Source: Octopus vulgaris (Eukaryota). Taken from it: a stretch of DNA of 64,000 bases. Under the pieces are notes generated by a model, which had not been told where the DNA came from, did not search any database, and saw nothing but the letters and a program-made list of their open reading frames with translations. The stretch is from NCBI GenBank assembly GCA_951406725.2, contig OX597826.1, positions 59,086,001 through 59,150,000 on the forward strand, written 5' to 3'. Every line of letters starts with the position of its first letter. The first letter of the stretch is position 1. This document shows, piece after piece, positions 1-64,000 of this stretch. The position numbers were made by a program, and so were the translations under genes.

Positions 1-158
1 TATTTATTCAAAGAGAATTATTTGTGAATTGAAACTGAACACAACGGACGGTTATTGAAAAGGTAATGCTATAGACACCTATTTTACATAATTTCTATCT
101 TTATTTTGTTTCAGCTATAAAGTACTTACATCTGATATTCAAATTCGTAGCTGTGGTC

Positions 159-236
159 GTATGTATGTATGTATGTATGTATGTATGTATGTATGTATGT
201 ATGTATGTATGTATGTATGTATGTATGTATGTATGT
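159..236. repeat. (TATG)n microsatellite
   Basis: Perfect tetranucleotide run; source of ORFs 101..325 and 169..375. Confidence 0.97.
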
Positions 237-975
237 GTCAGGTCACTTTCGAGTGCTACTGGTAACATGTAACCCAGTACAACCTGTTGCATGGTCGGGT
301 CGTCGGCGACTAAACCGGCAACCACACCAAGCTTGCTTGGTGAGGAGGGTGTTTATTGGACACCCTGCCGGATGAAAAACAAACCCCGTCAAAGGGCGGA
401 GGAAATCTTGAGAGTCAACGTCTATCCAATAAATGCCTTAAGGATGTATCATGCGCGGGGTCATAGAAAAAATCGGACTGAATACCCGATCGCGCGGTTA
501 AACCATTGGAAGTAAATGACTCCAAAGTCGTTGGCCATCGAACAGTAAGTCAGAGCAACCATGACTTTGTATAGAGACCACTCTATGAGAAGGAAACATT
601 GAAGTCATACCTCCGACTTCATTTGTATTTAACCTTGTAGAGTAATTCTTCATTGTAGCAAGTGCTTACCTTGTTAAGAGAGAGGGATTAGCACTGTCCA
701 AGCAATTTGCTGACCTTAAACATTTTGAGACACAGACAACGCATGATTTTTTAAAATCTCTACTATCTGTTGCAGACGATGTCCTATCGTTGCCGAAAAA
801 GGCAAAAAACATTCAGTGAAAAATTCCAAAAGGGAATGAAGGGAGGGTTCAACGACGATGGTAAGCTTTTAGAACACGTGCTCCTATCGTCGCCACATCT
901 TCGCAAAAGAGTGCAGGTACCCAGGTGGACTAAAGAGTTACATAGGTACTGCCTAAGCGTGAAAGAAAACTGAAG
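237..975 (+). mobile_element. Old RTE-related non-autonomous element, copy 1
   Basis: Starts GTCAGGTCACTTTCGAGTGCTACTGGTAACATG...GTACAACCTGTTGCATGG...ACTAAACCGGCAAC, alignable to 3366, 6527, 20620 and 24536(-); its 3' part (790-960) aligns with 3735-3910 and 20945-21120. Confidence 0.6.
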
Positions 976-976
<1 letters not shown>

Positions 977-1017
<41 letters not shown>

Positions 1018-1026
1018 GCCTCTCTC

Positions 1027-1092
<66 letters not shown>

Positions 1093-1093
1093 C
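977..1093. repeat. (TA)n plus (CT)n microsatellite
   Basis: Direct sequence. Confidence 0.95.
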
Positions 1094-1329
1094 CTATGTA
1101 TATACCTTTATCTATCTAACTTGCACATGTTTGTGTGTGTGCGTGTCTATGCGTAAATATGAGTTCATTACCTATGTGTACGTCAGTGTACTTATATGTA
1201 TGCATGTATAGCTATTGATACAATTACACACGCGTGTGCACACACACATATGTACGTATGTCCATGGGCGTATGCGTGAGTATGCATCCATACACATACA
1301 CGTACGTGTTATTACTATTTCTTGCAATT

Positions 1330-2400
1330 TGTGTACTTTTGAGTGTTGTAGCAAAAAAGTAGCTACGAATGAGTATAACATTTTACGAACTGATATTGGT
1401 AGTTAAAAATTCACGTTTAGAAGAGTACCTCTTTCCATCGCTAGCGTTGCAACATGAGCCATTGTTAAGCACTTCTTATTTTCAAAAAATATTTAGCTGC
1501 GCTTTGCTGTTCCCAATTCTTCCAAGACTCACTCACATCGTGTCTTCCAACAAGTGTTTGTCCCCGAATACTGGCCTTCACATAGAAACTTGGAGGTTGC
1601 TGTCGGAAAGTACCAGAATGTATTACAGATGTGAATCGTTGAGCAGCTGAATTTGTTGATTGCCTGGTTTGTTGCCAAATACGTGTGCTGCCTGGTTCGT
1701 TGCCAAATACGTATGTGGTCGAACATCGTCGCGGTAAATGCGTATCGTCTTCGGATTCTTGTTAGATTTCCAACTCCAAAAGATTTCCTCAAGCATTTTG
1801 GCTGTCTCAGTTTGCTACATCTAATTCATCATACAATAAGATCAAAGAGAAGATGGCCCCATATGCCAATAAAAAAATAAATAAATAAATAAATAAATGA
1901 AATTGCCACTACGACTTTTTGAGTTGTTTGCTGGCTTATAAATTCTTGATTTTGGGGAGTATGTTACGATATTCCGCGGGCTAAGCCTTCAATTCTGTAT
2001 CATAAAGTTACGCCCTCCTTTAATTTCCTGATCACACAAGGGAACACGGACATGCGGACTGTTTGGCGTCAAATGCTTTCAGCAGGGCAGGCAAGTTACT
2101 TCCTTTACGCCAACTATTGTTGTGTTGACACTGTACAATTTTCGTATATACAAAAAATTCCATCATATTGTGAATGCTGTATGACCACAGTAGTAAGCTC
2201 ACAGATTGACTAGTCTGGCAACACGAAAAATTTGTCCACTTCTTCGTTATTGCTGTCAAAGTTGCAGGCACACAAAGTACGTGGTTTCGATTCGATGCTG
2301 CATTCTCCTTTAAACTTCATTAATCTATGGACATTGGACTTTGAATGGTGTCATCTACTTAAACAAGCTCTAGCCTTTTCTAGATGTTAGAAAGCGTGCA
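1330..2400 (-). mobile_element. Highly decayed mariner transposase remnant
   Basis: Minus-strand TRQHTYLATNQAINKF resembles the mariner HDNARPHT...AI.KFGW region; LYDTELK resembles HYDPExK; left end (1330-1440) aligns with 9352-9470. Confidence 0.55.
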
Positions 2401-2517
2401 GACCTTGTCACCGAAACCTCATTGACGGTATGCTGTTTCAGCTGGGAAGCCATTTTACCTTTAATGAAGAAAAAAAATGAATAGCATTGGGGAGTAGAGG
2501 TACTTTATCCATGAGTG

Positions 2518-2873
2518 GAAGCACTCCGTCGGTTACGACGATGAGGGTTCCGGTTGATCCGAATCAACGGAACAGCCTGCTCGTGAAATTAACGTGTAAG
2601 TGGCTGAGCACTCCACAGACACGTGCACCCTTAACGTGACACAGAGAGTGACAAAGCCGGCCCCTTGAAAGACAGGTACAACAGAAACAGGAAGTAAGAG
2701 AAAGTTGTGGTGAAAGAGTACAGCAGGGATCACCAACATCCCCTGCCGGAGCCTCGTGGAGCTTTTAGGTGTTTTCGCTCAATAAACACTCACAACGCCC
2801 GATCTGGGAATCGAAACCGCGATCGTATGACCGCGAGTCTGCTGCCCTAACCACTGGGCCATTGCGCCTCCAC
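2518..2873 (-). mobile_element. tRNA-derived SINE (family C1) with 13-bp TSD
   Basis: Minus-strand head GTGGAGGCGCAATGGCCCAGTGGTTAGG...GGTTTCGATTCCC (A/B boxes); TSD TTATCCATGAGTG at 2505-2517 and 2874-2886. Confidence 0.9.
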
Positions 2874-3004
2874 TTATCCATGAGTGCAATTTGAATGACT
2901 TCTATCTGTTAACAAAGTGTTTACGCTCACTTCTGAGTTGCTTTCTTGTATGTGTATGTGCGAGCGCATATGTATGTGTGTTTGTGTGTATGACCGTTAT
3001 CTCC

Positions 3005-3245
3005 TACTTGTTTCAGTCATTAGACTGCAGCCAAGCTGGGGCACCGCCGTGAAGAATTTCAGTCGAACGAATCGGCTCCAGTACCCATTTTCTTTTAAAC
3101 CAGGACTTGTTACCGATTCTATCGGTTTATTTTGCCGAACCGCTAACAAATGTAAACAAACCAACATCACCTGTAGATCGTGTATAGGGGACTATCACAG
3201 GCACAAACAAGCACACACACACACACACACATACACGAAAGGCTA
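3005..3245 (-). mobile_element. SINE family A, 3' half
   Basis: CTTGTTTCAGTCATT...GGGCACCGCC...TTTTGCCGAACCGCTAA matches the family A tail. Confidence 0.75.
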
Positions 3246-3264
3246 TCTATATGTCTATGTGTGC

Positions 3265-3295
<31 letters not shown>

Positions 3296-3365
3296 ATGTG
3301 TGTGTGTGTGTGTGTGTGTGATGGGTGTGTGTGTAATATATAGACAGACAAACAGATAGATACAT

Positions 3366-3950
3366 GTCAGGTTACACTTAGGAGTACTGGTAACATGTAG
3401 CCCAGGACAAAATCGCCAACCTTGCCAAGTTTGCTCCATAACGACGGTACTCTTCGCTGGACGAAATTCATAATCTCTCAAAGTACCGATGAACGCATTA
3501 GATTCAATTAAACTCGGACAGCTGTGATAGCTCTCATCTTGGTGTAGACATCTCTCAACAAAAAGGGAAATCCAGTAATGCAGATTATTCCCTTTTAAGA
3601 AAATGCATACCTTATTTATTTAGAGCGTGGAGTTTGTTCCTATGCAAATACTCTCCTCACTTTGTAAAGCATTTTTCATAGGCAACTCTTGAACTTTAAT
3701 ATCTATATTATGTGTTGCGTAATATCTGAGGCTGTTGCCGAATAAGGCAAAAACGGTCAACGAAAATTACACGATGGAATGAAGGCATATGTCAGCTACG
3801 GTGGTGAGTTTTAAGAACACCTACTGGAAGTGATACACATCGTGGCCACATCTGTGCAAAAATTGTAGGTCCCTAGAAGGACTGCCAGGCACGCGTTCGT
3901 GATGCTTGAAAGAACAATGAAGCTGTAGTGTTGCTCGAATTCGAGTTGGA
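3366..3950 (+). mobile_element. RTE-related non-autonomous element, copy 2
   Basis: GTCAGGTTACACTTAGGAGTACTGGTAACATGTAGCCCAG head; 3' CCACATCTGTGCAAAA..TGTAGGTCCCTAGAAGGACTG (zinc-finger-like remnant). Confidence 0.55.
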
Positions 3951-3968
3951 CCCTTCATACAGATTATA

Positions 3969-4125
3969 TGGCGTGGCTTTGTGGTAAGAATCTTACTTTC
4001 CAACCATATGGTTCCTGGTTCAGTCCCACTGCGTGATACCTTGGGCAAACGTCTTCTACTATAGCCTCGGGCCGACCAAACCTTTGTGTATGGATTTGGT
4101 ATACAGAAACTGAAAGAAGCCCGTC

Positions 4126-4170
<45 letters not shown>

Positions 4171-4427
4171 GTATGAATATATATATATATATATATGTAT
4201 ATGGGTTTGTGTGTCTCGGTTTGTCCCCCCACCATAACTTGACAACCGATGTTGGTGTGTTGACGTTACCATAACTTCGCGGATCAGCAGGCTCAAATGA
4301 TAAAATAGAATAATTAATAGGGTTATAAAGGATGAGTCCTGGGTCGATGTGTTCGACTAAAACCCTTTAAGGCGGTGCTCCAGCATGGCCGCAATCACAT
4401 GACTGAAACAAGTAAAAGAACAAAAGT
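3969..4427 (+). mobile_element. SINE family A (tRNA-like head, CORE-like ACCTTGGGCAA, internal TA microsatellite, CR1-like tail)
   Basis: GTGGCTTTGTGGTAAG...GGTTCAGTCCC...ACCTTGGGCAA...GAAGCCCGTCG(TA)n...GGTGCTCCAGCATGGCCGCA..GACTGAAACAAGTAAAAG. Confidence 0.9.
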
Positions 4428-4501
4428 ATATATATATATAGATATATAAAATACACACACACGCACTCACACGCACACACAGCGCACACACACACGTACA
4501 A

Positions 4502-4532
<31 letters not shown>

Positions 4533-4859
4533 AACACACACACACACACACACACACACATATGATGGATTCTCTTGTCGTGAACGACAAGTTAGTGTTC
4601 AGCAAAATAAAGCATTGATCATGTTCTATGGACACGAACGTGTCTCTTGAGGCCTGCTGGTGTCTTGCAAACCTTTTGGCAACTGGACTAAGTTGAGGAC
4701 TCAGTTTGCTTGAGTGCTTGTGGATAATTTTCTATGAGGTCTCTTGAGTGGACAGCTAGGCCACCTTTACTTCATGTCACAAAACCACAATGAGGTAAGT
4801 TTTACATTTAGAGGAGCAGTGTTTTGCTAGCGTGCCTTCATGCTTGCATTTAGTTGGTT

Positions 4860-6440
4860 CCAGTCTTAGAGTCGATTTTCCTCAAATTTTTTTAAAGAAG
4901 GAAAAGTAGTACTGGCGCCTGGTCCTGCATTCTGATGTTTTGTTTTCCGATTAAGAAAAGGGAATGTTGGATTTTTTCAGATTGTCTTTTAGTTTGTCCT
5001 TGAAGCGCCAGAGTAGCCTTCCAACTGACCTTCTGTTGGGAATTGGCCAAAGAGAGGGTCTGATATCACTCATACGTGATAGATGACTTCACCATCTAAG
5101 CTGTATTTTGAGGAAGATGGCTTCAATACCTGATATGCTGCATTTTATAAGTACCCCACTGATATGAATATGGTCACTTGGTTTCATGTTGGAGATAGTG
5201 CGCAAATATTGCAAATGAAAAGCGTCAAACTGATTGATGTGCTTTCGGTATAAAATCCGAGATTCAGCACCATAAAGCAATGTTGTCAACACCACCGATT
5301 TATATACATTAATCTGCACCTTCAGCGTTTCATCGTGGCTTATTCATAGCCTGTAATAATGCTTAAGGAAAGCGGAGGTAGCCTTCCCGATTCTGGACTT
5401 GATTTCTTTATCCATCTTTGCATCATTGGACTCAATGGAGCCAAGATACCTGAAGGAGGAAATAGTTTTCAATGCTTTCCCATCAACATATACAGTAGGG
5501 GCAACAGCGGAAAGATAGACTCAAATGGGTTGATGGACAAGCTAATTTTTGTTGATGCTGATGGTCAGACCAACGGCCTTAGATGCATGCGAGAATTTGT
5601 TTAGAATCCATTGCATTTCCTCAAGAGATCGTGTGCTACAAGTGCACAATCGTCTGAGAAGTGCAAATCTTGAACTGTTTGCACCAAAAATCTTAGATTT
5701 TGCTTTGAAGCGTTGTTGGTTGAACGAGCAACCACCAGTTCTGCACTCAAACATTTACTCCTTAAACACCCCCCGAATGCTGTTTCCAACATAACGGAGA
5801 AATAGAAAGTAAATAAGTGGTGCAAGAACACAGAATTGTTTTGTCCCATTTGAGACGGTAAACAGAAACCATCATAATTTGATGGAAAGAAATTATGACA
5901 CTGAGAATCATTCCTGGAACGCTTAGTTTTCTAAGGACAATCCAAAGAGCATCCCTAGATAAGCTATCGAAAGCGTTAGATCTACATAAGTGACAAAAAG
6001 GTCTCAGTTGTGCTCAAGAGTCACCTGCAGCAGCCTTAGGCTAAAGATCATATCCGCTGTTCCTCTACCAACCCGAAATCTACACTGATGTTCAGGCAAT
6101 TCTAAGCTGGGAAGGGCATCATTTAGTCTATTTAAGATAACCCTTCCAAGGATCTTTACAGCAACACACAAAAGGGAGATACATCTATGGTTGTCACATT
6201 CACATTTGTTACCTTTATTCTTATGACAGTAGACAACAGAAGCGTCTTTGAACTGATCCTGATGAGTTCACATAACTTGTTCCCCAGTAGACTTCGACCA
6301 CATTTATATATCTCAGCTGGTATGCCATAATTCCCAGACGAGTTTCCATTCGTGAGTTGTTTCATAACGTCTTTTATCTCAGCATTTGATGAAGCAACTG
6401 ACAGTTCTTCAAGGATAGGCCTTTCTTGTAGGTTGATGAT
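4860..6440 (-). mobile_element. Decayed RTE-clade LINE ORF2 (reverse transcriptase), 5'-truncated
   Basis: Frameshifted pieces: GNSSGNYGIPAEIYK (KAPG.DGIPAE), DLHFSDDCALVAH (YADD motif), FSHASKAVGLTISINK, VYKSVVLTTLLYGAES...LKIQLRW, typical of RTE/BovB-like RT. Confidence 0.88.
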
Positions 6441-6526
6441 CAAGATATATATATATATAAATAAATGTATATACACTCACACAATATTGTCTACATGCTT
6501 AAGGCTGTATGTGAATGTATAAAATT

Positions 6527-6790
6527 GTCAGACCTCTCTTTGTGCTATTGGTAACATATATCCTTGTACAAACTGTAGCATGGTTGAGCCGCCGGAGACT
6601 AAATTGGCAACAATACCAAGATCGTTTGCTATAAAAGATGGTCCTGGTCCTACTGGGCAACGTACAGGAAAAAAAAATAAACAAAAGTTGACAGAAGCCG
6701 GATGTACACATTGAAGAAATTACCATATAACGACTAGGAGTCAGGAAAGCACATCACTTTTCGACATCTGTCTTGGTGATTTCCTTTGCA
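6527..6790 (+). mobile_element. RTE-related element 5' part, copy 3
   Basis: GTCAGACCTCTCTTTGTGCTATTGGTAACAT...GTACAAACTGTAGCATGG...GACTAAATTGGCAACAATACCAAG aligns to 237-330. Confidence 0.55.
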
Positions 6791-6800
6791 TTAATACATA

Positions 6801-6805
<5 letters not shown>

Positions 6806-6897
<92 letters not shown>
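6806..6897. repeat. (CA)n microsatellite
   Basis: Direct sequence. Confidence 0.97.
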
Positions 6898-7383
6898 TCT
6901 GGTTACTCGAACATGGTGACATCCCTTTTATACAAATAATTTTATGTGATTATTTTTCCTGAGTTGTGATTAATTGCTGGAGAACTAACGTCGCGATGCA
7001 ATATAGCATCGCCAATCAAACACAATCATTTGGGAAATGGACATGTGATCGAAATGGATGGTTCCTGGTGAGGTAATGCAATGCTATAGATACATATATT
7101 AAATAATTTCTATCATTGTTTTGTTTCAGATATCTCATTTGATAATTTTTACGTTTGATATTTACATTTGATAGTTATATTTGAAACTGTCATATGTATG
7201 TATGTATTATGTATGTGTGCGTGTATATAGACATGTAGAAACAGGTGTGAGCGTTTGTCTACATACATGTATATATGCATCACTACATCTCTTTGTACCT
7301 GACTCACACTCCCCGGGCTCTAACTCTGTCTCTCTATTCCTTCACTACATATATGTGTGTGTGTGAAAGTTTATAGGAATGTA

Positions 7384-7427
<44 letters not shown>

Positions 7428-7494
7428 ATATATATATACATACATTCGTATAAACACACATATATGTATAAGTGTGTGTGCACGCGCGCACATA

Positions 7495-7672
7495 TGAAAT
7501 AATTTGTCCTGGGCATAACTTTAAGATGCATCCGGTATCATAACGAACTAAAAAATTGAATAAATAGAAGAAACGCTATGGAGCTGAGAAGGCAGCGTAT
7601 AGAAAACGCAGACAAAAGTATAGCTACTACGTTCACTAGCTACATATGGAGTTTGAAAGATAATGAAACTCC
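7495..7672 (+). mobile_element. Possible Penelope-like GIY-YIG fragment
   Basis: [15 protein letters not shown] resembles the T.LS.YIW.LKD motif of PLE endonucleases; short and decayed. Confidence 0.35.
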
Positions 7673-7674
7673 TA

Positions 7675-7879
7675 GGCGTAGGTGTGGCTGTGTGGTAAGT
7701 AGCTTGCTTACGAACCACATGGTTCCGGGTTCAGTCCCAGTGCGTGGAACCTTGAGCAAGTGTTTTCTACTATAGCCTCGAGCCGACCAAAGCCTTGTGA
7801 GTGGTATTGGTAGAGGGAAACTGAAAGAAGCACGTCGTATATATATATGTGTATATATATATATATGTATATATATATG

Positions 7880-7910
<31 letters not shown>

Positions 7911-8357
7911 GTATATATATATGTATATATATATGTATATATATATGTATATATATATATGTATATATATATATATGTATATATATATATGTATATATAT
8001 ATATATGTATATATATATATGTATATATATATGTATATATATATGTATATATATATATGTATATATATATGTATATATGTATATATATATATGTATATAT
8101 ATATGTATATATATATATATGTGTGTGTGTGTGTATGTTTGTGAGTCTGTGTTTGTCCCCCAAAATCACTTGACAATTGATGCTGGTGTGTTTACGTCCC
8201 CGTCACTTAGCGGTTCGGCAAAAGTGACCGATAGAATAAGTACTATGCTTACAAAGAATAAGTCCTGGGGTCGATTTGGTCGACTAAATGTGGTGTTCCA
8301 GCATGGCCCCAGTCAAATGACTGAATCAATTAAAAGAGTAAAAGAGTAAAGAGTAAA
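7675..8357 (+). mobile_element. SINE family A with expanded internal (TA/TG) tract
   Basis: Full head to tail; internal tract of about 300 bp (7838-8135). Confidence 0.92.
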
Positions 8358-8931
8358 CACCGCATGTGATTAAATGGAAAGTAATTAAGAAATTTATACC
8401 TTATGTGAATGGATCGAATAAATGTAGAACTTTTTTGCCTGAAAGAGCGCAGATCCTGTTCAGATCTTAAGATCCCTATCTCTCTATTGAATTCGAGGTC
8501 AGAAAATTCCAGTGGTTGCATGCATATGTATAAATATATTCTGAAGAATTAGAATTTGGAAAATTCCGCTTATTACTGACTGAATATTGTATCTCCAGCT
8601 GCTTCAGATACCAAGATAACAAAAATTGTCAAAGTCTAGTACAACGGTTTTGTTATGGAATGGTTAAACCATTTTTTTTCGTTTTCTGAAAAGGCAACGT
8701 TTTGGACTTACGACACTTTTGCATAATAGCAAAAATCTCTCTCTCTCCCCCCCTCTCTCTCTCTCTCAGTATATATATATATATATATATATATTACTGG
8801 ATATAGATATGCATACACGTATTACGTAAATACCATATACAAGCATTGCAATTTCATACACACTGTACATAGATGTAATGTACCTTAATAAGTAATATAT
8901 AGCCATAAAGTATTTATTTTTGTGCGTATGT

Positions 8932-9042
8932 ATCTACTATAGCCTCGGCCCGACCACAGCCTTGCGAGCGGATTTGGTAGACGGAAACTGATAGAAGCCC
9001 GTCGTATGTGTGTATGTATGTATGTATGTATGCATGTATGTG

Positions 9043-9094
<52 letters not shown>

Positions 9095-9318
9095 TGTGTG
9101 TATACTTTTGTGTGTCTGTGTTTGTCCCCCCCCAACATTGCATGACAAAAGATGCTGGTGTGTTTACGTCCCCGTAACATAGCGGTTCGGCAAAAGAGAC
9201 AGATAGAATAAGTACTAGGCTCACAAAGAATAAGTCCTGGGGTCGATTTGCTCGACTAAAGGCGGTGCTCCAGCATAGCCACAGTGAAATGACTGAAACA
9301 AGTAAAAGAATAAAAGAA
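8932..9318 (+). mobile_element. SINE family A, 5'-truncated
   Basis: Starts at TCTACTATAGCCTCGG; intact tail. Confidence 0.9.
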
Positions 9319-9349
9319 TACATGTACATGTTATAACTGCTTCTTAGTT

Positions 9350-10560
9350 ATTGTGTATATTTGAGTGTTGCAGCAAAAGAATAGCTAAAATGAGCGTAAC
9401 CATTTATGAACCGATATTGTCTGTCTGCTTGAATTGCACACGTTAGCCGAGTAGCTCTTTCCATCACCGGTGATTGAGCTTTTCGTTCAGCTACAATCAT
9501 CTTCGCAAAGCTATCAGATGCCTCCTGCTGTAGCTTGTTCTTTCCAACCACTTTCGCCTCGTTTCTATTATCAAATCTTAAACTCCGAATACTGTGCTTC
9601 GTTGGAACAATGATGTGGAAGCTGGAGAGCAACAGATCAGGAATTCAAAATGAATGGGGTCGCTGGTCAACCTAATTTTTCGATAACTTCTTTTATTCGG
9701 AGACCTATGTGTGGTCGAGAATTTTCTTCATGAAATGTGGATCGTTCCCAGATTCTTTTCTGAGTTATTCCACTAAAGGATTATGGGAAATTTCTCGGGT
9801 TTCTCTATGTACCGTTTGCCATTCATGTTTTAATCCTTTTAAAGGACATGAAAGGGAAGCAGTTATACTTCAAAAGTGAAATCCAGTCGTGATAATTATA
9901 TCTGTCATTCGCCAGCTCTTGAAATTTTGTTACCTTGATAATGTTCCACAGTTCTGCGGATAAAATTTCATTTCTGGACTATGCAGATACAACTTTGTTT
10001 CATTTCCTGTCACCAGATTGGAAAAGAAGTCACATGGCTTCATTGACGTCAGGTATTCCCAGTACGTCGCTCCAGACAACACACTTCTTTCCATTAAATC
10101 GAGCGTCGGCCACAGAGGCTACAACTTTGCACACACTTTCTGATGCCCAAAATGTTTCCCCATTTCTTAAGTGTACACTGCGAAAAGATTCAGCAATTTC
10201 ACAAATTATCACATGTTCCTTGCTCGAATAATTTGTCCACGCGCTGGCGATTATTTTCAGGGCCCAACGTTTAAGACAAAACCAACTGCATGGAGTGTAT
10301 TCAATACTGGTTTCTCCTTTAAACGCCCTTCAGCGGTGCACGTTGCTTTTGGATATATTGATATCACAGTGGACAAGCCGTAGCAATCTATGGATGTCCG
10401 TGAGCGTGTGCTGTTCATTCGTCAAAAACTCAATGACATCATATTGCTTGGCCTTGGACCCCGTAATTTTTCTGCAAAGAAGAAGAGGAAGCAGGAAAAA
10501 TTTACAACGGAAAAATTTACTCAGCCACCATGTGCAATGTGAAAACTTGTCACAGTAAGC
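9350..10560 (-). mobile_element. Decayed mariner transposon
   Basis: N-terminal KQYDVIEFLTNEQHTLTDIHRLLRLVHCDINISKSNVHR (KQRAVIEFL HTH), KVCAK..P (WVP motif), C-terminal SSFHIIVPTKHSIRSLRFD (SDFHLF..LK..LRG.RF). Confidence 0.75.
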
Positions 10561-10839
10561 AAAAAAAGCTATGGTCACTTTTACGTTGCTTACGTGTGCG
10601 CGCACTCGCGTGTGGTGTTGTGTGCTTGCATTTGTGTGAGTGTTTACATATATTAGTATTTTGTGCATGTGTCTACGTATATACGTATGAGTGATGCTAT
10701 CAATATTTTTCTCTATGTATGCAGGTATGCAACTATTCATATACATGTGTATATGTATATACATACATGCATACATACATATATGTGTGTGTGTATTTAT
10801 ATATATATAGGTAAATATATATATATATATATATATACA

Positions 10840-11050
10840 CTCAGACACCTATTCTATCAATGTGCTATTGGAGCACCAACACGAATTAGATTAAACAAGG
10901 AAACATTCTTCATTGAAAAATATAAGCCTAAACTTAACCATTCTAACATTCTTATACAGAGAAACTCACCCCATTAAATAAGGGAAAAGAAATATAAAGC
11001 GATTATCTCCCTTATACCGGAAGAAATCGCTTATTACCTCTCCCTATAAA
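10840..11050 (+). mobile_element. Penelope-like 3' end fragment
   Basis: FYQCAIGAPTRIRLNKETFFIEKYKPKLN matches the GIY-YIG C-terminal R...E..FI....P.LN pattern, followed by an imperfect hairpin (10978-11047) between TA tracts. Confidence 0.55.
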
Positions 11051-11074
11051 TATATATGTATATATATATATATA

Positions 11075-12530
11075 TCCTTAAATCCTTTAAAATGTTTTAG
11101 CCCGAAGGCCACGGCCATGCTGGGGCACCACCGCTGAATGAGCTACACTAATATGTGAATTCACCTCTGATACGTGGCACTTGGTCAACAAGGGAGTTCG
11201 ATGCCGCTGCCCGCATCTGTGTCTCCTGTCCGACAAAAAGAGATCCAGTTTAGTTTTAAAGAAACCCACATCCACACCATGCAAGTCTCTCAGGCATTTA
11301 GGGAGGATGTTAAAGAGCTGTGGTCCTCTGAAACCCAAGCTATTGCAGTATCTGGTCCTGTATTTTGATGGTGATGCTGGAATCTTTGGCACCATGCAGT
11401 GGCGCCCCGTTCTGCGGTTGGGGTAACTTTGAATGCCAAAGTTTGGGACAAGACCCTCCAGGATTTTACGGATGTATATCACCGCATATCTCTCCCGCCT
11501 TCGCTATAGGGAGAAGAGTTTTAATACTTTCAGACTTTCCCAGTAGCTGATATGTTGCATTGAGACGATATTCTTTGTGTAGCTTCTTTGAATTGCTTCG
11601 AGTTCTGCTGTTAGTTTTATATTGTGTGGTGACCATAGTTTGGAGCAGTAGTCCAAGCGGCTGAGGACGAAAGTTTTCCACAGGACCATCCATCAATGTC
11701 TCCTCTCTTGTTCTGAAAGTTCGGAGAATCCATCTAGCTAGCCATCTGCATTTTATCACCAGATTAGTAATATGCACTTGGAAAGATGCATCATTGCTCA
11801 TGTCAATGCCCAGGTCACGCACTGATTTTGACTCAGGGATTGCAATTCTTCCCGGGCAGTGTATCCAGTCTGCATGTCGTTTACCTTTGTGTGCCGGTAG
11901 CGCAGGGCCTGGAACTTACCTGTGTTAAACTGCATGTTGTTGTCCTCAGCCCACATGTATATTGTATCCAATTCCTGTTGCAGATGTGCAATATTTCCAG
12001 GGTTTTGTATTGTGTGGAAGACTTTTGTGTCATCTGCATAGCTAGCAAGGGTGGCCATCTTAGCAACTGAGGGCATGTCTGAAAGGGCCACTATGAACAG
12101 CAGTGGCCTCAAGACAGTGCCCTATGGAATACCGCTTGTTATTTGTGTTTCCTTGGAGGTGGCTCCATTGGTCACAACTGCCTTCCTTCTATCTTTTAGG
12201 AAGTTGTGCAGCCACTCTCCAAGTTTTCCGCCTATGCCGAGACCATGCAGTTTGTGACAAATCATACCGTGGTCGACTTTATCAAAGGCCTTTGCAAAGT
12301 CGAGATATATCACATCCACATTTGAGCCATTTAGTAGCTGTTTTAATACCCAGTCATAGTGTTGCAGGAGCTGTGTGAGGCAGCTCCTACCTGGTCGAAA
12401 TCCATGCTGGGTGTCAGTCAGCAAGTCATTTTCTTCAAGGAACATGATTAGTTTCTTGCGGACTATTCGTTCCATGACTTTGCTGATATGTGAGGTCAGA
12501 TAGATAGGCCTATAATTTTTAGCATCTGCT
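11075..12530 (-). mobile_element. CR1-clade LINE, 5'-truncated, frameshifted RT plus 3' UTR
   Basis: QHGFRPGRSCLTQLL, VDVIYLDFAKAFDKVDHG, SYADDTK, RDLGI, SRLDYCSKLWSP, GPQLFNILP...FKTKLD; 3' end GGTGCCCCAGCATGGCCGTGG with a TTTAAGGA-type tail. Confidence 0.93.
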
Positions 12531-12547
12531 CTATATATATGTATATG

Positions 12548-13165
12548 TCGTCTGCACTACTGTTTCCAGTTATGGACACCACATTGTGCCAAACTAACAG
12601 CGACGCTTGAAGCAGCCCAACGCTACTACACTAAAATGTTTGAAACAGCTGCATGGAGTGGTTGAGAAAACTACAACTTTACTCCCTGGAGCAAAGGCGC
12701 GACAGATATGATATGCAATAATCTACATGTGGAAAACTCTTGAATGGCTAGTACCTAATTTCGGCATTCAGTGTTATTCAAATGCTAGAGATGGCCGCCC
12801 CATCGACTCTATCTAGATTCAAGGTCAGGTACTGCAATAGTCTAGGGCTCAAAGACTCACAGCTCTTCAATGACCTTCCACAAAAACTAAGAAATCAGCA
12901 TAAAGTGGAAGTAGATATCTTCAAAACGGCACTAGACATCCTCCTCTCCACAATACGGGATGAACCAACAGCTCGGCACAAGATGCAGACGAGGGCAGCG
13001 GAATCATTAGGGAGTTCCCTTATGCAACAAATAGACCAACAGCAGTGACAAAGGCACATGCAAGAGTGGGGATGTCAAACACCTCAGAATGAGAAAATCA
13101 GGAAGACCACGGTGTTGCTCCAGCATGACCGCAGCAGCATGTTTGGATTCGGGATACTTAGCGTC
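12548..13165 (+). mobile_element. Second, older CR1-clade LINE 3' fragment
   Basis: RYCNSLGLKDSQLFNDLP...FKTALDILLSTIRDEP is homologous to the minus-strand CR1; ends TGCTCCAGCATGACCGCAG. Confidence 0.8.
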
Positions 13166-13200
13166 GTATGTATGTATATACGTATATTAAATGTGTGTAT

Positions 13201-13667
13201 GTCTTCTTCTTTTTCATCTTCTTCTTCTTCTTCTTCTTCTTCTTCTTCTTCTTCTTCTTCTTCTTCTTCTTCTTCTTCTTCTTCTTCTTCTTCTTCTTCG
13301 TCTTCTTCGTCTTCATCTCCTTCTTCTTCATCATCATCATCATCTCCTTCTTCTTCTTCTTCTTCTTCTTCTTCTTCTTCATCATCATCTTCTTTTTCTT
13401 CTTCTTTTTCGTTTTCGGTTTCTTCTTCTTTTCTTCTTCTTCTTCTTCTTCTTCTTCTTCTTCTTCTTCTTCTTTTTCTTCTTCTTCTTCTTCTTCTTCA
13501 TCATCATCTTCTTTTTCTTCTTCTTTTTCGTTTTCGGTTTCTTCTTCTTTTCTTCTTCTTCTTCTTCTTCTTCTTCTTCTTCTTTTTCTTCTTCTTCTTT
13601 TTCTTCTTCTTCTTCATCATCTTCTTTTTCTTCTTCTTTTTCGTTTTCGGTTTCTTCTTCTTTTCTT

Positions 13668-13698
<31 letters not shown>

Positions 13699-13723
13699 TT
13701 ATTATTATCATTATTATTATTAT
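13201..13723. repeat. (TTC)n polypyrimidine tract with higher-order triplication
   Basis: TCATCATCTTCTTTTTCTTCTTCTTTTTCGTTTTCGGTTTC occurs three times within the TTC run. Confidence 0.95.
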
Positions 13724-13779
13724 AAATGTGTGTGTATATATGTATGTGCACACATACATATTACTATATACACACAAAT

Positions 13780-13827
<48 letters not shown>

Positions 13828-14623
13828 ATATATATACATGTATAGCGATTGATAGATCGGCAGACAAATATATACATGCATACAAAGTTAAATGTCGCCG
13901 TTCCAAACATCTCAGGGTATCCAAGGAATTTTTTTAGACGATTGTGATTACAGCACTTAACCCCTGAAAGAGTTCGCCCGTCCGCAAGAGAGGTAACATT
14001 CAACTGCAAATAACATTCATTTTCGACGAAGAATTTTCGTGAAACAATGAACCATTTTCACGGAATCAACACGATGCCGCTCATTAAGGAAATTGAACCC
14101 AACATATATACATATATATATACACATATATACATATATACATATATACACATATATACATACATAAATATATATATATATATCTATATATACATATATA
14201 GATATACATATATGTATATATACACATATATACATATACATGCATACATAAATACATACATGTATGTATCAGCAAGCACGCATACACACACACATTCTCT
14301 CTCTCTCTCTCTCTCTCATATACTCACATGCAATTCTTATTTTATTATTTTTAGTGTTTTTATCTCGATTTGCATAATGGCGTCAAAATTGTTGTTAGTT
14401 CATTTGAACACAGGTCCTCTAAGCAAACAGGGTGACGACTCGACGAGAATCTTTTGTAATGTGAATCTTTGAACACAAGAATTGGTTCCTGAAGTAGTAA
14501 AACTATGGACACTTATATTAATTAATTTCTATCTTTATTTAATTCCAGACTATATGAAGTTGTTTGATATTTATATTAGGAAATGACATGTATATGTATG
14601 GGCGGGGTGTATTTGTGTGTGTC

Positions 14624-14673
<50 letters not shown>

Positions 14674-14790
14674 TATATGTATGTATATATGTATTCATCT
14701 GACTGTTCTTTGTTTTGTTTTCCTGGTTCATTTCCGCTGCGTCTATCTCCTCCCACCTCTCTCTCTATCCAACAATATATATGTATATAT

Positions 14791-14831
<41 letters not shown>

Positions 14832-14870
14832 ATTATACACATATATATATATATATAAATATATACTTAC

Positions 14871-16705
14871 TCAAAGAGTGTGCCGCCAAAGATCAAAGAC
14901 GGTGCCGACAGAGATCAAAGAGGCTGCCGAACCGGTCCAACCCGTACCGGTCCAAACCGGTTCAAACCGAACCAAACCGAACCAAACCGGTTCAAACCGG
15001 ATCAATCCGGTTCAAAACTGATCATATCGGTTGAAACCGGTTGAAACCGGTTCAAACAAGATCAGAACGGTTCGAAGCGGATCAAACCGATTAAAACTGG
15101 TTCAAACCAGATGAAACCGGTTCAAACCGGTTCAAACGTGATCAAACCGGTTCAAATGTCAGGAATGTCCGGAATGTCAGAAACCTCAGGAATGTCAGGA
15201 TATCTGGAATGTCAGGATTTCTGGAATGTCAGGAATGTCTGGAATGTCAGGAATGTCAGTAATGTCTGGAATGTCAGGAATGTCAGCGATCTCTGTCAGC
15301 ACACTCTTTGATCTCAGTCGACAAAGATCAAAAACGGGGCCGACAGAGGTCAAAGAGTGTGTCGACAGAGATCAAAGACGGTTGCCGACGAACCGGTTCA
15401 AACCGTTTTAAACCGGTTGAAACAGGATCAAACAGGCTGAGACCGGATCAAACCGGTTCAAACCAGATCAAACCGGTTCAAACATGATCAAACCGGTTCA
15501 AACAAGAATCGAACCGTATCAGACCGGTTCAAACTGGATCAAGCCTGATCAAACCGGTTCAAATGTCAGGAATGTCAGGAATGTCTGAAATGTCTGGAAT
15601 GCCAGGAATGTCTGGAATGTCTGGAATGTCAGGAATGTCAAGAATGTCAGGAATGTCAAGAATGTCAGGAATGTCTGGAATATCAGGAATGTTTGGAATA
15701 TGAGGAATATCAGAGATCAAAGACGGTGCCGACAGAGATCAAAGACGGTGCCGAGAGAGATCAAAGAGTGTGCCGACAAAGATCAAAGACGGTGCCGACA
15801 GAGATCAAAGAATGTGCCGACAAAGATCAAAGGCGGTGCCGACAGAGATCAGAGACGGTGCGGACAAAGACCAAAGGCGGTGCCGACAGAGATCAAATAT
15901 GGTGGCGACAAAGATCAAAGACGGTGCCGACAGAGATCAAAGAATGTGCCGACAAAGATCAAAGACGGTGCCGACAGAGATCAAAGAGTGTGCCGACAAA
16001 GATCAAAGACGGTGACGAAAAACCGGTTCAAACCGGGTCAAATCGCATCAAATCTGTTTAAACCAGATCAAATCGGTTCAGACCCGTTCAAGCCGGTTCA
16101 ATCCGGTTCAAACCGGTCAAAATACGGTGCCGTCAGAGATCAAAGACGGTGCCGACAAAGATCAAAGGCGGTGCCGACAGAGATCAAAGACGGTGCCGAC
16201 AGATATCAAAGGGTGTGCCGACAGAGATCAAAGACGGTGCCGACAGAGATCAAATACGGTGCCGACAATGATCAAAGGCGGTACCGACAGAGATCAAGGA
16301 ATGTGCCGACAAAGATCAAAGACGGTGCCGACAGAGATCAAGGAATGTGGACGGTGCTGACAGAGATCAAATACGGTGCCGACAAAGATCAAAGGCGGTG
16401 CCGACAGAGATCAAGGAATGTGCCGACAATGATCAAAGACGGTGCCGACAGAGATCAAATACGGTGCCGACAAAGATCAAAGGCGGTGCCGACAGAGATC
16501 AAATACGGTGCCGACAGAGATCAAAGAGTGTGCCGACAGAGATCAAAGACGGTGCCGACATAGATCAAATACGGTGCCGACAAAGATCAAAGGCGGTGCC
16601 GACAGAGATCAAAGACGGTGCCGACAGAGATCAAAGACGGTGCCGACAAAGACCAAAGACGCTGCCGACAGAGATCAAAGTCGGTGCCGACAGAGATCAA
16701 AGAGT
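14871..16705 (+). repeat. Composite tandem array 1 (22-bp GACGGTGCCGACAGAGATCAAA, 10-bp AAACCGGTTC, 9-bp GGAATGTCA blocks)
   Basis: Approximate block order: 22(14871-14929), 10(-15155), 9(-15287), 22(-15390), 10(-15562), 9(-15711), 22(-16017), 10(-16120), 22(-16705). Confidence 0.95.
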
Positions 16706-17262
16706 ACACGCCTATGTGTGTATATGTATATATACATATGTATGTGTGTGTGTGTGTGAGAGAGAGAGAGAGTACGTTCTTGTGTGTGCGTGTCCTGGTC
16801 TGAGATTTTCAGGGTTTTGAGGATAATGGAACCATCCCTTAACCACTATTGTTCCAGGTGTCCACTGATTCGTAGTAATACCACCAGTCAGTGTCCTGTA
16901 GTAATACCACCAGTCAGTGTCGTACCTATGAGCTAACCAGCATCTTATGGCTTGCCTACCTATTCATTTGAAAACTGGTTTCGGCAGGACTCTGTGAAAG
17001 AATCCCTGATGATTCCGTATACACGAAAACAGCATCACATCACTTCATCCTTTGTTAGCTTGATGTTTTTTGCCACTGGATTGAAGATGTTCAAGGACGA
17101 GAGACTGGTCGACGGAATGCAAATCTTCTTTACTTTAAAGAAATACACTGCATGTCTTGGGTCATCTGGATTATCTGTATGGTTCACATCACTCCGACAT
17201 AACAACATGACACGTAGATCTGTATAAGCATTGTACGTATATATATATATATATATATATAT

Positions 17263-17650
17263 TATTAAATTAGAGACAAAACCACTATTAGGCAAATCAT
17301 ACAATGAAAAACTTAAGCCAATACATAAGATTATTTAATTTATATTATTTAAATATATAACAAAATTATTAAAAAAATATAATTAATATAACACTACGAT
17401 CGTTTCATGGCTGTTAATTTCTTTAAATTTAGTGTTATATTAATTATATTTTTTTAAATAATTTTGTTATATATTTAAATAATATAAATTAAATAATCTT
17501 ATGTATTGGCTTAAGTTTTTCATTGTATGATTTGCCTAATAGTGGTTTTGTCTCTAATTTAATATAATATAATATTTTACTATAAAATTGGATTCAATCC
17601 TAAATCTGATTTTTCCCTGTAAGTTTGGATTTATTCCCTAATATTTATTA

Positions 17651-17655
<5 letters not shown>
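17263..17655. repeat. AT-rich inverted repeat (about 134-bp arms), probable Penelope pLTR inversion
   Basis: 17263-17396 is the near-perfect reverse complement of 17430-17564; spacer carries GAAACGATCGTA on the minus strand; flanked by (TA)n. Confidence 0.85.
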
Positions 17656-19145
<1,490 letters not shown>

Positions 19146-19169
19146 TGAATCCGGTGGACTCTGAACATT

Positions 19170-19750
19170 AATCTGTCTGAGCCTTCGTTTCTGAATAAAA
19201 TATGTTCGACCTCGATTTATTTTATGCCACGTGATCGGAGACATTACACGCGGCTTTATTGGCGTCATATGCTTTCAGTAGATCAGGCTATACATAGATC
19301 AGGCTATACATATTTCTTTATATCGAAAGTCAATCCGAGACGCATCTACATTGCTCAGTCGTTCCGATACACAAAGCTTTCCGCATTCTTCTGAAGTGCG
19401 TTGTGACCACAACAGCAAGCTCAAGGATACCGGCTCATCCATGCGCCAGCAATTCGTATCAGATGTCACAATTGCAAACAGCACAACACCATGGTTTCTG
19501 TGTAATGCTGCTTTCCACCTTTAAACCTCTTCATTCATCTGTGCACATTGCACTTGTCAATATTGTCAGCTCTATAAACAAAGCGTTGCCTTCTCGAGAT
19601 GTTGGAGCGAGTTTTCGCTTCCTTTGACCAAAACTCAACTGACAGCATGCTGCTTCTGTTCGGAAGGCACAATTTTCTTCCGAAAAGGAAGAAGAATTGT
19701 TACTATAAGTAGAAAGTATTACTTGACTATCGTGTGCAATTTATCATTAC
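19170..19750 (-). mobile_element. Decayed mariner 5' portion
   Basis: QKQHAV-EFL and DNIDKCNVHR*MKRFKGG parallel the N-terminus at 10330-10480. Confidence 0.55.
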
Positions 19751-19963
19751 TAAAAGCACTGTGTCTGTTAATAAAATGGCTATGCTTGTTTTACAGCCTG
19801 CTTTATAGCTTGCTTTACTATTTGTACATATGTGTGAGTGTGCATTTGCGCGAGCGCATGCCTAATCACCATGATTGGGTTGGGTTTAGTGTGTGCGTGT
19901 ATCTATTGCCAACAGTCTATCTCTCTCTCTGTCTGTCCGTCAGTCTGTCGGTATTTCTATCAA

Positions 19964-20195
19964 GGCGGCGAGCTGGCAGAAACGTTAGCACGCCGGGCGA
20001 AATGCGTAGCCGTATTTCGTCTGCAGTTACGTTCTGAGTTCAAATTGCGCCGAGGTCAACTTTGCCTTTCATCCTTTCGGGGTCGATAAATTAAGTACCA
20101 GTTACGCACTGGGGTCGATGTAATCGACTAAATCCGTTTGTCTGTCCTTGTTTGTCCTCTGTGTTTAGCCCCTCGTGGGTACTAAAGAAATAGGT
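19964..20195 (+). mobile_element. SINE family B with TSD
   Basis: GGCGGCGAGCTGGCAGAAACGTTAG...GAGTTCAAAT (B box)...GCCTTTCATCCTTTCGGGGTCGATAAATTAAGTACCAG...AAAGAAATAGG; TSD GGTAT(T/G)TCTATCAA at 19950-19963 and 20193-20206. Confidence 0.9.
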
Positions 20196-20331
20196 ATGTC
20201 TATCAATGCATCTATCTGTCTGTCTGCCTGTCTGTCTGCCTGTCTGTCTGTCTGTCTATCTGTCTATCTGTCTGTCTATCTATCTATCTATTTATCTCTC
20301 TCCCCCCTCTCTCTCTCTCTATCTCTCTCTC

Positions 20332-20383
<52 letters not shown>

Positions 20384-20619
20384 TATACATGCATATATAT
20401 ATATGCCTACATAGGCTTATACATGTGTGGGTGTGGGTGTGAATTTAAGTATGTATAGTGCACATTGTACACTTATATAAATATGCATATATACGTATAC
20501 ATAAATAAACTCACAGCCACACATGCCTATATATATATAATATTCCTATTTATGTGAGCGTGTGTATCTGAATGTGGTGTGTGTGTATTTGTGTGTGTGT
20601 GTTTATGTGTGTGTGTGTG

Positions 20620-21125
20620 TCAGATTACTCTCAGTACCACCTTTTGTCTGCTCATTTTAACACCAACCCTGTAGAGCCTGCAGCGTGGGCGGACCGTTGA
20701 CGACTAGACTAGCAACCATACCAAGATTGATTTGTAAAGATAGCATGTTGTTGGACATCTTTGTTATGTTTGTTCTCCGAAGGAATGAAACTCTGATGTT
20801 GTGTTCAATGTTGTAGACTAATTCATTCATAGCTCAGAGTGTGGGTCTATTCCTGTGACAGGCATTTCCTCACTTTAAAAATATTCAGGCACGCGAAACG
20901 CTTGATAATCGACATCTCTACTATGTTTTGCTATGGCTGGAGCTTGCTGATAGAGGCAAAGACACTGAGTGAAAAGTTCTATGGTGCAAGGAGAGCACTC
21001 GTCAGCATGGGTGACAAGCTCTTTGAAGACCTGCTGTAAAAGCAGCAATTGTTGCCACATCTGTGCAAAAGAGTGTAAGTCCCTAGAACTGGAAAGCCAC
21101 ATGAGTGGTGCTTAAAGAATCCTAT
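20620..21125 (+). mobile_element. RTE-related non-autonomous element, copy 4
   Basis: GTCAG head plus GACTAGACTAGCAACCATACCAAG; 3' end translates CHICAKECKSLELESHM, like the RTE C-terminal CxxC..C.S..GL.SH finger. Confidence 0.6.
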
Positions 21126-21146
21126 CAATCGAAATAGAGATATATT

Positions 21147-21184
<38 letters not shown>

Positions 21185-21203
21185 GTGTAATGTATGTATG
21201 CAT

Positions 21204-21602
21204 ACTCTTTTACTCTTTTACTTGTTTCAGTCATTTGACTGCGGCCATGCTGGAGCACCGCCTTTAGTCGAGCAAATCGACTCCGGGACTTATTCTTTGT
21301 AAGCCCAGTACTTATTCATCGGTCTCTTTTGCCGAACCGCTAAGTGACGGGGACGTAAACACACCAGCATCGGTTGTCAAGCAATGCTAGGGGACAAACA
21401 CAAACACACAAACACACACACACATATACATATATATATACGACAGGCTTCTTTCAGTTTCCGTCTACCAAATCCACTCACAAAGCATTGGTCGGCCTGG
21501 GGCTATAGCAGAAGACACTTGCCCAAGATGCCACGCAGTGGGACTGAACCTGAAACCATGTGGTTGGTTAGCAAACTACTTACCACACAGCCACTCCTGC
21601 GC
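21204..21602 (-). mobile_element. SINE family A
   Basis: Full-length reverse-complement match. Confidence 0.92.
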
Positions 21603-21605
21603 ATG

Positions 21606-21639
<34 letters not shown>

Positions 21640-21657
21640 GCATGCATATACATACAG

Positions 21658-21789
<132 letters not shown>

Positions 21790-21857
21790 TGATAAAAATG
21801 GTGAGATAACAAAAGAAAGAAAGAGACCTCGATATTATGTAAATAGAGAATTTATCT

Positions 21858-21977
21858 GTAAATGTAATATGCGACATTTCGGAAAACTGAAGAGATGGCG
21901 GCGTGGATTTCCACCTCGACATCCGAAACTCGGAGTTTTATCATGGCTACCGAATAATTGTCACACATTACATTTAC
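21858..21977 (+). ncRNA. Type I hammerhead ribozyme motif (PLE-type)
   Basis: CUGAAGA (21887), stem II GAUG..GUGG/CCAC..CAUC, GAAAC (21925), stem III ACUC/GAGU, GUU triplet; long flanking stem GTAAATGTAATATGCGACA / TGTCACACATTACATTTAC. Confidence 0.6.
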
Positions 21978-22046
21978 ATATATATATATCTGTATGTATA
22001 TGCATGCGTATATATATATATATATGCAATGCATGCATATACATAC

Positions 22047-22083
<37 letters not shown>

Positions 22084-22094
<11 letters not shown>

Positions 22095-22400
22095 TGGCAG
22101 GGCTGGACTGCTAGGTAGTCCGCAGTATGCTAGAAACAGATCATCAACGATCAAACTACAAAGGAAATTCTCTAGAGGAAAAATTCAGCGAACACCAGAA
22201 CCAAATTTGGCGGGCAGGACAGATGAAAATTTATATAAAATGTTTTTTATATAAATTTTCATCTGTCCTGCCCGCCAAATTTGGTTCTGTGTTCGCTGAA
22301 TTTTTCCTCTAGAGAATTTCCTTTGTAGTTTGATCGTTGATGATCTGTTTCTAGCATACTGCGGACTACCTAGCAGTCCAGCCCTGCCAATATACACATA
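22084..22400. repeat. Near-perfect palindrome of about 317 bp
   Basis: Arms of about 157 bp are reverse complements around a 2-3 nt centre at about 22242, with one indel and rare mismatches. Confidence 0.95.
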
Positions 22401-22512
22401 TATTAGAATTTTCTCTGACTTCTCAGATTTTTTGTATGCTGGACTACTGGTTTTAAATTGATATTAAAATTAATATTAATTTATCTCCCTCATTATTTAA
22501 ATATATATATTT

Positions 22513-22585
<73 letters not shown>

Positions 22586-22587
<2 letters not shown>

Positions 22588-23700
22588 CTTGAAAAAATTA
22601 CTAACAAAGGCAAAATTTGACCTTTGCAACAAAGACCAAACATTCACTGTATCTAAATGCAATGATAACCGAAGTGGCACATGCCAATTCATACATACCG
22701 GCCAATATATAAACATAAAAACCAGAAAAATATTCACAAACGCGAATATGAACTGCAAAAGCAGAAATTTAATTTACTGCATCAAATGCCTAAATTGTGA
22801 AGAAATATATGTAGGTAAGACGGGAAATGCATATCAGAACGCTGACGTGTACACCGACAACAGGTTAGAGACCCAGAGGTCCGTCAGATACCTTTGAGTA
22901 ACCACCTAGCAACATGTGGTCGGAAAATATATATATTTCCATTCTACAAATTACACAGCTCGAGTGAAATCGAGAGGAAAATCAGAGAAAAGAATTTTAT
23001 TGATGAATTCGAATCCAAGCTAAATAAGCAATAATAATAATACTTAGAGGTACTACTTCTACTGCTACGACCATGACCACTAACAACAACAACAATACTA
23101 AAGGTGATCAAGATGAAGATAGCAGGAAAATTATCTTATTTAGGGTTAAAAGTTCTATTGCCACCACCATCACCACTAGCAACAATAATTAAGGTGCTGA
23201 CAATGATGATGATGACAATTGAAATATAAAAATCCCTGACAAAGGCTATTTACAACATTTCTAAAATAGCCCAACAATTGCTGCCTCGGCCAGGGTTAAG
23301 ATACAGGACTCTTGACATGTTCAACAAAGCGTGACGCCTAAACCAATCAGCTTAAGTATTTGAGTGATGCTACACACTGATTGGTCAGAATACAGTTTGC
23401 AAAACCTAGCAATCTGGAGCCTACACAGGTATATTTAAGGCACAGATTTAACCATCTCACTACAGTCAAAAATTGTGAAGCATGACTGTCACCACTACTA
23501 CATGAACCTGAAGATTGCATAATTTAATGCATGAAAGTACTAGTCCAATCAGAATGAACATTTAACATTCTATTATTTTATTTTATTTTATTATATTATA
23601 TTATCGTATATTATATCATTATAAGATTGTAAATAAAACGTGAAAATCAGACAAGGTTGGAATTCCTTTTATTAATATATTCTTCTATACACAATCACAC
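22586..23700 (+). mobile_element. Penelope-like element 3' portion: GIY-YIG endonuclease pseudogene plus pLTR
   Basis: KCNDNRSGTC...NCKSRNLIYCIKCLNCEEIYVGKTG (GIY-YIG), then frameshifted RVHRQQVRDP...HLATCG...RKIREKNFIDEFESKLN* (about 23033); downstream CCAAT/TATA-like motifs, hammerhead motif and AATAAA. Confidence 0.88.
23504..23546 (+). ncRNA. Minimal hammerhead motif in the Penelope pLTR
   Basis: GAAC-CUGAAGA-U-UGCAU(AAUUUA)AUGCA-U-GAA-AGUACU-A-GUCC: intact core, palindromic stem III, CUA triplet. Confidence 0.6.
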
Positions 23701-23708
23701 ACACCCGT

Positions 23709-23891
<183 letters not shown>

Positions 23892-23929
23892 TGATTATCT
23901 CGTGACGAAGGAAGACCATCACTTACAAT

Positions 23930-24536
23930 TAAGAACATTGTGCACTTAAGCAGTAATCCTCATACACAAATGTCAGCAATGTCTCTGCAGAATTTGGTGT
24001 AAAATAAAGGTTGTACGACACTTCATAGACCTGATTGTACGACACCTCATAGACGTCATGACATGATCTAGGGACAAGGTGAGGCGAGATATCCAGTGCC
24101 AACATGGGTTGTAAGCTCAGTACCGTGGGAATACTATGGTCTCAAGCGTAAGCAGAAGATCCCTAAAATGCTCAGTGCCATTCCTTGCATATCTGTTTGT
24201 ATATCAAAGTGACCTTTTATTAAGAGACATGAATTTGTAAAAGCGGAGAGGTGTTTCACTCCCAGTGGTTTCCAACATACCGGAAATACTAGCTCGGAAT
24301 TTCTGTGTGACCGTGCTATTGCTAGACAGTCCCTGAACCTAGACTGGGTACATCACTCCTTCTCACAGGTCTGGCTTTTAATCCTGCTGAGTTTCTCGCA
24401 ACCCTTCTCAGCAGGCTAATCCTGGTCGGAGTGCCGGTTTAGCTGCCCATGACCCAACGATGCAACGGGTTGTACCGCATTCTATGTTATCAGTAACACT
24501 CATGAGATTTAGACTGTCTTCTCAAGTGATTTGACT
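23930..24536 (-). mobile_element. RTE-related non-autonomous element, copy 5
   Basis: Reverse complement GTCAAATCACTTGAG...GAGTGTTACTGATAACAT..GTACAACCCGTTGCATCGTTGGGTC..GCTAAACCGGCAC aligns to 237-330. Confidence 0.6.
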
Positions 24537-25730
24537 CGCACGCACGTACACAGACAATACATACACACACACTCGCTCATACATACATACTTGCATTTAC
24601 ATGTAACATTCAGTCATACTGAGTGGCTTTTTTCTTCGTATTTTCTGTCGTTTTCTCTGTTCGGTTCCAGGTTTGCCGTTGGAACAACTACAGAGCAAAA
24701 GCAGTATTAATTTTCTTGGAAGATTGGAGAAGTGGTCGTTTGCAATCATGTGATAATTCTGATGACATAATGTTTATACCCCATGAAGCAGGTAACTAAC
24801 ACATTATTACTCACGATCTGTCTGCGATATTTAAAAATATTTTTCCTCGTCAAATTCATCTTTAATTCACAAATATTTTCTTTGTTTATATAAATTCTTT
24901 CTCCTAATCCAAAGTTAATTTTAATTCTGTTTCTCAATTTTCAGTCTTTTTTTTTCATATTCGTTCGAATATCCATAGTCCAGAATCGGTTGTAAATTCC
25001 ATGGTGATTGGAGAATAACAAGAATTCTCAAGAAGTTAGCATTAAGCATCTTTGGAAAATGTGATGGCAGAATATATACTCCGCATGACGTAGAAAACTA
25101 ATATAGCAAAACTCACGAACTGTCTGCAATGGTTCAAAAAATAAAATAATAAAGATGAAGCAAAATGTAATATTTTCATTAAAATCCATCGAAATTTACA
25201 AATGCTTTTTTTCTCGTTTCTATAATTATTAATCTGGTAAATTTTGTCTTAGTGTGGTGTTATTTAACCGCAGGCTGGTCTTGATGGTGCGTGTGAGCTG
25301 AGAGGTAACATGAGCATGAATATCATGAGCTTTTGAGACAGAGCAAGTATTTGATCACACTATACAGTACGATGACGATGAGACAACAGCAACTGCGACG
25401 ACGATGGTGACGGCGACAGAGACGACGAGGTCAACGAAGAAAAAAGGCACTGGCGGTGACAGCGGCGAAGGCGACGTTGATGGCGACAAATATCAAGTGG
25501 TAGTGGTGGCAGCGAAGGCGACGAAGACTGCGACGATGGCATCGGTGGTGAAAGCGGTGACGTTGATGGCGATGGCGAGGTCAACAATTACGCCGACGAT
25601 GACGGTGTCCGCAACAACGAAGGTGCTTTGCAATAGCGACGACGACTTAGTCTGCGTAGACGACGGCAACGGTGACGAAGGTGGCGACATTGATGAAGGC
25701 GGCGGTGGCAACGGTAACTACGGCGACAAA

Positions 25731-25965
25731 GGCGGCGAGCTGGCAGAATCGTTAGAACGCCGGGCGAAATGCTTAGCGGTATCTCGCCCGCCGTTACGTT
25801 CTGAGTTCAAATTCCGCCGAGGTCGACTATGCCTTTCATCCTTTCAGGGTCGATTTAAATAAGTACCAGTTACGCACTGGGGTCGATATAATCGACTTAA
25901 TCCGTTTGTCTGTCCTTGTTTGTTCCGTCTGTGTTTAGCCCCTTGTGGGTAGTAAAGAAATAGGT
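25731..25965 (+). mobile_element. SINE family B with 15-bp TSD
   Basis: TSD GGTAACTACGGCGAC at 25713-25727 and 25963-25977. Confidence 0.92.
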
Positions 25966-25984
25966 AACTACGGCGACGATGAGA

Positions 25985-26700
25985 GGATACCAGCCCACAA
26001 CATGACTCCTCTACCTGTTTATTGGAATCCTAATCATTGGTGACGCTCATCTCCAAAATGGACCCAACAATTTGCTCAACCGTCAGATCCGTCAAAATCC
26101 CTGGTTTCGTCAGTGAACAGAACACAACTCATGTCTAACGTCATATACTAATGGGCCTGTTGAAGCGTCAAACTCCTGTGTGAAGGCAAATTCAGGAGTA
26201 CCCGCATGGAAGCCATGCTCCTGAGGATGCGATTTCTGGTGGTTTTCGGTACTCGAGGAAGTCCGGAGGCAGTGAAAATGGCTTTGCTTTTTTGTTCAAG
26301 TTTCCTACGTAACTTGCGGCCAATATTCCTCAAATCTCGAGCTGTTGCAGTTTGGGAGGTCCCGCAATCCGTTCGTTTCTTTCTTAGCGAAAGGTCCTTC
26401 AAGAATCGTCTAACCGTGCCCAGAGGACGACCTAATTTCTCCGCATTGACATGAAAAGAGGTGCTTTTAGCACTTACCTTGATGATAGATTTTCTTCATC
26501 GTTAAGGACTTTTCCACGTCCCATTGTTTTTAGAGAGGAGAGACATTATTAGCGAGGTTCACCCCAAAGCTAAATAAAGCAGAAAGAATATTATACAGAA
26601 TTTTGAAAACATAACAATGCTGTTGCCATAGTGTGCACACTAGCTGGGAAGAGTTTTATAAAAACCAAGAAATCCTAAATTTCCCTCCTAAGCTATTAGC
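25985..26700 (-). mobile_element. Tc1-superfamily transposase remnant (TRT/DD37E-like)
   Basis: MGRGKVLNDEE start at 26524; HTH region RDLRNIGRKLRR...SGLPRVPKTTRNRILR; VLFTDETR-DGSDG* resembling FTDE.RATLDGPDGW. Confidence 0.7.
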
Positions 26701-27809
26701 GTGGTTCTAGGTGTATGTGTGTGTGTGTGTATTTATAAAGATATATGTTTGTGTTCGCGTGTGTGTATGAGTGTGCGTGTGGGTATATATAAATATGCTT
26801 ATATGCGTATTCCTATGACTCTATAGAATTTTCGACAAAGAAATCATTATTTCCTGTTGATGCTTTTTATGGTTATTACCACAAATAAAGACATTATTAG
26901 TGTTGTTATTATCATTCTTGATATTGTTGCAATTATGGCTGCTCTCGTTGCAATTGTTAGTAATTTCGTTGTAGTATTTTTTATTCAATATTTCCATTTC
27001 CAAATAAGCGATTTCTATACATATTTGCATACAAGTTGCAGCAAGTATGTATACTTATAGCTAATTTTGAACAAATACGGCTTCCGACGCTAATAATGTT
27101 GGATTATTTATGTTTTTTTTGCATCTGTGTTTATTTTCTTTTCGTACAATGTTGAAGGTTATCAAGTACTGCAAACTCTATTTAGGATTTCTACATTTTG
27201 CAACATGCTTACGTCTATCTATTCTCATAGGTAATCTATTAAGTGATTTACAGAAATGTTTGTATACTATTCTCCTTATAGTAGCAATTCCAAATGAGAA
27301 GATAGAAACATTCCCTAACTGTCCTATTCTCATATATTATTCCCATAGAAAATATTTACAGAATCCGACATTGCTATATTCGTGAACGGGTTTATGACTA
27401 TCCTCAAAGGTGTTATGTCCATGTATGCTTTTACAGATGTAATTGTATGTGTTTCCAGTTATAGTACCTATATAGAATTGGTTTCAAGAACATATTTCTC
27501 AACTGACAAAACGTTTGATTTTTGTTTCTTTTTCATTCAATACTAAGCAGGTGTAATTCTTTACTTTTTCAGCCATTTTGGGTGTATTGTGCTTATTATT
27601 ATTATTATTATTATTATTATTGACCGCATCATCATGGTCCTCATTAGCAACATCGTCGTCGTCATCATCCACATAATCATCGTCATTGCCGTCGTCGTCA
27701 TCATCACAAAAACCACCACCGCCACCGCCATCACCACCACCACCACCACCACCACCACTGCCACAACCACCTCCACCACCAAAATGATAGTGACCGTGAT
27801 GATGAAATT

Positions 27810-30800
27810 AAAACCGATGTGAACCGGATAAAACCGGTATGAACCGGTTAATACCGGTATGAAGCGGTTAAAACCGGTGAACCAGTTAAAGCTGGTATGA
27901 ACCGGTTTGGTCCGGTTTGACTGGTTTGAACTGGTTTGAACCGGATTGAACCGGTTTGAACAGGTTTGATCGGGTTTGAAACGGTTTGATCCGGTCTGAA
28001 CCCGTTTGAACCGGTTGGTACCGGATTGAACCGGTTTGAACCGGTTTGATCGGCTTTGAACCGGTTTGATTAGGTTTGAACCGGTTTGGACCGGTTTGAA
28101 CCGGATTGAACCGGTTTCTACCGGTTTGAACCGTATTGAACCGGTTTGAACTGGTTTGAACCGGTTTGAACCGGTTTCGGCACAGTCTTTGATCTTTGTC
28201 GGCACCGTCTTTGTTCTCTGTCGGCAACCGGCTTTGATCTTTGTCGCCAACGTCTTTGATCTCTGTCGGCACCACCTTTGATCTTTGTCGGCACACTATT
28301 TGATCTCTATCGGCACCGTCTTTGATCTTTGTCGGTACAGTCTTTGATCTCTGTCGGGACCACCTTTGATCTTTGTCGGCACCGTATTTGATATCTGTCG
28401 GCACCGCCTTTGATCTCTGTCGGCACCATCTTTTGATTAGGTTTGAAGCGGTTTAAACCGGATTGAACCGGATTGAAACTGTTTGAACCGGTCTGAACCG
28501 GATTGAACCGGATTGAACCGGTTTTAACCGGTTTGAACTGGTTTGAACCGGTTTGATCCGGTTTGGACCAGTTTCAACCGGTTTGAACCGTATTGAACCG
28601 GTTTGAACCGGTTTCGGCACCGTCTTTGATCTTTGTCGCCACACTCTTTGATCTCTGACGGCACCGTCTTTGATCTCTGTCGGCACCGCCTTTGATCTTT
28701 GTCGGCACCGTATTTGATCTCTGTCGGCACCGTCTTTGATCTTTATCGGCACACTCTTTGATCTCTGTCCGCACCGTCTTTGATCTATGTCGGCACCATC
28801 TTTGATCTCTGTCGGCACCGTCTTTGATCTCTGTTGGCACCGCCTTTGATCTTTGTCGGCACCGTCTTTGATCTCTGTCAGCACCGCCTTTGATCTCTGT
28901 CGGCATCGTCTTTGATCTTTGTCGGCACCGTCTTTGATCTCTGTTGGCACCGCCTTTGATCTCTGTCGGCACCGTCTTTGATCTCTGTCGGCACCGTCTT
29001 TGATCTTTGTCGGCACCGTATTTGATATCTGTCGGCACCGTCTTTGATCTCTGTCGGCACCGTCTTTGATATCTGTCGGCACCGCCTTTGATCTTTGTCG
29101 GCACCGTCTTTGATCTTTGTCGGCAACGTCTTTGATCTCTGTCGGCACCGTCTTTGATCTCTGTCGGCACCGTCTTTGATCTTTGTCGGCAACGTCTTTG
29201 ATCTCTGTCGGCACAGTCTTTGATCTCTGTCGGCACTCTCTTTGATCTCTGTCGGCACCGTCTTTGATCTCTGACATTCCTGACATTCCAGGCATTCCTG
29301 ACATTCCTGACATTCCAGATATTCCAGACATTCCAGACATTCCCGACATTCTATACATTCCTGACATTCCTCTCATTCCTGACATTCCAAACATGCCTGA
29401 TATTCCTGACATTCCAGGAATTCCTGACATTCCAGACATTCCTCACGTTCCAGACATTCCTGACATTCCAGACATTCCTGACATTCCGGAAATTCCAGAC
29501 ATTCCTGACATTCCAGACATTCCCGACATTCTAGACATTCCTGACATTCCTCTCATTCCTGACATTCCAGACATGCCTGATATTCCTGACATTCCAGGAA
29601 TTCCTGACATTCCAGACATTCCTCACGTTCCAGACATTCCTGACATTCCAGACATTCCTGACATTCCGGAAATTCCAGACATTCCTGACATCCCAGAAAT
29701 TCCAGACATTCCTGACATTCCAGACATGTCTGACGTTCCAGAAATTCCCAACATTCCTGACATTCCAAACATTCCTGACATTCCAAATATTCCTGACATT
29801 CCTGAAATTCTAAACATTCCTGACATTCCTGACATTTGTACCGGTTTGATCAGGCTTGATCCGGCTTTGATCTTTGTCGGCACCGTATTTGATCTCTGTC
29901 GGCACCGTCTTTGATCTCTGTCGGCACCGTCTTTGATCTCTGACATTCCTGACATTCCAGGCATTCCCGACATTCCTGACATTCCAGATATTCCAGACAT
30001 TCCAGACATTCCAGACTTTCCAGACATTCCAGACATTCCTGACATTCTTATTATTCCTGACATTCCTATTATTCCTGAGATTCCTATTATTCCTGACATT
30101 GCAGACATTCCTAACATTCCAGAAATTCCAGACATTCCTGACATTCCTATTATTCCTGACATTCCAGACATTCCTGACATTCCTGACATTCCAGACATGC
30201 CTGACATTCCAGAAATTCCCGACATTCCTCACATTCCAAATATTCCTGACAATCCTGACATTCCAAACATTGCTGACATTCCTGACATTTGTACCGGTTT
30301 GACCAGGCTTGATCCGGCTTTGATCTTTGTCGGTACCGTATTTGATCTCTGTCGGCACCGTCTTTGATCTTTATCGGCACACTCTTTGATCTTTGTCGGC
30401 ACCGTCTTTGATCTCTGACATTCCTGACATTCCAGGCATTCCTGACATTCCTGACATTCCAGATATTCCAGACATTCCAGACATTCCAGACATTCCTGAC
30501 ATTCCTCTCATTCCTGACATTCCAGACATTCCTGACATTCCAGACATGCCTGATATTCCTGACATTCCAGACATTCCTCACATTCCAGACATTCCAGACA
30601 TTCCTGACATTCCGACATTCCGGAAATTCCAGACATTCCTGACATTCCAGAAATTATAGACATTCCTGACATTCCAGACATGCCTGACATTCCAGAAATT
30701 CCCGACATTCCTGACATTCCAAACATTCCTGACATTCCTGACATTTGTACCGGTTTGATCAGGCTTGATCCGGTTTGAACACGTTTGTCGGCACCGTCTT

Positions 30801-31322
30801 TGATCTTTGTCGGCACCGTCTTTGATCTCTGTCGGCACCGTCTTTGATCTCTGTCGGCACCGTCTTTGATCTTTGTCGGCACCGTCTTTGATCTCTGTCG
30901 GCACCGTCTTTGATCTTTGTCGGCACCGTCTTTGATCTCTGTCGGCACCGTCTTTGATCTCTGTCGGCACCCTATTTGATCTCCTTCGGCACCCTCGTTG
31001 TTTGGAATAACAGGTATGTATGGAATGTCAAGAATGTCAGGAATGTCTGGAATGTTAGGAATGTCAGGAATTCCAGACATTCCAGACGTTCCTGACATTC
31101 CAGACATTCCATACATTCCTGACATTCCAGACATTCCAGACATTCCTGACTTTCCATACATTCCATACATTCCTGACATTCCTGACATTCCAGGCATTCC
31201 AGACATTCCAGACATTCCTGACATTCCAGATATCCTTACATTCCTGACTTTTCTGACATTCCGGACATTCCTGACATTTGAACCGGTTTGATCAGGCTTG
31301 ATCCGGTCTGAACCGGTTTGGT
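27810..31322 (-). repeat. Composite tandem array 2 (same three units, opposite orientation to array 1)
   Basis: Approximate blocks: 10(27810-28178), 22(-28435), 10(-28615), 22(-29270), 9(-29838), linker, 22(-29940), 9(-30290), 22(-30415), 9(-30746), 10, 22(-30995), 9(-31278), 10(-31322). Confidence 0.95.
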
Positions 31323-31677
31323 CTGTCACTATCATTTCACTAAAACATTATTGTGACTGTTGCTCCTATCATCGGCTTTGATATATAATCGTTGATGCTA
31401 TTTTGGTTGTTGCTGCTATAGTTTTCTTATGAAAAACAATTAACACATTACCATTTTATGGTGTTTGAATTGTTCCCGGCTGAGCATCCAAAAGAATTTC
31501 GTTTCGTTGTTTCAAAGATGTCGACACCGATTAGAGATTTGTTGAATTTCAGACGTTAGAGAGAGAAGATAGATGCACACACACATACGCAAACACCAAC
31601 GCATTCAGAAAGACGCAGACACACATATCTATCTATCTATATATATATATATGTTCACACTCACATATATATACGTC

Positions 31678-31830
31678 AAGGCACATGGCTCTGTGGTTAG
31701 AGCGTCGGGTTCACATTCATGAGGAAGTTTGATCGATTCCCGGACCGTGTTGTGTGCTGTGTTCTTGAGCAAGACACTTTGTTTCACGTTGCTCCAGTTC
31801 ACTCAGTTGTGAAAATGAGTTGCGACGTCA
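31678..31830 (+). mobile_element. tRNA-derived SINE family D, 5' part
   Basis: GGCACATGGCTCTGTGGTTAGAGCG...TCGATTCCC...GTGTTCTTGAGCAAGACACTT..TTTCACGTTGCTCCAGT; second copy at 36950-37190(-). Confidence 0.75.
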
Positions 31831-32035
31831 CTGGTATCATCTGTTGTTAAGCGATGGTGGTGAGGGGACAAACACTGACACACAAACATATATATATATA
31901 TATATATATTACTACGTCGAGGTGCCAAAGTCCCTTAAGGGATGCGAGCATCCTAGTTCACCGGTTTATACCAGTAGATATAAGTAGGAAGATCTTATTT
32001 TAAATACACACACACACACATATATATATATATAT

Positions 32036-32240
32036 GTGACCTCGTGTGTACCGTTGGCGATTTTTTTCCTCTTTCTTCCCTTCTCTGGATCTTTCCTTCT
32101 CCTATGTTTCCGACGAAGAGCTCCGCTCGAAACGTTAAACCCTCCTTCTTCCCTTCTTTCCTGAGCGTCCAATAATATTATATTTGTTCCACGTCCACGC
32201 GTTGTTGTTTTTCTTTTTGTGTTTTCTTGTTTGGATTAAC
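32036..32240 (+). mobile_element. About 205-bp hammerhead-bearing short element (PLE pLTR-like), copy 1
   Basis: Near-identical to 41340-41481 and 49410-49611(-); sits in (TA)n; contains GUUU-CCGACGA-A-GAGC(UCC)GCUC-GAAACGUU-AAAC at 32106-32140. Confidence 0.8.
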
Positions 32241-32250
32241 TATATATATA

Positions 32251-33469
32251 CAGGCGCTGGACAAAATAATGGAAACACCTTAAAATTGCAAACAAATTTA
32301 TTCTAATATGGAGTAGGACCGACTTTGGCAGCAATTACAGCTTCAATTTTATAAGATAGGAACTCGTACAAAGTTTGAATTGTTGCCAAAGGAATTTTTG
32401 TCCATTCTTCAGCTAAAACAGTTTCCAGTTCTTGCAGTGATATCGACTCATTTGTTTTTCTAAAATGCACAATAAATGTTCAATAATATTGAGATCTGGC
32501 GACTGTAGTAGCTGATAAGTTATTCAACTTCACTAGAAAGTTCCTTGTGCCATTCAGTAACAAACTTTAGCTGTGTGAATTGGTGCATTATCATCCTGAA
32601 AGATTGCGTTTTCCTCCGGAAACAGTTCCGCAACCATAGGATGAATTTGATCATATAAAATGCTTGAATAGTCTTGACTTAATTCTGCCATGAAGAAAAC
32701 CCCTTGGACCGGCGAATTTCCAAGATATAGCCTTCCAGATCATCATATATCCTCCTCCATGTTTAACAGTTGGAAGAAGGCAGTCGGAGTGAAATGCTTT
32801 TGGCTGTCTCCACATGTATACTCGGCCGGTGGTTGGAAATAAGTTAAAGGATGATTCGTCCAAGAAAATAACATTCTTCCACTGCTCTAGAGACCTATTC
32901 TGTAGGTTTTTATTCCACTCTAAACGCTTTGCAACGTTTCTTTTTGAAAGTAGTAGTTTTTCTGATTGCAGTCCTCCTATGAAAACCGTTTTTTTTTTGC
33001 AGCTCCCAGCGAACAGTTTTTGTGGAAACTGGGTTCTCGAGGTGGTCATTAAGATCTGTACTTTTGTGTAAGTGTCCGACGATCCCTATTTGAAAGTTTT
33101 GGTTTTCTTACGGAGTTTTGTTTCGACGAGGAGGTTTTTCCCTCTTTCTTACAGGCTGTCATTACTTTCGAGACAGTACTTCTTGATACACCAAACATTT
33201 TGGTTGTTTTCGTTATTCTAGCGCCTGCCATACAAGTACCAACAATTTGACCACACTGAAAAATCGATAGATCTGTCATTTTAATGAATTTTATTTACCT
33301 TTTTCTGATGATATCTGAAAAGAAACAACAATTTTAGCAAAAGATATTAAGCAACACTAAAAATAAATCAAAAGACATAAAAATAAACAAGCATTTGGCA
33401 GTTTTATAGATATTAAAAAAATTACGATGCTATGATCCTAGGTTTTTCCATTATTTTGTCCCACCCCTG
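32251..33469 (-). mobile_element. Tc1-like (DD34E-type) transposon with about 30-bp TIRs, frameshifted transposase
   Basis: TIRs CAGGCGCTGGACAAAATAATGGAAACACCT / rc CAGGGGTGGGACAAAATAATGGAAAAACCT; MTDLSIFQCGQIVG, WKNVIFLDESSF, TVKHGGG, FQDDNAPIH, SPDLNIIEHL. Confidence 0.93.
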
Positions 33470-33483
33470 GATATATATATATA

Positions 33484-33522
33484 TAAATACAGCCTCCCAG
33501 GGACCCTGGGAGGCTGTATTTA
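33484..33522. repeat. Perfect 39-bp palindrome
   Basis: TAAATACAGCCTCCCAGGG-A-CCCTGGGAGGCTGTATTTA. Confidence 0.9.
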
Positions 33523-33580
33523 CATGATTTGTGTTTTTTTTCTTTTCTAAGACTACGTACATACGAACATACATAGATGC

Positions 33581-33651
<71 letters not shown>

Positions 33652-33659
33652 TGTATGTA

Positions 33660-33707
<48 letters not shown>

Positions 33708-33715
33708 TGTATGTA

Positions 33716-33766
<51 letters not shown>

Positions 33767-33818
33767 GTTATATATGTATGTATGTATATATATACATATA
33801 TATATATGTATATATATT

Positions 33819-33849
<31 letters not shown>

Positions 33850-33878
33850 ATATAGTTATTCTCGTCCACTAGCTTTTT

Positions 33879-34260
33879 AGGAGCATGAGTGGCTGTGTGG
33901 TAAGAGGCTTGCTTCCCAACCACATGGTTCCTGGTTCAGTTCCACTCCGTGCCACCTTGGGCATGTGTCTTCTACTATAGCCTCGGGCCGACCAAATTAT
34001 TGTGAGTGGATTTGGTAGACGGAAACTGAAAGAAGCCCGTCGCGTATGTATATATGTATGTATGTATGTGATTGTCCTCCTAACGTCGCTTGACGACCGA
34101 TGTTGGTGTATCTGCGACCCCGTAATTTAACGGTTCGGCACAAGAGACAGTTGGTATAAGTACTCGGCTTACAAAGTATATGTCCTGGGGTCGATTTGTT
34201 CGACTAAAAGAGGTGCTCCAGCATCACTGCAGTGAAATGACTGAAACAAGTAAATGAATA
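33879..34260 (+). mobile_element. SINE family A
   Basis: Head-to-tail match, moderately diverged. Confidence 0.88.
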
Positions 34261-34314
34261 ATCTCTCCTCCATCTCCCTCACATATTTGTGTGTGTGTGT
34301 GAGTGTGTGTGTGT

Positions 34315-34483
34315 ATACGATGGGCTTCGTTTATTTTCCGTCTAACAAGTTCACTCACGAGTCATACGTGGGCCCAGTCCATAGTGGAAGACACTATGCC
34401 GAGGTCCCGCCAAGTGGCACCATCGCTTAATCCGAAACCACATGACAGCAAATCGAGCTTCTTAACCACAAAGCCATACCTGC
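34315..34483 (-). mobile_element. SINE family A 5' half, diverged
   Basis: ATAGTGGAAGACACT...GAAACCACATG...CTTAACCACAAAGCCA. Confidence 0.65.
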
Positions 34484-34782
34484 ATATATATACCATTTCA
34501 CAAAATGTTACCATCATTTAATTATATGTATTTCATCTGTTGGTTTCGATATAATCTTTGTTTAACAACGGTACAAAATGCGGTGGGATTTTTTTACTGC
34601 TTTACAATATAACATTTTACAGATCATATCAATTATTTCTTATAATGAAGTTTAATATTTCCTAACACCTTACTTACATTTCTTGTAATGCAACAATTGT
34701 CAGTATATATACAAGCCCTAACTGTAAACAGCAACGTGTATGTATGTATGAATGTATGTATGTATGTATGTATGTATGTATG

Positions 34783-34813
<31 letters not shown>

Positions 34814-34865
34814 GCGTGTATGTACGTATGAGTAGGTGTATGTAAATATGTACATTCAAACACAC

Positions 34866-34948
<83 letters not shown>

Positions 34949-35212
34949 TATGTATATATATATATATATATGTATCTATATATATGTATAGATATTATAT
35001 ATATATACATATATATATGGATCTATATGTATTCATATGTAAATACATATATATATAAATACATATATATATATGTGTATGTGTGTATACATATATACAT
35101 ACACACATATACAATTCTGCTTGTGTTTACGAATGCATAGATCCTCGTCAACATTTTTCCCCACACACAAGTTTCATACACACTCATACACACACAAAAC
35201 CACACACGCACA

Positions 35213-35246
<34 letters not shown>

Positions 35247-36072
35247 TAAACACATAGAACACACCTGCTCAACCACTCCTCATCAACGTGAGATAAATAG
35301 GTGTGAAACACCGTTCGTCAATTCATACTAAAGCTGTTACAGTTTGGTGAGAGATACTTCTTGGTTGTACTTTTCTTGTATTCCTATGCAACCATATACA
35401 CATTCATCGCTATATTTACCATTTCCTGTAGCTTACATAGTTTTATTTATTTATTTATTTTATCTATTTATTTTATTTATTTTATTTATTAATTTATTAT
35501 CTGGTTTGTACTTTATGCTTTCGTTTACAGTTTCATCTTTTGGTAGAATCACCAAATATCATTGTTTCTCTTGTCTTTAAAACAAACAATGAGTTATGCG
35601 TATGTAAGTCTGTTCGTACGGGTGTGTGTATCTGTGTGTGCATACACCTATATACTTATATATATATACATACACAAGCAGACACGCACACATACACAAA
35701 CACACACATACGCACAGACATTTTCATTTATATATGTGTGACTATGCTCTTCTGCGTTCCACATTGTGAAGTTATAAAGACAGCTCATACACTGGTTGAA
35801 AGACCGCCCACCTGTCGGTTTTCTGCTAGTCACTAAATGATATTTACGCAGTTGATTCCCAGTGTGTCTAATTTTTCTGATGTTATGTATACTTTTTCCT
35901 TTGTATCCTTTATTCGTCTAATAGCATTCACTGGCTTCGTACATATTTCTGTCGTTATTTTATCACAGTCTTAATCTTTCGTTTTCCTATACACTCCAAG
36001 TTAGCCCATATTTTACGCAGTCGTTTAGTATGCTAGAAATATCAGTGATGACATTTTAAAAATTCTTTTATC

Positions 36073-36617
36073 TATTTCAGTAAGTTGACTGCGGCCATGC
36101 TGGAGCACCGTCTTTAGTCGAACAAACCAATTCTCCGACTTATTTTTTGTAAGCCTAGTACTTATTTTGTGGAGGCACATGGCCTAGTGGTTAAAGCAGC
36201 GGACTTGCGGTCGAGGGATCGCGGGTTCGAATCTCAGACCGGGCGATGTGTGTGTTTATAAGCGAAATACCTAAGCTCCACGCGGCCCCAACAGAAGGTA
36301 ATGGCGAACTTCTGCTGATTCGTTCGCCACAACTTTCTCTCACTTTTTCCTCCTGCATCTTGCAGCTGACCTGCGACGGACCGGTGACCCGTCCAGGTGG
36401 GGAACCTATACGCCAAGGAAAACGGGAAAGCGGCCCTTATGAGCCAGGTGTGGCTCGAGAAGGAGCTAACAACAGTACTTATTTTATCGGTATCTTTTGC
36501 CAAACCGCTAAATCATGGGTAGTTAAACACACCAACATCGATTGTCAAGTGATGGCGGAGGACAAACACAGACACACACACAAATATGTACATATACATA
36601 CATACATACATGCATAC

Positions 36618-36667
<50 letters not shown>

Positions 36668-36830
36668 GATGGGGATTTTTTTTCAGTTTCTCTCTATCAA
36701 ATCCACCCACAATGCTTTGATCGGCTCTATGCTATAGTAGAAAACACTTGCTTAGGGTACCACGCAGTGGGACTGAACCCGAAACCATGTGGTTGGGAAG
36801 CAAGCATCTTACCACACAACCACGTCTGTA
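36073..36830 (-). mobile_element. SINE family A interrupted by a C2 SINE
   Basis: Tail 36073-36168, resumes 36486-36830. Confidence 0.88.
36169..36473 (+). mobile_element. tRNA-derived SINE (family C2) with 12-bp TSD
   Basis: GTGGAGGCACATGGCCTAGTGGTTAAAGC...GGTTCGAATCTC; TSD AGTACTTATTTT at 36157-36168 and 36474-36485. Confidence 0.92.
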
Positions 36831-36949
36831 CACTTTAAAACCTATACCATACCGTACAACGACGAAGTCAATTCACCTCTGTAATAGTGTTTTGAAATTC
36901 TGCACATATCTGAATAATTTCCCTTTTCTTAAGAAAAGTTAAAGAGTCT

Positions 36950-37190
36950 TCCTGAGTCATACCAAATCCGAAGGGCCGGTTCTCTCTGGTTTTCATGGCG
37001 TGTATATTCCCCACCGAGATGAAACATCGGTTCGTCACAGGATTATTCCTTTTTGGCCACCTGGGTGGACTGGAGCAACGTGAAATGAAGTGTTTTGCTG
37101 AAGAACATAACGCCTCACCCGATCAAAGAATCGAAGCCACAACCTTACGATCATGAGTCCAGCACCCTAACCACTAAACCCCGCGCCTTC
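36950..37190 (-). mobile_element. SINE family D
   Basis: GGACTGGAGCAACGTGAAATGAAGTGTTTTGCTGAAGAAC...CCCTAACCACTAA; reverse complement of the 31678 type. Confidence 0.75.
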
Positions 37191-37354
37191 TGTCATTAAG
37201 AAATAAAGAAAAGTATTCATTTAACGAATTCCAGAAAGGTGGTTTTCTGTTGTCGCTAAATAATATATACATTTTGTTGTGTCTGGGGTGAGCCATTGTG
37301 TTTCAATACATTGTGTTTTAACACTCATCGGTTCAATTTACACTATGTACGCTT

Positions 37355-37735
37355 TTACTTATTTGCTTGTTTCAGTCATTTGACTGTGGCCACGCTGGAG
37401 CACCGCCTTTAGTCGAGCAAATCGACCCCAGGATTTATTCTCTGAAAGCCTAGTATTTATTCTATCGGTCTCTTCTGCCGAACCGCTACGTTACGGGGAC
37501 GTAAGCACACCAGCATGTTGTCAAGCGATGCTGGCGGGGGTTGGGGTAGACAAACACAGACACATAAACGTATACACATACACACATGCATATATACGAC
37601 GAGCTTCTTTCAGTTTCCAACTACCAAATCCACTCACAAGGCTTTGGTAGGCCCGAGGTTATAGTAGAAGACACTTGCCCAAGGTGCCAGGCAGTGGGAT
37701 TGAACCCGGAACCATATGGTTGGTAAGCAAGCTAC
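37355..37735 (-). mobile_element. SINE family A
   Basis: Reverse-complement match lacking the first ~25 nt. Confidence 0.9.
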
Positions 37736-37899
37736 ATTTATTTATTTATTTATTTTTCTGAAATTTTTGTTGCTTGCAACCTCTTCCACAGTTGTTGACT
37801 CTGTCCGTTATCGGAGCTGCGAATTCACATAGAATCTTGCAAGCCAAATATATACATTAATATTTGTTTTTATGTTCAATTAGAATCGCACGATCCAGG

Positions 37900-38088
37900 A
37901 GGTTTTGGGGGAGGGGAATAGTCGATTACATCTACCCCAGTGTTCAGCTGGTACTTATTTTATTGACCCTCAAATGATGAAAGGCAGAGTCAAACCCGGT
38001 GGTATTTGAACTCAGAACTTAAAGACAGACTAAATACCGGTCAAAATTCTTGCCCATCGTGCTAATGACTCTGCTACCACGCCGTCTT
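37900..38088 (-). mobile_element. SINE family B, diverged
   Basis: CTGGTACTTATTTTATTGACCC...GAAAGGCAGAGTC...TTTGAACTCAGAAC. Confidence 0.75.
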
Positions 38089-38110
38089 ATGTTCGGTTTT
38101 AATAAAACAA

Positions 38111-38340
38111 GGCGGCGAGCTGGCAGAAACGTTAGCACGCCGGGCGAACTGCTTAGCAGTATTTCGTCTGCCGTTACGTTCTGAGTTCAAATTCCGCCCA
38201 GGTCGACTTTGCCTTTCATCCTTTCAGGGTCAATTAAATAAGTACCAGTTACGCACTGGGGTCGATAAAATCGACTTAATCCGTTTGTCTGTCCTTGTTT
38301 GCCTTCTCTATGTTTAGCCCCCTGTGGGATAAAAAGAAAT
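38111..38340 (+). mobile_element. SINE family B
   Basis: Full-length match, head-to-head with the previous copy. Confidence 0.92.
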
Positions 38341-38529
38341 AAAATAAAACAATTTTATATTAATATGATGGGTAACTTATATAGATTACAATTATTACAT
38401 ATTACAATTATTACATATTATTACAATTATTACAATTATTACAATTATTACATATTATTACATATTATTAATATGATGGGTAACTTATATAGATTACAAA
38501 TATATTTTCTTATACAAGAATGTTGTTGA

Positions 38530-38572
38530 CAATGACTTCGAAGTTTCGGCCGGATAACCCATCGTCTGAATA
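38530..38572 (-). ncRNA. Degenerate minimal hammerhead motif
   Basis: Minus strand CAGACGA-UGGGUUAUCCGGCC-GAAAC-UUCGAA-GUC: palindromic stem III and GUC triplet; U4 mutated. Confidence 0.45.
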
Positions 38573-38772
38573 AGAATAATAAATAATATTTATACAGTTA
38601 ATTCTCAATTTCCGCAATTCTTCCGATACTATTGTATTCTCTATTCGTCTAATAGTACTCATTCATTCAATAAATAAATTTGGAATAATAGGAAGCACTG
38701 AACGACTGTGTTAAAATTTGTGAAGGAATCAATTATTGCGTTGACTAGCCACGAGAATGTCCGCACTTTATT

Positions 38773-38823
<51 letters not shown>

Positions 38824-38928
38824 AGAGATATTTGTTACTTTTCGTGACAGAGAGCTGCAATGTACAAATAAAATGTACTAGAAAATTCCTAATGGAAGAC
38901 CGAGCTCATGTTCTGCAATGCTTTTCCA

Positions 38929-39099
<171 letters not shown>

Positions 39100-39104
39100 A
39101 AGAC

Positions 39105-39685
39105 AGCGAGCTGGCAGAAACGTTAGCATGCCGCGCGAAATGCCAAGTGTTATTTCGTCTACAGCTACGTTCTGAGTTCAAATTTCGCCGAGGTCGACAT
39201 TGCCTTACATCCTTTCGGGGTCGATTAAATAAGTACCAGTTACGCACTGGGGTAGATATAATCGACTTAATCCGTTTGTCTGTCCTTGTTTGTCCTCTCA
39301 GTGTTTAGCCCCTTGTAGGTAGTAAAGAAATAGGTATTTCGTCTGCCGCTGCGTTCTGAGTTCAAATTCCACCGAGGTCGACTTTGCGTTTCATCCTTTC
39401 GGGGTCGATTAAATAAGTACCAGTTACGCACTGGGGTCGATATAATCGACTTAATCCGTTTGTCTGTCCTTGTTTGTCCTCTCTGTGTTTAGACCTTTGT
39501 GGGTAGTAAAGAAATAGGTATATTTCGTCTGCCGCTACGTTCTGAGTTCAAATTCCGCCGAGGTCGACTTTGCCTTTCATTCTTTCGGAGTCGATAAATT
39601 AAGTACCAGTTGCTATACTGAGGTCGATTTAATTGACTGGCCCCCTCTCCCAAAATTTTGGGCCTTGTGCCTAGAGTAGAAAAGA
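39105..39685 (+). mobile_element. Tandem trimer of SINE family B
   Basis: Units restart at GTATTTCGTCTGCC at about 39334 and 39520, directly after AAAGAAATAG; the third unit has the alternative tail. Confidence 0.9.
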
Positions 39686-39703
39686 ATGTGTGTATATGCG
39701 TGT

Positions 39704-39735
<32 letters not shown>

Positions 39736-40296
39736 GTGTGTGAAATCATCATTAGCAAAGAACAAACCACACTTTGATAAAAATATACGAAAATTATAAT
39801 TAAAAAAAATTTTCTCTACAACTGTAGACTTTAATCATTGCTTTATTTAAGTAAAAGTTGCATATTACAAAGTAATCAATAAGAAGTTTGTTTTGTATTA
39901 TAGTATAGCTACATGATTGTGCATATAGATGGCGGTTCGATACATCATAACATAGTTATAAAATGCTTGGACAAAGGTCGGTAGTATGCGGGTTTGATTC
40001 CATTATTAGGTCATATGCGAGTAAAAGAAAAGAAATAACTATGGTATATCTAAGCATGTGTATTTAGATATATATGAAAACATAAACATATATATGTGTG
40101 TGTGTGTGTATGTGTGTGTTTGTGATTGTAGAAATTATATATACATATATATATTATAACAATATATATGCATATGTTTATCAATCTATTCATGTCTGTC
40201 TGTCTGCCCGCCTGTCTGTCTATCTATCAATCAATCTATCTATCTGTCTGTGTGTGTGTCAGTCTGTCTCTCTGTCTATCTATCAATCAATGTCTG

Positions 40297-40371
<75 letters not shown>

Positions 40372-40629
40372 GTCTGTCTGTCTGTCTATCTGTCTGTCTG
40401 TCTTTCTATCGGTCAGTCTGTCTGTTTGTCTACCTACCTACCCATATGCCTACCTACCTATCTACCTACCTACCTACCTACCTACCTACCTACCTACCTA
40501 CCTACCTACCTGCCTGCCTACCTACCTACCTAACTACCAACCTACCTATCTACCCAACTAACTATACATTTTAAAATTAAACATACAACATATATTTTGA
40601 AAGGTCTATTTCTCATTTCTTCTTTGGAA

Positions 40630-41000
40630 ATTTCCTGGTCGAAAGAGGACTTTTCCCTTGTAGCTACTCTACCATAATAATCAAGTTGATGAAGATACCT
40701 CAAAGAAACATTCCGAATCATTCACAGTTGCTCTGAAACATCCGATGCATTACAAACAACACTATTTTCAACCATCAGCCTAATAATTCGAAGACACCTG
40801 TCAGCCGTCCTAGGTCGAACTGAACCGAATGCTTTTAATTCTTTTCATTTGATGGGGAATTGTACCATAACTCTGTTGAATGTAGCAAGAGCAATCCCAG
40901 AGTTCTGCACGCTATTACGACGTCGAAATTTTGATTAATCCCCAATAGTTGTTCTTTGAAAATCAAAGGACTCTTTCGCTCCCGGTATTCGCGGCATGCC
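40630..41000 (-). mobile_element. Tc1-like transposase N-terminal remnant
   Basis: MPRIPGAKESFDFQRTTIG...GSVRPRTADRCLRII...YLHQLDYYGRVATRE resembles Tc1 HTH / RSGRP / G...R.A.RKP motifs. Confidence 0.55.
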
Positions 41001-41242
41001 TATAAGCAATTACTGAACTGCATACAGAAATGAAAAATTATAGAACGTCAACAAGCTGGAAAAACCAGATAGTGCCCTCACAGATTAAACAGAACAATGG
41101 GATGAGTCTATATATACGTACATGCTTACATACATACATACGTACGTACATACATACATACATACATACATACATACATACATACATACATACATACATG
41201 CATACATACGTACATACATACATACATACATACATACATACA

Positions 41243-41274
<32 letters not shown>

Positions 41275-41339
41275 CATACATACGTACGTACGTAAGTACG
41301 TACATACATACATACATACATACATACAGTATTCAAAAT

Positions 41340-41481
41340 GTGACCGCGTGTGTGCCGTTGACGATTTTTTCCCCTCTGTCTTCCCTTCTCTGGATCTTTC
41401 CTTCTCCTATGTTTCCGACGAAGAGCTCCGCTCGAAACGTTAAACCCTCCTTCTCTCCTTCTTTCCTGGGCGTCCAATAAT
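41340..41481 (+). mobile_element. Hammerhead-bearing short element, copy 2 (3' end lost at a SINE A junction)
   Basis: Identical hammerhead motif at 41411-41445. Confidence 0.8.
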
Positions 41482-41828
41482 ACACCGCCTTTAATCGAGC
41501 AAATCGACCCCAGGACTTATTCTTTGTAAGCCTAGTACTTCTTCTATCGGTCTCTTTTTGCCGAATCGCTAAGCTACGCGAACGTAAACCCACCAGCATC
41601 GGTTGTCAAGCAATGTTGCGGGGACAAACATAGACAAACATATATATACATATACATATATCCGACGGGCTTCTTTTCAGTTTCCTTTAACCATATCCAC
41701 TCACAAGGCTTTGGTCGGCCCGAGTCTATAGTAGAAGACACTAGCCCAAGGTGTCACGCAGTGGTACAGAACCCGGAACCAGGTGGTTGGTAAGCAAACT
41801 ACTTACCACACAGCCACTCCTGCGCCTA
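41482..41828 (-). mobile_element. SINE family A (tail truncated)
   Basis: Reverse-complement match. Confidence 0.88.
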
Positions 41829-41914
41829 TATCTATGTCTATGTTTTCCGGTCTCGGAATTGAAACCACGATCTCGCGGCCGTGAGAGCAACACCCCAACC
41901 ACTACGCCACGTAC

Positions 41915-41952
<38 letters not shown>

Positions 41953-43656
41953 GCAAACAAATATATTTGTATATTCATCCACACTCATAACAGAGCAAGT
42001 AGAAATTATTCGAAAATAAATTTCGATTGGATGCACGATAAAAGAAAAAGAAACCTGCCTTCTTATTCGTTAATATTAAGCAACCAATTTTCCCAAATGT
42101 TCTTGAGAGTTTGGAGAAGCGGTAGGGGGTTAATGATATGCATAAATAGTATATGAACGTGTATAGAGATGCGTGTATAGGAATAAATTTAAGAATTTAA
42201 TATGTATGTGTTTAAAGGTGGAAAATTATATTCGAAACTCTATGAAATGGAAAAGTGAAAATTCATAGCTTATTAAAACGAAAAGAAAAAAAATGTTAAA
42301 GAGAATAATTATCTAGAAATAGAAAGAAAAAATTTCATATGTGGCAGAGAGAAACAACAGGCCGAAACAATATTAAAGGGTTCATTGTTTTATAAATTTA
42401 CAGGTTTATAATCCGAGGATACTTGAGACTATGATTACTAGTTGAGAATAGTTCGAAACTTACATTATGAACTACAGAATTCTGGAAGGTATTGACTTAA
42501 TGAGGATTTCGCTTAAATATAACTGGCAGTACACTTTTGATCAAAATTTCAATGTAAGGTTGACGGTGCGAAATCTGTTCTGGCTCAAGCAGTCGACATC
42601 AACTCTTTTCTTCGATACGTATGCATGAACAAATGGATAACTGTATATTTGCTACTGTAAATATGGTTGTGTGTGTGTGTGTTTGTATGTGCGTATGTAT
42701 GAGAGCAGTATGCCTCTCTCTCTCTTTGTATGTGTGTATATGTGTGTTCTACAATAAGTAAAGTCAAAGAACAAAGTACTCCATTTAGTGGTAAATAATC
42801 ATCATTTAATGTATACAGAATTTTAACAAAAGATCTAATAGTTTCATGACATACGGATACAATAATTTGACAGCTCCCTGGTTTTCAAATAGGACTAACT
42901 GTATGCACTGAGTCTGAAGGATTGCTTAGATACTCATTGCATGTTGTATAAATCTGCCACAATATTGTATCTCTACAGCATGAAACTAATAGTAGCTCTT
43001 TTTTTTTTTTACAATTCTGCGCGCGTGTGTGTATGTGTGTATTAAATATAAGGATAAAATCTATATAAGATTTTATCAATCAGCTAGCGTGTAAAACGAA
43101 TTAAGGTAAAAAATTATCATGAAATATATAATTTTTTAAAAATACATTATTACATTAACGGGTCTTACTATAAGTAAAGCCACAGGCTTGAAAGGAACGC
43201 TAAAGTCAAACTACTTCATCAAATATACACACATGTTGAAGTCGAGGGAAAGAACAAAGAAAACTCTTTTAAAAGGTTCAGTTGCATATTGAAACGATCT
43301 CATGTAACACGCTCTCTCATCAGTGCAAGCATAACCAGAAATAGTTAATATAAACACTTATACATACCATACGAACACAATGTATCCACAGAGCATATAC
43401 AAATGTTCACACTTATATATCCTATTCAATCCTATTCATCTCAGCCTTGTTTGTAAAACCAAAATAATTCAACATTGATTATATTCGATTTAATATTTAT
43501 CAATTAAATATAAGGATAAAATATATACAATATTTTATGAAGTAGCCAGAGTGTAAAATCGATTAAGGTAAAAAATTAATACAAAGTATATAATTAAAAA
43601 AAATTCATTATGTAAGTATGTATATATGTATGTCGCCAAATGTTACTCAGTGTATA

Positions 43657-44071
43657 TACTCTTTTACTCTTTTACTTGTTTCAGTCATTTTGACTGCGGC
43701 CATGCTGGAGCACCGCCTTTTTTAATCGAGCAACTCGACCCCGGGACTTATTCTTTGTAAGCCCAGTACTTATTCTATCGGTCTCTTTTGCCGAACCGCT
43801 AAGTGACGGGGACATAAACACATCAGAATCGGTTGTCAAGCAATGCTAGGGGGACAAACACAGACACACAAACACACACGCACACATATATATATATACA
43901 TATATACGACGGGCTTCTTTCAGTTTCCGTCTACCAAATCCACTCACAAAGCTTTGGTCGGTCCGAGGCTATAGTAGAAGACACTTTCCCAAGGTGCCAC
44001 GCCGTGGGACTGAACCCGGAACCATGTGGTTGGTAAACAAGCTACTTACCACACAGCCACTCCTGTGCCTA
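43657..44071 (-). mobile_element. SINE family A
   Basis: Full length with (CTCTTTTA)2 tail. Confidence 0.92.
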
Positions 44072-44534
44072 TATAATATCTATATCTATATCTATTTATA
44101 TATATGCATTTATGCTTGCATGCCTATGTGCATGCATGCCTGTGTGCATGTAATTACATGTGTGCTTGTGTGTCGGCGTGTATATATATATATATATACA
44201 TGTGTGTGTACGCCTGTTGCCGCATTTGTCTTCCTGTTTGTGTATCTGTTTTAATCTTTCTGTAAGGTGTCTTGGGTGATTTTCGAGTTAGGATCCATAT
44301 TATATTTTCTGCTAAACTAATTCCGTTCTCTTACCACAAACTGCTCACTAAACCCACATTGAGGTCCCTCTTAATATCTTCACCGGTTGTTGGATTTCTT
44401 TTTTTTTGTTGTTGTTGCTTTGTTTTGTCTATGATGTGGAGTGTTTTCCTTAAAATTGAAATCGTTTTTCCACCACCACTTCGAAATCTTCCGCCTACAC
44501 AATATATTCAATAGCAATCGACGTGCCTTCACAG

Positions 44535-44920
44535 TACCACCACCAAAGCACCACTACCGCCGCCACCACCACCACCGACGCCACCACCACCACCACCACC
44601 ACCACCACCACAACCACCACCGCCGCCGCCGCCGACGCCGCCGCCACCACCACCACCACCACCATCACCACCACCACCACCACCACTACTGCCTCACTGC
44701 CGCTCCCGCCGCCAAAACCGCAACTACCATTCATGGATCTTTAACCACCACTAACATCATCACCGCCATTCCCACCGCCAAAACCGCCCCCGCCACCAAA
44801 ACCGCAACTACCATTCATGGATCTTTAATCACCACTATCATTACCATCGCCATTCCCACCTTCATGATCACATTCACAAGTTGTCACACCACCACCACCA
44901 CCACCAACTACCTATCACAA
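44535..44920. repeat. (CAC/CGC)n cryptic simple repeat
   Basis: Direct sequence; includes a roughly 50-bp duplication CCAAAACCGCAACTACCATTCATGGATCTTTAA. Confidence 0.9.
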
Positions 44921-44924
44921 CTAC

Positions 44925-45152
44925 CTTTTTATTACCCGCAAGGGGCTAAACACAGAGGAGACAAACAAGGACATACATAGGTATTAAGTTGATTACATCG
45001 ACCCCAGTGCGTAACTGGTACTTAATTTATCGACCCCGAAAGGATGAAAGGCAAAGTTGACCTCGGCGGAATTTGAACTCAGAACATAACGGCAGACGAA
45101 ATACGGCTACTCATTTCGCCCAGCGTGCTAACGTTTTTCCCACCACACCGCC

Positions 45153-45153
<1 letters not shown>
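44925..45153 (-). mobile_element. SINE family B
   Basis: Reverse-complement match. Confidence 0.88.
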
Positions 45154-45198
<45 letters not shown>

Positions 45199-45205
45199 TG
45201 ATAAC

Positions 45206-45258
<53 letters not shown>

Positions 45259-45295
45259 CAACAACCACATCAACAACAACAACAACAACAATAAC

Positions 45296-45333
<38 letters not shown>

Positions 45334-45356
45334 TGATAACAATGATAATAATAATG

Positions 45357-45436
<80 letters not shown>

Positions 45437-45438
<2 letters not shown>

Positions 45439-45826
45439 TAATAAAAAATGCTTTCTAATTGATGTATCAATACCGGCTGATGACAACGTGTCTCTAAAAG
45501 AAATGGAGAAACTCTCAAAATACAAAGACCTGGAAATAGAGGTAACTAGAATGTGGAATCTGAAAACAGAAACAATTCCTATCATAGTAGGTGCATTAGG
45601 CATGATAAAAAAATATTCAGACAAATACATAGCAAAAACACCAGGACTTACAAACACATATAACATACAGAAAATTGCACTACTAGGCACTGCACACATC
45701 CTACGCAGAACACTTTCCATACAATAACCATCAGAGCATCACAACAAATCACAGCACATACCCAAGGCACACAGAGCTGTGCTCGGTAGTGAAGTGAAAG
45801 CACGCTATAAAAATAAAACTACTGGA
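45437..45826 (+). mobile_element. R4/Dong-like non-LTR retrotransposon 3' end (restriction-like endonuclease) within (TAA)n
   Basis: KKCFLIDVSIPADDNVSLKEMEKLSKYKDLEIEVTRMW...IPIIVGALG...QKIALLGTAHILRRTL* plus about 100 bp of 3' UTR, flanked on both sides by (TAA)n. Confidence 0.88.
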
Positions 45827-45831
45827 TAATG

Positions 45832-45901
<70 letters not shown>

Positions 45902-45984
45902 CAACATCAACAACAACCACATCAACAACAACAACAACAACAACAACAATAACAATAATAATAATAATAATAATAATGATTTCA

Positions 45985-46295
45985 AAGCCTGCAATTTTGA
46001 GGGAGGGGTGAGTCGATTAGATCGACACCAGGATTCAAATGGTACTCCTTTTAACGACCACCGAAGGTATAATTAATAATCCTTTCTACTCGAGGCACAA
46101 GGCCCGAAAATTCGTAGGGTGGGGATAAGTCGATTACAACGGCACCAGTCCCAAACTGGTACTTATTTTATCGACCCAGAAAGGATGAAAGGCAAAGTCA
46201 ACCTCGACGGAATTCGAACTTTTAACGTAACGACAGACGAAATGCCACTAAGCAATTTGACCTGCGCGGTAATGTTTCTACCATTACACCGCCTT
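45985..46295 (-). mobile_element. SINE family B pieces (alternative tail)
   Basis: CTGGTACTTATTTTATCGACCC.GAAAGGATGAAAGGCAAAGTC; tail AGGCACAAGGCCCGAAA. Confidence 0.75.
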
Positions 46296-46619
46296 GAATA
46301 GTGGGATATGTTAGATTGTGTTGCATATAAGCCGGAATAATCTCCTTCTGGCTCTTATGAAGGCGTTCAGTGGATTAACGACAGCAACCATCGTCCACCA
46401 ATCAGAACCATCGACCAAAATCCAAAATCCAGCATTGATCCAGTATAATCCGTCACTGTACCGATCACTATCGCTACCACCGCAGCCATCCTTCCACTAA
46501 GAACCGTCCTAAACTGTACGATACTAATCATCCGCTAACAGCATCAGAGGGGTTTGCTGTCAAGTACTCAATTCTACCATTCATGATCGGACACCGCAAC
46601 CTTCACCAGCAACGTCAGT

Positions 46620-47160
46620 GCCATCACCACCACCACCACCACCACCAACACCACCACCACCACCACCACCACCAACACCACTACCATCACCACCACCACC
46701 ACCATCACCACATCATCATTATCACCACTACTATCATCATCACCACCACCACCACCAACACCACCAACACCACTACCATCACCACCACCACCACCATCAC
46801 CACGACACCACCACCACTACCACTACCATCGCTACCTACACCAATTCCACGAAGACACCCACCACTACCACCACCACAACCACCACCACCACCACCATCA
46901 CCACCACCACCACCACCACCATCACCACCACCATCATCACGACGACCACCACCATCACCACCATCACCACCACCATCATCACGACGACCACCACCACGAC
47001 GATGACCACCACGACCACAACCACCACGACCACGACCACCACCACCACCACCACTACCATCGCTACCTACACCAATTCCAAAAAGACACCCACCTCCACC
47101 ACTGCCACCACCACCGTCACACTACCACCACCACCACCACCACACAACCACCACCAATAC
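46620..47160. repeat. (CAC)n cryptic simple repeat
   Basis: Direct sequence. Confidence 0.9.
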
Positions 47161-47752
47161 AACAAAGGTACCCCCTCATCCCGCCTCCTCCCACTATCGC
47201 TTCCCGTTTTTATATTTCTGTCAACATTTATCATAATATATTTTCTCTTCTATCACCCCGGGAGTGTTTATATCATTTTCTTTTCCAACTGACTTCCCCA
47301 CCCACACTACACCCCTACACACCCAGTCCTCCCGCTACACATATGTCTTTTCCTTTCTTTCTTTCTTTCTTTCTTTATTCATTTATCTATTTATGTACTT
47401 ATTTATTTATTAGTGTACTTATTTATTTATTATTTCATTTTATCTCTTTATAATCTTAACTTCTACCACACCTCATTCCCTGACTCCTCCTCCTCCCCCT
47501 GCTCTTCTTCCTCCTCCTCCGTCTATGTTTGTTATTTATTTACCTTGCCTCTCGTTCTCTTTTGTTTTCTTGTTTACTAATTGTTTGTTTATCTTTATCT
47601 TTTCTTTGATTTTTGTTTTTTTCTCGGTGTTTTTCTAACATCTATCTAGGGGTGTCTGAACGTGTGTTTTTTCCTTTATGTACATCTATGTACATACGTA
47701 TGCATCTCTGCACGAATATTATGCTTGTATATATTTGCGTATATATTTATGT

Positions 47753-47783
<31 letters not shown>

Positions 47784-47871
47784 CACATACATAGATACAT
47801 GCATGCACACATGCATGGTTACATATATACATACATGCATGTATGCATGTATGCAAGTATGAATATATATG

Positions 47872-47910
<39 letters not shown>

Positions 47911-47927
47911 TGTGTGTGCATGTGTGC

Positions 47928-48033
<106 letters not shown>

Positions 48034-48172
48034 TATATTTGTATGTATATATATATAAATATATCTATAAAAATGTAATAGCAACATCACCATTCTTCAC
48101 TTCTTTTATATATATGTGGATATATATGATATATGAGATATATATGTGATATGTCTATATATATCATAATAT

Positions 48173-48216
<44 letters not shown>

Positions 48217-48238
48217 ATATGAATATATATATATATAT

Positions 48239-48300
<62 letters not shown>

Positions 48301-48639
48301 GTATATGTATATATTTTTGTATATATATGTATGTATGTGTATGTGTTTATCTGTTGTGTGTATTTGGGTGAGCATATGTTGTTTAATTTACCCATACTCC
48401 GCTTTACACTCATACACTACCTCATACTCTTACCCAATGATCAACCACTACCATCAACGCAACAATAACTTCAACAACGTTTCCTTACGGTTTGTTTCGT
48501 AATACTTTTGTTTTTCTGTTGTTGTTTAGCCCCAGGTCAGTGCTGGTGGGGGAAGATCTATGATCTGACAGTGAGAATATGACTTACTGTCCACACGAAC
48601 TGTCACATATCATTTACAACCACCGTCTATTTACGACCA

Positions 48640-49065
48640 CGGTTTCCACCATCACCACCACCATCATCATCCTCATCATCCTCATCATTATTATCACCAC
48701 CACCACCACCACCACCACCACCACCTCCACCACCATCACCACCACCATCACCCATCATCATCATCACCACCACCACTACCATCACCACGACTATCATCAT
48801 CATTACAAGCACCACGAACGCCATTACCATCACCACCACCACCATCACCATCATCCCCACCACCATCATCCTCATCATCATCATCATCACCACCACCACC
48901 ACCAAAACCATCTTCACCAGCACGGGCACCCTCACCCCACTCCCATTACCACCCTCAAGAAGAAGAAGAAGAAGAAGGAAAAGAAGAAAAAAAGAAGAAG
49001 AAGAAGAAGAAGAAGAAGAAGAAGAAGAAGAAGAAGAAGAAGAAGAAGGAGAAGAAGAAGAGCAA
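48640..49065. repeat. (CAC/CAT)n followed by (GAA)n
   Basis: Direct sequence. Confidence 0.9.
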
Positions 49066-49374
49066 CAATAACAACTAAAGCAATAACAGTAATCACCATC
49101 GCCACCATATATCAGTATTATCCCCACCATCACCTCTAACGCAAAGTAACTGGAGAATGTTTATGAGATGGCGACTTGCAAAAAACATTAGCCGAATATC
49201 TCCCCTTAAGGAAAAGAGCATAGGTGCACGCGTGGCTGTGTAGTAAGAAGGTTGCTTCCCAACCACATAGTTCTGGGCTCAGTCCCACGGCGTGGCATCT
49301 TAGGCAAGTGTATTCTACTATAGGGTCGGTCTGATCGAAGCCTTGTAAGTAAACAGAAACTGAAAGAACCCGTC

Positions 49375-49409
<35 letters not shown>

Positions 49410-49611
49410 GTTAATCCAAACAGGAAAGCACAAAAAAACACAACAACGCGAGGACGTGGAACAAATATAGTATTATTGGACGCTCAGGAAAGAAGGAAAG
49501 AAAGAGGGTTTAACGTTTCGAGCCGAGCTCTTCGTCGGAAACATAGGAGAAGGAAAGATCCAGAGAAGGGAAGACAGAGGAAAAAAATCACCAACGGTAC
49601 ACACGAGGTCA
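49410..49611 (-). mobile_element. Hammerhead-bearing short element, copy 3
   Basis: Reverse complement of 32036-32240; hammerhead at 49508-49542. Confidence 0.8.
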
Positions 49612-49744
49612 TATATATATATATATATATGTCTGTGTGTATATGTGTATGTGTGTGTGTATGTGTGTGTGTGAGTAGTTGTGTATGTGTATCTGTGTAC
49701 GTGTGCATGTAAATAGAGAACAGTCACCATATTTCATTCCATAT

Positions 49745-49835
49745 TGGCTACCTCTGATGAGCGTAGGGTTACATAATCGGATTACTACCTAACATTCTGC
49801 TGAATCCCTAGCGCGAGACTGATCGGTAACAGCGG
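49745..49835 (+). ncRNA. Degenerate hammerhead motif
   Basis: CUGAUGA-GCGUAGGG...CCCUAGCGC-GAGAC-UGAUCG-GUA; GAAA core reads GAGA and stem I is poor. Confidence 0.4.
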
Positions 49836-49891
49836 CCGTAATGGATATACAAAACAGCTCACTTCGGATAATATATATATATATACATACG

Positions 49892-49963
<72 letters not shown>

Positions 49964-50196
49964 TTGTGTGTATGTGCTTGTCCCTCACCATCGTTCGACA
50001 ACCAATGCTGGGGTGTTTATGTCCCCGTAAGTTAGCGGTTCGTCAAAAGTGACCGATAGAATAAGTACTAGGCTTACAAAGAATAAGTCCTGGGGTCGAT
50101 ATGTTCGACTAAAGGCGGTGCTCCAGCATAGCCGGAGTGTAATGACTGAAACAAATAAAAATATAAAAGATATATATTAAAAAAATCAACAATATA

Positions 50197-50377
50197 GGCG
50201 TAGGAGTGGCTGTGTGGTAAGTAGCTTGCTTACCAACCACATGGTCCCGGGTTCAGTCCCACTGCGTGGCACCTTGGGCAAGTGTCTTCTACTATAGCCT
50301 GGGGCCAACCAAAGCCTTGTGAGTGGATTTGGTAGACGGAAACTGAAGGAAGCCCGTCGTATATATGTATATATATG

Positions 50378-50454
<77 letters not shown>

Positions 50455-50654
50455 TTGCGTGTCTGCGGTTGTGCCAACATCGCTTGACAACCGATGCTGG
50501 TGTTTTTACGTCCCCGTAACTTAACGGTTCGGCAAAAGTGACCGATAGAATAAGTACTAGGCTTACAAAGAATAAAGTCCTGGAGTCGATTTGCTCGACT
50601 AAAGGCGGTGCTCCAGCATGGCCACAGTCAAATGACTGAAACAAGTAAAAGAGG
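50197..50654 (+). mobile_element. SINE family A
   Basis: Full-length, near-consensus copy. Confidence 0.93.
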
Positions 50655-50918
50655 AAGATATATATATATATATATGAAAAGTTTCTGATTTCAAGGGCAT
50701 CGCGAAAGGCCTGGCTGGAAGCCTAACCTTCCCAGGTCTTTTACAGGGGTCAGAAAAACCCTAGGACTGCTGCAACAACTGTGTGAATCTGAGAGGAGAA
50801 TATATTGAATAAAATTATGATTAACTGATCCTCCTCCATTTTCTTTTTACCCAATGCAAGGAACATTTCTGCGCACCCCGACATCAGTCTGCGTATGTGT
50901 GCGTGCGTATGTGTGTGT

Positions 50919-50995
<77 letters not shown>

Positions 50996-51029
50996 TTTGC
51001 TCTGTCAATATTATAATGGGAATTCGACT

Positions 51030-51190
51030 GTCTTTACGTTCTAAGTTCAAATTTTAGCCGAGGTCGACTTTGCCTTTCATCCTTTCGGGAGTCGATAAAT
51101 TAAGTACCAGTTGCGTACAGGGGTCGATTTAATCGACTGCACCCCCCACCCCAAATAAAAAATTCTGGTCTTGTGCTTAGAATAGAAAAA
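51030..51190 (+). mobile_element. SINE family B, 5'-truncated
   Basis: CCGAGGTCGACTTTGCCTTTCATCCTTTCGGGAGTCGATAAATTAAGTACCAG. Confidence 0.8.
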
Positions 51191-51449
51191 TAAAATTATA
51201 ATCGGACTGATCAACCATGGCCACAACAGCGACGTCAACAACCACGACGACGATGTCAATGGTAAAGGTGACGCCGCCGGCGGGATTGGTGACTGACACC
51301 ACCACCACCACCACTTGGACTACAACAACAACAAAAACAACAACAACAGACTATTGTTGTTTTTGTTGTTGCTGTAATTCTAAAAAGCTGATAATTTCGT
51401 GATCTGGTTCGCCATCTGATTTCGATGGCAGAGGGATGATAGCAGCGAT

Positions 51450-53080
51450 TGCGGTGGTTGGTATGGGGGTGGTAGTGTTAGTTGGTATTCCAGTGGTGAT
51501 GATGGTAGTGGTACCGGTGGTGGTTGTGGCGTTTGTGGTTGTTTTATACAAGTGATGATGGTGACGGTGGATTTGGATATTGTAGTGAAGGTGGATGTTT
51601 TGTAGTAGTGGTGCTGATTGTGGTGGTGGTGGTGGTTGTGTGTTGGTTGTGTGGTGGTTGTGATGGTGGTGGTGGTTGTGGTGGTTGTGGAGGTAGTTGT
51701 GGTGGTTGTGTTGGTGGTGGTTGTGTTGGTGGTGGTTCCGATGATGGTGATGGTTCCGATGGTGGTGGTGGTAGCGGTGTTGGTGGTTGTAGTCGTTGTG
51801 GTGGTGGTGATGGTGGTGTTGGTTGTGTGTTGGCGGTGGTGTTGGTTGTGTGGTGGTTATGGTGTTGGTTGTGTGGTGGTAGTGGTGGTAGTGGCGGTAA
51901 TGGTGGTGGTGGTGGTAGTGGTGGTGGTGGTGGTTGTTTTATACTAGTAATGATGTTGACAGTGGTGATGAAAATTGTGGTGATGGCATTTGTTTTGTGG
52001 TATTGGTTGTGGTAGTGGTTGTGGTGGTGTCGGTGGTTTTTGTAATACCGTTGTTGTTATTGTGCTAGTGGTGATGTATCTGGTTGTGGTGGCGGTGGTG
52101 GTAGTGGTAGGATGGCTGTTAATGTATTAATGGTGAAGGAGGTGGTAGAGGATATTATAGCGGTGGTGATACTATTTAGTAGTGGCGAAAGTGATGGAGT
52201 TTGGCTTTGAAGCAGCAGTGTTATTGTTGTTAGTGATTGTGACAGTGATGGTGGTGATGGTGGTGTTGGTAGGGTGGCGGCGTTGGTGTGGTGTGGTAGT
52301 AGTGAGGGCGGGTGTGGCGGCGGCGGTGTTGATGGTGGTAGTGGTGCTGGTGTTGATGGTGCTCGTAGTGATTGTGGTGTGGTGGTGGTGGAGATGATTG
52401 CGGAGGATTGCGGAGGCAGCAGAGGCAGCGGCGGCGTTGGTGTGGTGTGGTAGTAGTGAGGATGGGTGTGGCGGCGGCGGTGTTGATGGTGGTAGTGGTG
52501 CTGGTGTTGACGGTGCTGGTAGTGATTGTGCTGGTGTGATGGTGGTTGTGCTGTTGAAGGTGGTAGTGGTGGCAGCGGCGGCAGTGGTGGTGGTGGTGGT
52601 GGTGGTATGATATATGTGGTAGTGATGATGGTGATAGGACGACGATGGTGGCGACGGTATTGACGGTGTTGAGAATGGGGGTGGCGAGGAAGGTTGCGTA
52701 AGATACAGAAAAGAAAGGAAGCTGGCAATACAAGATGACATTCCTTTGAGCTGAGACAAAGATGTGAGGGGCGATGGGAGATTTTGGTGACATACGAAGT
52801 CGGTAGGAGGAATGACGGTGTTGTGCCAGTTGGGCGGATGATGGTGGTGGTGGTGGTGGTGGTGGTGGTGCAGGTGATGTAGGTGGTGTACTTTATCGTA
52901 CTGGTGGGTGTCGTGGAGGAGGAGGTGTTCTTATCGTGGAGGAGGCGATGGTTGTTGTAGAAGAGGAGGCGATCTTTGTTGTCGTTGAGTTAGCAGTAGA
53001 TATTATTATAATAGTAGTAGCAAAAGACAGTGGAAATGGTGATGGTGGAGGTGCTGATGGCAGTGGTGGTGGTAGTGGTG
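51450..53080. repeat. (GGT)n cryptic simple repeat region
   Basis: Direct sequence; roughly 100-bp internal duplication at 52276-52378 and 52429-52530. Confidence 0.9.
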
Positions 53081-53700
53081 GTGGTGACGGTGTTGATAGT
53101 GTAGTGGTGATGATGGTGGTGGTGGTGACGGTGTTGATAGTGTAGTGGTGATGATGGTGGTGGTGGTGACGGTGTTGATAGTGTAGTGGTGATGATGGTG
53201 GTGGTGGTGACGGTGTTGATAGTGTAGTGGTGATGATGGTGGTGGTGGTGACGGTGTTGATAGTGTAGTGGTGATGATGGTGGTGGTGGTGGTGACGGTG
53301 TTGATAGTGTAGTGGTGATGATGGTGGTGGTGGTGGTGACGGTGTTGATAGTGTAGTGGTGATGATGGTGGTGGTGGTGGTGACGGTGTTGATAGTGTAG
53401 TGGTGATGATGGCGGTGGTGGTGACGGTGTTGATAGTGTAGTGGTGAGGATGGTGGTGGTGGTGACGGTGTTGATAGTGTAGTGGTGAGGATGGTGGTGG
53501 TGGTGACGGTGTTGATAGTGTAGTGGTGATGATGGTGGTGGTGGTGGTGACGGTGTTGATAGTGTAGTGGTGATGATGGTGGTGGTGGTGGTGACGGTGT
53601 TGATAGTGTAGTGGTGATGATGGTGGTGGTGGTGGTGACGGTGTTGATAGTGTAGTGGTGAGGATGGTGGTGGTGGTGACGGTGTTGATAGTGATGGTGA
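53075..53700. repeat. 41/44-bp minisatellite, about 15 copies
   Basis: GACGGTGTTGATAGTGTAGTGGTGATGAT(GGT)4-5 recurring from 53086 to 53678. Confidence 0.95.
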
Positions 53701-54517
53701 AGACGATAGTGGTGACGGTGATGATGGTGGTGATGTTGGCGTGGAGATGGAGATTGTATAACTAGGGGTGATGGAGGTGATGGTTGTGGGTTGATGATGA
53801 TGTTGATGATGATGCAAATGTCTGTGTTAGCTGAGAGCAAGTCGGTGGTGATGCTGAAGGTTTTGTTGGAGACAGTGGTTCAGTTAGAGATGGTGGTGGT
53901 GGTGGTGGTGGAAGTACAGGTGTAAAACATAACTGTGTTAGTGGTGTGGAAGATGCGCTTGATTGCGGTGGAAATAGTGCAGCTGGCTTGAAGGAATTAG
54001 AGCTGTTATGTGGAAGAAGTGCATAAAGTGTGAATATAGGTTCGCGGGGGCGCGGCGGAGGGAGAGAAAAGTGAACGGGAGCATATATGCGTAAGAGTGA
54101 GTCTGTAACATTAAATATATATATATATATATATATATATACTCTCATCTGTGTGTGGTGTGTGTGTATGTGTGAATAACAGTGTGTATATTTATATAAT
54201 GTGGTATATAATTCAGTGAAACCATTGAAGATGTCACCGTGTGGCACAGTGTGACACAAAGGTGGTGGTTTCACAAATGATAAGAAATTATATGTATACA
54301 AGCATACAAACGTACGCACACATGTATACACATACATGCACACAGAGAAGCGTGCGAACACATACATATAGATGCGAATGAAAGTATGCTGCCAAAATTA
54401 TATATGTAATTTTTAAAGACACAAAACACACACATGTATATGCGAGTGTGTGTATAGAAAATACAAACATACACAAGCATATACATATGTAGATATATAT
54501 GTCGAAGTATGCGTGTA

Positions 54518-54561
<44 letters not shown>

Positions 54562-54654
54562 TTTCACTCCATTTCTTAATTTAACTGTTATACAAAACAT
54601 TTCACTTAACCCTAGAATTTCTATCTTTATAAGTAGGGTGTTATGGGGTGTTTA

Positions 54655-54715
<61 letters not shown>

Positions 54716-55081
54716 TAGAATATAAGGGGTTTAGTTTTAGTTCATTTGTGACCTAAAAGAAGAGGTACGCTGGGAAAGTCCTATAGTAGGTCGGCCGTTA
54801 GATTCTATGATCACAGCTATGGCTGAATCTAGACATTCGTGTTAAGGTTCCGTTATAGCAGGTGTATATTATATTATAGGAGAAATCGAAACCAAATCAG
54901 AGCAAGTATCTCAAGTCATTTAGAATAATTTAATTTGAAGTCTTACATCCGTTTCTAGGTTACCATGTCCATGCACTGGGTATTCCATCATCAGAGATAA
55001 GGTATGATTATTTTCTTAAATATTCATTTATTATAAAATTGCAAATTGATACTCACAAACACGTATGAGGATAATCAATAG

Positions 55082-55298
55082 CTTTACTACCCACAACAGG
55101 CTAAACAGAGAGGACAAACAAGGACAAACAGATTAAGTCGATTATATCGACCCCAGTGCTTAACTGTTACTTAATTTATCGACCCCGAAAATATGAAAGG
55201 CAAAGTCGACCTCGGCGGAATTTGAACTCAGAACGTAACGGCAGACGAAATAGGGCTACGCATTTCGCCCGGCGTGCTAACGTTTCTGCCAGCTCGCC
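55082..55298 (-). mobile_element. SINE family B
   Basis: Reverse-complement match. Confidence 0.9.
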
Positions 55299-55553
55299 GA
55301 GGATAATCATAATGATGATGACGGCTATGATAATGTTGAGAAATTTGAATGTGACGATAATGCCTACGAAGATAATATAACGAACAAGGTGATGACATCG
55401 ATGATGATGATGATGATTATGGTGGTAGTGGTGGTAGTACTGATGGTTGTGGTGGTGGTCGTGGTAGTGATGGTTGTGATGGATTAAAAAATTGTTAATG
55501 ATGATGATGATGATGATGATAATGACGATGGTGGTGGTGGGAATGACGATGAC

Positions 55554-55594
<41 letters not shown>

Positions 55595-56341
55595 GGTGGA
55601 GGAGGAGGAGGAGGAAGAGGTCGTGGGTCATATGGAGCAGCTGCAACTATTGGTAATGATGATGACGATGACGATGGTGATGATGATGATGATGATGAGC
55701 ATGATGTTGAAGAGGTGAAGTCAGAAGACCAAGAGGGGAATGACCATGACATTGCTGCTACTACTGCTACTGCCACTGCTACTGCTACTGCTTTTACCAC
55801 TGCTACCACTGCTGCTGCTGCTGCTACATCTACTGCCCGTCGCTGCTGTTGTTGATGATGATTGAGAAACGTCAAGTGTCGAAGACAATACTAGTTGGCA
55901 TATCTCCAGTTTCCCAGAGGCCCTGTCTGTCTTCTTTGTAGAAAGAAATTCCTCAAGGCCCTTTCCTAACTCTGCTGCCTGCCTGTCTGTTTCCTAAACG
56001 TCTCTCCCCCTTCCAGACACATTTTAAAGGAGTTTGACTTATTCTCCACCCCTAAACACACATTGCAAACACTTCCTGCTCCGCCCCTATACATATTCTG
56101 TGACAAAAGGAAATCCTTATTTTATGTTCTCCTTGGTGGAGATCACCGGGTTTCCTCCACAGGCACTCCCGCCACCATGTCATTCAACGCATGCGCCTAC
56201 ACATCACAGTGTACTGTTAACCTCGTTCCGACATACACATACATGCACAAGCATGAATAACATATTCAATGCTACATGCACACACACACACACACACACA
56301 TGCATGCGAAGATATAAATACATAAGTACATACACACATAC

Positions 56342-56407
<66 letters not shown>

Positions 56408-56436
56408 ATATTTATGTATGTATATATATACATATA

Positions 56437-56495
<59 letters not shown>

Positions 56496-56569
56496 GCATG
56501 TTCAACACAAATGATACGTTAACCCTCGTGGCAACTGTAACGAATGGCACGAATATTTTTGAGAATGAA

Positions 56570-56700
56570 CGAGGCTGCGTTGTAAGAAGTTTGCGTCCCA
56601 AACATACGGTTCTGGGTTCAGTCCCACCGTGGGACATCTTGGGCATGTGTATTCTACTAGACAAGGTGGATTTAGTTGACGGAACCTGAAAGAAGCCACC

Positions 56701-56739
<39 letters not shown>

Positions 56740-57200
56740 CATATATATATATATATATGTATATATGTATATATGTGTGTTTGTGTGTGTGTGTGTGTAT
56801 GTATATATGTGTGATATATATATTTATGTGTGTATATATGTGTATTTATGTATATATATATGTGTGTGTGTATATATATATTTGTGTGTGCGTGTATATG
56901 TGTGTAAGTGTGTATGTGTATGTGTGCGTGTGTATGTATGTTTGTCTGTCTGTATGTGGGCGTGTGCGTGTATGTTTTTCTGTCTGTCTGTATGCGGGCG
57001 TGTGTGCGTGTTTGCTCCCTAGAACCGCTTGACAACCGAATTTCCTTTATCTGCGTCCTCGTAAATTAGCAGCTCGGCGATACACCCCTATATACTAAGT
57101 GCTAGACATGAGAAAAAAATTAATATTGAGGACCATTCGTTTGACAAAAAACCTTCAACACGGTGCCCCAGAATGGCCGTAGTCCAAAGACTTAAGAATA
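56570..57200 (+). mobile_element. SINE family A, diverged, expanded internal microsatellite
   Basis: GGTTCAGTCCCACCGTGG..CTTGGGCATG head; CGGTGCCCCAGAATGGCCG tail. Confidence 0.75.
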
Positions 57201-57444
57201 ATGCTGTAATGTACATAATGCATGAGAAATTTAAAGAGTAATATATATGATAATTTATCTAATGTATGTAGTAATATATAATTAACATATATGGTAATTT
57301 ATGTGATACAACTGGTAATTTGTTAGAGATGTACGATAATTTACTAGGAATATATATGATAATATATCACTAATAAATATTATATTAATGACGTATACGA
57401 TCAGTCATGTTATTGAAAATGGATAACGTATAAATATATCTATA

Positions 57445-57820
57445 CGCGCAGGAGTGGCTGTGTGGTAAGTAGCTTGCTTACCAACCACATGGTTCCGGGT
57501 TCATTCCCACCGCGTGGCACATTGGGCAAGTGTTTTCTACTATAGCCTCGGGCCGACCGAAGCCTTGTGAGTAGATTTGGTAGACGGAAACTGAAAGAAG
57601 CCCGTCGTATATATGTATGTGTGTTTGTGTTTGTCTTCCTACCATCGATTGACAACCGATGGTGGTGTGTTTACGTCCCTGTAACTTAGCAGTTCGGCAA
57701 AAGTGTCCGATAGAATAAGTACTAGGCTTCCGAAGAATAAGTCACTGGGTCGATTTGCTCGATTAAAACTGGTGCTCCAGCATGGCCGCAATCAAATGTC
57801 CGATACAAGTAAAAGAGTAA
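57445..57820 (+). mobile_element. SINE family A
   Basis: Full-length match. Confidence 0.9.
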
Positions 57821-58119
57821 TCGTGTATGTTGATAGGCATATAGTATATCCACGTCATAGCCTCCATTCTTTTATAATCTTAACGTTCTTTCTACGCAGC
57901 ACTGGATTTATTAGCTCTATTTAATTAGATTGGATCAGCAGTTTGTCACCACGAATGTATATGTGTAGTACCAATCTTGAGGAATTTTAATTGAATGGAT
58001 CGATTTCAGTAATTTTTTCTTTAAGCCTAATTCTTATTCCTTTTGGCCTTTCAGCTGAACCAGTAAGATACGGGAACTTAAGCATAACAGGACTGTCTTT
58101 CTGTATGTGTTTGATGACC

Positions 58120-58463
58120 AAAGGTTTTTTTAGTCCAAGAAATCCACCGCGGGACTTATTCTTTGTAAGCCTCGTACTTATTTTTCCGGTCTCTTTTTGC
58201 CGAATCGCTAAGTTACGGGGACATAAACACGCCAACATCTGTTGTCAAGCGATTGTGAGGGGAACAAACACAGACACAAAGACACGCACATAAATATATA
58301 CCTGTATATCCGACGGGCTTCTTTCAGTTTCCATTTATCAAATCTACTCACAAGGCCCGAGGCTATAGTAGAAGACACTTGCTGAAGGTGTCACACAGAG
58401 GTACTGAACTCAGAACCGTGTGGGTGGGAAGGTAAACTTCTTACAACACAGCCAAGCCTGTGC

Positions 58464-58466
<3 letters not shown>
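58120..58466 (-). mobile_element. SINE family A
   Basis: Reverse-complement match, tail diverged. Confidence 0.82.
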
Positions 58467-58521
<55 letters not shown>

Positions 58522-58739
58522 TACACAGATATAAAAGAATTACGCATTTATTAATGTAGTCTTGGAGGCACTGTACTTGGAGTATTACTCTGGTGGATAT
58601 GGTTCGAACATCTTTGATTTTTCATCTCCGTTCGATCCTACCGGGGTTTCTAATCAGCAAACAATAACGTTATGGCCACAAATTATAGCAATGATATAGC
58701 AGCAAATGCCAGCAGAAAATCACTTTAAGATCGCAAAAG

Positions 58740-60039
58740 CCATCACCACACTCACTATCATCATCATCATCATCAGCAGCAGCAGCAGCACCACCACCAT
58801 CACAACCACCACCACCAACAACAACAACATCAACACCAACACCAACACTACCAACACCACTACCATCTCTATCACCACGAACACCACCACCACTACCATC
58901 ATCATTATTATCATCATCGTCAACAGCAGCGGCAGCAGGAGGAGCGGCAGCACCACCACCACCACCATCACCACCACCACCATCATCATCATAGTCGTCA
59001 TCGTCATCACCATCATCACCACCACCACCAACACCAACACTACCAACACCACTATCTGCCATTAACATCATCATTATTATCATCATCGTCGTCATCGTCG
59101 TCGTTACCAACACCACCACCACTACAAAACAAGCACCACCACCACCACCAAAACCACCACTACCATCACCCCTACCATCATCACCCCCACCATCATCATC
59201 ACCACCATCGTCATCATCTCAAACCACCACTGCCATGCACCGCCACCACCAACAGCAGCAGCATCACCAATACAACCGCAGACATCGTAGCTTCTTTCAC
59301 TAACGCTCTCTTCTACACTGCTGTCTGCGCACCTTATCCACGTGCTTCTACCGTCACCACAACAGCCGACGTTGTCACCCAGCGCTGCCTTGATGCCACC
59401 GCCCAGATGCTGCTGCCATCATTGCTGTCGTCATCACTGCCGCCATCACTGCCACCAACCAGATGCTGCTGCCAACGTCAGCCCCACCACCACCACCACT
59501 ATGGTACCACCGTCGCCACCACTGCCGCACCCATCATCGCCTGTGCCGCGTCCGCTTCCGTCTCTGTCCCGAGTACCAACGAATAACCCCGCCTCACCCA
59601 GACACGCCAATTTCACTACCGTCAACATCATCGCCACCACCTCCACCACCACCATCACCGCCATCACCGCCGCTGCCACTACTGTCGTCACCCCCACGGC
59701 GCCACCGCTGCCGCTTCCTTGGCACATACATACCGGTACCACTTGTCCAAATAATTAAAAATTCAACCAATTTAATCGAGACTCGTGTGCGATGACAATC
59801 GAGGCCTGTTTACATCATTTAAATTTATAGACTCTCTCCCATCACCTCTACACAAACACCGCCACCGCCTCCACCTATACCTCCACTACACCTAATACTA
59901 CTGCTACCATCCTCACTACCACTACGGTCACCTCAAGACTTACACCAACACTACCACTTCTACTGTAATCCTTCTAATACCACTACAGCTGCCATCGCTG
60001 CCATCTCAGACATCATACCAGCTATTATCATCACTACTA

Positions 60040-60071
<32 letters not shown>

Positions 60072-60900
60072 ACTACTACTACTTCTACTACTACAATCAT
60101 CACCACTGCCACGGCCCTCAGTCATCACTACTACCACCTCCACCACCACCTTCACTACTACCTCTATCGCTACTATCGCCTCTACCTCATACACCGCCCC
60201 TACCGCCGCCAGCATCACCACCACTACCACCGTTAACACCGACACCATCATCGAAGCCACCACCACCACCACATCGATCACCATCGTTACTATCACCACC
60301 ACATCTAATGCCACCACCAACGCCATTATCACAGTCAGTAAAATCGCACTACACCAACCATCATCATTAACACCACCAACACTACCACCACAAACACAAC
60401 CCCCACTAATACCACCACCACCACCACCACAATCACCACCAAACTACAACCTTCTCCACCATCTCTACCACCACCACCACCACCGCAATCACCACCACCA
60501 TCACCACCACCAAACTACCATCAATCATCTCCACCACCAAACCACCACCATCTCTACCACCACCATCTCTACCACCACCACCACCACTAAACCACCATCA
60601 TCTCAACACCACCACCACCACTTCCACCAACACCAACACCAACACCAACACCACACCACCACCACCACCCTCACCAACAACAAGAACAACAAAAACAACA
60701 TCCACACCACCACCACCCTCACCAACAACAATAGCAATAACAGCAACAACAACAACAAAAACATCAACATAGCCACCACCACCACCACCACCACACCAAC
60801 AACAACAACAACCTGAACAACAACAACACCGACAAAAAATCTAAAACAACACCACCAACAACAAAAATATCAACGCACGGCCACCACATAAATATCATAC
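58740..60900. repeat. (CAC/CAT/CAA)n cryptic simple repeat region
   Basis: Direct sequence. Confidence 0.88.
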
Positions 60901-61304
60901 GACCCATCTTTAACCTCTTCCGTCTTCCATCAACGCAACCACAACATAGGAAACAAAACATGGCCAATAACGAAACAGCAAAAACAATATACAACGGATT
61001 TTAATACAACAACCATTATTAAACCTCCCGCATTAAAAATTTAGAGGTTCATCAACATCGCCCTAATCCACAACTGCTCTATTCTTCCCTTGTTAATGAC
61101 AAAATGCTGCCGAGCCAATCATTTCAGTCAACACGTTCCATCTGCTAAACATTGATCATATCAAATATTATGCCATACAACAGTAAATCAGATTATCTCC
61201 TTGACGGTGCTTGTCGAAATAAATATTTGAGCCATACATATATACATACATACACACATACACACATACATACAGACAGAGAGACATTCAGACAGATATA
61301 TTAT

Positions 61305-61880
61305 CATAAAACTAAACCAGAAAACCGATGAAAAAGAGAATACCTACGCTGGACTGCTGAGAAATCTGCAGTTACTCTGCCCAGTTCAGGTTTATACCTG
61401 TAATTATTGGGGCATTGGTATATGTAGCACACTGCCTAAATACCAATCTTGAGAAATTAGACTTCTTTAAACTAGAAATGAGAAACCTAATTCAAAGACT
61501 ACTAATACAACCCATCGCTGGAACAGTAAAGATCTGTAAAACATTCCAGAAGTGCATCATTTAAGTATGTGTCAGTATGTCAATATATGCAAGTATATGC
61601 ATGAGAAGACATACATAAATCAAACATACAAATGCGTACGTATAAATATATAAAAACATACATACATTCATACATACATACATACATACATACATACATA
61701 CATACATACATACATACATACATACATACATACATACAAACAAACAAAGATACTCTGTTGTTGATGTTGAAATTCTAATGAAGGAGCCTTGGATCTAGGT
61801 GAGAAACCGGCTCTTGGATCTAGGTTAAAAACTGACTCTCTCTATATCGGCAAGAAATCTTGAAATAAAACTGAAGTATA
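61305..61880 (+). mobile_element. RLE-type non-LTR retrotransposon 3' remnant (second family)
   Basis: EKENTYAGLLRNLQLL, then frameshifted FRFIPVIIGAL...LEKLDF...IAGTVKICKTF*; same K..KY..L / P.I.GA.G pattern as the 45437 element. Confidence 0.65.
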
Positions 61881-62476
61881 GATCCATCTATAAACTATAA
61901 ATTCATTTTATATAAATATTCGTAAAATTATCCCCAGTGAAATGTTAATTGTTGGGATCTCTGCATTATTAATTGAATCTTCGTACGACGTCAAATGCGA
62001 AGTCAAATAGTTTTCGATGCATTTTTAAACAAAGCTGCTCGAATGGCTCAACTTCTTGCGTGTATTCTGCAATATTCCGTTTAGTTTCCTATAAGGATGG
62101 TGTTCACACGTCTCTAAGTTTAAAGCGGTATCAAGAAAATTGTCTAAATTAAGATTAATGGCTGCAGTAATTTAGACGTACAAGTCTTTAAATAAATTAA
62201 GCAGATTTCTCGTAAATACATTAATTTTCTGGTTGATAAGGTTACGTAAGATTATAAACCCATTATTGCTTTACAATACCATCAAAAAATTACCTAGAAT
62301 TTAGGATGGATTACGGGTAAAAAAAAAGTAATCAGTTGAGTTGTAAATTGTTGCGGAAAATATTGCAACAATTTGAACTTCCAAAAAAATTATATATCTC
62401 TTTTGACCCACAATGTGTTGTTAAAATATAATAAAAATATCATTCATCTACAGTAGTAGTTGAATAATATTCTTAA

Positions 62477-63490
62477 GGCCGCAATTTTCTCACATGCATC
62501 ATAATTCAGAGATTTGTCGCTAATTCAGTTCTTAACCAAATTGAAAAGTGGTTTAACATTTTGTGGGGAGACTGGTCCCTAGCTATATTTTGGCATTAAA
62601 AACAATTAATTAAGATTTGGTCCAGTAGAAAAAAGTTTACAACAAAATTTGTAGCAACGTTATAGTGGAGTAAATAACGCCTCCAATCAAGTTTAGATCT
62701 AAAAAACATTTTTTTATTTTAGAAGCAAAATATATTTATCTTAGCTTCAATGATAGAAGAAAGTATGAGGAATTTCCTAACTTTGGTCCCATGCACCAAA
62801 AATTTGTATTAAAATAAGTTGTGAGATAAAATATCATGAAAAAAATATATATAAGTAAGGCAAAAAATTGGATTTAAGTATAATTAACTTTTCTATTTTA
62901 AAAACAGACTATATTTTGATTAAGCTTAAATGATAGAGCTCAATTCGAGGAATTACATGGTATGAATTTTTGAAAGAAAAAAGTTATCAGTGTTTGCTTC
63001 TCAAATTTGAGGGTGATAATATAGTTCGATACTTTTCTATGAATATAGTTCTATAAGGGGATTTTTATATATATCACCGGTGTTATTGACGTAAGGAAAA
63101 ATTATCAAAGACACCGCTAATTTGCAATTAGTTTAATTACATCATCTGTACTAAATAATGCAATTATATTGTGTTAACACTGTCCCGTAATATCTGAGAA
63201 GAGAAATAGAATTTCTCAGTTTTAAGACTTCTCAAAGAATTTTTAAGACTTCTCAAAAAATCATTCAACTACGGTAAGGCTGCAATTTACTCACACGCAG
63301 CATCTTTCAGAGCTTTGTAGCTAATTCAGTTCTTAACCAAACTGAAAACTGTTAACATTTTTGAAGAGGACTGCTCCCTGTAAGAACGCCTCCAATCAAG
63401 TTTAGATGAAAATAACTTTTTTTTAATTTTAAAAGCAAAATATATTTATTTTAGCTTAACTGATAGAAGAAAGCATGAGAAATTTTATAG
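62477..63490 (+). repeat. Diverged direct duplication (62477-62780 vs 63277-63490)
   Basis: Shared GCTAATTCAGTTCTTAACCAAA, AACGCCTCCAATCAAGTTTAGAT, AAGCAAAATATATTTAT.TTAGCTT.A.TGATAGAAGAAAG; the second copy lacks about 80 bp. Confidence 0.8.
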
Positions 63491-63652
63491 ATTTGTCATG
63501 TGACCATGGGTCCGCGTGCCACAGGCTGGAGGCATTCACTAATTTTCTAACTTTATTTCCAATTTTCAATTTTATAATGAGTTAATGTAAATAAAGTGCT
63601 CTTCAAATACTAATCTTATTATTTTTTAGATTAATATTTCGAATTTAAATTC

Positions 63653-63723
<71 letters not shown>

Positions 63724-63748
63724 TAATAATAACAATAATAATAATAAT
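63653..63748. repeat. (TAA)n microsatellite
   Basis: Direct sequence. Confidence 0.95.
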
Positions 63749-64000
63749 TCAATCACAATAATGAAAAAAATTAAATATTATTTAGAAATTTATTAAACTC
63801 ATTATTCAATTTTGAATTGGGTAAAATCTTAAATTATCAATTGAAACATATTAATTAGCATAATAGCATAGCCTGGAAAAAATATGGATTACATAGAAAA
63901 ATGCAAGCAAAGGAAATAATATTCTTAAGATTATAAACCTGGAAAAGTACATTCGGTAAAGTACAGAACAAGGAAATTTTTATTTAAAATATTGCTGCTA

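Follow-up and report, generated by a model that had tools for sequence, protein, structure and literature searches.

That a satellite can serve as a platform for transcription factors is already in print for human Satellite 3 (HSat3), described in passages of PMC11526998 as a binding platform for TEAD and YAP. HSat3 is a tandem non-coding repeat whose units give TEAD cores, and the same passages propose that it concentrates factors. Satellite arrays borne by Helentrons are in print for a mollusc, the Pacific oyster, where the sections of PMC7492417 on these elements (HINEs) describe dispersed short arrays of 140-180-bp monomers between conserved element ends, occasionally with two unrelated arrays per element, and make no reference to factor sites. 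Bipartite TCF elements, the TEAD double motif and CP2/Grhl sites are treated in the relevant parts of PMC4154663, PMC4999783, PMC4546604, bioRxiv 2024.02.22.580842, PMC5829564 and PMC9223585, where enhancers contain them as single sites or a few together, unlike the arrays described below. In reporters of the TOPflash type, near-optimal sites are multimerised. Repeated sites for host factors also make up viral enhancers such as those of SV40 and cytomegalovirus. No published description of the present repeat family, or of any compound satellite with sites for several factors, was found in the literature searched, which lay largely outside subscription journals, and the words 'satellite' and 'tandem repeat' were absent from the portions of main text checked in cephalopod genome papers.

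The window, a stretch of 64,000 nucleotides of octopus DNA on a chromosome-scale contig of a 2.8-Gb genome, contained two compound arrays built of alternating blocks of a 22-mer, a 9-mer and a 10-mer, as the first-pass annotation had described. These units are here called T (TCF), E (TEAD) and G (Grainyhead). Compound array 1 (27808-31325, plus strand) had the block order G36 T12 G17 T31 E62 G2 T4 E38 G2 T5 E36 G4 T10 (inverted E6) E23 G5. Its G blocks, to which no strand was assigned and whose 10-mer carries a AACCGGTT core and a CNRG each 10 bp, lay at 27808-28169, 28437-28605, 29834-29855, 30287-30308, 30743-30777 and 31274-31325. The T blocks, in which the 22-mer combines a TCF HMG site, a 4-bp spacer and a helper site on the opposite strand, lay on the plus strand at 28170-28436, 28606-29278, 29856-29947, 30309-30422 and 30778-31000, and the E blocks, in which the TEAD site of the 9-mer is repeated with a 3-bp spacer, on the same strand at 29279-29833, 29948-30286, 30423-30742 and 31065-31273. 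An inverted E block on the minus strand (31010-31068) was joined at its end to the forward E block by a fold-back junction. Compound array 2 (14869-16707) lay on the minus strand and, read on that strand, had the order T27 G9 T15 E16 G18 T3, an inverted T2, and E14 G22 T3; it was flanked by (TA)n/(CA)n tracts and had a T subfamily in common with array 1.

By the block map, array 1 has about 62 T, 164 E and 66 G units and array 2 has 49, 30 and 49, for totals of about 111, 194 and 115, in agreement with the roughly 100, 200 and 100 units estimated earlier. Inside the two arrays the exact core CTTTGATC occurred 81 times, ACATTCC 131 times and AACCGGTT 34 times; the corresponding counts for the remaining 58.7 kb of the window were 3, 6 and 0. 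In line with the annotation of three unrelated units, mutual alignment of T, E and G was no better than that of shuffles (P 0.35-0.96); the same alignments gave no support to a derivation of G or E from T that had been suggested by eye. Long reading frames over the arrays were low-complexity repeat translations broken at block borders, and a coding reading was rejected. Rfam gave no match in the window. Repeat words were present in 15 listed sequencing runs from eight studies, no RNA run being among them, and contigs containing the G unit were obtained from runs of four organisms, so the arrays are neither an assembly artefact nor a reporter construct.

Comparison of the units with described sites showed agreement in the cores and also in their arrangement. 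Read in reverse, the T unit consists of an 11-bp HMG site and the helper GCCGACA, separated by four bases. Compared with the supplementary probes of PMC4154663, the two sites form an Akimbo arrangement spaced by 4 bp, and a Knock-Knee-0 arrangement lies on the other side; the window contained 66 pairs of HMG and helper sites. The helper agreed with the worm consensus GCCRAnW at 7 of 7 positions and with the fly consensus at 6 of 7. In the relevant passages of PMC4154663, AK6 and FF0 were best in flies, KK0 fell in a second group, AK4 was absent among the fly spacings, and AK2-9 is cited for human TCF1E. The TCF of this genome had an intact C-clamp, its HMG exons lying at C6:42.77 Mb and those of the C-clamp 20-40 kb further downstream; a Pfam search for the TCF N-terminus gave no match. 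With a core, a nearby helper and a C-clamp in the host protein, the T unit is a putative bipartite TCF element. Against the claim that its site is the optimal one of TOPflash-type reporters, the preceding C of such sites was found in only 14 of the 81 CTTTGATC cores.

The E unit fits RMATTCCWD at all nine positions, and its period sets successive CATTCC copies 3 bp apart in one orientation, which is the arrangement of the cooperative TEAD double motif. Such double motifs numbered 84 in the window, with 1 and 0 at other spacers; in array 1 alone there were 74 with the 3-bp spacer, 1 with a 2-bp spacer and 0 with a 4-bp spacer. The G unit gives AACCGGTT and CNRG-N6-CNRG, which are Grhl and CP2 sites in the parts of PMC5829564 and PMC9223585 that state these consensus sequences, and its 10-bp period fits CP2/Grainyhead spacing. 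The annotation of TCF/LEF, TEAD and Grainyhead motifs stands and was too modest; the match extends to the spacing and to the helper site. The arrays share multimerised near-optimal sites with TOPflash-type reporters but are natural, degenerate, dispersed and without a promoter, and they differ from the SV40 and cytomegalovirus enhancers, likewise multimerised, in having no viral gene attached.

A genome search for copies recovered a dispersed family. The commonest T forms occurred 1643 times as exact matches, four consecutive E units 259 times and three consecutive G units 77 times. The mapped T/E/G set comprised 83 arrays totalling 427 kb on 17 chromosomes and merging to 60 loci, figures that are lower bounds biased toward the window's subfamily by the exact-word searches with which loci were picked. 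Array size ranged from 0.2 kb to about 100 kb, the largest arrays being at the start of C18 and at C14:64.37-64.48 Mb, a span sampled in part and with some ends not reached. T/E/G blocks adjoined two MEF2-type units, CRE-like repeats and, at two interstitial loci, telomeric repeats. A 22-mer with NRF1 and E2F sites was linked through a MEF2 array, the octamer was carried by a linked 21-mer and a linked 86-mer, a linked 52-mer had STAT, NF-kB and CSL-type sites, and a linked 59-mer had inverted TEAD cores; two 13-mers, a 26-mer, a 32-mer and a 34-mer had no match in the motif panel used below. The MEF2, NRF1 and octamer labels were compared with passages of PMC4374383 and PMC3575792. The 86-mer was considered as a centromeric repeat and set aside, being present at only two loci.

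Against this background the likeness to HSat3 is partial. HSat3 consists of a degenerate pentamer repeated over megabases beside rDNA, whereas the octopus family has at least 14 linked unit types, several of them composite or cooperatively spaced, in dispersed mosaics of 0.2-100 kb that carry, unlike HSat3, a variant signature of selection; Rfam searches of nine sources gave a single 5S match. As with HSat3, a motif was present in most units (TCF in 81%, TEAD in 72-76%, MEF2 in 82% and NRF1 in 82%). Binding, demonstrated for HSat3, is a prediction for the octopus arrays.

Constraint on the motifs was assessed by permutation, with columns shuffled within base class, and p-values are nominal across 17 position-level tests. 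Because copies and records share ancestry, the position-level tests are the trustworthy ones, and Fisher p-values for the comparison of sporadic with amplified alleles are overstated. The first-pass impression that variation falls mostly outside the cores was borne out for the TCF HMG core (p 0.003) and weakly for TEAD (p 0.02-0.05, the signal coming mostly from one two-state position), but it failed for AACCGGTT, which was intact in 20% of 2862 units compared with 25% under permutation (p 0.77). The T unit gave the clearest picture. Both of its sites were kept in 60% of units, compared with 38% under permutation (p 0.002), although the helper alone did not reach significance (p 0.06-0.13), and all seven C/G positions of the motif (conservation 0.90-0.96) ranked above all five others (0.73-0.89). 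Among 3397 T units, from 36 records with at least 25 units each, sporadic alleles numbered 22.2 per motif position and 21.9 elsewhere, while amplified alleles, defined as those reaching 10% of a record, numbered 3.1 per motif position and 11.8 elsewhere. When alleles were pooled over nine units, the test was null, its outcome being dominated by units of low copy number.

Other units varied in the same respect. The NRF1 motif was constrained by position (p 0.0008), with 0.6 amplified alleles per motif position compared with 5.3 elsewhere, and a prediction fixed before 20 new loci were sampled held in all 16 records with at least eight units, CpGs included; the new neighbours of NRF1 arrays had also been expected to carry sites, and the sole new unit scored, a 48-mer, had no panel match. 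Constraint was weak for the two MEF2 units (p 0.04 and 0.06) and for the TEAD cores of the 59-mer (p 0.05), and none was found for the octamer (p 0.34 and 0.10) or for STAT and kB (p 0.42). In the G unit, the relaxed Grainyhead consensus WCHKGTTB was present in 62% of units compared with 57% under permutation (p 0.08) and CNRG in 78% compared with 72% (p 0.17); one CP2-family exon was found in this genome. Grainyhead is the weakest leg of the proposed Wnt-Hippo-Grh reading.

In the T and NRF1 units, sporadic changes were spread evenly and amplification was uneven, for which the simplest account is that units with an intact site were copied more. The reading we favour, with a probability of about one half, is that these arrays are compound non-coding minisatellites without fixed ends, in which the match to factor motifs would be kept since factor-bound units were copied more often. 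It is likely, judging from the variants, that the units were selected for factor binding, and likely also that the binding of regulators shapes which repeats get copied. TCF (through its HMG domain and C-clamp), TEAD, CP2/Grainyhead, MEF2 and NRF1 would bind the arrays in vivo; bound arrays, open or gathered in the nucleus, would become preferred templates for break repair or template switching; and their use as templates would give new copies without ends, often a few Mb away, along with fold-back inversions and mosaics of joined repeats. Some arrays may have hitchhiked on host elements, those of NRF1 type in a Helitron-like element and TCF arrays in a chimera with a SINE at three loci. Selection would act on the repeat itself, in the manner of an in vivo SELEX, with any influence on host genes, as enhancer or sink, arising as a by-product.

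A wider form of this reading is put forward tentatively and at somewhat less than even odds. It holds that copy-number selection, as a natural SELEX, optimised end-less satellites into composite, cooperatively spaced sites for TCF, TEAD, CP2/Grh, MEF2, POU, NRF1/E2F and STAT/NF-kB, which would have spread by host factor binding rather than by a transposase and seeded super-enhancer-like blocks across the chromosomes. What determines the sequence of a satellite is a long-standing question, and if binding steers amplification, satellite sequence would not be arbitrary and could be probed with ordinary binding assays. With sites numbering in the hundreds to thousands, the arrays would then behave as natural reporters or sinks for pathways, and through them the output of Wnt, Hippo and MEF2 could be rewired or titrated in cephalopods. 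They would also distort motif enrichment in cephalopod ATAC and ChIP data, and their conserved positions would read out the specificity of invertebrate factors, for example the helper geometry of TCF.

The motif constraint does not tell whether selection acted on the repeat or on the host. If the host kept the motifs, with the arrays acting as enhancers that respond to signals, as sinks for factors or as hubs that organise the nucleus, the constraint would be identical, and arrays of about 60-100 kb would contain thousands of sites. Yet what was measured is which variants amplify within arrays, and single-unit changes in an enhancer of 200 units would hardly be visible to the host. The occurrence of the family in four organisms and the precedent of TEAD on HSat3 suit a host function, by analogy in the latter case, but array length and block order vary freely between loci, and the insertion points include SINEs, microsatellites and telomeric repeats. 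In a search for neighbouring genes, no host exon was recognised in the window and 10 kb on each side (84 kb, in which small exons could be missed), and the recognisable frames there resembled transposon debris. Host-selected platforms seem rather unlikely. The integration of Wnt, Hippo and Grainyhead inputs proposed by the first-pass annotation is not special, the trio being one of many unit mixtures, and an enhancer performing it is hypothetical.

Factor sites could also be mimicked with no protein involved, if fold-back synthesis favours self-complementary units and keeps their stems. The G, NRF1, MEF2, STAT, kB and CRE-like units are palindromic, and fold-back inversions are common, with T or E blocks on both strands in 21 of 57 arrays and one such junction inside the window. 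Paired positions were the conserved ones in the octamer unit (rho 0.47) and in the NRF1 unit, where conservation coincided with the hairpin stem (rho 0.62), and hairpin folding could explain the constraint on NRF1 and in part that on the octamer. However, hairpins do not account for the constraint on T and E, two units that are not palindromes and have almost no tendency to fold, and the paired positions of the G unit were its least conserved (rho -0.7). Four motifs showed no constraint, as mimicry by chance would have it, and with libraries of 100-200 motifs long units often match something.

The chance of such matches was estimated with a panel of 11 motifs chosen after the units had been seen, larger libraries being represented by scaling to 100-200 motifs. 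Shuffled T, E and G units matched the panel in 5.7, 0.5 and 0.8% of cases, respectively, and the joint chance of the three core matches was about 0.002-0.009 (a product scaled to 100-200 motifs, with spacing and helper excluded). Dinucleotide-preserving shuffles matched in 24% of cases for E and 54% for G, rates that are high because few such shuffles exist. Among the main linked families, 10 of 14 matched the panel, compared with 1.5 expected; of 14 unlinked tandem repeats from the same loci, four matched and only the weak FOX motif (one misfiled E/TEAD array was dropped). This enrichment is suggestive and not decisive, since the panel was picked after the units were seen. Held-out families gave an exact match of at least 15 bits in 3 of 14 cases (P 0.02 for 100 motifs, 0.11 for 200). 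The match of T, E and G to factor motifs is unlikely to be chance, and chance with DNA mechanics is quite improbable as an account of the family.

The dispersal of the arrays bears on how they spread. Junctions between units recurred letter for letter, T to E at 11 loci, E to G at 10 and G to T at 12, which indicates that a T/E/G cassette was assembled early and copied in pieces. No direct repeat of at least 10 bp was found at the array ends in any of 53 loci with clean flanks, and no shared terminal sequence or terminal inverted repeat was general among them; without common termini or target duplication, a TIR transposon or MITE was rejected. The suggestion that the array was possibly mobile is therefore half right, in that copies are dispersed and the DNA moves, but no discrete element with ends was found. 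The first bases of the right flank of array 1 (31325-31337) have a 13-bp inverted copy at 27782-27794 on the plus strand, a possible template-switch scar; inverted flank copies of at least 12 bp occurred at only 3 of the 53 loci, two of them being unmasked G units, so this copy lies within chance expectation. None of 8 runs examined covered the unique right flank, which is uninformative for insertion polymorphism.

A discrete mobile element (a Helentron, the 5' region of a retroelement or an integrated DNA virus), in which the arrays would be enhancer or internal repeats with host-factor sites for its own expression and the copies its debris, is very improbable: in 18 of 20 records the NRF1-type arrays are indeed contained in an element that is conserved, non-autonomous and Helitron-like, unit junctions recur, and three T arrays are joined to an identical SINE 3' end, but that common end fits 3 of 60 loci, only 2 of 159 T/E/G array flanks touch the Helitron-like element, common ends and target duplications are lacking, and the long frames beside the arrays vary between loci and resemble ordinary retroelement debris. 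With its contact not enriched, the Helitron-like element was rejected as a carrier of T/E/G arrays. The carrier of the NRF1 arrays is presumably a Helentron or Helitron-like element, to judge from its end signatures. Its name also rests on the sections of PMC7492417 concerned, whose oyster HINE arrays the NRF1-type arrays resemble; the T/E/G arrays, with 9-22-bp units and no conserved ends, differ from them.

As the main route of spread we infer copying at the DNA level, by template switching or break repair, with occasional hitchhiking. A neighbour within 5 Mb was found for 10 of 19 G loci, compared with 1.2 expected, and this clustering argues against LINE or SINE mobilisation as the main route. 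Family arrays were present in 1 of 20 contig-end stretches, most ends being without telomere arrays. A few pairs or triples of loci, the three T arrays with the identical SINE 3' end included, shared 0.4-1.7 kb of one flank, which ran into or ended in a microsatellite, and six G loci clustered at C13:55-63 Mb, around the window.

The NRF1/E2F-type 22-mer, a further tandem unit linked to the T/E/G family through a MEF2-type array, formed arrays of about 4 to 200 units. These were situated inside a non-autonomous Helitron-like element of 400-520 bp or separated tandem copies of it (fetched genome stretches L142-L161). The element further contained a repeat of 52 bp in which a CCAAT box was present. 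At two sites 8.6 Mb apart on chromosome C31 of this genome, the NRF1-type arrays were adjoined by a 48-mer satellite of 98-99% identity (L160, L161, L207), in which none of the 11 panel motifs was matched.

Among the T units, a 23-bp variant (L049:6351-9975 and L070:4493-9638) had its HMG-helper spacer extended to 5 bp, and in some copies GGAATG, a TEAD core, fell within that spacer. The TCF gene on C6 (42.73-42.77 Mb, minus strand; L191-L192, L183) contained the HMG exons and an intact C-clamp, which was divided between two exons.

E arrays at three loci (L047:5172-5800, L048, and L061) had one junction in common. The sequence beyond it resembles the end of a Penelope-like element with a possible hammerhead motif, and it had no match in Rfam. 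An isolated 5S rRNA match (L047:8646-8758) was found 3.5 kb from an E array. In the window, a frame downstream of a (TAA)n tract (45080-45724, plus strand) had no match in a Pfam search; it resembles the end of an R4/Dong-type retrotransposon that encodes the restriction-like endonuclease.

SINE-like elements were arranged as head-to-tail tandems, with up to 11.5 copies of 184-bp units and more than 50 copies of 152-bp units (window 39151-39638, L025:5749-7867, and L158-L159), which suggests that a tandem-making process of a general kind operates in this genome.

Interstitial telomeric tracts of 100-280 units ran straight into blocks of T, E, or G units (L031:443-1682, L208:5299-9997, and L133:1-894). 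Very homogeneous 5-mer arrays (L115:1-1437, L117:3138-10000, and L074:446-2037), which may be true chromosome-end satellites, consisted of (CTGGC)n and (CAGGC)n at the starts of two contigs, on the immediate distal side of short TTAGGG tracts, and of (GTTCA)n at a distance of 1 kb from a T array.
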